DNA of 34,689 bases from Armatimonadota bacterium (GTDB lineage: Bacteria; Armatimonadota; Zipacnadia; Zipacnadales; UBA5352), in NCBI GenBank assembly GCA_034722055.1, contig JAYENL010000150.1, positions 1 through 34,689 of the forward strand. Direction: 5' to 3'. Positions 1 to 34,689 of the stretch are shown here, piece after piece; positions within the stretch are counted from its first letter, which is position 1, and the number at the start of each line of letters is the position of its first letter. The notes beneath the pieces were generated by a model. The model did no database searches. It saw only the letters and a list, made by a program, of their open reading frames with translations, and was not told the DNA's origin. A program made the translations under genes and the position numbers.

Positions 1-36
1 GCACCGGCGGCGGACGAGCCGGAGGCCGAAGAGTAA
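1..36 (+). CDS. 3' end of an upstream gene (acidic tail APAADEPEAEE*); possibly ribosomal protein S6 given the downstream ssb
   Basis: Frame 1 reads APAADEPEAEE then TAA at 34-36. The rpsF idea rests only on synteny and the acidic tail. Confidence 0.4.
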   Translation, partial: APAADEPEAEE

Positions 37-91
37 CGCGCCGCGCGGCCCGCCCGGGCGGCCGGCGGCGATCAGATACCCGGTACCGAAC

Positions 92-119
92 CAGCGGAGG
101 GCTCCGGAGCCCTCCGCTG
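92..119. terminator. Perfect 28-bp palindrome; possible terminator or protein-binding site
   Basis: cagcggagggctccggagccctccgctg is its own reverse complement. It is followed only by a weak T-tract (tgcctt). Confidence 0.35.
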
Positions 120-400
120 TGCCTTAATCGGACACAGGGTGCGGCAGAAGGGTGGGGGCCCGTGGGAGCGAGCCGGAGCTGGGTGGCTATCGCTTCGGCC
201 TCTGCCGGCCCCGCCGGTGGGCGGGCCGCCGGCAGGTGTACATTGGCAGCCGGAGTCGCTGAGAACGTTGCAGGGCGCAGGGGGGAAAGGCACGAAGTGG
301 CAGGTGCGAGCTGGAGCGACCGGGCGGTCTGCCCGCGGCAGCTTCGGGCAGCAGGCGCCGCCGCTAATGTAAGCCATGTCGTCAGGGAGGCGCGAGGCAA

Positions 401-919
401 GTGATCAACAACGTGGTGCTGGTTGGCAGACTCGGGAACGACCCGGAGCTGACCTACACGCAATCGGGGACGGCCATCGCCAAGTTCCGCCTGGCGGTCG
501 ACCGCCCCCCGCGGCGGGACTCCGACCAGGAGGAGACCGACTGGCTGAACATCGTGACCTTCGGGCGGCAGGCCGAGACCTGCGCCCAGTACCTGGACAC
601 GGGGGCGCTGGTGGGCGTCGAGGGCCGCGTCCAGTCCAGGACCTGGGAGCGCCAGGACGGCACGCGGGCCTACGCGGTGGAGATTAACGCCTTTCGCGTG
701 GCATTCCTGGAGAGCCGTCAGAGGGCGGAGGAGCGCCGACAGCAGGTGGGCGCCGGCGCCCCAGCAGGCCAGCAAGGGCCACCACAGGGGCAGCCGCAGG
801 CCCAGCAGGCCCCGCCGCCGCCGCAGCGCCAGCAGCAGCCGCAGCCCTCGCAGCCGCAGCCGGGCCCTGAGGGCGACTGGGCCATGGACGAGGACGAGGA
901 CCCCTTCGGCGATCAGTAG
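401..919 (+). CDS. ssb: Single-stranded DNA-binding protein
   Basis: N-terminal NNVVLVGRLGNDPEL OB-fold, VGVEGRVQSRTWE, Q/P-rich linker and acidic tail DEDEDPF; GTG start with purine-rich RBS-like sequence upstream. Confidence 0.97.
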   Translation: MINNVVLVGRLGNDPELTYTQSGTAIAKFRLAVDRPPRRDSDQEETDWLNIVTFGRQAETCAQYLDTGALVGVEGRVQSRTWERQDGTRAYAVEINAFRVAFLESRQRAEERRQQVGAGAPAGQQGPPQGQPQAQQAPPPPQRQQQPQPSQPQPGPEGDWAMDEDEDPFGDQ

Positions 920-946
920 CCCTCAGGACGGGAGGCGTGGCTCCAG

Positions 947-1936
947 ATGGCCGGCGACAGCACGGTGGCGGCGGGAGTTGACCTTGGCGGAACAACCTTC
1001 AGCGTGGGGCTGGTGAACCCCGACGGCGACCTCCTCGCCGAGCAGTCCTACGACACGCCGCGGTCGGAGGATGAGCCGCTGGCGCTGGCGGCGGTCGCCT
1101 CGGCGGTCGGCGGGCTCATGGAGCAGGCCACCGTCACGCCCGACCAGGTGGTGGGGGTGGGCGTGGGCATCCCCGGCCCCGTGGACCCGGAGGCCGGGCT
1201 CATCAAGCAGGCGCCAAACCTCCACGAGCTCGATGGCACCAACGCCGTACAGACCATCGCCGGGGAGCTGTCCTTCGAGGCCCCGGTCTTCATCGGCAAC
1301 GACGCCTTCTGCGCCACCCTGGCCGAGCTGCGCTGGGGAGCGGGGCGGGATGCCGACAACCTGGTGATGTTCACGCTGGGCACCGGCGTGGGCGGCGGCA
1401 TCGCCCTGGACAATCAGGTGCGGCGCGGCCCGCGGCAGATCATGGGCGAGGTGGGCCACATCATCGTGGAGCCGGGCGGGCGGCGCTGCGGGTGCGGCAA
1501 CCACGGCTGCCTGGAGGCCATGGTGGGGCGTGACGGCATGGTGGATCAGGCGGTGCGGCTTCTGGAGCAGGGCCTCTTCAGCCTCCTCGGCGAGCGGGGC
1601 GGCCCCAGGCACGAGAAGCTGACCCCGAAGATGATCGCTGAGGCCGCGCAGGAGGGCGATGGCGTGGCCGTACAGGTCATGAACACCACCGGCCACTACC
1701 TGGGAATCGCGCTGTGCAACTGCATCGTCACCACCGACCCGGATCTTATCGTGCTGGGAGGGGGCATCGCGGCGGCCGGGGATGTGCTCTTCGAACCCAT
1801 CCGCCGCACAGTGCGCCACCGAAGCATGATCAGCGGCTTTGACGTGAGTAAGATCGTCCCGGCGGAGCTTGGCAACCAGGCGGGGATGTACGGCGCGGCG
1901 GCGCTGGTGCTGGACGCCCTGGACTGGAGCGCGTAG
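947..1936 (+). CDS. glk: ROK family sugar kinase (glucokinase-like)
   Basis: GVDLGGT ATP loop, GVGIPGPVD, NDA, TLGTGVGGG, GEVGH, CGCGNHGCLE zinc motif, LGGGIA; no HTH. Confidence 0.9.
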   Translation: MAGDSTVAAGVDLGGTTFSVGLVNPDGDLLAEQSYDTPRSEDEPLALAAVASAVGGLMEQATVTPDQVVGVGVGIPGPVDPEAGLIKQAPNLHELDGTNAVQTIAGELSFEAPVFIGNDAFCATLAELRWGAGRDADNLVMFTLGTGVGGGIALDNQVRRGPRQIMGEVGHIIVEPGGRRCGCGNHGCLEAMVGRDGMVDQAVRLLEQGLFSLLGERGGPRHEKLTPKMIAEAAQEGDGVAVQVMNTTGHYLGIALCNCIVTTDPDLIVLGGGIAAAGDVLFEPIRRTVRHRSMISGFDVSKIVPAELGNQAGMYGAAALVLDALDWSA

Positions 1937-1939
1937 GGG

Positions 1940-1986
1940 TTGTATTTCGCACCCGATGTGGGTATAATTGTACCCGATATGAGTGC
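1940..1986 (+). promoter_or_regulatory. Sigma70-type promoter overlapped by a palindromic operator for the MNT-HEPN pair
   Basis: TTGTAT (1940-1945), 17-bp spacer, TATAAT (1963-1968). The near-palindrome gggtataattgtaccc covers the -10, and ACCCGAT occurs on both sides of it. Confidence 0.8.
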
Positions 1987-2617
1987 GAGGGCGGAAGAGG
2001 TCACGACGAGGATCGGCTCCGCGCTGTTCGGCGCGACCCGCAGGCGGGTGCTGGGGCTGCTGTTCCGCGAGTCCGAGCGCGACTTCTACCAGCGCGAGAT
2101 TGTGGAGGCAGTCGGCTGTGGGTCCGGAGCGGTGCAGCGCGAGCTGAAGCAGCTCGCCGGGGCCGGGCTGATTACGCGCGAGGCGCGCGGTCGAATGGTC
2201 TTCTACCAGGCCAACCGCCAGTGCCCGGTCTTCGAGGAGCTGCGCGGGCTGGTGATGAAGACCAGCGGCCTGGCCGACGTCCTGCGGCAGGCGCTGCAAC
2301 CCGATGCCGATCGGATCCGTGTGGCCTTCATCTTCGGCTCGATGGCCGACGGGACGGATGATGCGCTCAGCGACGTGGACGTGATGATCATCGGGGAGCT
2401 GACGCGATGGGATCGTGCTGGATCTTGGGTGGATGCGCAGTCGGCGTTGAACCGTGAGATCAACTCGGTGATCTGGTCGGAACAACAGTTCCGCCAGAAA
2501 CTGGCGGCTGGGGAGCACTTCGTCACCGCGGTCATGCGGGGGCCGAAGGTCTTCCTGATCGGGGATGAGCATGAGCTTCGACGAGTTGCTGCGAGCGAGG
2601 CGCCTGCGCCCACATGA
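1979..2617 (+). CDS. ArsR-like wHTH fused to a minimal nucleotidyltransferase (MNT antitoxin)
   Basis: N-terminal HTH (RRVLGLLF...FYQREIVEAVGCGSGAVQRELKQL) and MNT motif FGS-x10-DVD. The ATG at 1979 lies just downstream of TATAAT; the ORF track's TTG start at 1940 is the -35 box. Confidence 0.88.
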   Translation: MSARAEEVTTRIGSALFGATRRRVLGLLFRESERDFYQREIVEAVGCGSGAVQRELKQLAGAGLITREARGRMVFYQANRQCPVFEELRGLVMKTSGLADVLRQALQPDADRIRVAFIFGSMADGTDDALSDVDVMIIGELTRWDRAGSWVDAQSALNREINSVIWSEQQFRQKLAAGEHFVTAVMRGPKVFLIGDEHELRRVAASEAPAPT

Positions 2618-3032
2618 GACCACACCCGAAGAGATCGCGGCCCTGTTTGCCAGAGCCCGCCGGGATCACCGCCACGCACGGGTAAGTACCGACTCGGAGG
2701 ATTGGCGCTTCATCGCGGGATACAGCGCGGCTTTGTCTCTGGCGACGATTCCAATGGTTGCTTCGGGGTACCGCGCATCTGGCCCCGGGCATCACGTCAC
2801 AGTGATCACGGCACTGCCCGCAAGTCTGGGGTCTGAGGCACAGGAATTGACCAGATACCTCAATGAGTGCCGCGAGGTACGGAATCAGGCCCTTTACGAG
2901 AAGCCTGGCCTTGCGACGAAGGACCAGGTTGAGAATCTCCTGTCGGCCGTTGAGGAACTGCGCGCGCGAGTTCTGGCGTGGCTGGAGGAGAATCGTCCAG
3001 AGCTCCTGCCAGACGTGGCGGACGACGCGTAG
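2565..3032 (+). CDS. HEPN domain protein (putative toxin partner of MNT)
   Basis: All-helical ~155 aa with GYSAAL, GHH and RNQALY (HEPN Rx4-6H/Y-type motif). Overlaps the MNT gene; the start may be 2565 or 2571. Confidence 0.75.
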   Translation: MSMSFDELLRARRLRPHETTPEEIAALFARARRDHRHARVSTDSEDWRFIAGYSAALSLATIPMVASGYRASGPGHHVTVITALPASLGSEAQELTRYLNECREVRNQALYEKPGLATKDQVENLLSAVEELRARVLAWLEENRPELLPDVADDA

Positions 3033-3313
3033 CTGCGCACAAAGCGGCCAGGGCGAGCGTCAGCAGAGACGATGGTACTCAAGTGCTGGGGCTGCCAGGC
3101 TTCCAAGGCAGCGGCAGCGGTAATCCTCGTACGCACAGTTGTGATGATCATTAGGAGTGCAGTAGTTCCGACGTTTTGGTGCCACATTGACATCCTGCTT
3201 CTTGGGTTATTCGACATCTTCGGGCGGCCGTGGCAAACGTTCCGCTGGCTGCCTTACTCGTACGCTGGCCAGCAGGCGCTTGGAAAGGCCGGGCTGGCTA
3301 CGAGGCGCGGACC

Positions 3314-6300
3314 ATGATCAGAGAGATATCAGCCGGACTACATGAGAGGCTTGAGGCGTCGGAGGAGTTCGCGAGTCTGGCCGAGCACGTCGGTGCCGGG
3401 ATGCCGGTGGCGGCGAGCGGAGTCAGCGGCGCGGGCTCGGCGCTGCTGATCGCCGGGCTCTCGGCCGGTGGTGGCACCACGCTGGTGGTGACCTACAGCG
3501 ACGAACGGGCCCGGCGCATGGCTGATGACCTCCGGGAGCTGCTGGGCGACGACGCCGACAGCCCGGCGGAGGCCGAGGTGCTGGTCTACCCCTCCATCGC
3601 CTCCGCGCTCTACGACGGTGTGACCCCCGACCGTGGCGAGGTCGCCGACCGGCTGACGGTGCTGGAGCGCCTCAGCGCCGGTCACGAGATCATCGTTGTG
3701 TCCTCCGTCCAGGCGCTGATGCTGCAGACCATCCCCAGGGAGGCCATGGACGAGGCCCGCCGGGAGGTGGCCGTGGGGGACAGCATCGACCGCGACGGCC
3801 TGGCCCGGGCGCTCATGGACCTGGGCTACGAGCGGGTTGACCTGGTCGATGACGTGGGCCAGTTCTCGGTGCGTGGCGGGATCATCGACGTCTCCCCTCC
3901 CACCATGCCGGCGCCGGTGCGCATCGAGCTGTTCGGCGACGAGGTGGACTCCATCCGTCTCTTCAGCGCCGAGACCCAGGTGTCGCTGCGGGAGATCGAG
4001 CGGGCCGGCATCGGGCCGGCGGGCGAGATCCTGCTGACCGAGGACGCCGCGGCGCGGGCCCTGCCGCTGGTCAAGCGGGCCTTCCGGCGAGAGCTGGACC
4101 GGCTGGGAGAGGCGGGGAAGAAGCGAGAGGTCGAGCGCCTCCGCGAGCGCCGCGATGAGGACCTGAAGCTGCTGGAGGATCTGCGACCCGCGGAGTCGCT
4201 GGTGCACTACCTGCCCTACGTCTACGCCGAGCGGGCCACGCTCGGCGACTACCTGCCTGATGAGTGCCTGGTGGTCGTGGATGAGCCGGTGCGCGTCGCC
4301 TCCCACGGCGAGGGCTTCTACTCCGACGTGCAGGACAGCTATCGGTCAGGCGTGAAGCTGGGCCGACACCTCCGCCTGCCCGAGACGGCCTGCATCCCCT
4401 TCGAGCAGCTCGCCGCCCAGCACCTGTCAGTGCACCCGCAGCTTGAGGGCAGGCGGCGGGTGGTGTACCTGGGCATGCTGCACCGGGAGGTACCCTGGAA
4501 CGCGGAGGCCGAGACACTACCGTTCTCTACCCCACCCGTGGACAGCTTCGGGGGCAAGTTCGACCTGCTGGTGGAGGGCATCCAGCAGTGGCAGCGCGAC
4601 GGTCAGCATCTGCTGATCTGCTCCGGGGAGCCGGACCGGGCCGCCGATGCCCTCAAGGGCCGGGGCGTGGATGACGTGGCGGTCGGCAACGGGCAGGTGG
4701 AGCTGGAGCGGGGAGCGGTGAAGGTGGCGCCGCTGGAGCTCTCGGGCGGCTTCAAGCTGCCCTCCGCGGACCTGGTGGTGATGACCGGCGCCGAGATCTA
4801 CGGGTGGCGGAAGGTCCGCCAGCCCAAGGAGAGCCGCTACCGCCGGGGCTTCTCGCTGACGTCCCTGCAGGAGCTGGACGAGGGCGACCTGGTGGTGCAT
4901 ATCAACCACGGAATCGGTCGATACACCGGGCTGTCGCAGCAGACCATCGGGGAGATGGAGCGCGACTACCTGGTGATCGAGTACTCCGGCGGCGACCGCA
5001 TCTACGTCCCGGTCACCCAGCTCGATCGGGTGCAGCGCTACGTGGGGCCCGACGGCGGCCAGGCCCCCATCGACACCCTCAACGGCAAGCGATGGGAGAA
5101 GGCCAAGAAGAGGGCGCGGACGTCCACGCGCCGGCTGGCGCGGGAGCTCATGAAGCTGTACCGGGGGCGGGAGCGAGCGACGGGCTACGCCTTCGAGGAG
5201 GACTCTCCGTGGCTGAAGGAGCTGGAGGCCTCCTTCCGCTATGAGGAGACGCCCGGGCAGTGGCAGGCGATCAAGGACGTCAAGCGGGACATGCAGCAGC
5301 CCCGCCCGGCGGACCGCCTGGTCTGCGGGGACGTGGGCTTCGGCAAGACGGAGGTGGCCATCCGCGCGGCCTTCAAGGCCGTCCTGGACGGCAAGCAGGT
5401 GGCGGTGCTGTGCCCCACCACGGTCCTGGCCCACCAGCACCTCAACAGCTTTCGGGAGCGGCTGGGGCGCTATCCGGTGGAGCTCCGCATGCTCAGCCGC
5501 TTCCGCAGCAGCGCCGAGCAGCGCAAGATCATCCAGGCGCTGAAGGCGGGGAGGGCTGACATCGTCATCGGCACCCACCGGCTGCTGAGCTCGGACGTGG
5601 GCTTCAAGGACCTGGGGCTGCTGATTGTGGATGAGGAGCAGCGCTTCGGGGTGGAGCAGAAGGAGCGGCTGAAGAAGCTGCGAACCACCGTGGACGTGAT
5701 GACGCTGACGGCCACGCCCATCCCGCGCACGCTGAACATGGCGCTGTCGGGGATCCGCGACATCTCGGTCATCAACGACCCGCCGGCCGGGCGGCTGCCC
5801 ATCCGCACCTTCGTGCGGGAGCGCGACGAGGACCTGATTCGCGAGGCCATCCTCCGCGAGGCCGAGCGCGACGGCCAGGTCTACTTCGTGCACAATCGGG
5901 TGCACTCTATCTCCCACGTGGCGGCGGCCGTGCAGCGGCTGGTGCCGGAGGTGGACGTGGCCGTGGCGCACGGGCAGATGGACGAGGACGAGCTGGAGCA
6001 GGTGATGATGGCCTTCTACGGCGAGGAGTTCGACGTGCTGGTGTGCACCACCATCATCGAGAACGGCCTGGACGTGCCCAACGCCAACACCATCATCGTC
6101 GATGACGCCGACAGGCTGGGCCTGGCGCAGCTCTACCAGCTCCGCGGTCGCGTGGGCCGCTCCAACCGGCAGGCCTACGCCTATCTGCTCTACACCTATC
6201 CCGAGCGCATGACCGAGGAGGCCGAGGAGCGGCTGAAGGCCATCGAGGAGTTCAGCGAGCTGGGCAGCGGCTTCAAGGTGGCACTGCGGGATCTGGAGAT

Positions 6301-6961
6301 CCGGGGCGCGGGCGACATCCTGGGCGCGGAGCAGAGCGGGCACGTCTCCGCCGTGGGACTGGACCTCTACGCCCAGATGCTGGCGGACTCGGTGAGAGCC
6401 CTCAAGGGCGAGATGGTGGGCGACGAGGAGGAGAGCCACCCCTCGCTGGACCTGCCGCTGGAGGCGGTGATCCCGGCCGACTACGTGCCCGGCGAGAGGC
6501 AGCGGATATCCCTCTACCGGCGCCTCTCGTCGCTGTGGGACGTCGAGGAGATCGACGCTCTCGCGGGGGAGATCGTGGACCGCTACGGGCCCATGCCGCA
6601 GCCGGTGGAGAATCTCATCGAGATCGCGCGCCTCCGCGTGGCCTGCCGCGAGGTGGGGATCGTGGACGCCCGCGCCAGGACCGGCAGGATCCACGTGCGT
6701 CTGAGCAAGCAGGTGGCGCTGAGCCGCCGCGAGCGGCTGATCCTCACGGAGCTGTACCGCGAGACCGTCAAGGGCAAGCGCCGCAGCGAGACGCCGGCCC
6801 TGCGCAGGCCCACCTTCGAGGCCACCACCATCACCTTCGCCTACAGCGCGAAGCGACCGCAGGCGGTGCTGGCGGGGCTGAGGGAGATCATCTCGCGGCT
6901 GCGAGACCGCATGCAGCAGGGACAGCAGCGAGGGCGCCAGCCCGTAGGTGATACGGTATGA
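3314..6961 (+). CDS. mfd: Transcription-repair coupling factor Mfd
   Basis: UvrB-like N-terminus (FSVRGGIIDV), CarD/RID domain (VVHINHGIGRY), Walker A GDVGFGKTEV, DEEQRFG, TATPIPRT, QLRGRVGR, TRG motif RDLEIRGAG. ATG at 3314 chosen over the GTG at 3230. Confidence 0.97.
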   Translation: MIREISAGLHERLEASEEFASLAEHVGAGMPVAASGVSGAGSALLIAGLSAGGGTTLVVTYSDERARRMADDLRELLGDDADSPAEAEVLVYPSIASALYDGVTPDRGEVADRLTVLERLSAGHEIIVVSSVQALMLQTIPREAMDEARREVAVGDSIDRDGLARALMDLGYERVDLVDDVGQFSVRGGIIDVSPPTMPAPVRIELFGDEVDSIRLFSAETQVSLREIERAGIGPAGEILLTEDAAARALPLVKRAFRRELDRLGEAGKKREVERLRERRDEDLKLLEDLRPAESLVHYLPYVYAERATLGDYLPDECLVVVDEPVRVASHGEGFYSDVQDSYRSGVKLGRHLRLPETACIPFEQLAAQHLSVHPQLEGRRRVVYLGMLHREVPWNAEAETLPFSTPPVDSFGGKFDLLVEGIQQWQRDGQHLLICSGEPDRAADALKGRGVDDVAVGNGQVELERGAVKVAPLELSGGFKLPSADLVVMTGAEIYGWRKVRQPKESRYRRGFSLTSLQELDEGDLVVHINHGIGRYTGLSQQTIGEMERDYLVIEYSGGDRIYVPVTQLDRVQRYVGPDGGQAPIDTLNGKRWEKAKKRARTSTRRLARELMKLYRGRERATGYAFEEDSPWLKELEASFRYEETPGQWQAIKDVKRDMQQPRPADRLVCGDVGFGKTEVAIRAAFKAVLDGKQVAVLCPTTVLAHQHLNSFRERLGRYPVELRMLSRFRSSAEQRKIIQALKAGRADIVIGTHRLLSSDVGFKDLGLLIVDEEQRFGVEQKERLKKLRTTVDVMTLTATPIPRTLNMALSGIRDISVINDPPAGRLPIRTFVRERDEDLIREAILREAERDGQVYFVHNRVHSISHVAAAVQRLVPEVDVAVAHGQMDEDELEQVMMAFYGEEFDVLVCTTIIENGLDVPNANTIIVDDADRLGLAQLYQLRGRVGRSNRQAYAYLLYTYPERMTEEAEERLKAIEEFSELGSGFKVALRDLEIRGAGDILGAEQSGHVSAVGLDLYAQMLADSVRALKGEMVGDEEESHPSLDLPLEAVIPADYVPGERQRISLYRRLSSLWDVEEIDALAGEIVDRYGPMPQPVENLIEIARLRVACREVGIVDARARTGRIHVRLSKQVALSRRERLILTELYRETVKGKRRSETPALRRPTFEATTITFAYSAKRPQAVLAGLREIISRLRDRMQQGQQRGRQPVGDTV

Positions 6962-8007
6962 GTGATGATGACAGCACGCGCGACCAGGAGGTCGATCTGG
7001 AGGTCGGGGTCAGCTTCAGGCACAACCCCAAGGTCTACTCGTTCGCATCCTCCGGCTATCGATTGAGCATCGGCGACAAGGTCTTGGTGCACACCGAGAA
7101 GGGTGTGGACATCGGTGAGGTGCGGGAGATCAGGGGGCGGATTCCCCCCGAGCGCGCCGAGGAGCTGATGCCGGTGGTGCGCAAGGCCACGCCCGATGAC
7201 CTGGAGCATGTGACCGAACAGGAGCGGCGCGAGGAGCAGGCGCTGAAGATCTGCGCCGAGAAGATCGAGGAGCACGGCCTGCCCATGAAGCTTATCGAGG
7301 CCTCGCTGAGCTTCGACAACACCCGGCTGGTGTTCTTCTTCAGCGCCGACGGGCGGGTGGACTTCCGGGAGCTGGTGCGCGATCTGGCGAAGACCTTCCG
7401 GATGCGCATCGAGCTGCGGCAGATCGGGGTGCGCGATGAGGCCAAGCTGCTGGGGGGGCTGGGGCCGTGCGGCCGGCGCCTGTGCTGCAAGACCTTCATG
7501 CGCGACTTCGAGCCGGTGGGCATTCGGGTCGCCAAGGACCAGGACCTGGCCCTCAATCCCAACAAGATCAGCGGCCTGTGCGATCGGCTGATGTGCTGCC
7601 TGCTGTTCGAGCGTGACACCTACCTTGAGCTGACGGAGAAGCTGCCTGAGAAGGGCGACCGGGTGAGGACCGCGCAAGGCGCGGGCACCGTCAGGGACGT
7701 GGCGGTGCTGAAAGAGCAGTTGACGGTGGAGCTGGAGGGCGGCAGCGAGGTGACGGTGCCGGCCAGTGAGGTGGAGCCGTGTGAGGGGGACTCGCCCGGC
7801 GGTGACGCCGATAGCGGCGCCCGGAGGCAGTCTGATGCCAAGGGCCGGCAGTCTGGCGAGGAGAAGGGTGGCCGGAGCGGCAGCCGCGAGGCCCGCACCG
7901 GCGGGGATGGGGGAGGCGGAGGGGCGAGGAGAGGGCGGTCGTCGCGCGGGGGCGGCAGGCGCCGGTCGGGGTCCAATGGCGGCCGCCATGACGGAGGCAG
8001 GAGCTGA
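6958..8007 (+). CDS. ricT: PSP1 C-terminal domain protein (RicT/YaaT family) with a Gly/Arg-rich tail
   Basis: FSADGRVDFRELVRDLA, RIELRQIGVRDEA, GPCGRRLCC, KISGLCDRLMCCL; ATGA overlap with mfd. Confidence 0.9.
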   Translation: MSDDDSTRDQEVDLEVGVSFRHNPKVYSFASSGYRLSIGDKVLVHTEKGVDIGEVREIRGRIPPERAEELMPVVRKATPDDLEHVTEQERREEQALKICAEKIEEHGLPMKLIEASLSFDNTRLVFFFSADGRVDFRELVRDLAKTFRMRIELRQIGVRDEAKLLGGLGPCGRRLCCKTFMRDFEPVGIRVAKDQDLALNPNKISGLCDRLMCCLLFERDTYLELTEKLPEKGDRVRTAQGAGTVRDVAVLKEQLTVELEGGSEVTVPASEVEPCEGDSPGGDADSGARRQSDAKGRQSGEEKGGRSGSREARTGGDGGGGGARRGRSSRGGGRRRSGSNGGRHDGGRS

Positions 8008-8008
8008 T

Positions 8009-8239
8009 ATGCCCATATACGAGTACCAGTGCGGGTCGTGCGGCACGCAGTTCGAGCTGCTGGTGAGCCGGGCGCGCAAGAGCGCCAGCCCCCCGTGCGA
8101 GGAGTGCGGCAGCGAGGACACCGAGCGCGTGATGTCAGGGTTCTTCGGCCGCGGCGCGTCGGAGGACGGGGAGCGCTCCGCGGTGGGCTCGGCGTGCACG
8201 AGCTGCACCGCCTCGAGCTGTGCCGGATGCAGGCTGTAG
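8009..8239 (+). CDS. FmdB family zinc-ribbon regulatory protein
   Basis: MPIYEYQCGSCG...FE...CEECGS...RVMS plus a C-terminal CxxCxxxxCxxC; GGAG RBS; starts 1 nt after the ricT stop. Confidence 0.9.
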   Translation: MPIYEYQCGSCGTQFELLVSRARKSASPPCEECGSEDTERVMSGFFGRGASEDGERSAVGSACTSCTASSCAGCRL

Positions 8240-8267
8240 CGCGTATCCCAGGTGAAGAGAGGAAGCC

Positions 8268-10238
8268 ATGGCACCCGAACGCCCGCGGGAGAAGGTCTAT
8301 TACGTCACCACTCCTATCTACTATGTGAACGACAGTCCGCACATCGGCCACACCTACACCACCACAGCGGCGGACGCCGTGGCGCGCTATCAGCGGCTGC
8401 GGGGTGAGGAGGTGGTCTTCGCCACCGGCACCGACGAGCACGCCCAGAAGGTGGTCCGGGCCGCCCAGGACGCCGGGATGGCCCCCGTCGCCTTCTCCGA
8501 CCGCGTGGTGACCGCCTACATCGACGCCTGGGACCGGATGAAGATCTCCTACGACCGCTTCATCCGCACTAGCGAACCCGAGCACGCCAGGGTGGTCGGC
8601 CACGTCTTTGCCCGCCTCCTCGAATCCGGCGACATCTACAAGGACCATTACGAGGGCTGGTACTGCGTGCCGTGTGAGACCTACCTGCGGGAGGAGGAGC
8701 TCGCCGCGGACGGCCGCTGTCCGGACTGCGGGCGGGAGGTGGAGCGGCTCACCGAGGAGGCCTACTTCTTCCGGGCCTCGGCCTACAGCAACGACCTGCT
8801 GCGGGAGATCGAGGCCAATCCCGAGCGCATCCAGCCCGACAGCCGCCGCAACGAGGTGCTGTCATTCATCCGCGGCGGCCTCAACGACACCTGCGTCAGC
8901 CGCAGCAATCAGGGCTGGGGGGTGCCGGTCCCCGGCGACGAGGAGCACGTGGTCTACGTGTGGTTCGACGCGCTGATCAACTACCTGACTGTGGCGGGCT
9001 ACTCGGTGGACGATGAGCGGTTCGGCCGCGTCTGGCCGCCGAACCTGCAGCTCATGGGCAAGGATATCATCACCCGCTTCCACGGCAGCATGTGGCTTGC
9101 CATGCTCATGGCGCTGGAGGTGGAGCTGCCCGACGTGCTGTTCGCGCACGGCTGGTGGGTGTCCGCCGAGGGCGACAAGATCAGCAAGTCCCGGGGCAAC
9201 GTCATCGACCCCTGGGCGGAGGCGGAGCTGCTGGTGGAGGAGTCCGGGTGCACCACCGACGTGGCCGTGGATGCCGTCCGCTACCATATGTTCCGCGAGG
9301 TGACCTTCGGGCTGGACGGGACGTTCTCATCCGAGGGGCTGCTGTCGCGCTTCAACGCCGACCTGGCCAACGATCTGGGGAACCTGCTCAACCGCACGCT
9401 GCCGCTGGTGGAGCGCTACCTGGACGGGAGGCTGGAGCAGCCCGGGCCCGGTGCCGGTGAGCTGGCCGACCGGGCGGGCACGGCGGTGGCGCGGGCGGAG
9501 GAGGGCTACCGGACGCTGGACCTGCGTGGGATGCTGGAGGGCGTCTGGGAGCTGCTGGGCGCCGCCAACAAGTTCGTGGACGAGCGCGCCCCGTGGGACC
9601 TGCACCGGCAGGGCAAGAAGGTGGAGCTGGCCGCGGTGCTGTATGATGTCATCGACACCATCCGCATCGCGGCCCTCATGATCGCTCCGGTCATGCCCAC
9701 GGTGGCTGAGGAGATCTGGCGCCAGATTGGGCTGGAGGAGGCCGGGGTTGAGATGAGCTGGGCCGATGCGGAGGCGGGGAAGATGCCCGCGGGGGTGGAG
9801 GTGCACCGCGGCCGGCCGATCTTCCCGCGCATCGACCTGGAGCGCGTCCGCCAGCGGGCCGCCGGCGAGCCGGAGGAGACCGAGGAGATGGTCGAGGAGC
9901 AGAAGGGCGAGGCCATGATCAGCTTCGACGAGTTCCAGAGGATGGACCTGCGCATCGCCAAGGTGCTCGACGCCGACCCGGTGGAGGGCACCGACACGCT
10001 GCTGAAGCTGGTGCTCGACGCCGGGGAGGAGGAGCCGCGGCAGGTGGTGGCGGGCCTCGCCGAGCACTTCTCGCCACGGGAGCTGATCGGGGAGCACGTG
10101 GTGCTGGTCGCCAACCTGGAGCCGGCGACCATCCGGGGCATTCAGTCCCAGGGCATGATCCTGGCGGCGGGCGAGGACGAGCCGCTGGCGCTGATCGTGC
10201 CCGATCGCGAGGTCGAGCCGGGCGAGAAGGTGCGCTAG
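8268..10238 (+). CDS. metG: Methionine--tRNA ligase with C-terminal tRNA-binding (Trbp111-like) domain
   Basis: YVTTPIYYVN, HIGH, GTDEH, CVPC/CPDC zinc knuckle, YVWFDAL, KISKS, LANDLGNL; C-terminal NLEPATIRGIQSQGMIL. Confidence 0.97.
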   Translation: MAPERPREKVYYVTTPIYYVNDSPHIGHTYTTTAADAVARYQRLRGEEVVFATGTDEHAQKVVRAAQDAGMAPVAFSDRVVTAYIDAWDRMKISYDRFIRTSEPEHARVVGHVFARLLESGDIYKDHYEGWYCVPCETYLREEELAADGRCPDCGREVERLTEEAYFFRASAYSNDLLREIEANPERIQPDSRRNEVLSFIRGGLNDTCVSRSNQGWGVPVPGDEEHVVYVWFDALINYLTVAGYSVDDERFGRVWPPNLQLMGKDIITRFHGSMWLAMLMALEVELPDVLFAHGWWVSAEGDKISKSRGNVIDPWAEAELLVEESGCTTDVAVDAVRYHMFREVTFGLDGTFSSEGLLSRFNADLANDLGNLLNRTLPLVERYLDGRLEQPGPGAGELADRAGTAVARAEEGYRTLDLRGMLEGVWELLGAANKFVDERAPWDLHRQGKKVELAAVLYDVIDTIRIAALMIAPVMPTVAEEIWRQIGLEEAGVEMSWADAEAGKMPAGVEVHRGRPIFPRIDLERVRQRAAGEPEETEEMVEEQKGEAMISFDEFQRMDLRIAKVLDADPVEGTDTLLKLVLDAGEEEPRQVVAGLAEHFSPRELIGEHVVLVANLEPATIRGIQSQGMILAAGEDEPLALIVPDREVEPGEKVR

Positions 10239-10241
10239 GCC

Positions 10242-11822
10242 GTGGCAATCCAGCAGCAACGGGGTCCGTCCGTGCGCAAGAGCAAGCGCAAGGTGACGCT
10301 GCAGGTGGTGGGCATCGCGCTGGCCATGGGGGCCATAGCGGTGCTGGTGGCGCTGCGCGGGACCGATAGCGTGGCCGTGCACCTGTTCTACCTGCCGATC
10401 ATCTACGCCGGCTTCGTCTTCGGGGATACCGGCGCCGTGGCGGCGGCGGTGGCGGGGGCAGCGCTCTGCGGGCCCTGGATGGCCGCCGACTACGTGGTTC
10501 ACGGGGACTCCACGCGAGCGGTGCCCCAGACGTGGTGGGACATCGGCCTGCGCACCGCCGTCTTCTACGTCGTGGGCGTGTTCGCATCGCGGGTGTCGCG
10601 GACCATCGAGAAGCGCGCCAATGAGATGCAGACCCTCTACGAGGTGGCGCGCACGATATCGTCATCGCTGCGCCTGCGGGAGGTGCTCGACGCCATCGCC
10701 CAGCAGGCGGTCTCGGCCATGGACGCCCGGGCCTGTTCCATCCGGCTGCTCGACCTCGAGACGGGGGAGCTGCAGCGGGCCGCCTCGGCGGGGCTGAGTG
10801 AGAAGTACTGGGGGAAGGGGCCGGTGACGGTGGAGGAGAGCGGCCTCGACCGGCGGGTGCTGGAGGGCGAGACCGTCGCCATCCTCGACGCCCAGACCGA
10901 TCCGCGGTGGCAGTACTCTGAGGCCGCCCGCGAGGAGGGCCTCACCTCCGTGCTGAGCCTGCCCCTGCGCGCCCGAGACAGCATCCTGGGGGTCATGCGC
11001 ATCTACGCCCACCGCAAGCGCGACTTCAGCGCTGAGGAGGTGGAGGTGCTCAGCGCCTTCGCCCACGGGGCTGCAGTGGCCATCGAGAACGCGGAGCTTT
11101 ATGAGGAGAGCCGCCGGGGCTACTTCGAGACCGTGCGGGCGCTGACCATCGCCATCGAGGCCCGGGACTCCGCCACCTACTCCCACTCCGAGCGGGTGAC
11201 CGAGCTGGCCGACGACCTGGCCGAGGAGCTGGGGATGCCGGAGGAGGACCGGGAGGTGCTGCGCTTCGGCTGCATCCTCCATGATATCGGCAAGATCGGC
11301 ATCGAGGAGCGGATGCTCGACGCCCGCGACACCGACGACGCCGAGCACATCTTCTACCGAATGCACCCCCTCATCGGCCGCTCAATCCTCCACCCGGTCA
11401 GCTTTGCCCAGGAGTTCATGCCCATTGTGATCCACCACCACGAGCGGTGGGACGGGCGGGGCTTCCCCGAGGGCCTGGAGGGCGAGGAGATTCCCTACAT
11501 GGCGCGGCTGGTGGCGGTCGTGGATTCCTATGAGCGCGCCGTCAACCCCACGGAGTCTCCGATGCCAGCCGGCCCTGAGGAGGCGCTGCGCAGCATCGTC
11601 CGCGGCTCCGGCACGGCCTACGATCCGGAGATCGTCACCGCCTTCGCGCGCATGATGCGCCGCAAGATCGAGGAGGGGGAGGAGGCCGGCAAGGCCCCCG
11701 GAGACATGCTCGAGGACGAGGACCGGGACATCGACTCCTACATCGAGGAGGCCATCAACGACGTCTCGTCGCTGAAGGCCGATCATGGCGGGGCGGAGCC
11801 CGAGGAAGCGGGGGAGGAGTGA
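10242..11822 (+). CDS. Membrane-anchored GAF + HD-GYP-like phosphohydrolase
   Basis: About four N-terminal TM helices, a GAF domain (SVLSLPL...GVMRIY...AVAIENAELY), then HSERV, LHDIGKIG and HHERWDGRGFP. Confidence 0.88.
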   Translation: MAIQQQRGPSVRKSKRKVTLQVVGIALAMGAIAVLVALRGTDSVAVHLFYLPIIYAGFVFGDTGAVAAAVAGAALCGPWMAADYVVHGDSTRAVPQTWWDIGLRTAVFYVVGVFASRVSRTIEKRANEMQTLYEVARTISSSLRLREVLDAIAQQAVSAMDARACSIRLLDLETGELQRAASAGLSEKYWGKGPVTVEESGLDRRVLEGETVAILDAQTDPRWQYSEAAREEGLTSVLSLPLRARDSILGVMRIYAHRKRDFSAEEVEVLSAFAHGAAVAIENAELYEESRRGYFETVRALTIAIEARDSATYSHSERVTELADDLAEELGMPEEDREVLRFGCILHDIGKIGIEERMLDARDTDDAEHIFYRMHPLIGRSILHPVSFAQEFMPIVIHHHERWDGRGFPEGLEGEEIPYMARLVAVVDSYERAVNPTESPMPAGPEEALRSIVRGSGTAYDPEIVTAFARMMRRKIEEGEEAGKAPGDMLEDEDRDIDSYIEEAINDVSSLKADHGGAEPEEAGEE

Positions 11823-11826
11823 TTGC

Positions 11827-13353
11827 ATGCGCACCGCCGTGAAGCTGTCGATGGTCGCCGCACTGGTGGCGGCGGCCCTGGGGCTGGCCTCCTGCTCGCA
11901 GATGGTTCAGCCCCCTCCGACTCCCGAGGAGCTTGAGCAGTTGGTCGGCACCGAGTGGTACAGCGTCCTCATCTTCGGGCAGCCCTCCGGCTACGCCCGC
12001 ATCGAGGCCGAGGTCATCGAGGGGCCCGACGGCTCCCACATGCGCACCAGCGAGGACGTGAAGGTCCTCGTCAACCTCCTGGGGCAGAGCCGGGAGGTCT
12101 CCAAGTCCCAGATCACCGAGTACGATCAGCAGTTCCGGCCCGTCAGCATCAAGCTGGTCAAGAACGAGCTGGGCCGGCCGGTGCGGGCCGAGGCGCGGCT
12201 CGCGCACGGCGAGCTGGTGGTGCGGACGAGCACGGAGGGGGACTCCGGCGCCCCCGCCAGGGTGGACACCTTCGAGGTCCCTGACGACCTGGCCTCAGAC
12301 CTCATCCTCGGCGTCAAGCTCCTCCGCGGCAAGCTGGACGTGGGCGACACGGTGGAGTACTCCGTCTATGACCCGGAGATCAACGTCATCGATCGCCACA
12401 TCGTCACCGTGGACCGCCGTGAGAGCGTGGACGACACCGAGGCCCTGGTGGTGAAGGCCGCCAGCGAGGAGCTGGGCATCGAGGTGGTGAGCTGGATCGC
12501 CGGGGACGGAACCATGCTGCGCCAGAGGGCGCCGGGGCTCATGGACCTGACCCTCGAGCGCGTCACTGAGGAGGAGGCCCTGGCGAGCCTGGCGCCCTTC
12601 GAGCTGAGCAATGTCATCGAGGTGGAGCATCACCTGCCGCTGGTCCGCAGCGTCAAGGAGGTCCGCCTGCGCGTGATCCGCAACCTGGGCGAGGCGGCGG
12701 AGCTGATCCCTCAGACGCGCCGGCAGACGGTGACCCCGGACGGCCAGCAGGCCAGCGTCACCATCAGCCGGGAGCGGCCCCCCGAGGACTCCCTGCCGCT
12801 GCCCATCACCGAGGAGTCTATGGCGGAGTACCTGCAGCCGAACAAGTACCTGCAGTGCGATGATGCCGGGCTGGTGGAGACCGCGCAGGAGATTGTCGGG
12901 GACGAGACCGACGCCTGGGGCGCGGCTCAGAAGCTGTGCTCGTGGGTGCACCGGGAGGTGGAGAAGGTGCAGAGCGAGCCGCGGCCCGTCACCGCGCTGG
13001 AGGTGCTGGACGAGATGCGCGGCGACTGCACCGAGCACGCCATCCTGCTGGCGGCCCTGGGCCGGGCGGTGGGCCTGCCCACGCGGATGGTCACGGGTCT
13101 GGCCTACGTCGGCGGGAAGTTCGGCTACCACGCCTGGACCGAGGTCTACGTGGGGCGCTGGGTGGAGATGGACCCGGCGTGGGGCGAGATGACCGCGGAT
13201 GCGGGGCATGTGCTGATCTACTCCAGCTCCCTGGAGCAGGCTGAGTGGGCGCGGGCGTCGCTGGCCACCGGCCGGACCATCGGCGCCATCGAGATGGAGC
13301 TGCTGGGGTACACGAAGGCCGACGGTGAGAGCGTGGGGTTCGACGAGTGGTGA
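11827..13353 (+). CDS. Transglutaminase-like superfamily lipoprotein (Cys-His-Asp triad)
   Basis: Signal peptide with lipobox LASC; GDCTEHA, YHAWTEVY, WVEMDPAW; ATG 4 nt after the HD-GYP stop. Confidence 0.88.
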   Translation: MRTAVKLSMVAALVAAALGLASCSQMVQPPPTPEELEQLVGTEWYSVLIFGQPSGYARIEAEVIEGPDGSHMRTSEDVKVLVNLLGQSREVSKSQITEYDQQFRPVSIKLVKNELGRPVRAEARLAHGELVVRTSTEGDSGAPARVDTFEVPDDLASDLILGVKLLRGKLDVGDTVEYSVYDPEINVIDRHIVTVDRRESVDDTEALVVKAASEELGIEVVSWIAGDGTMLRQRAPGLMDLTLERVTEEEALASLAPFELSNVIEVEHHLPLVRSVKEVRLRVIRNLGEAAELIPQTRRQTVTPDGQQASVTISRERPPEDSLPLPITEESMAEYLQPNKYLQCDDAGLVETAQEIVGDETDAWGAAQKLCSWVHREVEKVQSEPRPVTALEVLDEMRGDCTEHAILLAALGRAVGLPTRMVTGLAYVGGKFGYHAWTEVYVGRWVEMDPAWGEMTADAGHVLIYSSSLEQAEWARASLATGRTIGAIEMELLGYTKADGESVGFDEW

Positions 13354-13417
13354 CGTGCGCGATTCCACGTATGTTGACGACGAGCACGCTCAGCGCCTGG
13401 ACGCCCGGAAGGTGCGC

Positions 13418-13510
13418 GTTGGGCCTGGTGGAGGGGCCGCCGGGCGCGTAGCGCCCGGTGAGGCCTGTGAGCCTAGCGAACAGGCCGAAGGTTCCGCCCC
13501 GGCCCACAAC
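13418..13510 (+). repeat. Multi-hairpin GC-rich element (REP/miniature-element-like or ncRNA)
   Basis: Hairpins ccgggcgc-gta-gcgcccgg (13440-13458) and ggcctgt-gagcctagcga-acaggcc (13462-13486), closed by an imperfect outer stem. Confidence 0.45.
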
Positions 13511-13555
13511 TCAGCACGAGCCCGCCGTTGAAGCCGCGGCGTGTGGGCCTCCTCG

Positions 13556-13686
13556 CTCGTCGCTTGTAGCTCGTGGCTGGTACAAGATGGCAGTCGGGTT
13601 GGAAGCCCGACCTACGCGGAAGAGGGAGCTGTCGCGGTCATTCGTCGTTAGCTCGTTGCTCGTAGCTTGTCGCTCGTCGCTTGCAG
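13556..13686. repeat. Two degenerate heptamer tandem arrays (consensus CTYGTNG)
   Basis: ctcgtcg-cttgtag-ctcgtgg-ctggtac (13556-13583) and ctcgttg-ctcgtag-cttgtcg-ctcgtcg-cttgcag (13652-13686). Confidence 0.75.
13593..13615 (-). repeat. GTAG-type REP element
   Basis: Minus strand reads GTAG-GTCGGG-cttccaa-CCCGAC: a GTAG tetranucleotide followed by a palindrome. Confidence 0.65.
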
Positions 13687-13707
13687 CTCCCGCTAAGCGG
13701 GACACGG

Positions 13708-13733
13708 AATGCAGGCGAGGGCGCCTGCATTAC
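13708..13733 (-). repeat. Second REP-like palindrome (GTAA-type)
   Basis: Minus strand reads GT-AATGCAGGCG-ccct-CGCCTGCATT. Confidence 0.55.
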
Positions 13734-13826
13734 TGAACGTGGGGGGCCGAGTCGGAGTTGAGGAGACACACCGCCGTGCCGTCGGATAGTACGCGAGATT
13801 CCGCCACTCAGCACAGGAGGAGTGAG

Positions 13827-15011
13827 ATGAGGGGGCTGGCAGCGGTTCTCATGACGATGCTGCTCGCCTGCCCGGCGCTGTGCCAGGAGCAGGCCGAGGA
13901 GCCGCCGGCGCCTCAGGGCGAGGGCGAGCTGGTCATCGCGCGGGCCGTCTGGCCCGACCATGATCTGAGCAACACCGTTTACCGGGTCTTCTCCGACCAG
14001 GCCATGAAGCAGCTTGTCGATGCCTTCCCCGCCGGCGGCGCCGGGGGCGCGGCCGGCATGGTCCTGGACCCCGGCGACTACTACCTCATGGCCGTGGTCG
14101 ATGCCAACGGCAACGGCGTGCCGGACGCCGGCGACGGCCTGGGCTTCTACGGCGTGGAGACCCTCTCCAGCCAGGCCCGCCCTCAGCCGCTTCAGGTCCG
14201 CGAGGGCTTCGTCGGCACCGCCACAGTGCCCATCCTGGTGCGAATGACCGAGGGCAATCAGCTCGAGGCGCTGCCCTGGGCCGTGGCCATGACGCGGGGG
14301 ACGCTCAGCGGCACTGTGACGGGAAGCGAGTTGCCCGTGGTGGTGGCGCTTCTGCCGGTGGCCGAGGACGGGCGCGCGTTCGCCGCGCTGGCGGCCGAGG
14401 ACGGCAGCTTCTCCGTCACCGCCGCGCCCGGTGTATACCGCGTCATCGCCGTCGCCGACGGGGACGAGGATCAGCACGCCTCCGACGGCGACCTCGTGGC
14501 CCTTCGGGGCTGGGGTGAGGAGGATCCCGCGGAGGTCGTCGCCGATGAGGACCTGCCGGTCGGCGAGCTGGCGCTCGCGGCGGGCGCTCCGCCCGAGGAG
14601 CTGCCCCCACTGGTGGCCGGCCGCGTGCTGCACGCCGGGCTTGACGAGGGCGGCAGCATCACCGTGGCGTTCTGCGCCGAGCAGGCCATGCAGAGGGAGG
14701 TAGCGACGCTACGCGCCACGGCCGACGGCCGCTTCGCGGGGACGGTCGAGCCGGCGACCTACTACCTGCGCGCCACCGTCGATCAGAGGAGCGATGACGC
14801 CCTCGGGCCCGGGGACATGTTGGGCTTCTACGGCGTGTCGGACCTGATGACCGAGAGGCGGCCGCAGGCCCTGAGCTTGACCACGAACGCCCTGATCACC
14901 GGCATCACCATTCCCATCACCGCCCGGATCAGCGAGGAGGGCAGCCTCACCGCCTACCAGTCTGAGGAGGCCGCCGACACCGCGCCTGCCGACGATGCTG
15001 GAGATCAATGA
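13827..15011 (+). CDS. Secreted protein with three internal beta-sandwich repeats carrying Asp-rich (Ca-binding-like) loops
   Basis: AGGAGG RBS and signal peptide; repeats PGDYYLMAVVDANGNGVPDAGDGLGFYG, PGVYRVIAVADGDEDQHASDGD and PATYYLRATVDQRSDDALGPGDMLGFYG. Confidence 0.75.
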   Translation: MRGLAAVLMTMLLACPALCQEQAEEPPAPQGEGELVIARAVWPDHDLSNTVYRVFSDQAMKQLVDAFPAGGAGGAAGMVLDPGDYYLMAVVDANGNGVPDAGDGLGFYGVETLSSQARPQPLQVREGFVGTATVPILVRMTEGNQLEALPWAVAMTRGTLSGTVTGSELPVVVALLPVAEDGRAFAALAAEDGSFSVTAAPGVYRVIAVADGDEDQHASDGDLVALRGWGEEDPAEVVADEDLPVGELALAAGAPPEELPPLVAGRVLHAGLDEGGSITVAFCAEQAMQREVATLRATADGRFAGTVEPATYYLRATVDQRSDDALGPGDMLGFYGVSDLMTERRPQALSLTTNALITGITIPITARISEEGSLTAYQSEEAADTAPADDAGDQ

Positions 15012-15961
15012 TGCCGCTGCAGCAGCTTCGAGGCATGCGACTGGCAGTCCTGATGGGCGGGCGGTCCGGGGAGCGGGAGGTGTCGCTGCGTTCGGGGGCG
15101 GGAGTGCTGGCCGCCCTGCGCCGCCAGGGCTTTGACGCCGTGGAGATCGACCCGGGACCGGACCTGGTGACACAGCTCCGGCAGGCCGGGGCGGAGGTGG
15201 TCTTCAACGTCCTGCATGGGGGCGCCGGAGAGAATGGGGCCATCCAGGGCGTGCTGGAGGTCGCGGGCATCCCCTACACCGGCTGCGGCGTGCTCGCCAG
15301 CGCCCTGACCATGGACAAGGTGCAGAGCAAGCGCATCTTCGGGGCCGTGGGCGTGCCCACCCCGCCGCACGTGCACTTCGACGGCCGGCGCTCCGCCGAG
15401 GAGTTCGCGCAGCAGGCCATCGAGAGCTTCGGACTCCCGGCGGTCACCAAGCCCCGGGCGGAGGGCTCGTCGCTGGGCGTGTCCATCCCCAAGAGTCGGG
15501 AGCAGCTCATCGAGGCCGTGGCCTCGATCCGGGCGCGCTACGGCGAGGGGATTATCGACAGGTTCATTCCGGGCACGGAGATCACCGTGGGCATCGTAGG
15601 GGTGGGAGAGAGGACGCGGGCCCTGCCGGTGCTGGAGCTGGTACCCAAGCGGGAGTTCTACGACTACAAGGCCAAGTACACCAAGGGCCTCACCGAGCTG
15701 ATCGCGCCCGCGCGCATCTCCGACGCTTTGACCGCCCGGAGCCAGGAGCTGGCGCTGAGGGCACATCAGGCGCTGGGCTGCACGGGCGTCAGTCGGGTGG
15801 ACATGCACATCGAGACGGACGGGACCTGCTGGGTGCATGAGATCAACTCCGTGCCGGGAATGACGGAGACCTCGGACCTGCCCCACGCCGCGGCGGCGGA
15901 GGGCGTGGGCTATGATGAGCTGGTGCTGCAGATACTGGAGTCCGCCACCATCAGGATGTGA
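15008..15961 (+). CDS. ddl: D-alanine--D-alanine ligase
   Basis: VLMGGRSGEREVSLRSG, LHGGAGENGAIQG, MDKVQSK, EGSSLGV, FYDYKAKY (Tyr omega loop), EINSVPGMT. Confidence 0.96.
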   Translation: MMPLQQLRGMRLAVLMGGRSGEREVSLRSGAGVLAALRRQGFDAVEIDPGPDLVTQLRQAGAEVVFNVLHGGAGENGAIQGVLEVAGIPYTGCGVLASALTMDKVQSKRIFGAVGVPTPPHVHFDGRRSAEEFAQQAIESFGLPAVTKPRAEGSSLGVSIPKSREQLIEAVASIRARYGEGIIDRFIPGTEITVGIVGVGERTRALPVLELVPKREFYDYKAKYTKGLTELIAPARISDALTARSQELALRAHQALGCTGVSRVDMHIETDGTCWVHEINSVPGMTETSDLPHAAAAEGVGYDELVLQILESATIRM

Positions 15962-16032
15962 CAGTACGGCACCGCCATCCGCTCAGGATTCGTCGCTGTG
16001 CCCGTTGCCTGCCGCACCGGGAGTGTCTGTCA

Positions 16033-18393
16033 ATGACCATCGCGCGCGTCACGCTGATTGCCGCGGCGACTCTGTGCCTTGTGGGTGTGAGCGGCGCCAT
16101 GACCCTGACGAGAGACGGCCGGCCCGTCGCGAGGATCGTCCTCCCCGATGACGCCACCGCCACGGAGCAGTTCGCGGCCGAGGAGCTGCGCGACTACCTG
16201 GAGGCGATCTCGGGCGCGCAGCTTGCGATCGGCTCCGAGGGCGACGGCGCGGAGGGTCCGCGGCTGCTGGTGGGGCGGACCGACGCCGCCTCGGCGGGCC
16301 TCGCGGAGCTTGGCGATGACGAGCCCGAGGCCTTCGCGGTGCGCACGGACGGCGACGCCCTCATCCTGGCCGGCGCGAGCGACCGCGGGACCCTCTACGC
16401 AGTCTACGACTTCCTGGAGCAGGAGCTGGGCTGCCGCTGGCTGGGGCCGGGGCCGGACTGGGAGGAGATCCCCAGGCGGGCCACGATCGAGGTCGGCGAG
16501 ATCGACCGCGTGGAGCGGCCGGCCATGAAGTACCGCTTCCTGCGCATGACCGTCCCCGCCGAGCGCGGCGAGTTCTACGCGCAGTGCCTGAGCTGGGCGG
16601 TCAAGAGCCGGATCAACATCGGCGCCGGCTGGCCGCAGAGGGAGCTGCCGGAGTCCTTCGCCAGGCGCGGCGGCTTCCGGGCCTGGATGAACCCCCACGT
16701 GCTGCACAACATCCTCGACCCCGAGGAGCACTTCGACGAGCATCCGGAGTGGTACGCTCTGCGCGGCGGCCGGCGGCAGAGGGCCAGCCGCGGCGGCTTC
16801 CAGCAGGTCTGCACCACCAACCCGGAAGTTGTGGAGGGCATGGCGCAGGGCCTGGGCGAGATGTTCGACGCGCGCGCCGACGTGGACTTCATGGGGCTGG
16901 GCCAGGGTGATGGCACCGCGTTCTGCCAGTGCGAGCAGTGCCTGGCCCTCGACAGCGGGGAGATCTGGCCCGGCTCCAGCGGGACCGGGGAGCGGGGGCT
17001 GCCCGTCATCACCGAGCGCTGGCTGGGCTTTGTGAACGCGGTGGCCCGGAGGCTGCAGAGCACACATCCGGGCAAGAAGGTCTACACCCTCGCCTACCAT
17101 CAGACCTTCCGGCCGCCCGACCCGGAGGTCATGCGGCCTGAGCCGAACGTGATGGTGCAGGTGGTGAACTCCCGGCCCAACTACGTGTGCTTCGTGCATC
17201 GCTTTGAGGCCGAGGACTGCCCGCACCACCAGAAGTTCCGGGAGGGAATCGAGAGGTGGGTGGAGGTCACGCCCGGCGGCGTGATGGTCTACGAGTACAA
17301 TCCGCACTCCACCTTCTGCTCCATGCCCTACCCGGCTGCCTACAAGTTCGCGGATGACATCAGCTACCTGCATCGCATCGGCGTGGTGGGCTACGAGGGC
17401 CAGTCCAGCCCCAACATCTGGGGCACCTACGGGATCAACCACTACGTCATCGCCAAGGCCACCTGGAGGGGGAGCGTGGACGGAGACGAGCTGGTGCGGG
17501 ACTACTGCGACCACGCCTTCGGGGCCGCCTCCGAGCCCATGCAGCGCTTCTACGAGGCCGCCGACCGGGCGCTGGTGGCGGCCGAGCACATCACCAGGGG
17601 CGTCTGGAGCTGGATGACGCCCGAGGCCATGGCCGAGTGCCGCCGCCACCTGGATGCCGCCCACGCCGCGGCCGTCCGCGACGTGGTGAGGAGGCGACTG
17701 CGGGAGATCGAGGTCGGCTTTCACTACGGAGAGCTGGGCGCGGAGGCCTATCGGACGGCGGAGCGCGCGGAGCGAGAGAACGACGCCGAGCTGATGGCGC
17801 GGGCCGTCGAGACCGCGGAGGCCGCGGCGCAGTACCTGGCCGATGAGGACGAGAAGCAGCCCCACCACGCGGCCGTGGTGGGCAAGCTCAGCCGCGTGTG
17901 GCTGAGGCGCTGGCGGCGGGAGCTGGAGCGAATGCGCGCCCAGGCCCTGCCGGATGCGGGCGAGACCCTCCGCACCCTTCCCGAGACCTGGCGGTTCGCG
18001 CTTGACTCGGAGGAGGTCGGCGTGGACCAGGGCTGGTTCGCGGCGGACTTCGACGACAGCGACTGGGCAGAGATCAGCGTCACCACGCACTGGGAGGACC
18101 AGGGGTACGAGGGTTACGACGGCTACGCGTGGTACCGCCTGCCGGTGACCTTCACCGCCGAGGAGCTGTCACAGCCCCTGCTGCTGGCCTTCGAGGGCGT
18201 GGACGCCGAGGCTTGGGTCTACGTGGGCGGGGAGATGATCGGGCACCACGTGGGCTGGGATGTCCCCTTCGCGCTGGAGCTGCCGGTGGACTCGCTGGTG
18301 GCCGGCGAGCAGACGATCATCGCGGTGCGGGTCTTTGACACATCGAACAAGGGCGGGATGTACGGGCCGGTCTCGCTGGCCCGCCCCAAGTGA
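16033..18393 (+). CDS. Secreted DUF4838-like protein with GH20/GH67-like N-domain and C-terminal galactose-binding-like (GH2 sugar-binding) domain
   Basis: Signal peptide; AAEELRDYLEAISG, GTLYAVYDFLE-LGCRW, HPEWYAL, CTTNPEV, CQCEQC, TLAYH; C-terminal WRFALD...YDGYAWYR...FEGVD...AVRV. Confidence 0.78.
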   Translation: MTIARVTLIAAATLCLVGVSGAMTLTRDGRPVARIVLPDDATATEQFAAEELRDYLEAISGAQLAIGSEGDGAEGPRLLVGRTDAASAGLAELGDDEPEAFAVRTDGDALILAGASDRGTLYAVYDFLEQELGCRWLGPGPDWEEIPRRATIEVGEIDRVERPAMKYRFLRMTVPAERGEFYAQCLSWAVKSRINIGAGWPQRELPESFARRGGFRAWMNPHVLHNILDPEEHFDEHPEWYALRGGRRQRASRGGFQQVCTTNPEVVEGMAQGLGEMFDARADVDFMGLGQGDGTAFCQCEQCLALDSGEIWPGSSGTGERGLPVITERWLGFVNAVARRLQSTHPGKKVYTLAYHQTFRPPDPEVMRPEPNVMVQVVNSRPNYVCFVHRFEAEDCPHHQKFREGIERWVEVTPGGVMVYEYNPHSTFCSMPYPAAYKFADDISYLHRIGVVGYEGQSSPNIWGTYGINHYVIAKATWRGSVDGDELVRDYCDHAFGAASEPMQRFYEAADRALVAAEHITRGVWSWMTPEAMAECRRHLDAAHAAAVRDVVRRRLREIEVGFHYGELGAEAYRTAERAERENDAELMARAVETAEAAAQYLADEDEKQPHHAAVVGKLSRVWLRRWRRELERMRAQALPDAGETLRTLPETWRFALDSEEVGVDQGWFAADFDDSDWAEISVTTHWEDQGYEGYDGYAWYRLPVTFTAEELSQPLLLAFEGVDAEAWVYVGGEMIGHHVGWDVPFALELPVDSLVAGEQTIIAVRVFDTSNKGGMYGPVSLARPK

Positions 18394-18454
18394 CGTGCCG
18401 CAAACGCAGAGAAGGGAGCGCGGCCCCCACCGGCGCCGTTCTCGCGTGATTCGC

Positions 18455-19255
18455 ATGGTTGAGATCATCGACGCACACACGCACATCTTCCCCGACCGCG
18501 TGGCCGACCGGGCCGTGGCGCACCTCGGCGAGCTCTACGCCGCCGAGCCTGTGCGCCGGCCTGTCCTCGATGAGCTGATCGCCGAGATGGACGAGGCCGG
18601 GGTCGGCAGGTCCGTCCTTGCGCCGGTCTCCACCAGGCCGGACCAGGTGCCGTCGATCAATGACTTCATGGCAGGGCTGGTGGAGCATCCGCGGGTGATC
18701 CCCTTTGGCACGCTGCATCCGGACCGCGAGGACGTGGGTGGCGAGATCGACCGCCTGGTGGATGCCGGCGTCCGGGGGGTGAAGCTGCAGCCGTACTTCC
18801 AGGGCTTTGACTTCGCGGAGCCTGGCGCGCGGCGGATGTTCGAGCTCATTGGCGACCGGCTGGTGGTGCTGATGCACGGCGGGCAGGAGATCGTGCCCAT
18901 CGAGAATGTGATCCCGAACCCCGAGGCGCTGGCGAGGCTGGTGGCGGACTTCCCGCGCCTGCGGATGATCGTGGCGCACCTGGGGAGCTACGAGATGTGG
19001 GATGAGGTGCAGCAGCACCTGGTGGGCCAGGACGTGCACTTCGACCTGTCCTACACCTTCAACCGGGCCCCCGATGAGCTGATCCGCGACATCTGCGCCG
19101 GGCACGGCTGGCACCGGATCATCTTCGGCAGCGACTTCCCGTGGCAGTCACAGACCGAGGCCCTTGACGGCCTCCGGCGGCTGAATCTGGACGACGCGAC
19201 CTTCGCCGCCGTGGCCTCGGGGAACCTGCTGCGGCTGCTGGGATGCGCCGCCTGA
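18455..19255 (+). CDS. Amidohydrolase family 2 (TIM-barrel metallohydrolase)
   Basis: IIDAHTH, FGTLHP, GVKLQP, MHGG, IVAHLG, IFGSDFPW. Confidence 0.88.
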   Translation: MVEIIDAHTHIFPDRVADRAVAHLGELYAAEPVRRPVLDELIAEMDEAGVGRSVLAPVSTRPDQVPSINDFMAGLVEHPRVIPFGTLHPDREDVGGEIDRLVDAGVRGVKLQPYFQGFDFAEPGARRMFELIGDRLVVLMHGGQEIVPIENVIPNPEALARLVADFPRLRMIVAHLGSYEMWDEVQQHLVGQDVHFDLSYTFNRAPDELIRDICAGHGWHRIIFGSDFPWQSQTEALDGLRRLNLDDATFAAVASGNLLRLLGCAA

Positions 19256-19353
19256 CCGCGGCGCTGGTTCACGCACACTTCGCCTGGGGGCGTCACTGCA
19301 GGGCCCAACCGACACAGCATGGCCGAGCGCTTCAACCCACCTGAGAGAGTAGC

Positions 19354-19635
19354 GTGATCCGCGTGGACTGGAAGCCTTTCCTGGTGGCGTTTGCGACCAT
19401 CTTCGTTGCTGAGCTTGGCGACAAGAGGCAGCTCGCAGCATGCTTCATCGCCGCTGAGCAGCAGTGTCCGTGGATGGTGCTGCTGGGAGCGAGTATCGCG
19501 CTCACCGTGGTCAGCGCCATCGGTGTGCTGGTGGGACACTTCGCCGGCGCGTGCCTGCCCCGCGACCCCATCCGCTACGTGGCGGCGGGGCTGTTCGTCA
19601 TTATCGGCGTGCTCATTGCCCTGAACGTGATCTGA
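19354..19635 (+). CDS. Half-size TMEM165/GDT1 (UPF0016) family Mn2+/Ca2+ transporter subunit
   Basis: Three TM helices and motif IFVAELGDKRQLA (family motif ExGD[KR][TS]); alternative GTG start at 19363. Confidence 0.85.
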   Translation: MIRVDWKPFLVAFATIFVAELGDKRQLAACFIAAEQQCPWMVLLGASIALTVVSAIGVLVGHFAGACLPRDPIRYVAAGLFVIIGVLIALNVI

Positions 19636-19704
19636 ATGCGGTCAGCGGCACTCTCGTACCTGCCCCCGCTGCGCCAACGTCCGCTGGGAGGGCGATTGCT
19701 GCTC

Positions 19705-20016
19705 TCAGTCCAGGTGATCCTCGATGAAGCCTATTAACTGGTCGGGGCTCTGGGAGCCGACCACTCGTCCACGCTCCTGACCGGCCTGAAAGAGGATGAA
19801 GGTTGGCACCCCCAGGATGTGATACCGGGCTCGCAATCGAGGATTGCGATTGACGTTGACCTGAAAGACCTCCAGATCAAAGCCACTGTCTTCCAGCTTC
19901 CTCAGCGTCGGCTCCATCTGCTTGCAGGGGATGCACCATGAGCCCCAGAAGTCGACCAGCACTGGCTTGTCTGCCTGAAGCACCTCTTGATCGAAGTTTC
20001 TGGCGGATATCTCCAT
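19705..20016 (-). CDS. Thioredoxin
   Basis: NFDQEVLQADKPVLVDFWGSWCIPCK and cis-Pro loop GVPTF; alternative GTG start at 20061 overlapping the upstream stop. Confidence 0.92.
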   Translation of the reverse strand: MEISARNFDQEVLQADKPVLVDFWGSWCIPCKQMEPTLRKLEDSGFDLEVFQVNVNRNPRLRARYHILGVPTFILFQAGQERGRVVGSQSPDQLIGFIEDHLD

Positions 20017-20057
20017 TGGTATGTGCCCTCGTGTGTTCAGCGGTTTGGGGACGATGC

Positions 20058-21617
20058 TCACTGCGCCGAGAGGCGCATCGTCGGTTGGGCTTCGCCAGTG
20101 ACCAGCCTTCCTTGATACCCCTCTTGCTCCCTGGTACCCGGCTCATAGACCTCCAGCACCTCGGAGTCGCGCTTCTCTCCTGACCAGCGGGTCTTTGGCA
20201 TGACGGTGTGCTTCTTCATTTCGATTCGAGACTGAATCTCGGGCCGGGTGAGGAGCTTGAGCATCTCCGTGACCTCCTCTTCCAGTGTGATCTTTGGCCG
20301 GAAGCCGAAGGCGTTGGGCAGCTTCTGAGAGACGACCTCAAGGGGGTGCTGCTCGGCCTCCACGCGAGGGTTCTCGAGGCGCTGGATTTCCACGTTGAGG
20401 CCGAAGTCCTTTCCGACTTCGGCGACCACTTCGGCCAGGTCAGCGATCTTGTGCAGCCCGGAGACCTGGTTGACAACATCGTATTGCCCCGGCTCGGGCG
20501 GCGACACCAGGAGCCGCGTCATGCACTCCATCGCATCGGCGAGGGCGATGAAGCCCCGGATCTGCTCACCCTTGCCATAGATCGTGAGCGGGATGCCCAG
20601 GACGGCCTGCGCGACGAACCGGTTGATGACAGTGCCGAACCACTCGTCGATGTCGAGGCGAGTGCGAAGCCGGTAGTCCTTGCACACCTCCGGGGTGTGC
20701 ACCCCGTAGATGATCCCCTGCATGATGTCATAGGAGCGAAGCCACCAGTACTTGCAGGCCTCGTAAATATTGAAGGTGTCTTGGACCTTGGAGCAGTGAT
20801 AGAAGCTGACCGGATCGCGGGGGGTGATCTCGCCGCCCATACTCCACTCACGTTCATCCCATTGTAGCACTGCGTCGCTGGAAAACATCCCCTCAAAGAG
20901 GGGCCGCCCGGTCAGCGGTGCGCCGTACTCCCCCATGGTGCCAAGCTTGATAAGAGCGCTCTCTGGAACGACATCCTTCATCACCCACAACAGGCCCAGC
21001 GTGCCCAGAGTGTTGTTGTTTTGCGTCTCGATGGCGTGCTCGGCATCAACCATTGAGTAGGGAGCGCTGGGGATTTCGGCGTAGTGGACGATCGCCTCGG
21101 GGCGGACCTCTTGCATGAACTCATTGAGCTTGTCCATGTCCCGAATGTCCATCCGTCGGAAGTTGATGGTCAGCCCCAGGACTTCCTGAGCCGCTTCCAG
21201 GCGCTGGGTCATTCGAGCAATCGGCACGACGGTGTGGGCGCCCTTCTCCATGACACAATCGCGCCGGGTATAGTTGTCAATCCCGCTGACCTGACAGCCG
21301 AGCCGCGCCAGCTTCAGCGCCAGCGTCCAGCCCAAGTAGCCGTCGATCCCCAGGATCATCACTCTCATGTTCTTGAGCATGTACCCGTAATCGGTCGGCT
21401 CCCATTCCGGGCATTGCTCGAAGGTGATAGAGGGGTCGAAGGTGCCCAGTTCCGGGCGCCGGCGGCACTCTATGAGTATCTGGCCGTCGTGCTCCTCCTC
21501 GGGTCTCTCCCGCGACTGGCCACAGGCGGTGAAATCAATGCTCCCGACGATGTCGGCTGCCGGGCAGTTCCAGCACGTCTTGTTGGCATTATGCAGGTGC
21601 TTGCCGTGGCCGCTCAT
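20058..21617 (-). CDS. sqdB: UDP-sulfoquinovose synthase (SqdB/SQD1/Agl3)-like extended SDR with an additional Cys-rich N-terminal domain
   Basis: GIDGYLGW NAD motif, SAPYSM, KLGTMGEYG, YHCSK, QGIIYG, FGTVINRF, PLTIYGKGEQIRGF, NPRVE; AGGAG RBS before the ATG at 21617. Confidence 0.82.
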   Translation of the reverse strand: MSGHGKHLHNANKTCWNCPAADIVGSIDFTACGQSRERPEEEHDGQILIECRRRPELGTFDPSITFEQCPEWEPTDYGYMLKNMRVMILGIDGYLGWTLALKLARLGCQVSGIDNYTRRDCVMEKGAHTVVPIARMTQRLEAAQEVLGLTINFRRMDIRDMDKLNEFMQEVRPEAIVHYAEIPSAPYSMVDAEHAIETQNNNTLGTLGLLWVMKDVVPESALIKLGTMGEYGAPLTGRPLFEGMFSSDAVLQWDEREWSMGGEITPRDPVSFYHCSKVQDTFNIYEACKYWWLRSYDIMQGIIYGVHTPEVCKDYRLRTRLDIDEWFGTVINRFVAQAVLGIPLTIYGKGEQIRGFIALADAMECMTRLLVSPPEPGQYDVVNQVSGLHKIADLAEVVAEVGKDFGLNVEIQRLENPRVEAEQHPLEVVSQKLPNAFGFRPKITLEEEVTEMLKLLTRPEIQSRIEMKKHTVMPKTRWSGEKRDSEVLEVYEPGTREQEGYQGRLVTGEAQPTMRLSAQ

Positions 21618-21630
21618 TGCTCATCTCCTG

Positions 21631-22887
21631 TCAATCCCTGATGATCGAGACGACATCCTCAACGGTCGGAGTCTCGGGCACGATCTCGTCGGCTCGGGGA
21701 TCTCTGACCATTAGGAACGCCTGGTCATTGTGCATCCCCGGCAGTCTGCTCGGCTGATGGAGATCAGCAGTCAGTCGTCCGACCAGCCTGAATGAGGGAT
21801 TGGGTACAGCCACAAGGTGGGGCGCCTTGTGCAGATTATCTCCGTAGTAGATCTCCTCGCGGCGGTGGACCTGCCTGATCGCCTTCCCGCCGTTGACCTG
21901 CAACTGCGCGAGGAACTCGGTCAAGCGGTCAAGGAGCGCCTCCTGTTGGCTTGCCTCAACCGAGCCCTTGGGGAAGCGCTCTCTCTCGTTCACGTAGACA
22001 CGGCCGTTCTCCAGAGCAAACGCGGCTGACCCTTCCTGGATGCGGTTATACTTCCTGGCCTCCCCCTGGTCGAGCTTCAAGAAGCCTCCGTCCATCAGGC
22101 AGGCGTTCAAGTTCACCTCGTGGACCGAGCCTTCCATGCCATGATCGGAGAGGACCAGAAGCCTATCCTCCGGGTTCAGCCGTTCCGCAATGCGCTCGAT
22201 GGTCTGATCGACCCGCCGGAAGTACTCCAGGAACTTGTCGTGGCTCGGGTGATCCTGATCTTGCCAATGATGCCAGCCGAAGTGGCCGATGCGGTCGCTA
22301 CCGGTGACTACCAACATGAAGACCGCAGGGTGATATTCCTCCCAGAGGTAGTCCGCCAACTCCTCTCGTTTCGCATGTGTTTCGTAGAGCTGCTTATACA
22401 GCACCAGCTCCGACTGCTTGGCCTTCTCGACGTCCAGATCAACTCTGTAGCCCAGAGTCTCCAGGGTCTCCAGCTCGCTGCTGGGATAGACTGCCTTTTC
22501 CAGGCGTGGTGAGACGAAACCCGAGATATGGCAGCCTTGCAGTGGTTGCGCTGGATAGGTGGAGGGGACATTGATGATAACGCAGTTACCTGTCTCGTGG
22601 TGCCAGAAGGGCGGCCGCTTCAGGTCCAGGAAGTTGGGGTAGCGGATGCTATAGGTGCCCGGCACCATGTCGGAGAAGCCATAGATACCATGCTCACCAG
22701 GATTGCGTCCGGTAACGATTGAGCTCCAGGACACCGAGGAGACTGCCGGGACGGACGAACGCATCGGCCGGAATACCCCGTCCCTCGCCAGCGAGCGCAG
22801 AAACGGGATCACTCCTTGATCGGCAAGCTCCTCCATCAGGGAGAAAGGAGCTCCATCAATTCCGATGATGACCTTACGCTTGCTCAT
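21631..22887 (-). CDS. Alkaline phosphatase superfamily protein (type I phosphodiesterase/nucleotide pyrophosphatase family)
   Basis: IIGIDGA, SSVPAVSSVSWSSIVTGRNPGEHGIYGF, NVPSTYP, DRIGH, LSDHGM, GMH; no signal peptide. Confidence 0.88.
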   Translation of the reverse strand: MSKRKVIIGIDGAPFSLMEELADQGVIPFLRSLARDGVFRPMRSSVPAVSSVSWSSIVTGRNPGEHGIYGFSDMVPGTYSIRYPNFLDLKRPPFWHHETGNCVIINVPSTYPAQPLQGCHISGFVSPRLEKAVYPSSELETLETLGYRVDLDVEKAKQSELVLYKQLYETHAKREELADYLWEEYHPAVFMLVVTGSDRIGHFGWHHWQDQDHPSHDKFLEYFRRVDQTIERIAERLNPEDRLLVLSDHGMEGSVHEVNLNACLMDGGFLKLDQGEARKYNRIQEGSAAFALENGRVYVNERERFPKGSVEASQQEALLDRLTEFLAQLQVNGGKAIRQVHRREEIYYGDNLHKAPHLVAVPNPSFRLVGRLTADLHQPSRLPGMHNDQAFLMVRDPRADEIVPETPTVEDVVSIIRD

Positions 22888-23275
22888 ACTGCTGTGCCAC
22901 CTATCGCATGATGCTGTGAGGCGCTGACTTTCAGTGTATCCTCGTCTATCCCGGTTGTTCGCGTCGGTCCGCAGGTGAGAGCGCGGCGCGCTGCGTTAAC
23001 GGGCGAGCTCGCCCTCATCGCGAGAACGCCGGCCAATGGTCCGGGCTGGAGCCTGCGGCACGGAGCCCTGATGCTGATACCACACGCGAAGCTCCCCTGG
23101 TGTTCGCCTCGTGATCATCCGGGCGACTGCGGCTATGCGTTGTGGTTCCCCGCACGCAACTATCCTCAGAGAGGGCCGGGGGGCCAGCTATCCATAGGTT
23201 TCCGCGCGTGCAGCAGCACATACCGCCAAGTCAGGAACCCTCATATAGGAGCCCCTCTGAGCGGAGGACTGACCA

Positions 23276-23342
23276 GGGCACGACGGACCGCGAAACACTT
23301 CGCTTCAGACCCTGGCAGAGGCTCCTGCCATTCCTCGTGCCC
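23276..23342 (-). ncRNA. Putative structured RNA element (three-way junction), family unassigned
   Basis: Minus strand: GGGCACGA/UCGUGCCC outer stem, UGGCAG/CUGCCA hairpin, and GGGUC-UGAA-GCGAA/UUCGC-GGUCC arm whose G-U pairs favour this strand. Confidence 0.35.
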
Positions 23343-23388
23343 CACACGGAGTCCCCTCGCTGACGTCCCCCGCATCGGAGACACACGC

Positions 23389-23418
23389 ACACTATCATGT
23401 CCTCTAGCCAGCCGTCAA
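23389..23418 (-). promoter_or_regulatory. Candidate sigma70 promoter directed toward the phosphodiesterase-sqdB-trx operon
   Basis: Minus strand: TTGACG (23418-23413), 18-nt spacer, extended -10 TG-A-TAGTGT (hexamer 23394-23389). Confidence 0.5.
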
Positions 23419-23783
23419 GACCGTCAGCATGCGGGGCAGCGTTGGGCCCTCCCGCCGGCACTACTGGTGCTCAATCCAACGACCAGCTCCGACATACGCT
23501 GCGACGAGTATTCGCCATGTGCCACGCCTGTCCTTCCCTGCGACGTGTGCCTGTGAAGAGAAACGCTAGCGCTGGTAGGAGCCGATCACGTTCACAGGCG
23601 CGTCGGGCCCGCCCCGAGTGACCAGCACCGGCGGTCTCACTCACGCCTCCGTGAGGGTGAGCCTCAGGCGCGGTCGCTGGACGCGGCCCGGATGCGGCAG
23701 GGGCAGGAGGTCGGCACCTATCGACCGCAGAAGACTGTGACGCGCAGGGATTCGTGGAGTGGAGTCTGGGATGGAGAGGCATC

Positions 23784-26700
23784 ATGGCTGCCACGCGCCG
23801 ACGCTGTCGCCCCTGTCACGCCGCGCACCTTGCGATCGCCATCTCGCTGGCGGCCCTCTGCAGTGCCGCCGCGCTCGCCGACGACTGGCCCACGGTTCGC
23901 CACGATAACGCCCGCAGCGGCTGGACAACGGAGACGGTTGAGCCGCCGCTGCGGCTCCGCTGGGCCTTCCGGCAGAAGTACCCTCCGCAGCAGGCCTGGA
24001 GCGGGCCACGCGATGAGGCGGTCGAGGGCAACTGGGAGAAGGACCGCATCGCCTTCGATGTCGTGAACCACGTGGCCGTCGCGGATGGCTCGGTCTTCAT
24101 GGGGTCCTCAGGCGACGGCACGGTCTACTGCCTCGACGCAGAGACAGGCCGCATCCGGTGGTCCTTCATCACCGGCGGGCCGGTGCGACTGGCGCCTGCG
24201 GTCGCCAACGGCCGGGTCTACTTCGGCTCCGATGATGGCCACGCCTACTGTGTCAGCGCCGATGACGGCAGCCTCGTGTGGCGGCTGCAGGCCGGCCCGG
24301 AGGATGACCGGCTGATCGGCAACGGGTGGATGGTGTCGCGGTGGCCGGTCCGAAGCGGGGTGCTGGTCGATGATGGCACCGCCTACTTCGGCGCAGGCGT
24401 CTTCCCGCACGAGGGCGTCTACGTCTGGGCCGCGGATGCCGATGACGGCCGGCTGATCTGGCGCAATGACACCACGTCAACGGCGGCGGAGCGGGGGCTA
24501 TTGGGCGGCCCGGGCAGCAACGAGCTGTCTCCGCACGGCTACCTGCTGGCGTCGCAGAGCCGCCTGTTCGTCGCCTCCGGCCGCGCCCTGCCCGCCGCCT
24601 TCGACCGCGAGGATGGTCGGAAGCTCTATCAGTCCCATGACAGTTGGCGAAGCAGCGGCATCGTTGGCGGCACCTTCGCCGTGCTGGCGGATGATCACAT
24701 TCTGGTCGGCGCCAACCAGGCGGTGGGCTACGACCAGGAGTCGGGCAGGGGCGGCTTCGCCTGGTTCCCCTGCCGGCGGCTTGTGGTCGCCGATGAGCTG
24801 GCGTACATGACCACCGACGCGGTACCGACCGAGACCAGCGGGTCCCCGCTGACCGAGGAGGTCACCTGCGTCAGCTTCGAGCCATACGCGGAGGCCACGC
24901 GCGAAAGGAAAACCACTCAGCGGCAGATCACATCCCTGGAGAGGCAGCACTCCGACACGCAGGGCCGGCTTCGCGCCGAGAGGGCCAAGCCTGAGGGCGA
25001 GCAGGACGCGGAGCGCATCGCGGAGCTTGCCGAGCAGGTTGAGGAGACCGAGGCGAAGCTGGAGGCTGCGAGGGAGCGCCTGGAGGAGATCGAGGGCCGG
25101 ACTCTGCAGGCGCAGGTCAGGTGGCGGACGCCCACGAGCTGCGCCTCCAGCCTGATCCTCGCCGGGGACGTGCTCTACGCAGGTGGGGAGGGGCTGGTGG
25201 TGGGCTATGATGCCGGTAGCGGCGATGAGGTGTGGCGCGCTGAGGTGGATGGCGACGCGCGGGGGCTGGCTGCGGCCGACGGCGCGCTCTACGTCAGCAC
25301 CGACGCGGGCCTGCTGTACTGCTTCGCGCCCGGCGACGGCGAGCCCGGCCCTATGCTCGAGCAGACTGCCGACGGGGGAGTCTACGGCGAGGACGAGCCG
25401 ATGTCCGCGGTCTACCGGGCGGCGGCGGAGGCCATCGTCAGCTCTTCGGGCGTGCGCCGCGGCTTCTGCCTGGTCCTGGGCGTTGAGACCGGCCGGCTGG
25501 CGTACGAGCTTGCGCGCCGGACCGATCTGAAGATCTACTGCCTGGAGGCGGATGCGGAGAGGGTGCAGACCGCGCGGGCGGCGCTGAGTGCCGCCGGGGT
25601 CCACGGCGGCCGCGTCTTCGTCGATCAGGGCGACACCAGCGACATCCCCTACCCGGACTACTTCGCGAATCTCATCGTCTCCGAGAGCGCCCTTCATGGC
25701 AGGGCGCTCCCGGAGGTCACTGAGGAGATCATCCGCACTCTCAAGCCGTGCGGCGGCGTCGTCTGCGTGGGGCGGCCGGAGAACGCGCCCGCGGCCCTCA
25801 CCGCCGAGAGGCTGACCGGGTGGCTGCGCTCGTTCAACTGTGGGGAGCCGAGCGTCAGCCGGGATGCCGGGTTGTGGGGGACCATCGTGCGCGGGGCGCT
25901 CCCCGGAGCGGGAAGCTGGACCCACCAGTACGCCGAGCCGGGCAACACCGCCGGCGGCGACGATGACATCAGGTGCCCGCTGGGCCTGCTGTGGTACGGC
26001 GATCCGGGCCCGGACAAGATGCTCAGCCGACACGCCCGGAGCGTGGCGCCGCTGACAGTGGACGGACGGCTGCTGATGCAGGGCAATAACGTGGTGATGT
26101 GCTACGACGCCTACAACGGCGTGCGCTACTGGGAGCGGCAGATCGAGGGCGCAGTGCGCTCCGGCATGACCCACCGGGCGAGCAACACCTGCTGCAACTC
26201 CAGACACATGTTCGTGGCCGTGGGCCCGCAGTGCCTGCGGCTGGACGTGAGCACTGGCGAGACCACGGCCACCTTCGAGCAGCCCGACGCTGCTGCGGAC
26301 GAGCCCCCCGCGTGGGGCTGGATCGCCACCGTCGGCGACCTCCTCTACGGGAGCACCAGCCTGGACGGGCAGTTCAGCGCGGGCGTCTTCGCGCTCGACG
26401 CCGAGAGCGGCGACCCGCGCTGGGTGTACGAGGGCACCCGGATCAAGGACAATACCATCGCCATCGGCGACGGCCGGATGTTCTTCGCCGACAGCGTCGA
26501 GCTTACCGACCAGCAGCGCCGGGAGGCGGTTGCGGAGAGCGGCGGCGATCCCGACAGCGCCGACGTGCGAATGGTGGTGTGTCTGGACGCGGCCACCGGC
26601 GACACGCTGTGGGAGCGGCCGGTTGACCTCACCGACTGCGGCGGCGCCAGCAACGTGCTCATGGCCATGTACCGCGACGGCGTCGTGGTGTTCAGCGCGG

Positions 26701-28922
26701 CCCACTGGAACGGCCACTACTGGGGACAGTTCCTGGGGGGCGACTACGGCGAGCGCCGCGCGGTGGCCCTCGCCGCCCAGGACGGCGAGCTGCTGTGGCA
26801 CAAGCGGATCGGGTATCGCATCCGACCGCTGATCGTGGGCGAGCAGTTCGTGGCGGAGCCCTGGGCCTTCGATCTGCATACCGGAGAGCAGCGAATGCGC
26901 GCGCACCCGATCACCGGGGAGCAGGTCCCCTGGCAGTTCGAGCGCCCCGGCCATCACTGCGGCTGCATCTCGGGGGCCGACAACCTGCTGCTGTTCCGAT
27001 CCAGCTTCATGGGCTACTACGACCTGGTGGAGGACTACGGCACCTGCCACTTCGGCGCCCTCCGCCCCGGCTGCTGGATCAACGCCATCCCGGCCAGCGG
27101 GCTGGTGGTCATGCCCGAGGCCAGCTCCGGCTGCCAGTGCCTCTACGCCATCCAGTGCACCGTGGTCTTCCAGCCGGTGGATAAGCCGCGGACCTGGGGC
27201 CTCTTCAGCACCCCCGGCCCGCACAGGCCCGTGACGCATCTGGCAGTGAACCTGGGCGCGCCCGGCGACCGCCGGGCCGCCGACGGTAAGCTGTGGCTCT
27301 CCTACCCCCGGCCGTGGTCGCGCATGCAGACTCAGTTCGAGCTGAAGCCGACCCTGCATGAGGGTGGCGGATACGTCTCGGACGATCCCCGGCTGGCGGC
27401 GATCGAGGGAGCCGCCACGCCCTGGCTCCACACGTCCGGCCTCCGGGGTCTGAGGCGGCTGGAGGTGCCTCTGGTCCAGCGAGGCGATGCTCCCGCGGCG
27501 TACAGGGTGCGCCTGCACCTCTTGGCACCGCCGGAGGGCGAGGGTCAGCCGCCGGTGGATATCAGGCTGCAGGGCGAGACTGTGGCCGAGGGCCTGGACG
27601 TGCGCCAGGCGGCCGGCGGGCCGAGCCGGCCGCTGGTGCGCGAGTTCGACCCGGTGCCGGTGCGCGGCGAGCTGCAGATCGAATTCGCTCCGCGGGTCGA
27701 GGAGCCGGCCGCCGACAGCGTTCCGCTGCTCAGCGCGGTAGAGCTGGAGCGCGTGTCGCTGCCGGGCATGGACGCCCAGGTGCAGACGCTCCGGAGACCG
27801 TTGGCGCGCCACAACCTCGGCTACTGGCTGGCCGAGGTGCTGCGTCAGGCGGCCGACGCCGACATGGCGCTGATCCCCTGCGACAGCGTGTGGCTGGAGG
27901 GCGATCGCGTGGAGGCCGGCACGCTGACGCTGGGCGAGCTGCTGGCCCACGTGACCGACGCCCGCCTGGTGCGCCATCGCGTCACGGGCGCTGAGCTGCT
28001 GGAGTACCTGAGCAATCCCCGTGTTGCGGACCGGCTGAATCCGCTGAGCCATGGCCGGGCGTCGCAGGAGCTCAACTCGCTGTATCATGCCGGGCTTGAG
28101 GTGACCTACGATGCCGACCGTCGGTCAGTGCGGCTCGACCTCGACCCCGGGCGGCAGTACGCGCTGGTGAGCGTCTGCCCCTTCGCCGGTCTGGGCGGGC
28201 GGGCGCAGGCCCTCGACGCGGAGGCGGCAGCGGAACATTCGGCCATCCCGGGCCTGCGGTCCGAGGCGGCCGAGGTGCTCGAACTGACAACCTGGAGCGT
28301 CCTGGAGAGCCTGGGCGCGGAGGGCTTGAGCCTCACACGACGCTACCCTGAGGCGCTCGCCATCTGGGAGACGTGGCTGGAGCATGCGGAGGAGCAGATG
28401 GGCTACCACCTGACCGAGTGGCCCGAGGACCTGCCCGCGGTCACCATCGAGGCCGCCGCTGACGCCAGCGTCCGACACGCACAGCCGAATGGCACCATGG
28501 GCTCGGGCGCCACTGTGACGGTAGACGGTGGCGACAGGGAGCTGGGGGACGGCTCGCACACGCTGATCTACCTGCGCTTCCCGCTGGATGTGCCGGGCCG
28601 GCCCGTCATGGCGAAGCTGCGTCTGCGGACGCATGACGGTGGACACTCCAACAGCGCGGAGGCCGGCGACGTTCGAGTGGTGGAGGAGCCCTGGGAGGAG
28701 ACAACGGTGACCTACAAGGCCCGGCCGAGTCCCGGCGAGAAGGTGGGGGCGCTGGGGGCCGTGGAGCTCGGCCAGGTCAGCGAGCACCTGCTGAAGGTCG
28801 ATCTGCGGGCCCGCGACGAGCTGTCGCTTGGGATCGTGCCGACATCCTGCGATGCGGCAGTGTTCCTGGCGCGCGAGAGCGGCGACGGGCCGGAGCTGAT
28901 CGTGGCCTACCAGCCGCAGTGA
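23784..28922 (+). CDS. Giant secreted multi-domain protein: two PQQ-type (BamB-like) beta-propellers, degenerate methyltransferase-like domain, malectin-like domain, 5'-nucleotidase-C-like domain and DNRLRE-like domain
   Basis: Signal peptide then DWPTVRHDNARSG; repeated LDAxxG...W Trp-docking motifs; GFCLVLGVETGRLAYELA; WTHQYAEPGNT; HHCGC/RPGCW/SGCQC; C-terminal ADASV...YLRF...AKLRL...WEETTVTY. Confidence 0.85.
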   Translation: MAATRRRCRPCHAAHLAIAISLAALCSAAALADDWPTVRHDNARSGWTTETVEPPLRLRWAFRQKYPPQQAWSGPRDEAVEGNWEKDRIAFDVVNHVAVADGSVFMGSSGDGTVYCLDAETGRIRWSFITGGPVRLAPAVANGRVYFGSDDGHAYCVSADDGSLVWRLQAGPEDDRLIGNGWMVSRWPVRSGVLVDDGTAYFGAGVFPHEGVYVWAADADDGRLIWRNDTTSTAAERGLLGGPGSNELSPHGYLLASQSRLFVASGRALPAAFDREDGRKLYQSHDSWRSSGIVGGTFAVLADDHILVGANQAVGYDQESGRGGFAWFPCRRLVVADELAYMTTDAVPTETSGSPLTEEVTCVSFEPYAEATRERKTTQRQITSLERQHSDTQGRLRAERAKPEGEQDAERIAELAEQVEETEAKLEAARERLEEIEGRTLQAQVRWRTPTSCASSLILAGDVLYAGGEGLVVGYDAGSGDEVWRAEVDGDARGLAAADGALYVSTDAGLLYCFAPGDGEPGPMLEQTADGGVYGEDEPMSAVYRAAAEAIVSSSGVRRGFCLVLGVETGRLAYELARRTDLKIYCLEADAERVQTARAALSAAGVHGGRVFVDQGDTSDIPYPDYFANLIVSESALHGRALPEVTEEIIRTLKPCGGVVCVGRPENAPAALTAERLTGWLRSFNCGEPSVSRDAGLWGTIVRGALPGAGSWTHQYAEPGNTAGGDDDIRCPLGLLWYGDPGPDKMLSRHARSVAPLTVDGRLLMQGNNVVMCYDAYNGVRYWERQIEGAVRSGMTHRASNTCCNSRHMFVAVGPQCLRLDVSTGETTATFEQPDAAADEPPAWGWIATVGDLLYGSTSLDGQFSAGVFALDAESGDPRWVYEGTRIKDNTIAIGDGRMFFADSVELTDQQRREAVAESGGDPDSADVRMVVCLDAATGDTLWERPVDLTDCGGASNVLMAMYRDGVVVFSAAHWNGHYWGQFLGGDYGERRAVALAAQDGELLWHKRIGYRIRPLIVGEQFVAEPWAFDLHTGEQRMRAHPITGEQVPWQFERPGHHCGCISGADNLLLFRSSFMGYYDLVEDYGTCHFGALRPGCWINAIPASGLVVMPEASSGCQCLYAIQCTVVFQPVDKPRTWGLFSTPGPHRPVTHLAVNLGAPGDRRAADGKLWLSYPRPWSRMQTQFELKPTLHEGGGYVSDDPRLAAIEGAATPWLHTSGLRGLRRLEVPLVQRGDAPAAYRVRLHLLAPPEGEGQPPVDIRLQGETVAEGLDVRQAAGGPSRPLVREFDPVPVRGELQIEFAPRVEEPAADSVPLLSAVELERVSLPGMDAQVQTLRRPLARHNLGYWLAEVLRQAADADMALIPCDSVWLEGDRVEAGTLTLGELLAHVTDARLVRHRVTGAELLEYLSNPRVADRLNPLSHGRASQELNSLYHAGLEVTYDADRRSVRLDLDPGRQYALVSVCPFAGLGGRAQALDAEAAAEHSAIPGLRSEAAEVLELTTWSVLESLGAEGLSLTRRYPEALAIWETWLEHAEEQMGYHLTEWPEDLPAVTIEAAADASVRHAQPNGTMGSGATVTVDGGDRELGDGSHTLIYLRFPLDVPGRPVMAKLRLRTHDGGHSNSAEAGDVRVVEEPWEETTVTYKARPSPGEKVGALGAVELGQVSEHLLKVDLRARDELSLGIVPTSCDAAVFLARESGDGPELIVAYQPQ

Positions 28923-28950
28923 CCGATTGCGCGAGAGGAAGAGACCCCGG

Positions 28951-30435
28951 ATGCATCACGCATGGGTGCGCTGCGCAACTGGCGTGGTGGCGACGCTCTC
29001 GCTGGCCGCCGGGCTGTGGGCCTGCGACACCCCCGTGTACCAGTACTCCATGTACGAGTGGCGGGCGGAGCGCTACGAGGTCCGGTACTTCCACCGCGCC
29101 GGCACGCAGCCGGAGTCAGACAAGGCGGTCGCCGAGCGCCTGCGCAGGGCCTCGGCGGCTGAGGCCGGGAGCGCGAACCTGACCTTCCAGGTGGTGGAGG
29201 TGGGGCCGGAGGGGCAGGTTCCGGACAGGCACCAGCGAGTCTGGCGGCGACATCGGGGCGATGATCTGCCGCTGCACGTGATCACGTCTGCCCGCGGCGA
29301 GCTGTATGCCGGCCGCCTGGACGCGGGCATGGCGGCGGGGCTGGTGGACTCGCCGAAGCGGCGGGAGCTGGCGCGGGCGCTGAGCGGAGGGGATGCCGGC
29401 GTGCTGGTGGTGCTCGCTGACCGGGCGGCGGGGGACAGAGGGCGCGTCGTGCGCGTGGCCCGGGAGGCCGCCGCTGCGGGATCGGATGAGCAGTGCCACG
29501 TGGGGCTGGTGGTCGTGGACCGGGACGACCCCGCAGAGCGCTGGCTTGTGCGGCAGCTCCTGTCAGTCGAGGGCGACCTGGTGGATATACGGGCGTCGAT
29601 GGTCTTCGGCGCCTTCGGCCGCGCTCATGTGTTGCCGCCCTACGTCGGTGAGGGCGTGACCGCTGCAGGCCTGGCCGAGCTGATTCAGTTCATGCACGGG
29701 CCATGCGCGTGCGAGCTAAAGGTCGCGAACCCCGGCATCGACCTGCTGATGAGCTGGGACTGGGCAGCGCATCTGCCGCAGTGGGCCACCGGGCAGGCCA
29801 CGCAGGCCGGCTTCGTGCTGCTCGACTTCGGTGACCGGGTGGATGAGGGCGCTGCCGACCCTGATGACGTGGAGGCGGATGCATCGGGGGCGGTCGCGAC
29901 CACTGCGGTGGATCGGCAGCCTGGGGCGGAGGTGCCGGAGCAGGCGATCGACGTGCCGGGCTCCTCGCAGGCGTCCGCCGCTCGACCCTCTGCAGCCGAG
30001 CCGCAGCTCTCACGGCCGGCGTCCCCTGCGGGAGAGGCCCGGCTGACGCCGCCGTCCCCGACCGTCGAAGCGCAAGGCGTCGAGGAGCCAGCGGCGACGT
30101 CCACCAGCGATGAGGCGTCCGAGGAGCGCGCCGCGGGCGCTGAGTCTTCTGAGCAGGGGAGTCCGGCCACCGACCCGGAGCCCGATGGCGATGAGCCGCG
30201 TAGTGATGGGGCTGACGCGACGCCGGGCCGGCGCATCACGCTGGTGGGACGCGCGCCGGAGCTGCCGGCGGTCAGACCGGCTCAGATGGCGCTGCACGCG
30301 GAGGCCGAGCTGATCGAGAACCAGGGCCTCGCCACCAGCCTGGCCGCGAGAGTGGGCATCGTCCTGGCGCTGATCGCTGCCGCCGGCGCGGTCGGCACCA
30401 TCATCATCTGGCGCCGGACACGGGAGACCGAGTGA
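28951..30435 (+). CDS. Exported Cys-motif hypothetical protein with acidic disordered linker and C-terminal membrane anchor
   Basis: Signal peptide ending LWA-C, CDTPVYQYSMYEW, GPCACELK, P/A/E/S-rich stalk, TM helix followed by WRRTR. Confidence 0.75.
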   Translation: MHHAWVRCATGVVATLSLAAGLWACDTPVYQYSMYEWRAERYEVRYFHRAGTQPESDKAVAERLRRASAAEAGSANLTFQVVEVGPEGQVPDRHQRVWRRHRGDDLPLHVITSARGELYAGRLDAGMAAGLVDSPKRRELARALSGGDAGVLVVLADRAAGDRGRVVRVAREAAAAGSDEQCHVGLVVVDRDDPAERWLVRQLLSVEGDLVDIRASMVFGAFGRAHVLPPYVGEGVTAAGLAELIQFMHGPCACELKVANPGIDLLMSWDWAAHLPQWATGQATQAGFVLLDFGDRVDEGAADPDDVEADASGAVATTAVDRQPGAEVPEQAIDVPGSSQASAARPSAAEPQLSRPASPAGEARLTPPSPTVEAQGVEEPAATSTSDEASEERAAGAESSEQGSPATDPEPDGDEPRSDGADATPGRRITLVGRAPELPAVRPAQMALHAEAELIENQGLATSLAARVGIVLALIAAAGAVGTIIIWRRTRETE

Positions 30436-30502
30436 GAGCGCTGAGCGGCCGGCCGAGGGAGTGTGTCGCGCCAAGGCCGACCAGTTGCAGGGAGGGGTTG
30501 CC

Positions 30503-33500
30503 ATGCGCAGAACGGCGAGGTTGCTTGCACTGACGCTCTGCATCGCACTGACCTGGACGTCACAGGCGGCGGAGCAGACGCGTCCCCTCTACGACGAGAT
30601 CTTCTTCGAGCCGACCGAGGCCGTGCAGACGCCTCACATCGCGTGGGCGAAGCCCTACTACCGGGGCCCGATTCGCGCCCTCTTCATCACGCACCGCGAT
30701 GCCATGCGGGAGGTGGTGGAGCTGGCGCAGCGGGTGAGCCTGGACTACCGCGTGCTGGCCATGGAGAAGCGCGACGTCTTCGCGCCGGGTGCGGAGGCGA
30801 AGCGGTGGCAGCTCGTTCGCGGCAACTCCCATGAGGAGCTGGCCGACCGCCTGCGCGGCTACCTGCAGGAGCGGTGGGATGTGATCGTGCTCGGCAACAT
30901 CAAGTGGGATGAGATCCCCATCGACTGCCGCTACCTGGTGCTGGCGCAGGTCAGCGAGGGCACAGGGCTGGTCGGCTGCGTGGTGCCGGCGGAGTACGAG
31001 TACCTGGATCGCATCATGGCCTCGGCGAAGTTCCACTGGCACTACTACGTGTGGACGGGCGAGGCGCAGGGCATCGAGGATTACTTCGGGGAGGGCGAGT
31101 TCGAGGGGACGGTGGTGCGCGAGAATCCGCACTCGGGGGAGGCCTGCGCGCGCATCGTGGGCATCAAGGCCGAGCCGGGCAGCAGGGGCTCACCCTACGC
31201 CGCCTACCACCAGAAGATCGCGGTGGAGCCGGACACCGACTACCGATTCTCCGCGTGGTATCGCAGCACGGACTTCGCCCAGGGGCGCGCCTGGATCAGC
31301 GTCCTGCCTGTGAAGGCGGCCCGGGACCTGGAGGTCTCGCACCAGTGGGACCACGCCGCCGTGGAGTTCAACTCCGGCGAGCATGGGGAGGTCACCGTCT
31401 ACCTGTTCACCCGCGGGCTGGGCACGGTGTGGTACGATGACGTAAGGCTCGCGCGGGTCGGCGACGAGACGAATCTGGTGCCCAATCCTGGCTTCGAGCA
31501 GCCCGGCGCCGATGCCCAGGTGCTGGCTCGCGGGCTTCCCTTCCGGGCGCTGCCGGCCTTCAGCGCATATGACAGCGCGTCGGCCTTCGCGCGCGGTGTC
31601 GTGCAGGCGACGGAGTTCCACGACGGGCGCATCGCCCTGCTGCAGGGCATCCGGCCGCCCGGTCTGCAGATGATGACCCCCTCCCCCGGCGGCGATGTCA
31701 TGGAGGTGCAGCCGCACTACGACTACTACCTGGCGCTGGCGGCCCGGACCATCCTGTGGGGCGCCGACAAGGAGCCGGAGGCGCGGCTCTCGGTGCCCGG
31801 CCCCGAGCCGGCGAGCTTCGAGCGCGCAGCGCTGCCGGCGGACCTGTCCGTCGGCCTCGCGGCTGAGCGCGACTTCGGCGACTGCCGGCTGCGGGTGGAG
31901 GTGCGGGACCACGCCGGCGAGCTGTGGCACGAGGCCACGCAGCAGGTCGCGGTGGCGCAGGGGGAGCAGCGCGCGGCCCTTGAGCTGCCCCGCTTGGCCC
32001 GCGGGGAGTACCTGGCCAGCGTGTGGCTGACGCGCGGGGAAGAGGTGATTGACTTCGCCACGGCGGCGGTGGCGGTGGAGGCGGAGGCGCGGCTGGAGGA
32101 GGTGGCGCTGGACCGGGAGAGCTTCTCGCGGTCGGAGCCGGTAACGGGCAGGGCGAGCGTGGCCGGGGCGCCGGGGGAGGCTGCGCTGGTGCTGACGGTG
32201 CGCGATAACTTCGGCCGGCAGCTCGAGCGGGCCGTCATGGAGGTGGAGGGGGCGGAGCCGATGTCCTTCAGCCTCGAGACGCTGGAGCCGCTGAGCATCG
32301 TGAGCCACCTGCGGGTGGAGCTGCGGGCCGGCGACGAGCTGCTGGACGTGGCGCGGATCGACTACTCCGTCAGCGATCTGCACCCCGACCCGGAGGACGT
32401 CCGCCACGTGATGTGGCAGAGCCTGGGCAACGACTTCATCAGCCGATACATCGCCCGGGAGTTCTACGAGCACGGCATCGACACGCAGTACACCGGCTTC
32501 TCGCCCATCGCGCCGCACGAGAACCTGTGGCACCTGCCCTACGCCACGCGCTTCGTTGACCGCAAGACCGACTGGTACCAGCCAAAGAAGACGCGCGCCC
32601 AGGACGACCACGTCCGCGATCCCTGCCTCACCGATCCGGAGTACCGGGCTCAGGTGCGCGAGAAGCTCACGACCGTGGCCGAGCGGGCCGGGCCCTACTC
32701 GACCTCCGACTTCAGCCTCGGCGACGAGAATCACTTCGTGGCCGGGAACTACGACCTGTGCTTCTCGGAGACCTGCGTGGCGGACTTCCGCGACTGGTGC
32801 GAGCGGGAGTATGAGACCATCGGCGCGCTGAACGCGGAGTGGGGGACGGACTACCCCAGCTTCGCGGAGGTGGAGCCGATCACGCTGGAGCAGGCGGAGG
32901 AGAGCGGGCGCTACGCGCAGTGGGTGGACCACCGCCGGCACATGGAGAGCGTGTGGGCGGGCATCCACGCCTTCAGCCGGGACGTCATCCGGGAGGTGGT
33001 GCCCGAGGCGCGGGTGGGCTACGAGGGCTCGGACGTCTACGTGCGCAGCCTGCGGGCGGCCGACTACTGGAAGCTGTCGCGGGCGATGGACCTCAACAAC
33101 ATCTACTACCGCGACTTCGTCTCGGCGGCCTGGCACGACTTCGCCCAGCCCGGGACGCTGTTGGGTGCGGGCTGGTTCGGGGGCTACACAGGCAACCGCA
33201 ATGAGGCGCACATGCGGTGGTTCCCCTGGCGCAGCCTGCTGAAGGGCTCGAACTCCTTCTGGGTGTGGATGGGCCACAGCGGCGCCGGCGGCGTCATGGC
33301 GCCCGACCTGTCGCTGTACCCGTTCTTCGAGGCCGCCTGCGAGGAGATCAAGGAGTTCAAGCGGGGCATCGGCAAGCTGCTGATCACCGCTGAGCGCCAG
33401 CACGACGGCATCGCCCTGCTCTACTCGCCATCCAGCGTGCACGTGGCGCACGTCACGCCCGAGTTCCCGTCGATGCACGATGAGCTCAATGACGCGGTGA

Positions 33501-34669
33501 AGCTCATCCACGACATCGGGCTGGAGTGCCGGGTGCTCTCCTACGAGCAGGTCGAGGAGGGGGCGCTGAGCACCGACGAGTTCCGGGTGGTGCTGCTGGC
33601 CGGCGCGCAGGCCCTCTCCGAACGCGAGGCCGAGGCCATCGAGCGGTTTGCCAGCGATGGTGGGACGGTCATCGCGGACCTGCGCCCCGGCGTCACCGAC
33701 GAGCACGGGAAGGCCCGCGAGGCCGGTGCGCTGGACGAGCTGCTGGGCGTGCGGCTGAGTCCGGAGCAGTTCGCCCCAGCTCACGGCGATCTGGTCCTGG
33801 CTGAGGGAGCGCAGGGCGTGGGGCTGCCGGAGACGCTGACCCCGGCGAGCGTCGTGGGCGACACCGAGGTCGAGGTCGCCGGCGGCCGGCCGCTGGGGAG
33901 CGTCGGCGAGGCACCGGCGCTCATCACTCACGAGCATGGCGCTGGCAGGACCATGCTCCTGAACTTCGGGCTGGCGGGCTACAGCAAGCTGGTTGACGCG
34001 GCTGGCAGGGAGGGGAACTTCGCCGGCTGGGCCGATGGCGGTGCGTGGCGGACGCTGCTGAGCCAGGCCATGGACTGGGCGGGCGTGGCGCCGCCGGTGC
34101 GTATTGAGCCCCCGCAGCCGCACGTGGAGATCTCCCGCTTCCGCGCCGGCGAGATCGAGTACGTGGGGATCCTGCAGGGGCTTCCCCGGCCCGGCATGGA
34201 GTACACCAACAGGCAGGCGGAGATCCCGGAGCCCGTGCCGGTGACCGTCCACCTGGGGCGGCGCGCGCACCTGTATGACGTGCGCGCCGGGCGGCACATA
34301 GGCGAGAGGGACAGGCTGACGAGCAGGCTGCAGCCCGGTCGCGCCCACCTGTACGCGCTGCTGCCCTACGAGGTGTCTGGCGTGGAGCTGCGGCTGCCAG
34401 ACACGGCGGCTCAGGGCGAGCAGGTGTCTTACGTGGCGCGCATCGCCGCCGGCGGCGATGTGGGGCGGCACGTCATCCATGTGACCGTCACCGGACCCGA
34501 TGGGGCCGAGCGGGCCTGGTACGCTCGCAACCTGCGGGCCGACGGCGGCCGGGCGGTCGGAGGGCTGCCTTTCGCGCTCGACGACCAGCCGGGCACCTGG
34601 ACCATTCGGGCCACGGACGTTGCGACCGGAGCCACCGCGACGCGCGAGCTGGAGCTGTCGGCCGAATAA
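30503..34669 (+). CDS. Secreted GH42-like (beta-galactosidase-like) glycoside hydrolase with CBM4/9-like and trimerisation domains
   Basis: GGAGG RBS and signal peptide; CBM-like VEPDTDYRFSAWYR...VWYDDVRL...NPGFE; LGDE acid/base candidate; FRDWCEREYETIGALNAEWGT; trimerisation-type IALLYS...FASDGGTVIAD. Confidence 0.8.
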   Translation: MRRTARLLALTLCIALTWTSQAAEQTRPLYDEIFFEPTEAVQTPHIAWAKPYYRGPIRALFITHRDAMREVVELAQRVSLDYRVLAMEKRDVFAPGAEAKRWQLVRGNSHEELADRLRGYLQERWDVIVLGNIKWDEIPIDCRYLVLAQVSEGTGLVGCVVPAEYEYLDRIMASAKFHWHYYVWTGEAQGIEDYFGEGEFEGTVVRENPHSGEACARIVGIKAEPGSRGSPYAAYHQKIAVEPDTDYRFSAWYRSTDFAQGRAWISVLPVKAARDLEVSHQWDHAAVEFNSGEHGEVTVYLFTRGLGTVWYDDVRLARVGDETNLVPNPGFEQPGADAQVLARGLPFRALPAFSAYDSASAFARGVVQATEFHDGRIALLQGIRPPGLQMMTPSPGGDVMEVQPHYDYYLALAARTILWGADKEPEARLSVPGPEPASFERAALPADLSVGLAAERDFGDCRLRVEVRDHAGELWHEATQQVAVAQGEQRAALELPRLARGEYLASVWLTRGEEVIDFATAAVAVEAEARLEEVALDRESFSRSEPVTGRASVAGAPGEAALVLTVRDNFGRQLERAVMEVEGAEPMSFSLETLEPLSIVSHLRVELRAGDELLDVARIDYSVSDLHPDPEDVRHVMWQSLGNDFISRYIAREFYEHGIDTQYTGFSPIAPHENLWHLPYATRFVDRKTDWYQPKKTRAQDDHVRDPCLTDPEYRAQVREKLTTVAERAGPYSTSDFSLGDENHFVAGNYDLCFSETCVADFRDWCEREYETIGALNAEWGTDYPSFAEVEPITLEQAEESGRYAQWVDHRRHMESVWAGIHAFSRDVIREVVPEARVGYEGSDVYVRSLRAADYWKLSRAMDLNNIYYRDFVSAAWHDFAQPGTLLGAGWFGGYTGNRNEAHMRWFPWRSLLKGSNSFWVWMGHSGAGGVMAPDLSLYPFFEAACEEIKEFKRGIGKLLITAERQHDGIALLYSPSSVHVAHVTPEFPSMHDELNDAVKLIHDIGLECRVLSYEQVEEGALSTDEFRVVLLAGAQALSEREAEAIERFASDGGTVIADLRPGVTDEHGKAREAGALDELLGVRLSPEQFAPAHGDLVLAEGAQGVGLPETLTPASVVGDTEVEVAGGRPLGSVGEAPALITHEHGAGRTMLLNFGLAGYSKLVDAAGREGNFAGWADGGAWRTLLSQAMDWAGVAPPVRIEPPQPHVEISRFRAGEIEYVGILQGLPRPGMEYTNRQAEIPEPVPVTVHLGRRAHLYDVRAGRHIGERDRLTSRLQPGRAHLYALLPYEVSGVELRLPDTAAQGEQVSYVARIAAGGDVGRHVIHVTVTGPDGAERAWYARNLRADGGRAVGGLPFALDDQPGTWTIRATDVATGATATRELELSAE

Positions 34670-34689
34670 GCGCGCCGGAGCCGATGGCG

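Follow-up and report, generated by a model that had tools for sequence, protein, structure and literature searches.

The closest described relatives of the locus reported here are the UDP-sulfoquinovose synthases SQD1 from Arabidopsis (PDB 1qrr, 1i24), SqdB, and Agl3 from Sulfolobus acidocaldarius, which share an extended SDR fold, a G-x-D-G-Y-x-G motif and a Thr/Tyr/Lys triad. How sulfite is delivered to such synthases in the cell has been stated to be unknown (PMC4388408). An SqdB-like step is also part of the SQDG lipid pathway (sqdB-sqdX; sqdBDC; PMC13436972). For CysH enzymes, a mechanism in which a thiosulfonate is formed and then resolved by thioredoxin has been established (PMC1175818), and in Halobacterium glycans are sulfated by AP-fold sulfotransferases (PMC11980604). 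No description of the cassette discussed below could be found in the open-access literature.

The window, i.e., the whole stretch of DNA that was analysed, is a 34,689-nt contig (JAYENL010000150.1) of an Armatimonadota bacterium. It contains three genes that would, on balance, make UDP-sulfoquinovose or a related 6-sulfonated nucleotide sugar for surface glycans and would generate their own sulfite from activated sulfate, through a relay from APS to S-sulfocysteine and, via thioredoxin, to sulfite. This proposal is based on gene linkage, residue conservation, genome inventories and phylogeny, together with a predicted Fe-S fold and a predicted thioredoxin contact. The features are as follows:

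22862..23429, minus strand, upstream leader, with 69% identity over 575 nt to the corresponding region of a congeneric genome (L001)
21631..22887, minus strand, AP-superfamily gene (418-aa ORF)
20058..21617, minus strand, synthase gene, an SqdB/SQD1/Agl3-like extended SDR (519-aa ORF)
21390..21593, minus strand, five-cysteine domain (synthase residues 9-76)
19705..20016, minus strand, thioredoxin gene (103 aa from ATG 20016, with W-G-S-W-C-I-P-C)
19705..20061, minus strand, alternative thioredoxin ORF (118 aa from GTG 20061)

Translation of the thioredoxin gene more likely starts at ATG 20016, which is preceded by GAGGG and where homologues also begin. The organization proposed in the sequence-only reading was borne out: all other Pfam-positive ORFs among the 22 window proteins scanned are on the plus strand, leaving the trio as the sole minus-strand genes among them, and the three are tightly packed, with a 13-nt gap followed by a GTGA overlap or by 41 nt to the ATG. 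Its claims of lower GC and more A/T third positions also held, with a GC content of 0.596 for the trio vs a genome mean of 0.684 (2/1763 genome windows of the same size reach so low a value) and GC3 values of 0.75, 0.81 and 0.71 vs 0.83-0.95 in most flanking genes. Genome-wide, GC3 is at or below 0.747 in 68 of 2744 long ORFs and at or below 0.813 in 328 of them. Another low-GC3 gene pair is located at 1940-3032 of the window. In the upstream region, promoter and terminator scans gave chance-level results only, including the sole sigma70-like site found in the leader (23418-23391), and no credible Rfam match to a structured RNA was obtained, one sub-threshold snoRNA match falling inside a gene.

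A foreign origin of the trio, as first suspected from its composition, is supported by both the low GC and phylogeny. Four genomes of one Armatimonadota family carry the cassette as a single clade and one relative retains the same genes around it, so the acquisition was not recent; the low GC is a trace of an old transfer into this family. The trees were built by quick methods (a short IQ-TREE search and FastTree) and rooted at the midpoint. A mobile element as carrier was considered and rejected, as the window contains no tRNA and only chance-level repeats, and no cysteine-domain matches were detected in viral contigs or plasmids. The host genome holds no second copy of the region.

The top three Foldseek matches of the synthase model are all SQD1 (E about 5e-28; next 1e-12), and the match to 1i24 has a TM of 0.75. 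Sequence identity to the known synthases is about 36%. The full-length model is poor at residues 226-301 (pLDDT under 50) and served for the fold match only. The residues of the GxxGxxG NAD-binding motif G90, D92, G93 and G96 and the triad T227, Y273 and K277 (Thr145/Tyr182/Lys186) are each conserved in 79/79 sequences. In Agl3, the tested His, Met, Glu, Tyr and Ser residues were reported as needed, and Arg101 as essential, R101A being inactive (PMC4388408). The equivalents of His95, Met145, Glu147, Tyr148 and Ser180 are retained as H178 (79/79), M228 (69/79, Leu in 10), E230 (79/79), Y231 (77/79) and S271 (79/79). Unlike SQD1, SqdB and Agl3, the cassette synthase has an N-terminal five-cysteine domain, a conserved extension at the C terminus (about residues 478-507) and proline in place of Arg101 (P183; Pro in 77/79, Thr in 2), with the adjoining Gln replaced by Ile, Cys or Asn. 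The Arg101-to-Pro change was rejected as a marker of the cassette, since 50/59 relatives without the domain also have Pro at this position. These domain-less proteins would require a sulfite supply that does not involve the cassette.

Because Arg101 is replaced, the product may differ from UDP-sulfoquinovose. One alternative is a different sulfur sugar, such as a 6-thio sugar or sulfofucose, formed by thiol or persulfide delivery through the cysteine domain and thioredoxin or from another nucleotide sugar. The loss of Arg101 and its neighbouring Gln, the very long stem of the cysteine clade in the synthase tree, the second SDR often present downstream and a score of 427.6 bits against NF041015 (the NCBIfam UDP-sulfoquinovose synthase model), below the cut-off of 575 (which one of two matching control genomes, Synechococcus and Sulfolobus, passed), are all in its favour. 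Nevertheless, this alternative appears quite improbable, given that, apart from Arg101, the residues that Agl3 was reported to require are retained, and that the recurring linkage is with ATP sulfurylase, no cysteine desulfurase or sulfurtransferase cluster recurring among the cassette neighbours.

All five cysteines of the domain (C15, C18, C32, C51 and C69; spacing 2, 13, 15-23 and 17-18) are present in 79/79 synthases, with the fifth invariant cysteine in a D-F-x-x-C-G-Q motif. A CX2CXnCXnC pattern fits C15, C18, C51 and C69, which we take to be the cluster ligands on the basis of aligned ranges and HiPIP numbering; C32 is extra and sits on a low-confidence loop of the domain model. A structure search of 48,161 chains with this model returned only three matches at Z >= 2, all HiPIP or small subunits of glycyl radical enzymes (1isu_B, 2y8n_B and 9o8u_F), at Z 2.1-2.8, far below the trust level of the tool, and with an rmsd of 2.4-2.6 over 41-42 residues. 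HiPIP-like [4Fe-4S] folds with CX2CXnCXnC have been described for these proteins (PMC13450708, PMC12358834). The domain is predicted to adopt a HiPIP-like [4Fe-4S] fold with one invariant cysteine (C32) free on a loop. It differs from the matched proteins in its long insert with the fifth cysteine and its fusion to an SDR; no sequence-level link to HiPIP could be detected in Pfam, NCBIfam or PDB sequences, a second look led by Foldseek gave no match, and the PF18524 search was uninformative because it returned zero matches in the 49 genomes and the controls alike. DUF6472 is the nearest named family in the atlas (0.80 and 0.87), which is a lead only. Of 52 short matches that might represent a stand-alone domain, 29 run into an SDR start and the others look by eye like fragments, none being clearly a complete free domain.

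The thioredoxin matches PF00085 (87.4 bits vs a cut-off of 23.5) and falls below the cut-off of TIGR01068, the canonical TrxA model (88.5 vs 96.8 bits). Its motif is WCIPC; among 74 cassette thioredoxins, 71 have CxxC, three CxxS and none CGPC. A synthase-thioredoxin contact is predicted with weak support: the complex scored 0.42, vs 0.00 for the best of 3 controls. Scores up to 0.60 were given to only 18/157 solved complexes, and the 2 mismatches (of 215) that passed also lie in this range. Repeated runs agreed in at least 80% of contacts and partner pLDDT was 85-86.

Conserved linkage of the three genes was examined in a GTDB set of 80 loci, 74 of which had enough flank for testing adjacency. 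The thioredoxin gene is directly downstream of the synthase gene in 74/74 and the AP gene directly upstream in 60/74 by script, or 62/74 if two overlapping ORF calls, judged by eye, are included, which agrees with the earlier suggestion of a stand-alone module. In metagenome loci of the domain-bearing clade, the thioredoxin (13/14) and AP (12/12) genes are again present, whereas neither is found beside SqdB relatives without the five-cysteine domain (0/48 each). The cassette synthase thus has fixed AP-fold and thioredoxin partners that its domain-less relatives lack, and the presence of thioredoxin goes with that of the cysteine domain. Pairwise distances of the three proteins are correlated (Spearman 0.46-0.56, reached by 0/500 permutations), partly owing to shared host ancestry. 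The cassette is present in many uncultured bacteria and archaea, including DPANN, CPR, Asgard and Thermoplasmata.

With regard to SQDG lipid, the window lacks sqdX and sqdD/sqdC beside the synthase gene and any glycosyltransferase among the 22 proteins scanned, as had been noticed from the sequence. In other genomes, the neighbours are Wzx flippases, WbaP, Wzz, GT2, GT4 and ATP sulfurylase, which fits the earlier idea of a module for something other than this lipid and points to surface glycans.

The AP enzyme is NPP-like (PF01663, 139 bits vs a cut-off of 23), with no hydrophobic membrane stretch in its 418 aa and with Ser50 as the predicted nucleophile and D11, D198, H202, D248, H249 and H386 as the predicted metal ligands, each conserved in 64/64 sequences. 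The sequence-only reading had assigned it the hydrolysis of UDP-sulfoquinovose or the transfer of sulfoquinovose-phosphate to an acceptor. Its closest solved relatives, distant ones (best E 2e-07), are indeed nucleotide pyrophosphatases (NPP, 2gsn) and phosphonoacetate hydrolase, and no glycosyltransferase adjoins the cassette in the host. The gene neighbourhoods, however, suggest a link with activated sulfate, since cassette-type copies are preceded by cysD-cysN in three genomes (L062, L065 and G021), the host has a sister copy just after sat-cysC, and one paralogue shares a single 858-aa ORF with the ATP sulfurylase Sat. The AP gene also lies upstream of the synthase gene and never beside domain-less SqdB, and a separate small GT2 is encoded just downstream of the cassette in 26/80 loci. 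Accordingly, the earlier assignment is now the least probable of the readings weighed here. A fold precedent for sulfo transfer is offered, at the level of the fold family, by Halobacterium VNG1056C/VNG1057C (PMC11980604). On the other hand, the closest solved AP relatives attack phosphorus and would therefore hydrolyse APS rather than transfer sulfur.

Whether activated sulfate is at hand was assessed in 50 cassette genomes chosen for diversity from the 80 loci, which are incomplete MAGs with kin that are not independent. ATP sulfurylase was found in 46/50 (Sat in 33, one partly masked, and CysD in 13 others), CysC in 31/50 and a TrxR-like protein in 49/50, whereas a known APS/PAPS reductase was found in 7/50 (CysH-type in 6, AprA in 2) and a sulfite/nitrite reductase domain in 5/50. 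Seven cassette archaea carry PUA-domain PAPS-reductase-like proteins. The host genome (92.7% complete) has sat-cysC and TrxR and no match to PF01507, AprA or PF01077. ATP sulfurylase lies inside the locus in 16/51 long loci, also in tiny DPANN and CPR genomes in which it is otherwise rare; in one sampled DPANN order, CysD occurs in 5/351 genomes and the cassette in 1/351, the cassette genome having CysD. In the host family, the co-occurrence is non-specific, because 5/5 cassette-free relatives of the host also have ATP sulfurylase, and sulfotransferases and other AP paralogues could consume APS/PAPS.

These data also bear on thiosulfate or another S-sulfonate as the sulfite source, with Cys32 and thioredoxin together reducing the thiosulfate and the AP enzyme in an accessory role. 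The linkage of synthase and thioredoxin is stricter than that of the AP gene, the 1.9-Mb single-contig chromosome G023, parts of which are masked, encodes both without a cassette-type AP match, and G031, G045 and G048 have no ATP sulfurylase match. This source is still very unlikely in view of the frequency of ATP sulfurylase in the genomes and loci.

A further alternative, unlikely but less so than the others, is that free sulfite from an anoxic environment or other metabolism is used, with the Fe-S domain and thioredoxin protecting or regulating the synthase and the AP enzyme acting separately on the same glycan, either in O-sulfation from APS/PAPS or in removal of PAP or pyrophosphate. AP-fold O-sulfotransferases exist (PMC11980604), other AP paralogues are neighbours of CysDN in DPANN genomes that lack the cassette (L119, L120 and L122) and also occur in polysaccharide loci of the host, the AP gene can be displaced or absent, domain-less SqdB relatives cope without partners, and the HiPIP-like clusters of glycyl radical enzymes appear structural. 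However, the cassette AP copies form one clade (support 99 in a tree of 59 rows, 34 of them cassette copies and the rest paralogues) that tracks the synthase tree; the history of an O-sulfotransferase would be expected to follow its glycan instead. Moreover, eleven genomes have CysD without a CysC, CysH-type or AprA match and would make APS without a kinase, so PAP clean-up cannot explain AP retention there, and the fifth invariant cysteine exceeds the need of a Cys4 cluster.

In the preferred relay, APS would come from ATP sulfurylase encoded nearby or elsewhere and bind at the two-metal site of the AP-fold enzyme, which would pass the sulfo group, directly or via Ser50, to a thiol, most plausibly Cys32 of the predicted [4Fe-4S] domain. 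The S-sulfocysteine would then be reduced by the dedicated thioredoxin, recycled by thioredoxin reductase, releasing sulfite beside the synthase, whose NAD-dependent SDR core would join it to the 5,6-ene intermediate of UDP-glucose, as in SQD1 and Agl3. A glycosyltransferase, elsewhere often the small downstream GT2, would finally place the sugar into a surface glycan. The likeness to CysH-type reductases is one of working only, in the proposed S-sulfocysteine released by thioredoxin (PMC1175818) and the predicted cluster with one free cysteine. PF01507 is absent from all three cassette proteins, and the work would be shared by the AP-fold enzyme and a domain of the enzyme that uses the sulfite. 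The cassette may tentatively be regarded as a third way of reducing APS, unrelated to those of CysH and AprAB, in which an AP-fold sulfotransferase, a cysteine of a HiPIP-like domain and a private thioredoxin channel sulfite into a sugar; such a route from activated sulfate would likely use no known enzyme.

If the relay is true, it would represent a new route from sulfate to sulfite that is currently missed by genome annotation, and would add many anaerobic archaea and bacteria to the organisms known to make sulfoquinovose. A function would be gained for a large group of uncharacterised AP-superfamily proteins encoded beside ATP sulfurylase, and the question of sulfite supply would become a three-protein system to study. 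Minimal anaerobes, such as DPANN, CPR, Asgard and Thermoplasmata, would then build carbon-sulfur bonds from sulfate.

The cassette consists of three genes, all encoded on the minus strand:

21631-22887 (-), alkaline-phosphatase (AP)-superfamily gene
20058-21617 (-), SqdB/SQD1/Agl3-like synthase gene (519 aa, with an N-terminal five-cysteine domain)
19705-20016 (-), thioredoxin gene, most likely starting at the ATG at 20016

The three ORFs, with the spacing and reduced GC content described in the sequence-only reading, were borne out by ORF and GC computation (GC 0.596 vs. 0.684, a value as low in 2 of 1763 genome windows), and family profile searches assigned their products to PF01663, the SqdB-like SDRs and the thioredoxins, respectively. 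The host genome is 92.7% complete. A 93-aa single-repeat GDT1 protein (19354-19635, +) is convergent with the cassette, and a stretch homologous to its gene lies 4 kb from the cassette of another locus (L009). A 1722-aa PQQ-propeller protein (23754-28922, +), also containing methyltransferase-like, 5'-nucleotidase C-like and CBM96 domains, is divergent from it. At 1940-3032 (+), a low-GC3 gene pair (HTH plus MntA-like nucleotidyltransferase first, then a 155-aa ORF without a family) looks like an MNT-HEPN-type toxin-antitoxin, the HEPN part being a guess from context.

Conserved co-occurrence of the trio, which the same reading had proposed to look for, was found across 80 loci kept from 187 relatives in a GTDB scan, spanning Thermoplasmata, DPANN, Asgard, Bathyarchaeia, CPR, Chloroflexota, Planctomycetota, Omnitrophota and others, with Armatimonadota as the nearest relatives; a protein search with synthase residues 1-130 returned 598 proteins. 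Wherever 400 nt or more of downstream sequence is available (74 loci), thioredoxin directly follows the synthase. The AP gene is directly upstream of the synthase in 60 of 74 loci by script (62 with L043 and L077, adjacent by eye) and elsewhere within the locus in five more; L066 has a partial copy one gene away, and none was found locally in L029, L035, L036, L038, L068 and L073. A cassette-type AP gene was present in four of five genomes checked (three unlinked, one inside a second full cassette) and absent from the fifth, G023. As a negative control, loci from a metagenome scan were compared, 18 of the domain-bearing clade and 62 without the domain. Thioredoxin occurred in 13/14 and the AP gene in 12/12 testable domain-bearing cases, vs. 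0/48 for each in testable domain-less cases, one domain-less locus having a partial AP gene approximately 5.5 kb away. The five-cysteine domain thus occurs together with thioredoxin and the AP enzyme.

The five cysteines (C15, C18, C32, C51 and C69) are invariant in all 79 synthases aligned, two loci having been left out by the pattern filter. Modelled alone, the domain reached a pLDDT of 77, with loop 28-44 poorly defined. Of 48,161 chains searched, just three resembled it, weakly (Z 2.1-2.8), and all are HiPIP-like [4Fe-4S] proteins. At the ends of the aligned range, C15 and C69 coincide with residues 22 and 55 of HiPIP, taken to be cluster ligands. C32, located in an invariant D-F-x-x-C-G-Q loop, would therefore be left over as a candidate free thiol in this model. 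The HiPIP-like fold of the matched chains (2y8n_B, 1isu_B and 9o8u_F, the last assigned as gamma subunit by its length) follows available parts of two reports (PMC13450708, PMC12358834). Sequence searches (Pfam, NCBIfam, PDB) and a Foldseek-led look gave no support for the HiPIP link.

The cassette thioredoxins carry the motif W-[AG]-S-W-C-x-x-C, with CxxS in 3/74 and CGPC in none of the 74. A predicted synthase-thioredoxin complex scored 0.42, whereas none of three controls exceeded 0.00, and was graded weak; passing scores of 0.60 or lower were obtained for just 18 of 157 solved complexes and for both passing mismatches (of 215). A C-terminal L-x-x-LGY tail, possibly a common docking tag, was observed in several cassette thioredoxins, in many AP paralogues, in CysD and in a membrane-like small protein encoded beside cysD (loci L006, L027, L045, L049, L051, L065, L067 and L115).

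Ser50 and all metal ligands of the AP enzyme are kept in 64/64 cassette copies, which form one clade whose sister includes a host gene directly after sat-cysC (contig C314). Cassette-type copies come after cysD-cysN in L062, L065 and genome G021. In genome G026, ATP sulfurylase is fused to a paralogue that is more distantly related:

L143:1963-4536 (-), G026:C429, ATP sulfurylase-AP fusion of 858 aa, with Thr at the nucleophile position and cysC next

A host paralogue on contig C36 and a copy near sat-cysC in L057 belong to the same clade as this fusion. Four cassette-free DPANN genomes (L119, L120, L121 and L122) all have cysD, with cysN in three, another AP-superfamily gene beside cysD in three, and no cysC in the 10-15 kb inspected, which suggests AP-fold enzymes using APS directly. 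AP-fold proteins are described as glycan sulfotransferases in Halobacterium, in a paper whose available text does not mention PAPS (PMC11980604).

Among 50 cassette genomes, which are incomplete and mutually related, Sat occurs in 33, CysD in 13 of the remaining 17 and a divergent CysD-like gene in one (G002); three have none of these. CysC was found in 31/50, PF01077 in 5/50, TrxR-like proteins in 49/50 (25 above cut-off), and a known reductase of any kind in only 7/50 (CysH-type in six, AprA in two). Eleven CysD genomes lack CysC, CysH-type and AprA matches; one, G006 (L006), is marked unpublished, adding one to counts and one row to alignments and trees, and the conclusions are independent of it. 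Assembled as one 1.6-Mb contig, G034 carries the cassette together with Sat and CysC, with no PF01507 or AprA match. The weight of these counts is limited, as Sat is also present in 5/5 host relatives that lack the cassette, and CysD in the four cassette-free genomes of the DPANN sample. Next to the cassette, L002:2536-3375 and L003:6368-7213 encode divergent CysD-like proteins devoid of cysteine, which fall below every NCBIfam cut-off, with no cysN nearby.

In CysH enzymes, as described in available text, activated sulfate yields an enzyme S-sulfocysteine, from which thioredoxin frees sulfite (PMC1175818). The cassette shares this logic of parts, although the folds are unrelated, and would likewise form an enzyme S-sulfocysteine opened by thioredoxin. 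We somewhat favor an APS-to-sulfite relay. Use of free sulfite under redox control, with the AP enzyme serving another purpose, seems rather unlikely.

The remaining probability falls to different products or sulfur donors. The synthase has the SQD1 fold and every catalytic residue except Arg101, described as essential in Agl3 in the accessible part of PMC4388408. Pro occupies this position also in 50/59 domain-less relatives sampled (a large group, L168-L229) and is therefore a mark of the wider clade, leaving the exact product open. Intein-like insertions of approximately 340 aa, recognized by the intein start motif, occur in synthases P0017 and P0044 (exactly at the catalytic Thr) and P0048 (just past Tyr-His of the YxxxK motif, with PF14528), and another intein-like insertion lies in the CysD of G011 (L103).

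Domain-bearing synthases are monophyletic, on a long stem (support 100). Within a mostly archaeal region of the tree, the Armatimonadota synthases, four in all, cluster (support 97) beside a Saccharibacteria-labelled copy, a pairing that recurs in the AP tree. The cassette is present in 4/41 relatives, all of them from the host's family (3/17 other members), and SqdB-like matches in 5/401 genomes of the phylum. L009, its cassette likewise GC-poor, retains homologues of the window genes at 10242-15011 and 19354-19635, with side and strand unchanged. The foreign look of the operon agrees with phylogeny and patchy presence, which fit a single old transfer into the host's family, followed by losses.

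The product probably ends up in a surface glycan, since 26/80 loci have a small GT2 gene no more than 1.5 kb away and 34/51 long loci contain glycan genes. The host's acceptor pathway is unlinked to the cassette, with two polysaccharide loci as candidate users:

L115 (G000:C194), GT4s and export-like genes interspersed with four AP-superfamily genes
L118 (G000:C103), ABC-transporter genes, GT2 and an AP gene

No description of the cassette was found in open-access literature, and neither thioredoxin nor APS comes up in the available text of a review from 2026 (PMC13436972). The synthase itself belongs to a known kind of enzyme; the sulfite route of the cassette, if shown, would be new.

What the first reader, a model, noticed from the sequence alone, without database searches (positions are those of the whole stretch)
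21369..21617. Extra ~83-aa His/Cys-rich N-terminal domain on the SqdB homologue
Seen: before the Rossmann fold (MRVMILGIDGYLG) the ORF carries MSGHGKHLH...CWNC-x13-C-x18-C-x17-C, in frame and with a good RBS at the upstream ATG. Known: characterised bacterial and archaeal SqdB/Agl3 begin essentially at the Rossmann strand. Inference: this is a Zn/Fe-S binding or thiol-switch domain, possibly the target of the adjacent thioredoxin or a sulfite (S-sulfonate) carrier.
Basis: partly seen in the sequence, partly recalled or inferred. Interest (0 to 1): 0.7.

Follow-up and report, generated by a model that had tools for sequence, protein, structure and literature searches.

The report
Five-cysteine domain on sulfoquinovose synthase
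A sulfo-sugar-making enzyme carries a small, undescribed cysteine domain that looks like an iron-sulfur module and is predicted to plug one cysteine into the active site of the neighbouring phosphodiesterase-like enzyme, which suggests a new way to make sulfite from activated sulfate.

Summary
Confirmed: window 21369-21617 (-) encodes an 83-aa head on a SqdB/SQD1 homologue. Five cysteines (C15, C18, C32, C51, C69) are invariant in 121 of 121 sequences; the histidines are not. No Pfam, PHROGs, NCBIfam or PDB-sequence match. The fusion sits between an alkaline-phosphatase-superfamily (AP) gene and a thioredoxin in 21/21 and 20/20 genome loci, versus 0 of 8 SqdB loci lacking the domain. This scan already reported the cassette in other genomes (33 windows).

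Three results were not in the earlier notes I was shown. (1) The domain also occurs as a stand-alone protein directly behind the AP gene (12 of 13 loci), without SqdB. (2) Its model matches only 3 of 48,161 chains, all HiPIP-type [4Fe-4S] proteins (weak, Z 2.1-2.6). (3) A complex prediction (0.76, best control 0.02) puts Cys32 in the AP metal site.

Best reading (about 0.45): AP moves the sulfo group of APS onto Cys32, thioredoxin releases sulfite, SqdB uses it. This would be a CysH-like reductase built from unrelated folds. CysH passes its cut-off in only 2 of 30 cassette genomes. Nothing is shown biochemically. AP enzymes usually attack phosphorus, and SQD1 Arg101 is missing.

The parts
21631..22887 (-). 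Alkaline-phosphatase-superfamily protein (PF01663), 418 aa; two-metal site D11, S50 (nucleophile position), D198, H202, D248, H249, H386; predicted partner of the domain
   Evidence: Pfam E 3e-40; these seven residues kept in cassette APs; complex prediction
21625..21629 (-). Shine-Dalgarno-like AGGAG, 7 nt before the fusion's ATG, just after the AP stop codon
21369..21617 (-). 83-aa N-terminal five-cysteine domain, HiPIP-like; proposed cluster ligands C15 (21573-21575), C18 (21564-21566), C51 (21465-21467), C69 (21411-21413)
   Evidence: assignment of ligands is inferred from the HiPIP pattern
21522..21524 (-). Cys32, the fifth cysteine, in an invariant DFxxCGQ loop; predicted to enter the AP metal site
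   Evidence: invariant in 121/121; contacts with H202, D198, R199, T195, S50 in the predicted complex
20058..21368 (-). SqdB/SQD1/Agl3-like catalytic body (Met84 onward): GxxGxxG, T227, Y273, K277 kept; SQD1/Agl3 Arg101 replaced by Pro183; clade-specific conserved insert at about 232-269
   Evidence: SQD1 E 6e-78; NF041015 427.6 bits, below the 575 cut-off
19705..20016 (-). Thioredoxin with WGSWCIPC active site; likely start is the ATG at 20016
   Evidence: PF00085 E 7e-25; CxxC intact in 21 of 21 aligned; a 1-base insertion at 20024 in two runs lies upstream of this ATG

Best explanation
The 83-aa head is an independent HiPIP-like domain. It probably binds one [4Fe-4S] cluster through C15, C18, C51 and C69 and presents a fifth cysteine, Cys32, on a loop.

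Proposed cycle: (1) ATP sulfurylase (Sat or CysDN) makes APS. (2) The upstream AP-superfamily metalloenzyme binds APS and passes its sulfo group, directly or via Ser50, to Cys32 held at the metal site, giving Cys-S-SO3- and AMP. (3) The cassette thioredoxin releases sulfite. [quoted passage not shown]

Shown here: the domain, its conservation, the gene linkage, the stand-alone AP+domain unit, and the scarcity of CysH/AprA. Predicted: the fold and the docking of Cys32. Inferred only: the cluster, the substrate, sulfo transfer, the thioredoxin step and the product.
For: Linkage: AP directly upstream in 21/21 and Trx directly downstream in 20/20 genome loci with DNA there. The same in 51/55 and 41/42 fused metagenome loci under a strict distance rule and in 8/8 and 7/7 Asgard loci. 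None in 8 domain-less SqdB loci.

Stand-alone domain: directly behind an AP gene in 12 of 13 loci with upstream DNA.

Fold: all 3 hits with Z>=2 among 48,161 chains are HiPIP-type [4Fe-4S] proteins (PMC12358834 passages). I had noted the HiPIP-like Cys pattern beforehand.

Complex: score 0.76, best of 3 controls 0.02. This mark was reached by 116 of 157 solved complexes and 2 of 215 mismatched pairs. Runs agree in at least 62% of contacts and partner pLDDT is at least 72. Cys32 touches H202, D198, R199, T195 and S50.

Sulfur genes: an ATP sulfurylase is recognisable in 19 of 22 cassette genomes (Sat 13, CysD 6). None of the 6 CysD genomes has a strong APS kinase hit, which favours APS over PAPS. 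CysH passes its cut-off in 2 of 30 genomes and AprA in 0 of 30. The own genome has Sat, CysC and thioredoxin reductase but no PF01507, AprA or sulfite reductase.

Precedents: the Cys-S-SO3-/thioredoxin mechanism of CysH (PMC1175818, abstract) and AP-superfamily sulfotransferases Agl30/31 (PMC11980604, passages).
Against: No biochemical or expression data.

The Z-scores (2.1-2.6) are far below the level the tool trusts. Foldseek found nothing and Pfam's HiPIP model does not hit.

Zinc was supplied in the complex job, so Cys32 may be drawn to it as a learned Cys-Zn contact. The calibration held no ligands and used other alignments. The output does not say which Cys hold the cluster.

NPP-type enzymes normally cleave APS at phosphorus, giving sulfate rather than sulfite (recalled).

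Arg101, needed for Agl3 activity (PMC4388408, passages), is Pro here, and the body scores below the NF041015 cut-off.

Absence of CysH is weak evidence: these are incomplete MAGs, 8 of the 22 carry a PUA-type PF01507 protein of unclear function, and the own genome has rhodanese proteins. Sat is common anyway (50 of 61 genomes in the own order; 132 of 301 Asgard). Two cassette genomes have CysH and one has a partial AprA.

Most stand-alone loci have no sulfur genes or thioredoxin nearby, and one (L114) has no AP.
Confidence: 0.45

Rival explanations
1. Cysteine switch. Cys32 binds the AP metal and blocks or tunes an ordinary hydrolase or transferase (nucleotide-sugar pyrophosphatase, glycan sulfo- or phosphotransferase). 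Thioredoxin controls the switch, and sulfite for SqdB comes from elsewhere.
For: The predicted contact of Cys32 with H202 and D198 fits metal ligation as well as catalysis. The AP+domain pair exists without SqdB or Trx. AP paralogues occur in glycan loci and sat-cysC operons with no such domain.
Against: It does not explain the strict three-gene linkage to a sulfite-using enzyme, the CysD/CysN or Sat genes beside several cassettes, or CysD genomes with no strong APS kinase and no CysH.
Confidence: 0.2
2. The same relay, but the sulfur source is not APS. Cys32 takes sulfur from thiosulfate or a persulfide, sulfite is released to SqdB, and thioredoxin clears the persulfide; or the cluster helps oxidise reduced sulfur.
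For: The hosts are largely uncultured sediment and brine organisms. Two of 22 genomes show no ATP sulfurylase. It avoids attack on the sulfur of APS by an NPP-type site.
Against: ATP sulfurylase genes lie within a few kb of the cassette in L008, L011, L012, L021, L022 and L023. It gives no use for a nucleotide-binding NPP-type enzyme. The two genomes without ATP sulfurylase are small MAGs (1.6 and 0.6 Mb).
Confidence: 0.12
3. The product is not UDP-sulfoquinovose. The SqdB-like body adds another sulfur nucleophile (thiol or persulfide from Cys32) to the 5,6-ene, giving a 6-thio or other sugar; or the domain is only a structural metal module that holds AP and SqdB together.
For: Arg101 of SQD1/Agl3 is Pro183. 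The score is below the NF041015 cut-off. The clade has a long branch and an invariant insert near the active site.
Against: All other residues tested in Agl3 are kept (H178, T227, M228, E230, Y231, Y273, K277). The Arg-to-Pro change also occurs in 5 of 7 aligned domain-less homologues. A purely structural module would not need an invariant fifth Cys at the partner's catalytic centre.
Confidence: 0.18

Closest known systems
UDP-sulfoquinovose synthase: SQD1 (Arabidopsis, PDB 1i24/1qrr), bacterial SqdB, Sulfolobus Agl3
   Same: SDR fold, GxxGxxG, Thr/Tyr/Lys triad; best PDB hit E 6e-78 over residues 84-479.
   Different: Extra N-terminal five-Cys domain, Arg101 replaced by Pro, clade-specific insert, fixed AP and Trx neighbours; below the NCBIfam cut-off. 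The in vivo sulfite transfer of the known enzymes is called unknown in PMC4388408 (passages).
HiPIP (1ISU) and the HiPIP-fold small subunits of glycyl radical enzymes (HPAD gamma, MASS gamma)
   Same: CxxC...C...CxxW pattern; the only three structural hits (Z 2.6, 2.6, 2.1; rmsd 2.3-2.8 over 41-42 residues).
   Different: No sequence-profile match, a long insertion with a fifth invariant Cys, fused to a cytoplasmic enzyme or paired with an AP protein; cluster not demonstrated.
CysH-type APS/PAPS reductase (PF01507)
   Same: Proposed logic: sulfonucleotide, one acceptor cysteine, [4Fe-4S] cluster, thioredoxin, sulfite (PMC1175818, abstract and section titles).
   Different: No PF01507 match in any cassette protein; the functions would be split between an AP-superfamily enzyme and a HiPIP-like domain; activity untested.
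Nucleotide pyrophosphatase/phosphodiesterase (NPP) and haloarchaeal AP-superfamily sulfotransferases Agl30/Agl31
   Same: The partner has the two-metal AP core; nearest solved relatives are ENPP1, bacterial NPP and phosphonoacetate hydrolase (E 2e-6 or weaker).
   Different: Ser nucleophile position, no close solved relative; Agl30/31 resemble sulfatases and modify sugars, not a protein thiol (PMC11980604, passages).

Membership tests
UDP-sulfoquinovose synthase (SQD1/SqdB/Agl3) | SDR Rossmann fold with GxxGxxG and Thr/Tyr/Lys triad | tested here: met
   G90-G93-G96, T227, Y273, K277 invariant or nearly so in 108 sequences; aligned to SQD1
UDP-sulfoquinovose synthase (SQD1/SqdB/Agl3) | Arg101, essential in Agl3 | tested here: not met
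   Pro183 here; also Pro in 5 of 7 aligned domain-less homologues; PMC4388408 passages
UDP-sulfoquinovose synthase (SQD1/SqdB/Agl3) | NCBIfam NF041015 cut-off (575 bits) | tested here: not met
   427.6 bits; only 1 of the 2 control genomes that match passes the cut-off
UDP-sulfoquinovose synthase (SQD1/SqdB/Agl3) | Makes UDP-SQ from UDP-glucose and sulfite | not testable with these tools
   needs an enzyme assay
HiPIP-fold [4Fe-4S] proteins | Four Cys in a CxxC...C...CxxW arrangement | tested here: met
   C15, C18, C51, C69 and W72 invariant in 121/121; the HiPIP pattern itself is recalled
HiPIP-fold [4Fe-4S] proteins | Structural similarity to HiPIP | tested here: inconclusive
   3 of 3 hits are HiPIP-type but Z is only 2.1-2.6; Foldseek found none
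HiPIP-fold [4Fe-4S] proteins | Match to the Pfam HiPIP profile | tested here: not met
   no HiPIP family among matches at E<=5 for 25 members or E<=1 for 18 stand-alone members
HiPIP-fold [4Fe-4S] proteins | Binds a [4Fe-4S] cluster | not testable with these tools
   needs anaerobic purification, Fe/S analysis and EPR
CysH-type APS/PAPS reductase | PF01507 domain | tested here: not met
   none of the three cassette proteins matches; no match in the own genome
CysH-type APS/PAPS reductase | Cys-S-SO3- intermediate released by thioredoxin | not testable with these tools
   only the position of Cys32 is predicted
Alkaline phosphatase superfamily, PF01663 (partner) | Two-metal ligand set and Ser/Thr nucleophile | tested here: met
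   D11, S50, D198, H202, D248, H249, H386 invariant in 66 of 66; the mapping to the AP metal sites is recalled
Thioredoxin (partner) | Trx fold with WCxxC | tested here: met
   PF00085; W[GA]SWCxxC in 21 of 21, not the canonical WCGPC

The most novel reading that the evidence does not exclude
The AP protein and the HiPIP-like five-Cys domain together form a third, non-homologous class of APS reductase. It is thioredoxin-dependent like CysH but built from an alkaline-phosphatase-fold sulfo-transfer enzyme and a swinging cysteine on an iron-sulfur domain. Fused to SqdB it channels sulfite into sulfoquinovose; as a stand-alone pair it supplies other sulfonate pathways (one locus has the domain directly before comDE).
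Probability: 0.4. Interest if true: 0.88.

Novelty: new variant of a known kind. Interest (0 to 1): 0.76.

Why it matters
How sulfite reaches UDP-sulfoquinovose synthase in vivo is stated to be unknown (PMC4388408). Many archaea and small-genome bacteria have ATP sulfurylase but no recognised APS reductase. This cassette gives a compact, three-protein answer that can be expressed and tested, with named residues (Cys32, Ser50, the Trx CxxC). If right, it adds an unrelated enzyme class for the first reductive step of sulfate use and a new chemistry for the AP superfamily. It would also mean that sulfoquinovose synthesis is spread among Asgard, DPANN, Thermoplasmata, Hadarchaeota, Patescibacteria and Armatimonadota. 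What is shown is a new domain and cassette on a known enzyme, hence the class given; the reductase reading would be categorically new.

Tried and rejected
Internal start at Met80/84: rejected. Assembly artefact: rejected. His-rich metal site: rejected.

Known family for the domain: nothing significant in Pfam, NCBIfam, PHROGs or PDB sequences (best E 0.26). Foldseek against PDB and viral models gave no match at E<=0.001 (70, 72), and VIA on Foldseek's 51 hits gave none. ESM Atlas gave only unnamed clusters at 0.90-0.92 (16, 104). No viral locus was returned (60).

My first reading that no stand-alone form exists came: 13 short hits that looked like fragments of the fusion. It was overturned.

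Direction of evolution: quick trees nest the APs beside stand-alone domains inside the cassette APs (71 and 33 rows, long-branch rows dropped and rows thinned in 100). The AU test does not reject the alternative (p 0.319), so loss versus later fusion is open.

The PLP enzyme after the stand-alone domain in L114 could not be assigned to cysteate synthase. Sat in the own genome is uninformative as support (50 of 61 in the order). No Xsc over cut-off in the own genome. No RNA holder listed. The promoter/terminator scan was at chance level. I could not verify the 1ISU cysteine numbering in the literature (0 papers). Binding of thioredoxin to the domain was not modelled.

Full report
Observation. 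The minus-strand ORF 20058..21617 encodes 519 aa. Residues 84-479 align with Arabidopsis SQD1 at E 6e-78 and score 427.6 bits on NF041015, below its cut-off of 575. Residues 1-83 match no family in Pfam, NCBIfam or PHROGs and no PDB sequence. A search with residues 1-83 among proteins of 285-909 aa gave 145 hits of 151 candidates; all 120 listed carry the epimerase domain. In these 120 plus the query, C15, C18, C32, C51 and C69 are invariant, with N10, W16, P19, D28, F29, G33, Q34, R54, P62, W72 and L81. His4, His7 and His43 are not conserved and His9 is in 93 of 121. The hits were chosen by similarity to this region, which inflates conservation, but the distant stand-alone relatives below keep the same cysteines. 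The upstream ATG has AGGAG at 7 nt and the internal methionines have none. The domain is under purifying selection (dN/dS 0.20 and 0.21; body 0.11 and 0.13). Contigs from 3 of 4 runs of one brine study span the junction without indels.

Host and spread. The nearest relatives are Armatimonadota MAGs (86% in the domain; SH-aLRT 100 for a five-row clade). Of 22 genome loci, 18 are archaeal, 3 Armatimonadota and 1 Saccharibacteria. In the window's phylum only 5 of 401 genomes have a SqdB-like gene at E<=1e-40, and 2 of these have the domain. The cassette genes are 57-62% G+C against 68% for the genome. Both points suggest horizontal acquisition (inference). In an Asgard sample the domain is in 8 of 301 genomes.

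Gene context. An AP-superfamily gene (PF01663) lies directly upstream in 21 of 21 genome loci with upstream DNA, and a thioredoxin directly downstream in 20 of 20. In 63 fused metagenome loci the counts under a strict distance rule are 51 of 55 and 41 of 42. The four AP misses still have an AP gene in the locus (longer gap in two, two genes upstream in one, downstream on the other strand in one), and the Trx miss is a frameshifted SqdB with Trx present. The 8 Asgard loci give 8 of 8 and 7 of 7. As a control, 0 of 8 SqdB loci without the domain have either neighbour within 1.5 kb, although several are cut by contig ends. The AP protein keeps a full two-metal site with Ser50 in 66 of 66 sequences, and the thioredoxin keeps W[GA]SWCxxC in 21 of 21. 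Neighbouring genes are often glycosyltransferases, flippases and sulfotransferases, and in L008, L011, L012, L021, L022 and L023 Sat, CysD-like or CysD/CysN genes.

Stand-alone form. A profile search of 1.84 billion representatives gave 46 hits, among them short proteins that end soon after the last cysteine. In 18 such sequences four cysteines are invariant and the first is missing only in one truncated row. A metagenome scan kept the best 80 of 85 loci: 63 fused, 16 stand-alone and 1 open at a contig end; 79 of 80 show the five-Cys pattern. Of 13 stand-alone loci with upstream DNA, 12 have the AP gene directly upstream, and none of the 16 has a SqdB or Trx hit. These 12 are not independent; the five placed in the tree form one clade. 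Most face a threonine biosynthesis operon. L131 (1.2 kb, no upstream DNA) has the domain directly before sulfopyruvate decarboxylase comD and comE. L114 has no AP. The domain therefore travels with the AP protein more faithfully than with SqdB. Whether SqdB was lost or gained later is unresolved (AU p 0.319).

Fold. The domain alone was modelled at mean pLDDT 83.5. In the full-length model the Cys32 region (21-50) is poorly placed, at pLDDT 48-62. Against 48,161 representative chains only three reach Z>=2: 1isu_B (HiPIP), 2y8n_B and 9o8u_F, with Z 2.6, 2.6 and 2.1. PMC12358834 (passages read) states that MASS gamma and HPAD gamma adopt a fold like HiPIP 1ISU and bind [4Fe-4S]; PMC13450708 (passages) agrees. 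Identifying 2y8n_B as HPAD gamma and 9o8u_F as MASS gamma is my inference from titles and lengths. Such Z values are weak alone, but three of three hits share one fold that I had guessed from the cysteine pattern before the search. The aligned ranges fit C15, C18 and C69 on the HiPIP ligands if the recalled 1ISU numbering is right (not verified). This leaves Cys32 as the extra cysteine.

Complex. AP (66-row alignment) with two Zn, one 4Fe-4S cluster and the domain (residues 8-83) scored 0.76, with a best control of 0.02 out of 3. The mark was reached by 116 of 157 solved complexes and 2 of 215 mismatched pairs. Runs agree in at least 62% of contacts and partner pLDDT is at least 72. The counts hold only roughly, because my alignments and ligands differ from the calibration. 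No like complex is known to me from the PDB searches. The interface uses domain residues 24-40 and 57-65, which hold most of the invariant non-ligand residues. Cys32 touches H202, D198, R199, T195 and S50. By the AP superfamily mechanism (recalled), D198 and H202 bind the metal that activates the acceptor nucleophile. Interface residues of AP are more conserved than the rest (0.68 vs 0.58, permutation p 0.009). APs with a domain partner keep 10-11 of 13 conserved interface residues, against 2-7 in eight paralogues without one; closeness to the active site and general divergence confound this. Since zinc was supplied, the Cys-metal contact could be a learned habit of the model.

Sulfur metabolism. 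The own genome (92.7% complete) has sat, cysC and, right behind them, a paralogue of the AP gene, plus thioredoxin reductase. It has no PF01507 protein, no AprA over cut-off and no sulfite reductase. Of 22 cassette genomes, 13 have Sat and 6 others CysD over cut-off; one more has a CysD-like gene adjoining the cassette and two have neither. None of the 6 CysD genomes has a strong APS kinase hit (4 none, 2 weak). Two of these six, G019 and G020 (loci L021, L022), are unpublished genomes, so the CysD-without-CysC argument and two of the adjacent CysD/CysN cases partly rest on them. Over 30 cassette genomes, CysH passes its cut-off in 2 and AprA in 0, with one partial AprA. Two of 3 relatives with domain-less SqdB have CysH.

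Mechanism. CysH forms an enzyme Cys-S-SO3- from APS and thioredoxin releases sulfite (PMC1175818, abstract and outline). The cassette has the same parts in other folds: a nucleotide-handling metalloenzyme, an acceptor cysteine at its metal site, a probable [4Fe-4S] cluster, a thioredoxin, and a fused sulfite consumer. AP-superfamily proteins acting as sulfotransferases have genetic support (PMC11980604, passages; the passages I saw name no donor). The main chemical objection is that NPP enzymes usually attack phosphorus (recalled). The main objection to the product is the loss of Arg101 (PMC4388408, passages), which many domain-less homologues share. I put the APS relay at 0.45, a regulatory cysteine switch at 0.2, another product or a structural role at 0.18, and a non-APS sulfur source at 0.12. 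For the parts: domain binds AP about 0.8, cluster is [4Fe-4S] about 0.6.

Novelty. Searches of the paper library for this domain or cassette (listings only) showed no description. PMC13436972 (passages) does not mention thioredoxin. Subscription papers are not covered, and I read no supplements, which might list the cassette. This scan has noted the cassette before: 33 windows, 8 notes shown, which propose a sulfite-supply role. Look-ups for the HiPIP link and for the stand-alone protein returned no matching note. Verdict: real, conserved and apparently unpublished; a testable candidate for a new APS reductase; interest 0.76.

Noticed in passing
L015:7989-10604, L016, L018 (also P0050, P0103 with PF14528): An intein-like insert of about 310-345 aa interrupts the SqdB body. 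In L015 it sits immediately before the catalytic threonine of the KLGTMGEY motif.
   Followed up: partly
G000:C314:64789-67898 (L181) and G566 (L183:4427-7556): PF01663 paralogues sit inside sat-cysC operons, which ties this AP subfamily to APS/PAPS. In L008 a DHH protein takes that place.
   Followed up: partly
G000:C194 (L180:2878-14970): A polysaccharide export locus (Wza/Wzc-like, GT4) holds four tandem PF01663 paralogues, possibly glycan sulfo- or phosphotransferases.
   Followed up: no
L131:1-1236: A stand-alone five-Cys gene overlaps comD, followed by comE (sulfopyruvate decarboxylase), on a low-G+C contig: a possible link to coenzyme M or other sulfonate synthesis.
   Followed up: partly
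L114:2622-7747: A stand-alone domain without AP lies between a ThiF/MoeB-type adenylyltransferase and an unclassified PLP enzyme, near SepCysS.
   Followed up: partly
L044:158-2208 (G018): Cysteate synthase lies directly before a CysH-type reductase in a Thermoplasmatales MAG that also has the cassette.
   Followed up: no
window residues 229-269 of the ORF (about 20811-20933): A clade-specific, highly conserved insert near the SqdB active site is poorly modelled (pLDDT 36-53); it may contact a partner.
   Followed up: no
window 23754-28922 (+): A 1722-aa protein combines PQQ-type beta-propellers, a methyltransferase-like domain, a 5'-nucleotidase C-terminal domain and CBM96.
   Followed up: no
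L009:9517, L013:8911, L015:10612, L017:9574, L008, L014, L024: Several cassette thioredoxins have WCTAC instead of WCxPC.
   Followed up: no
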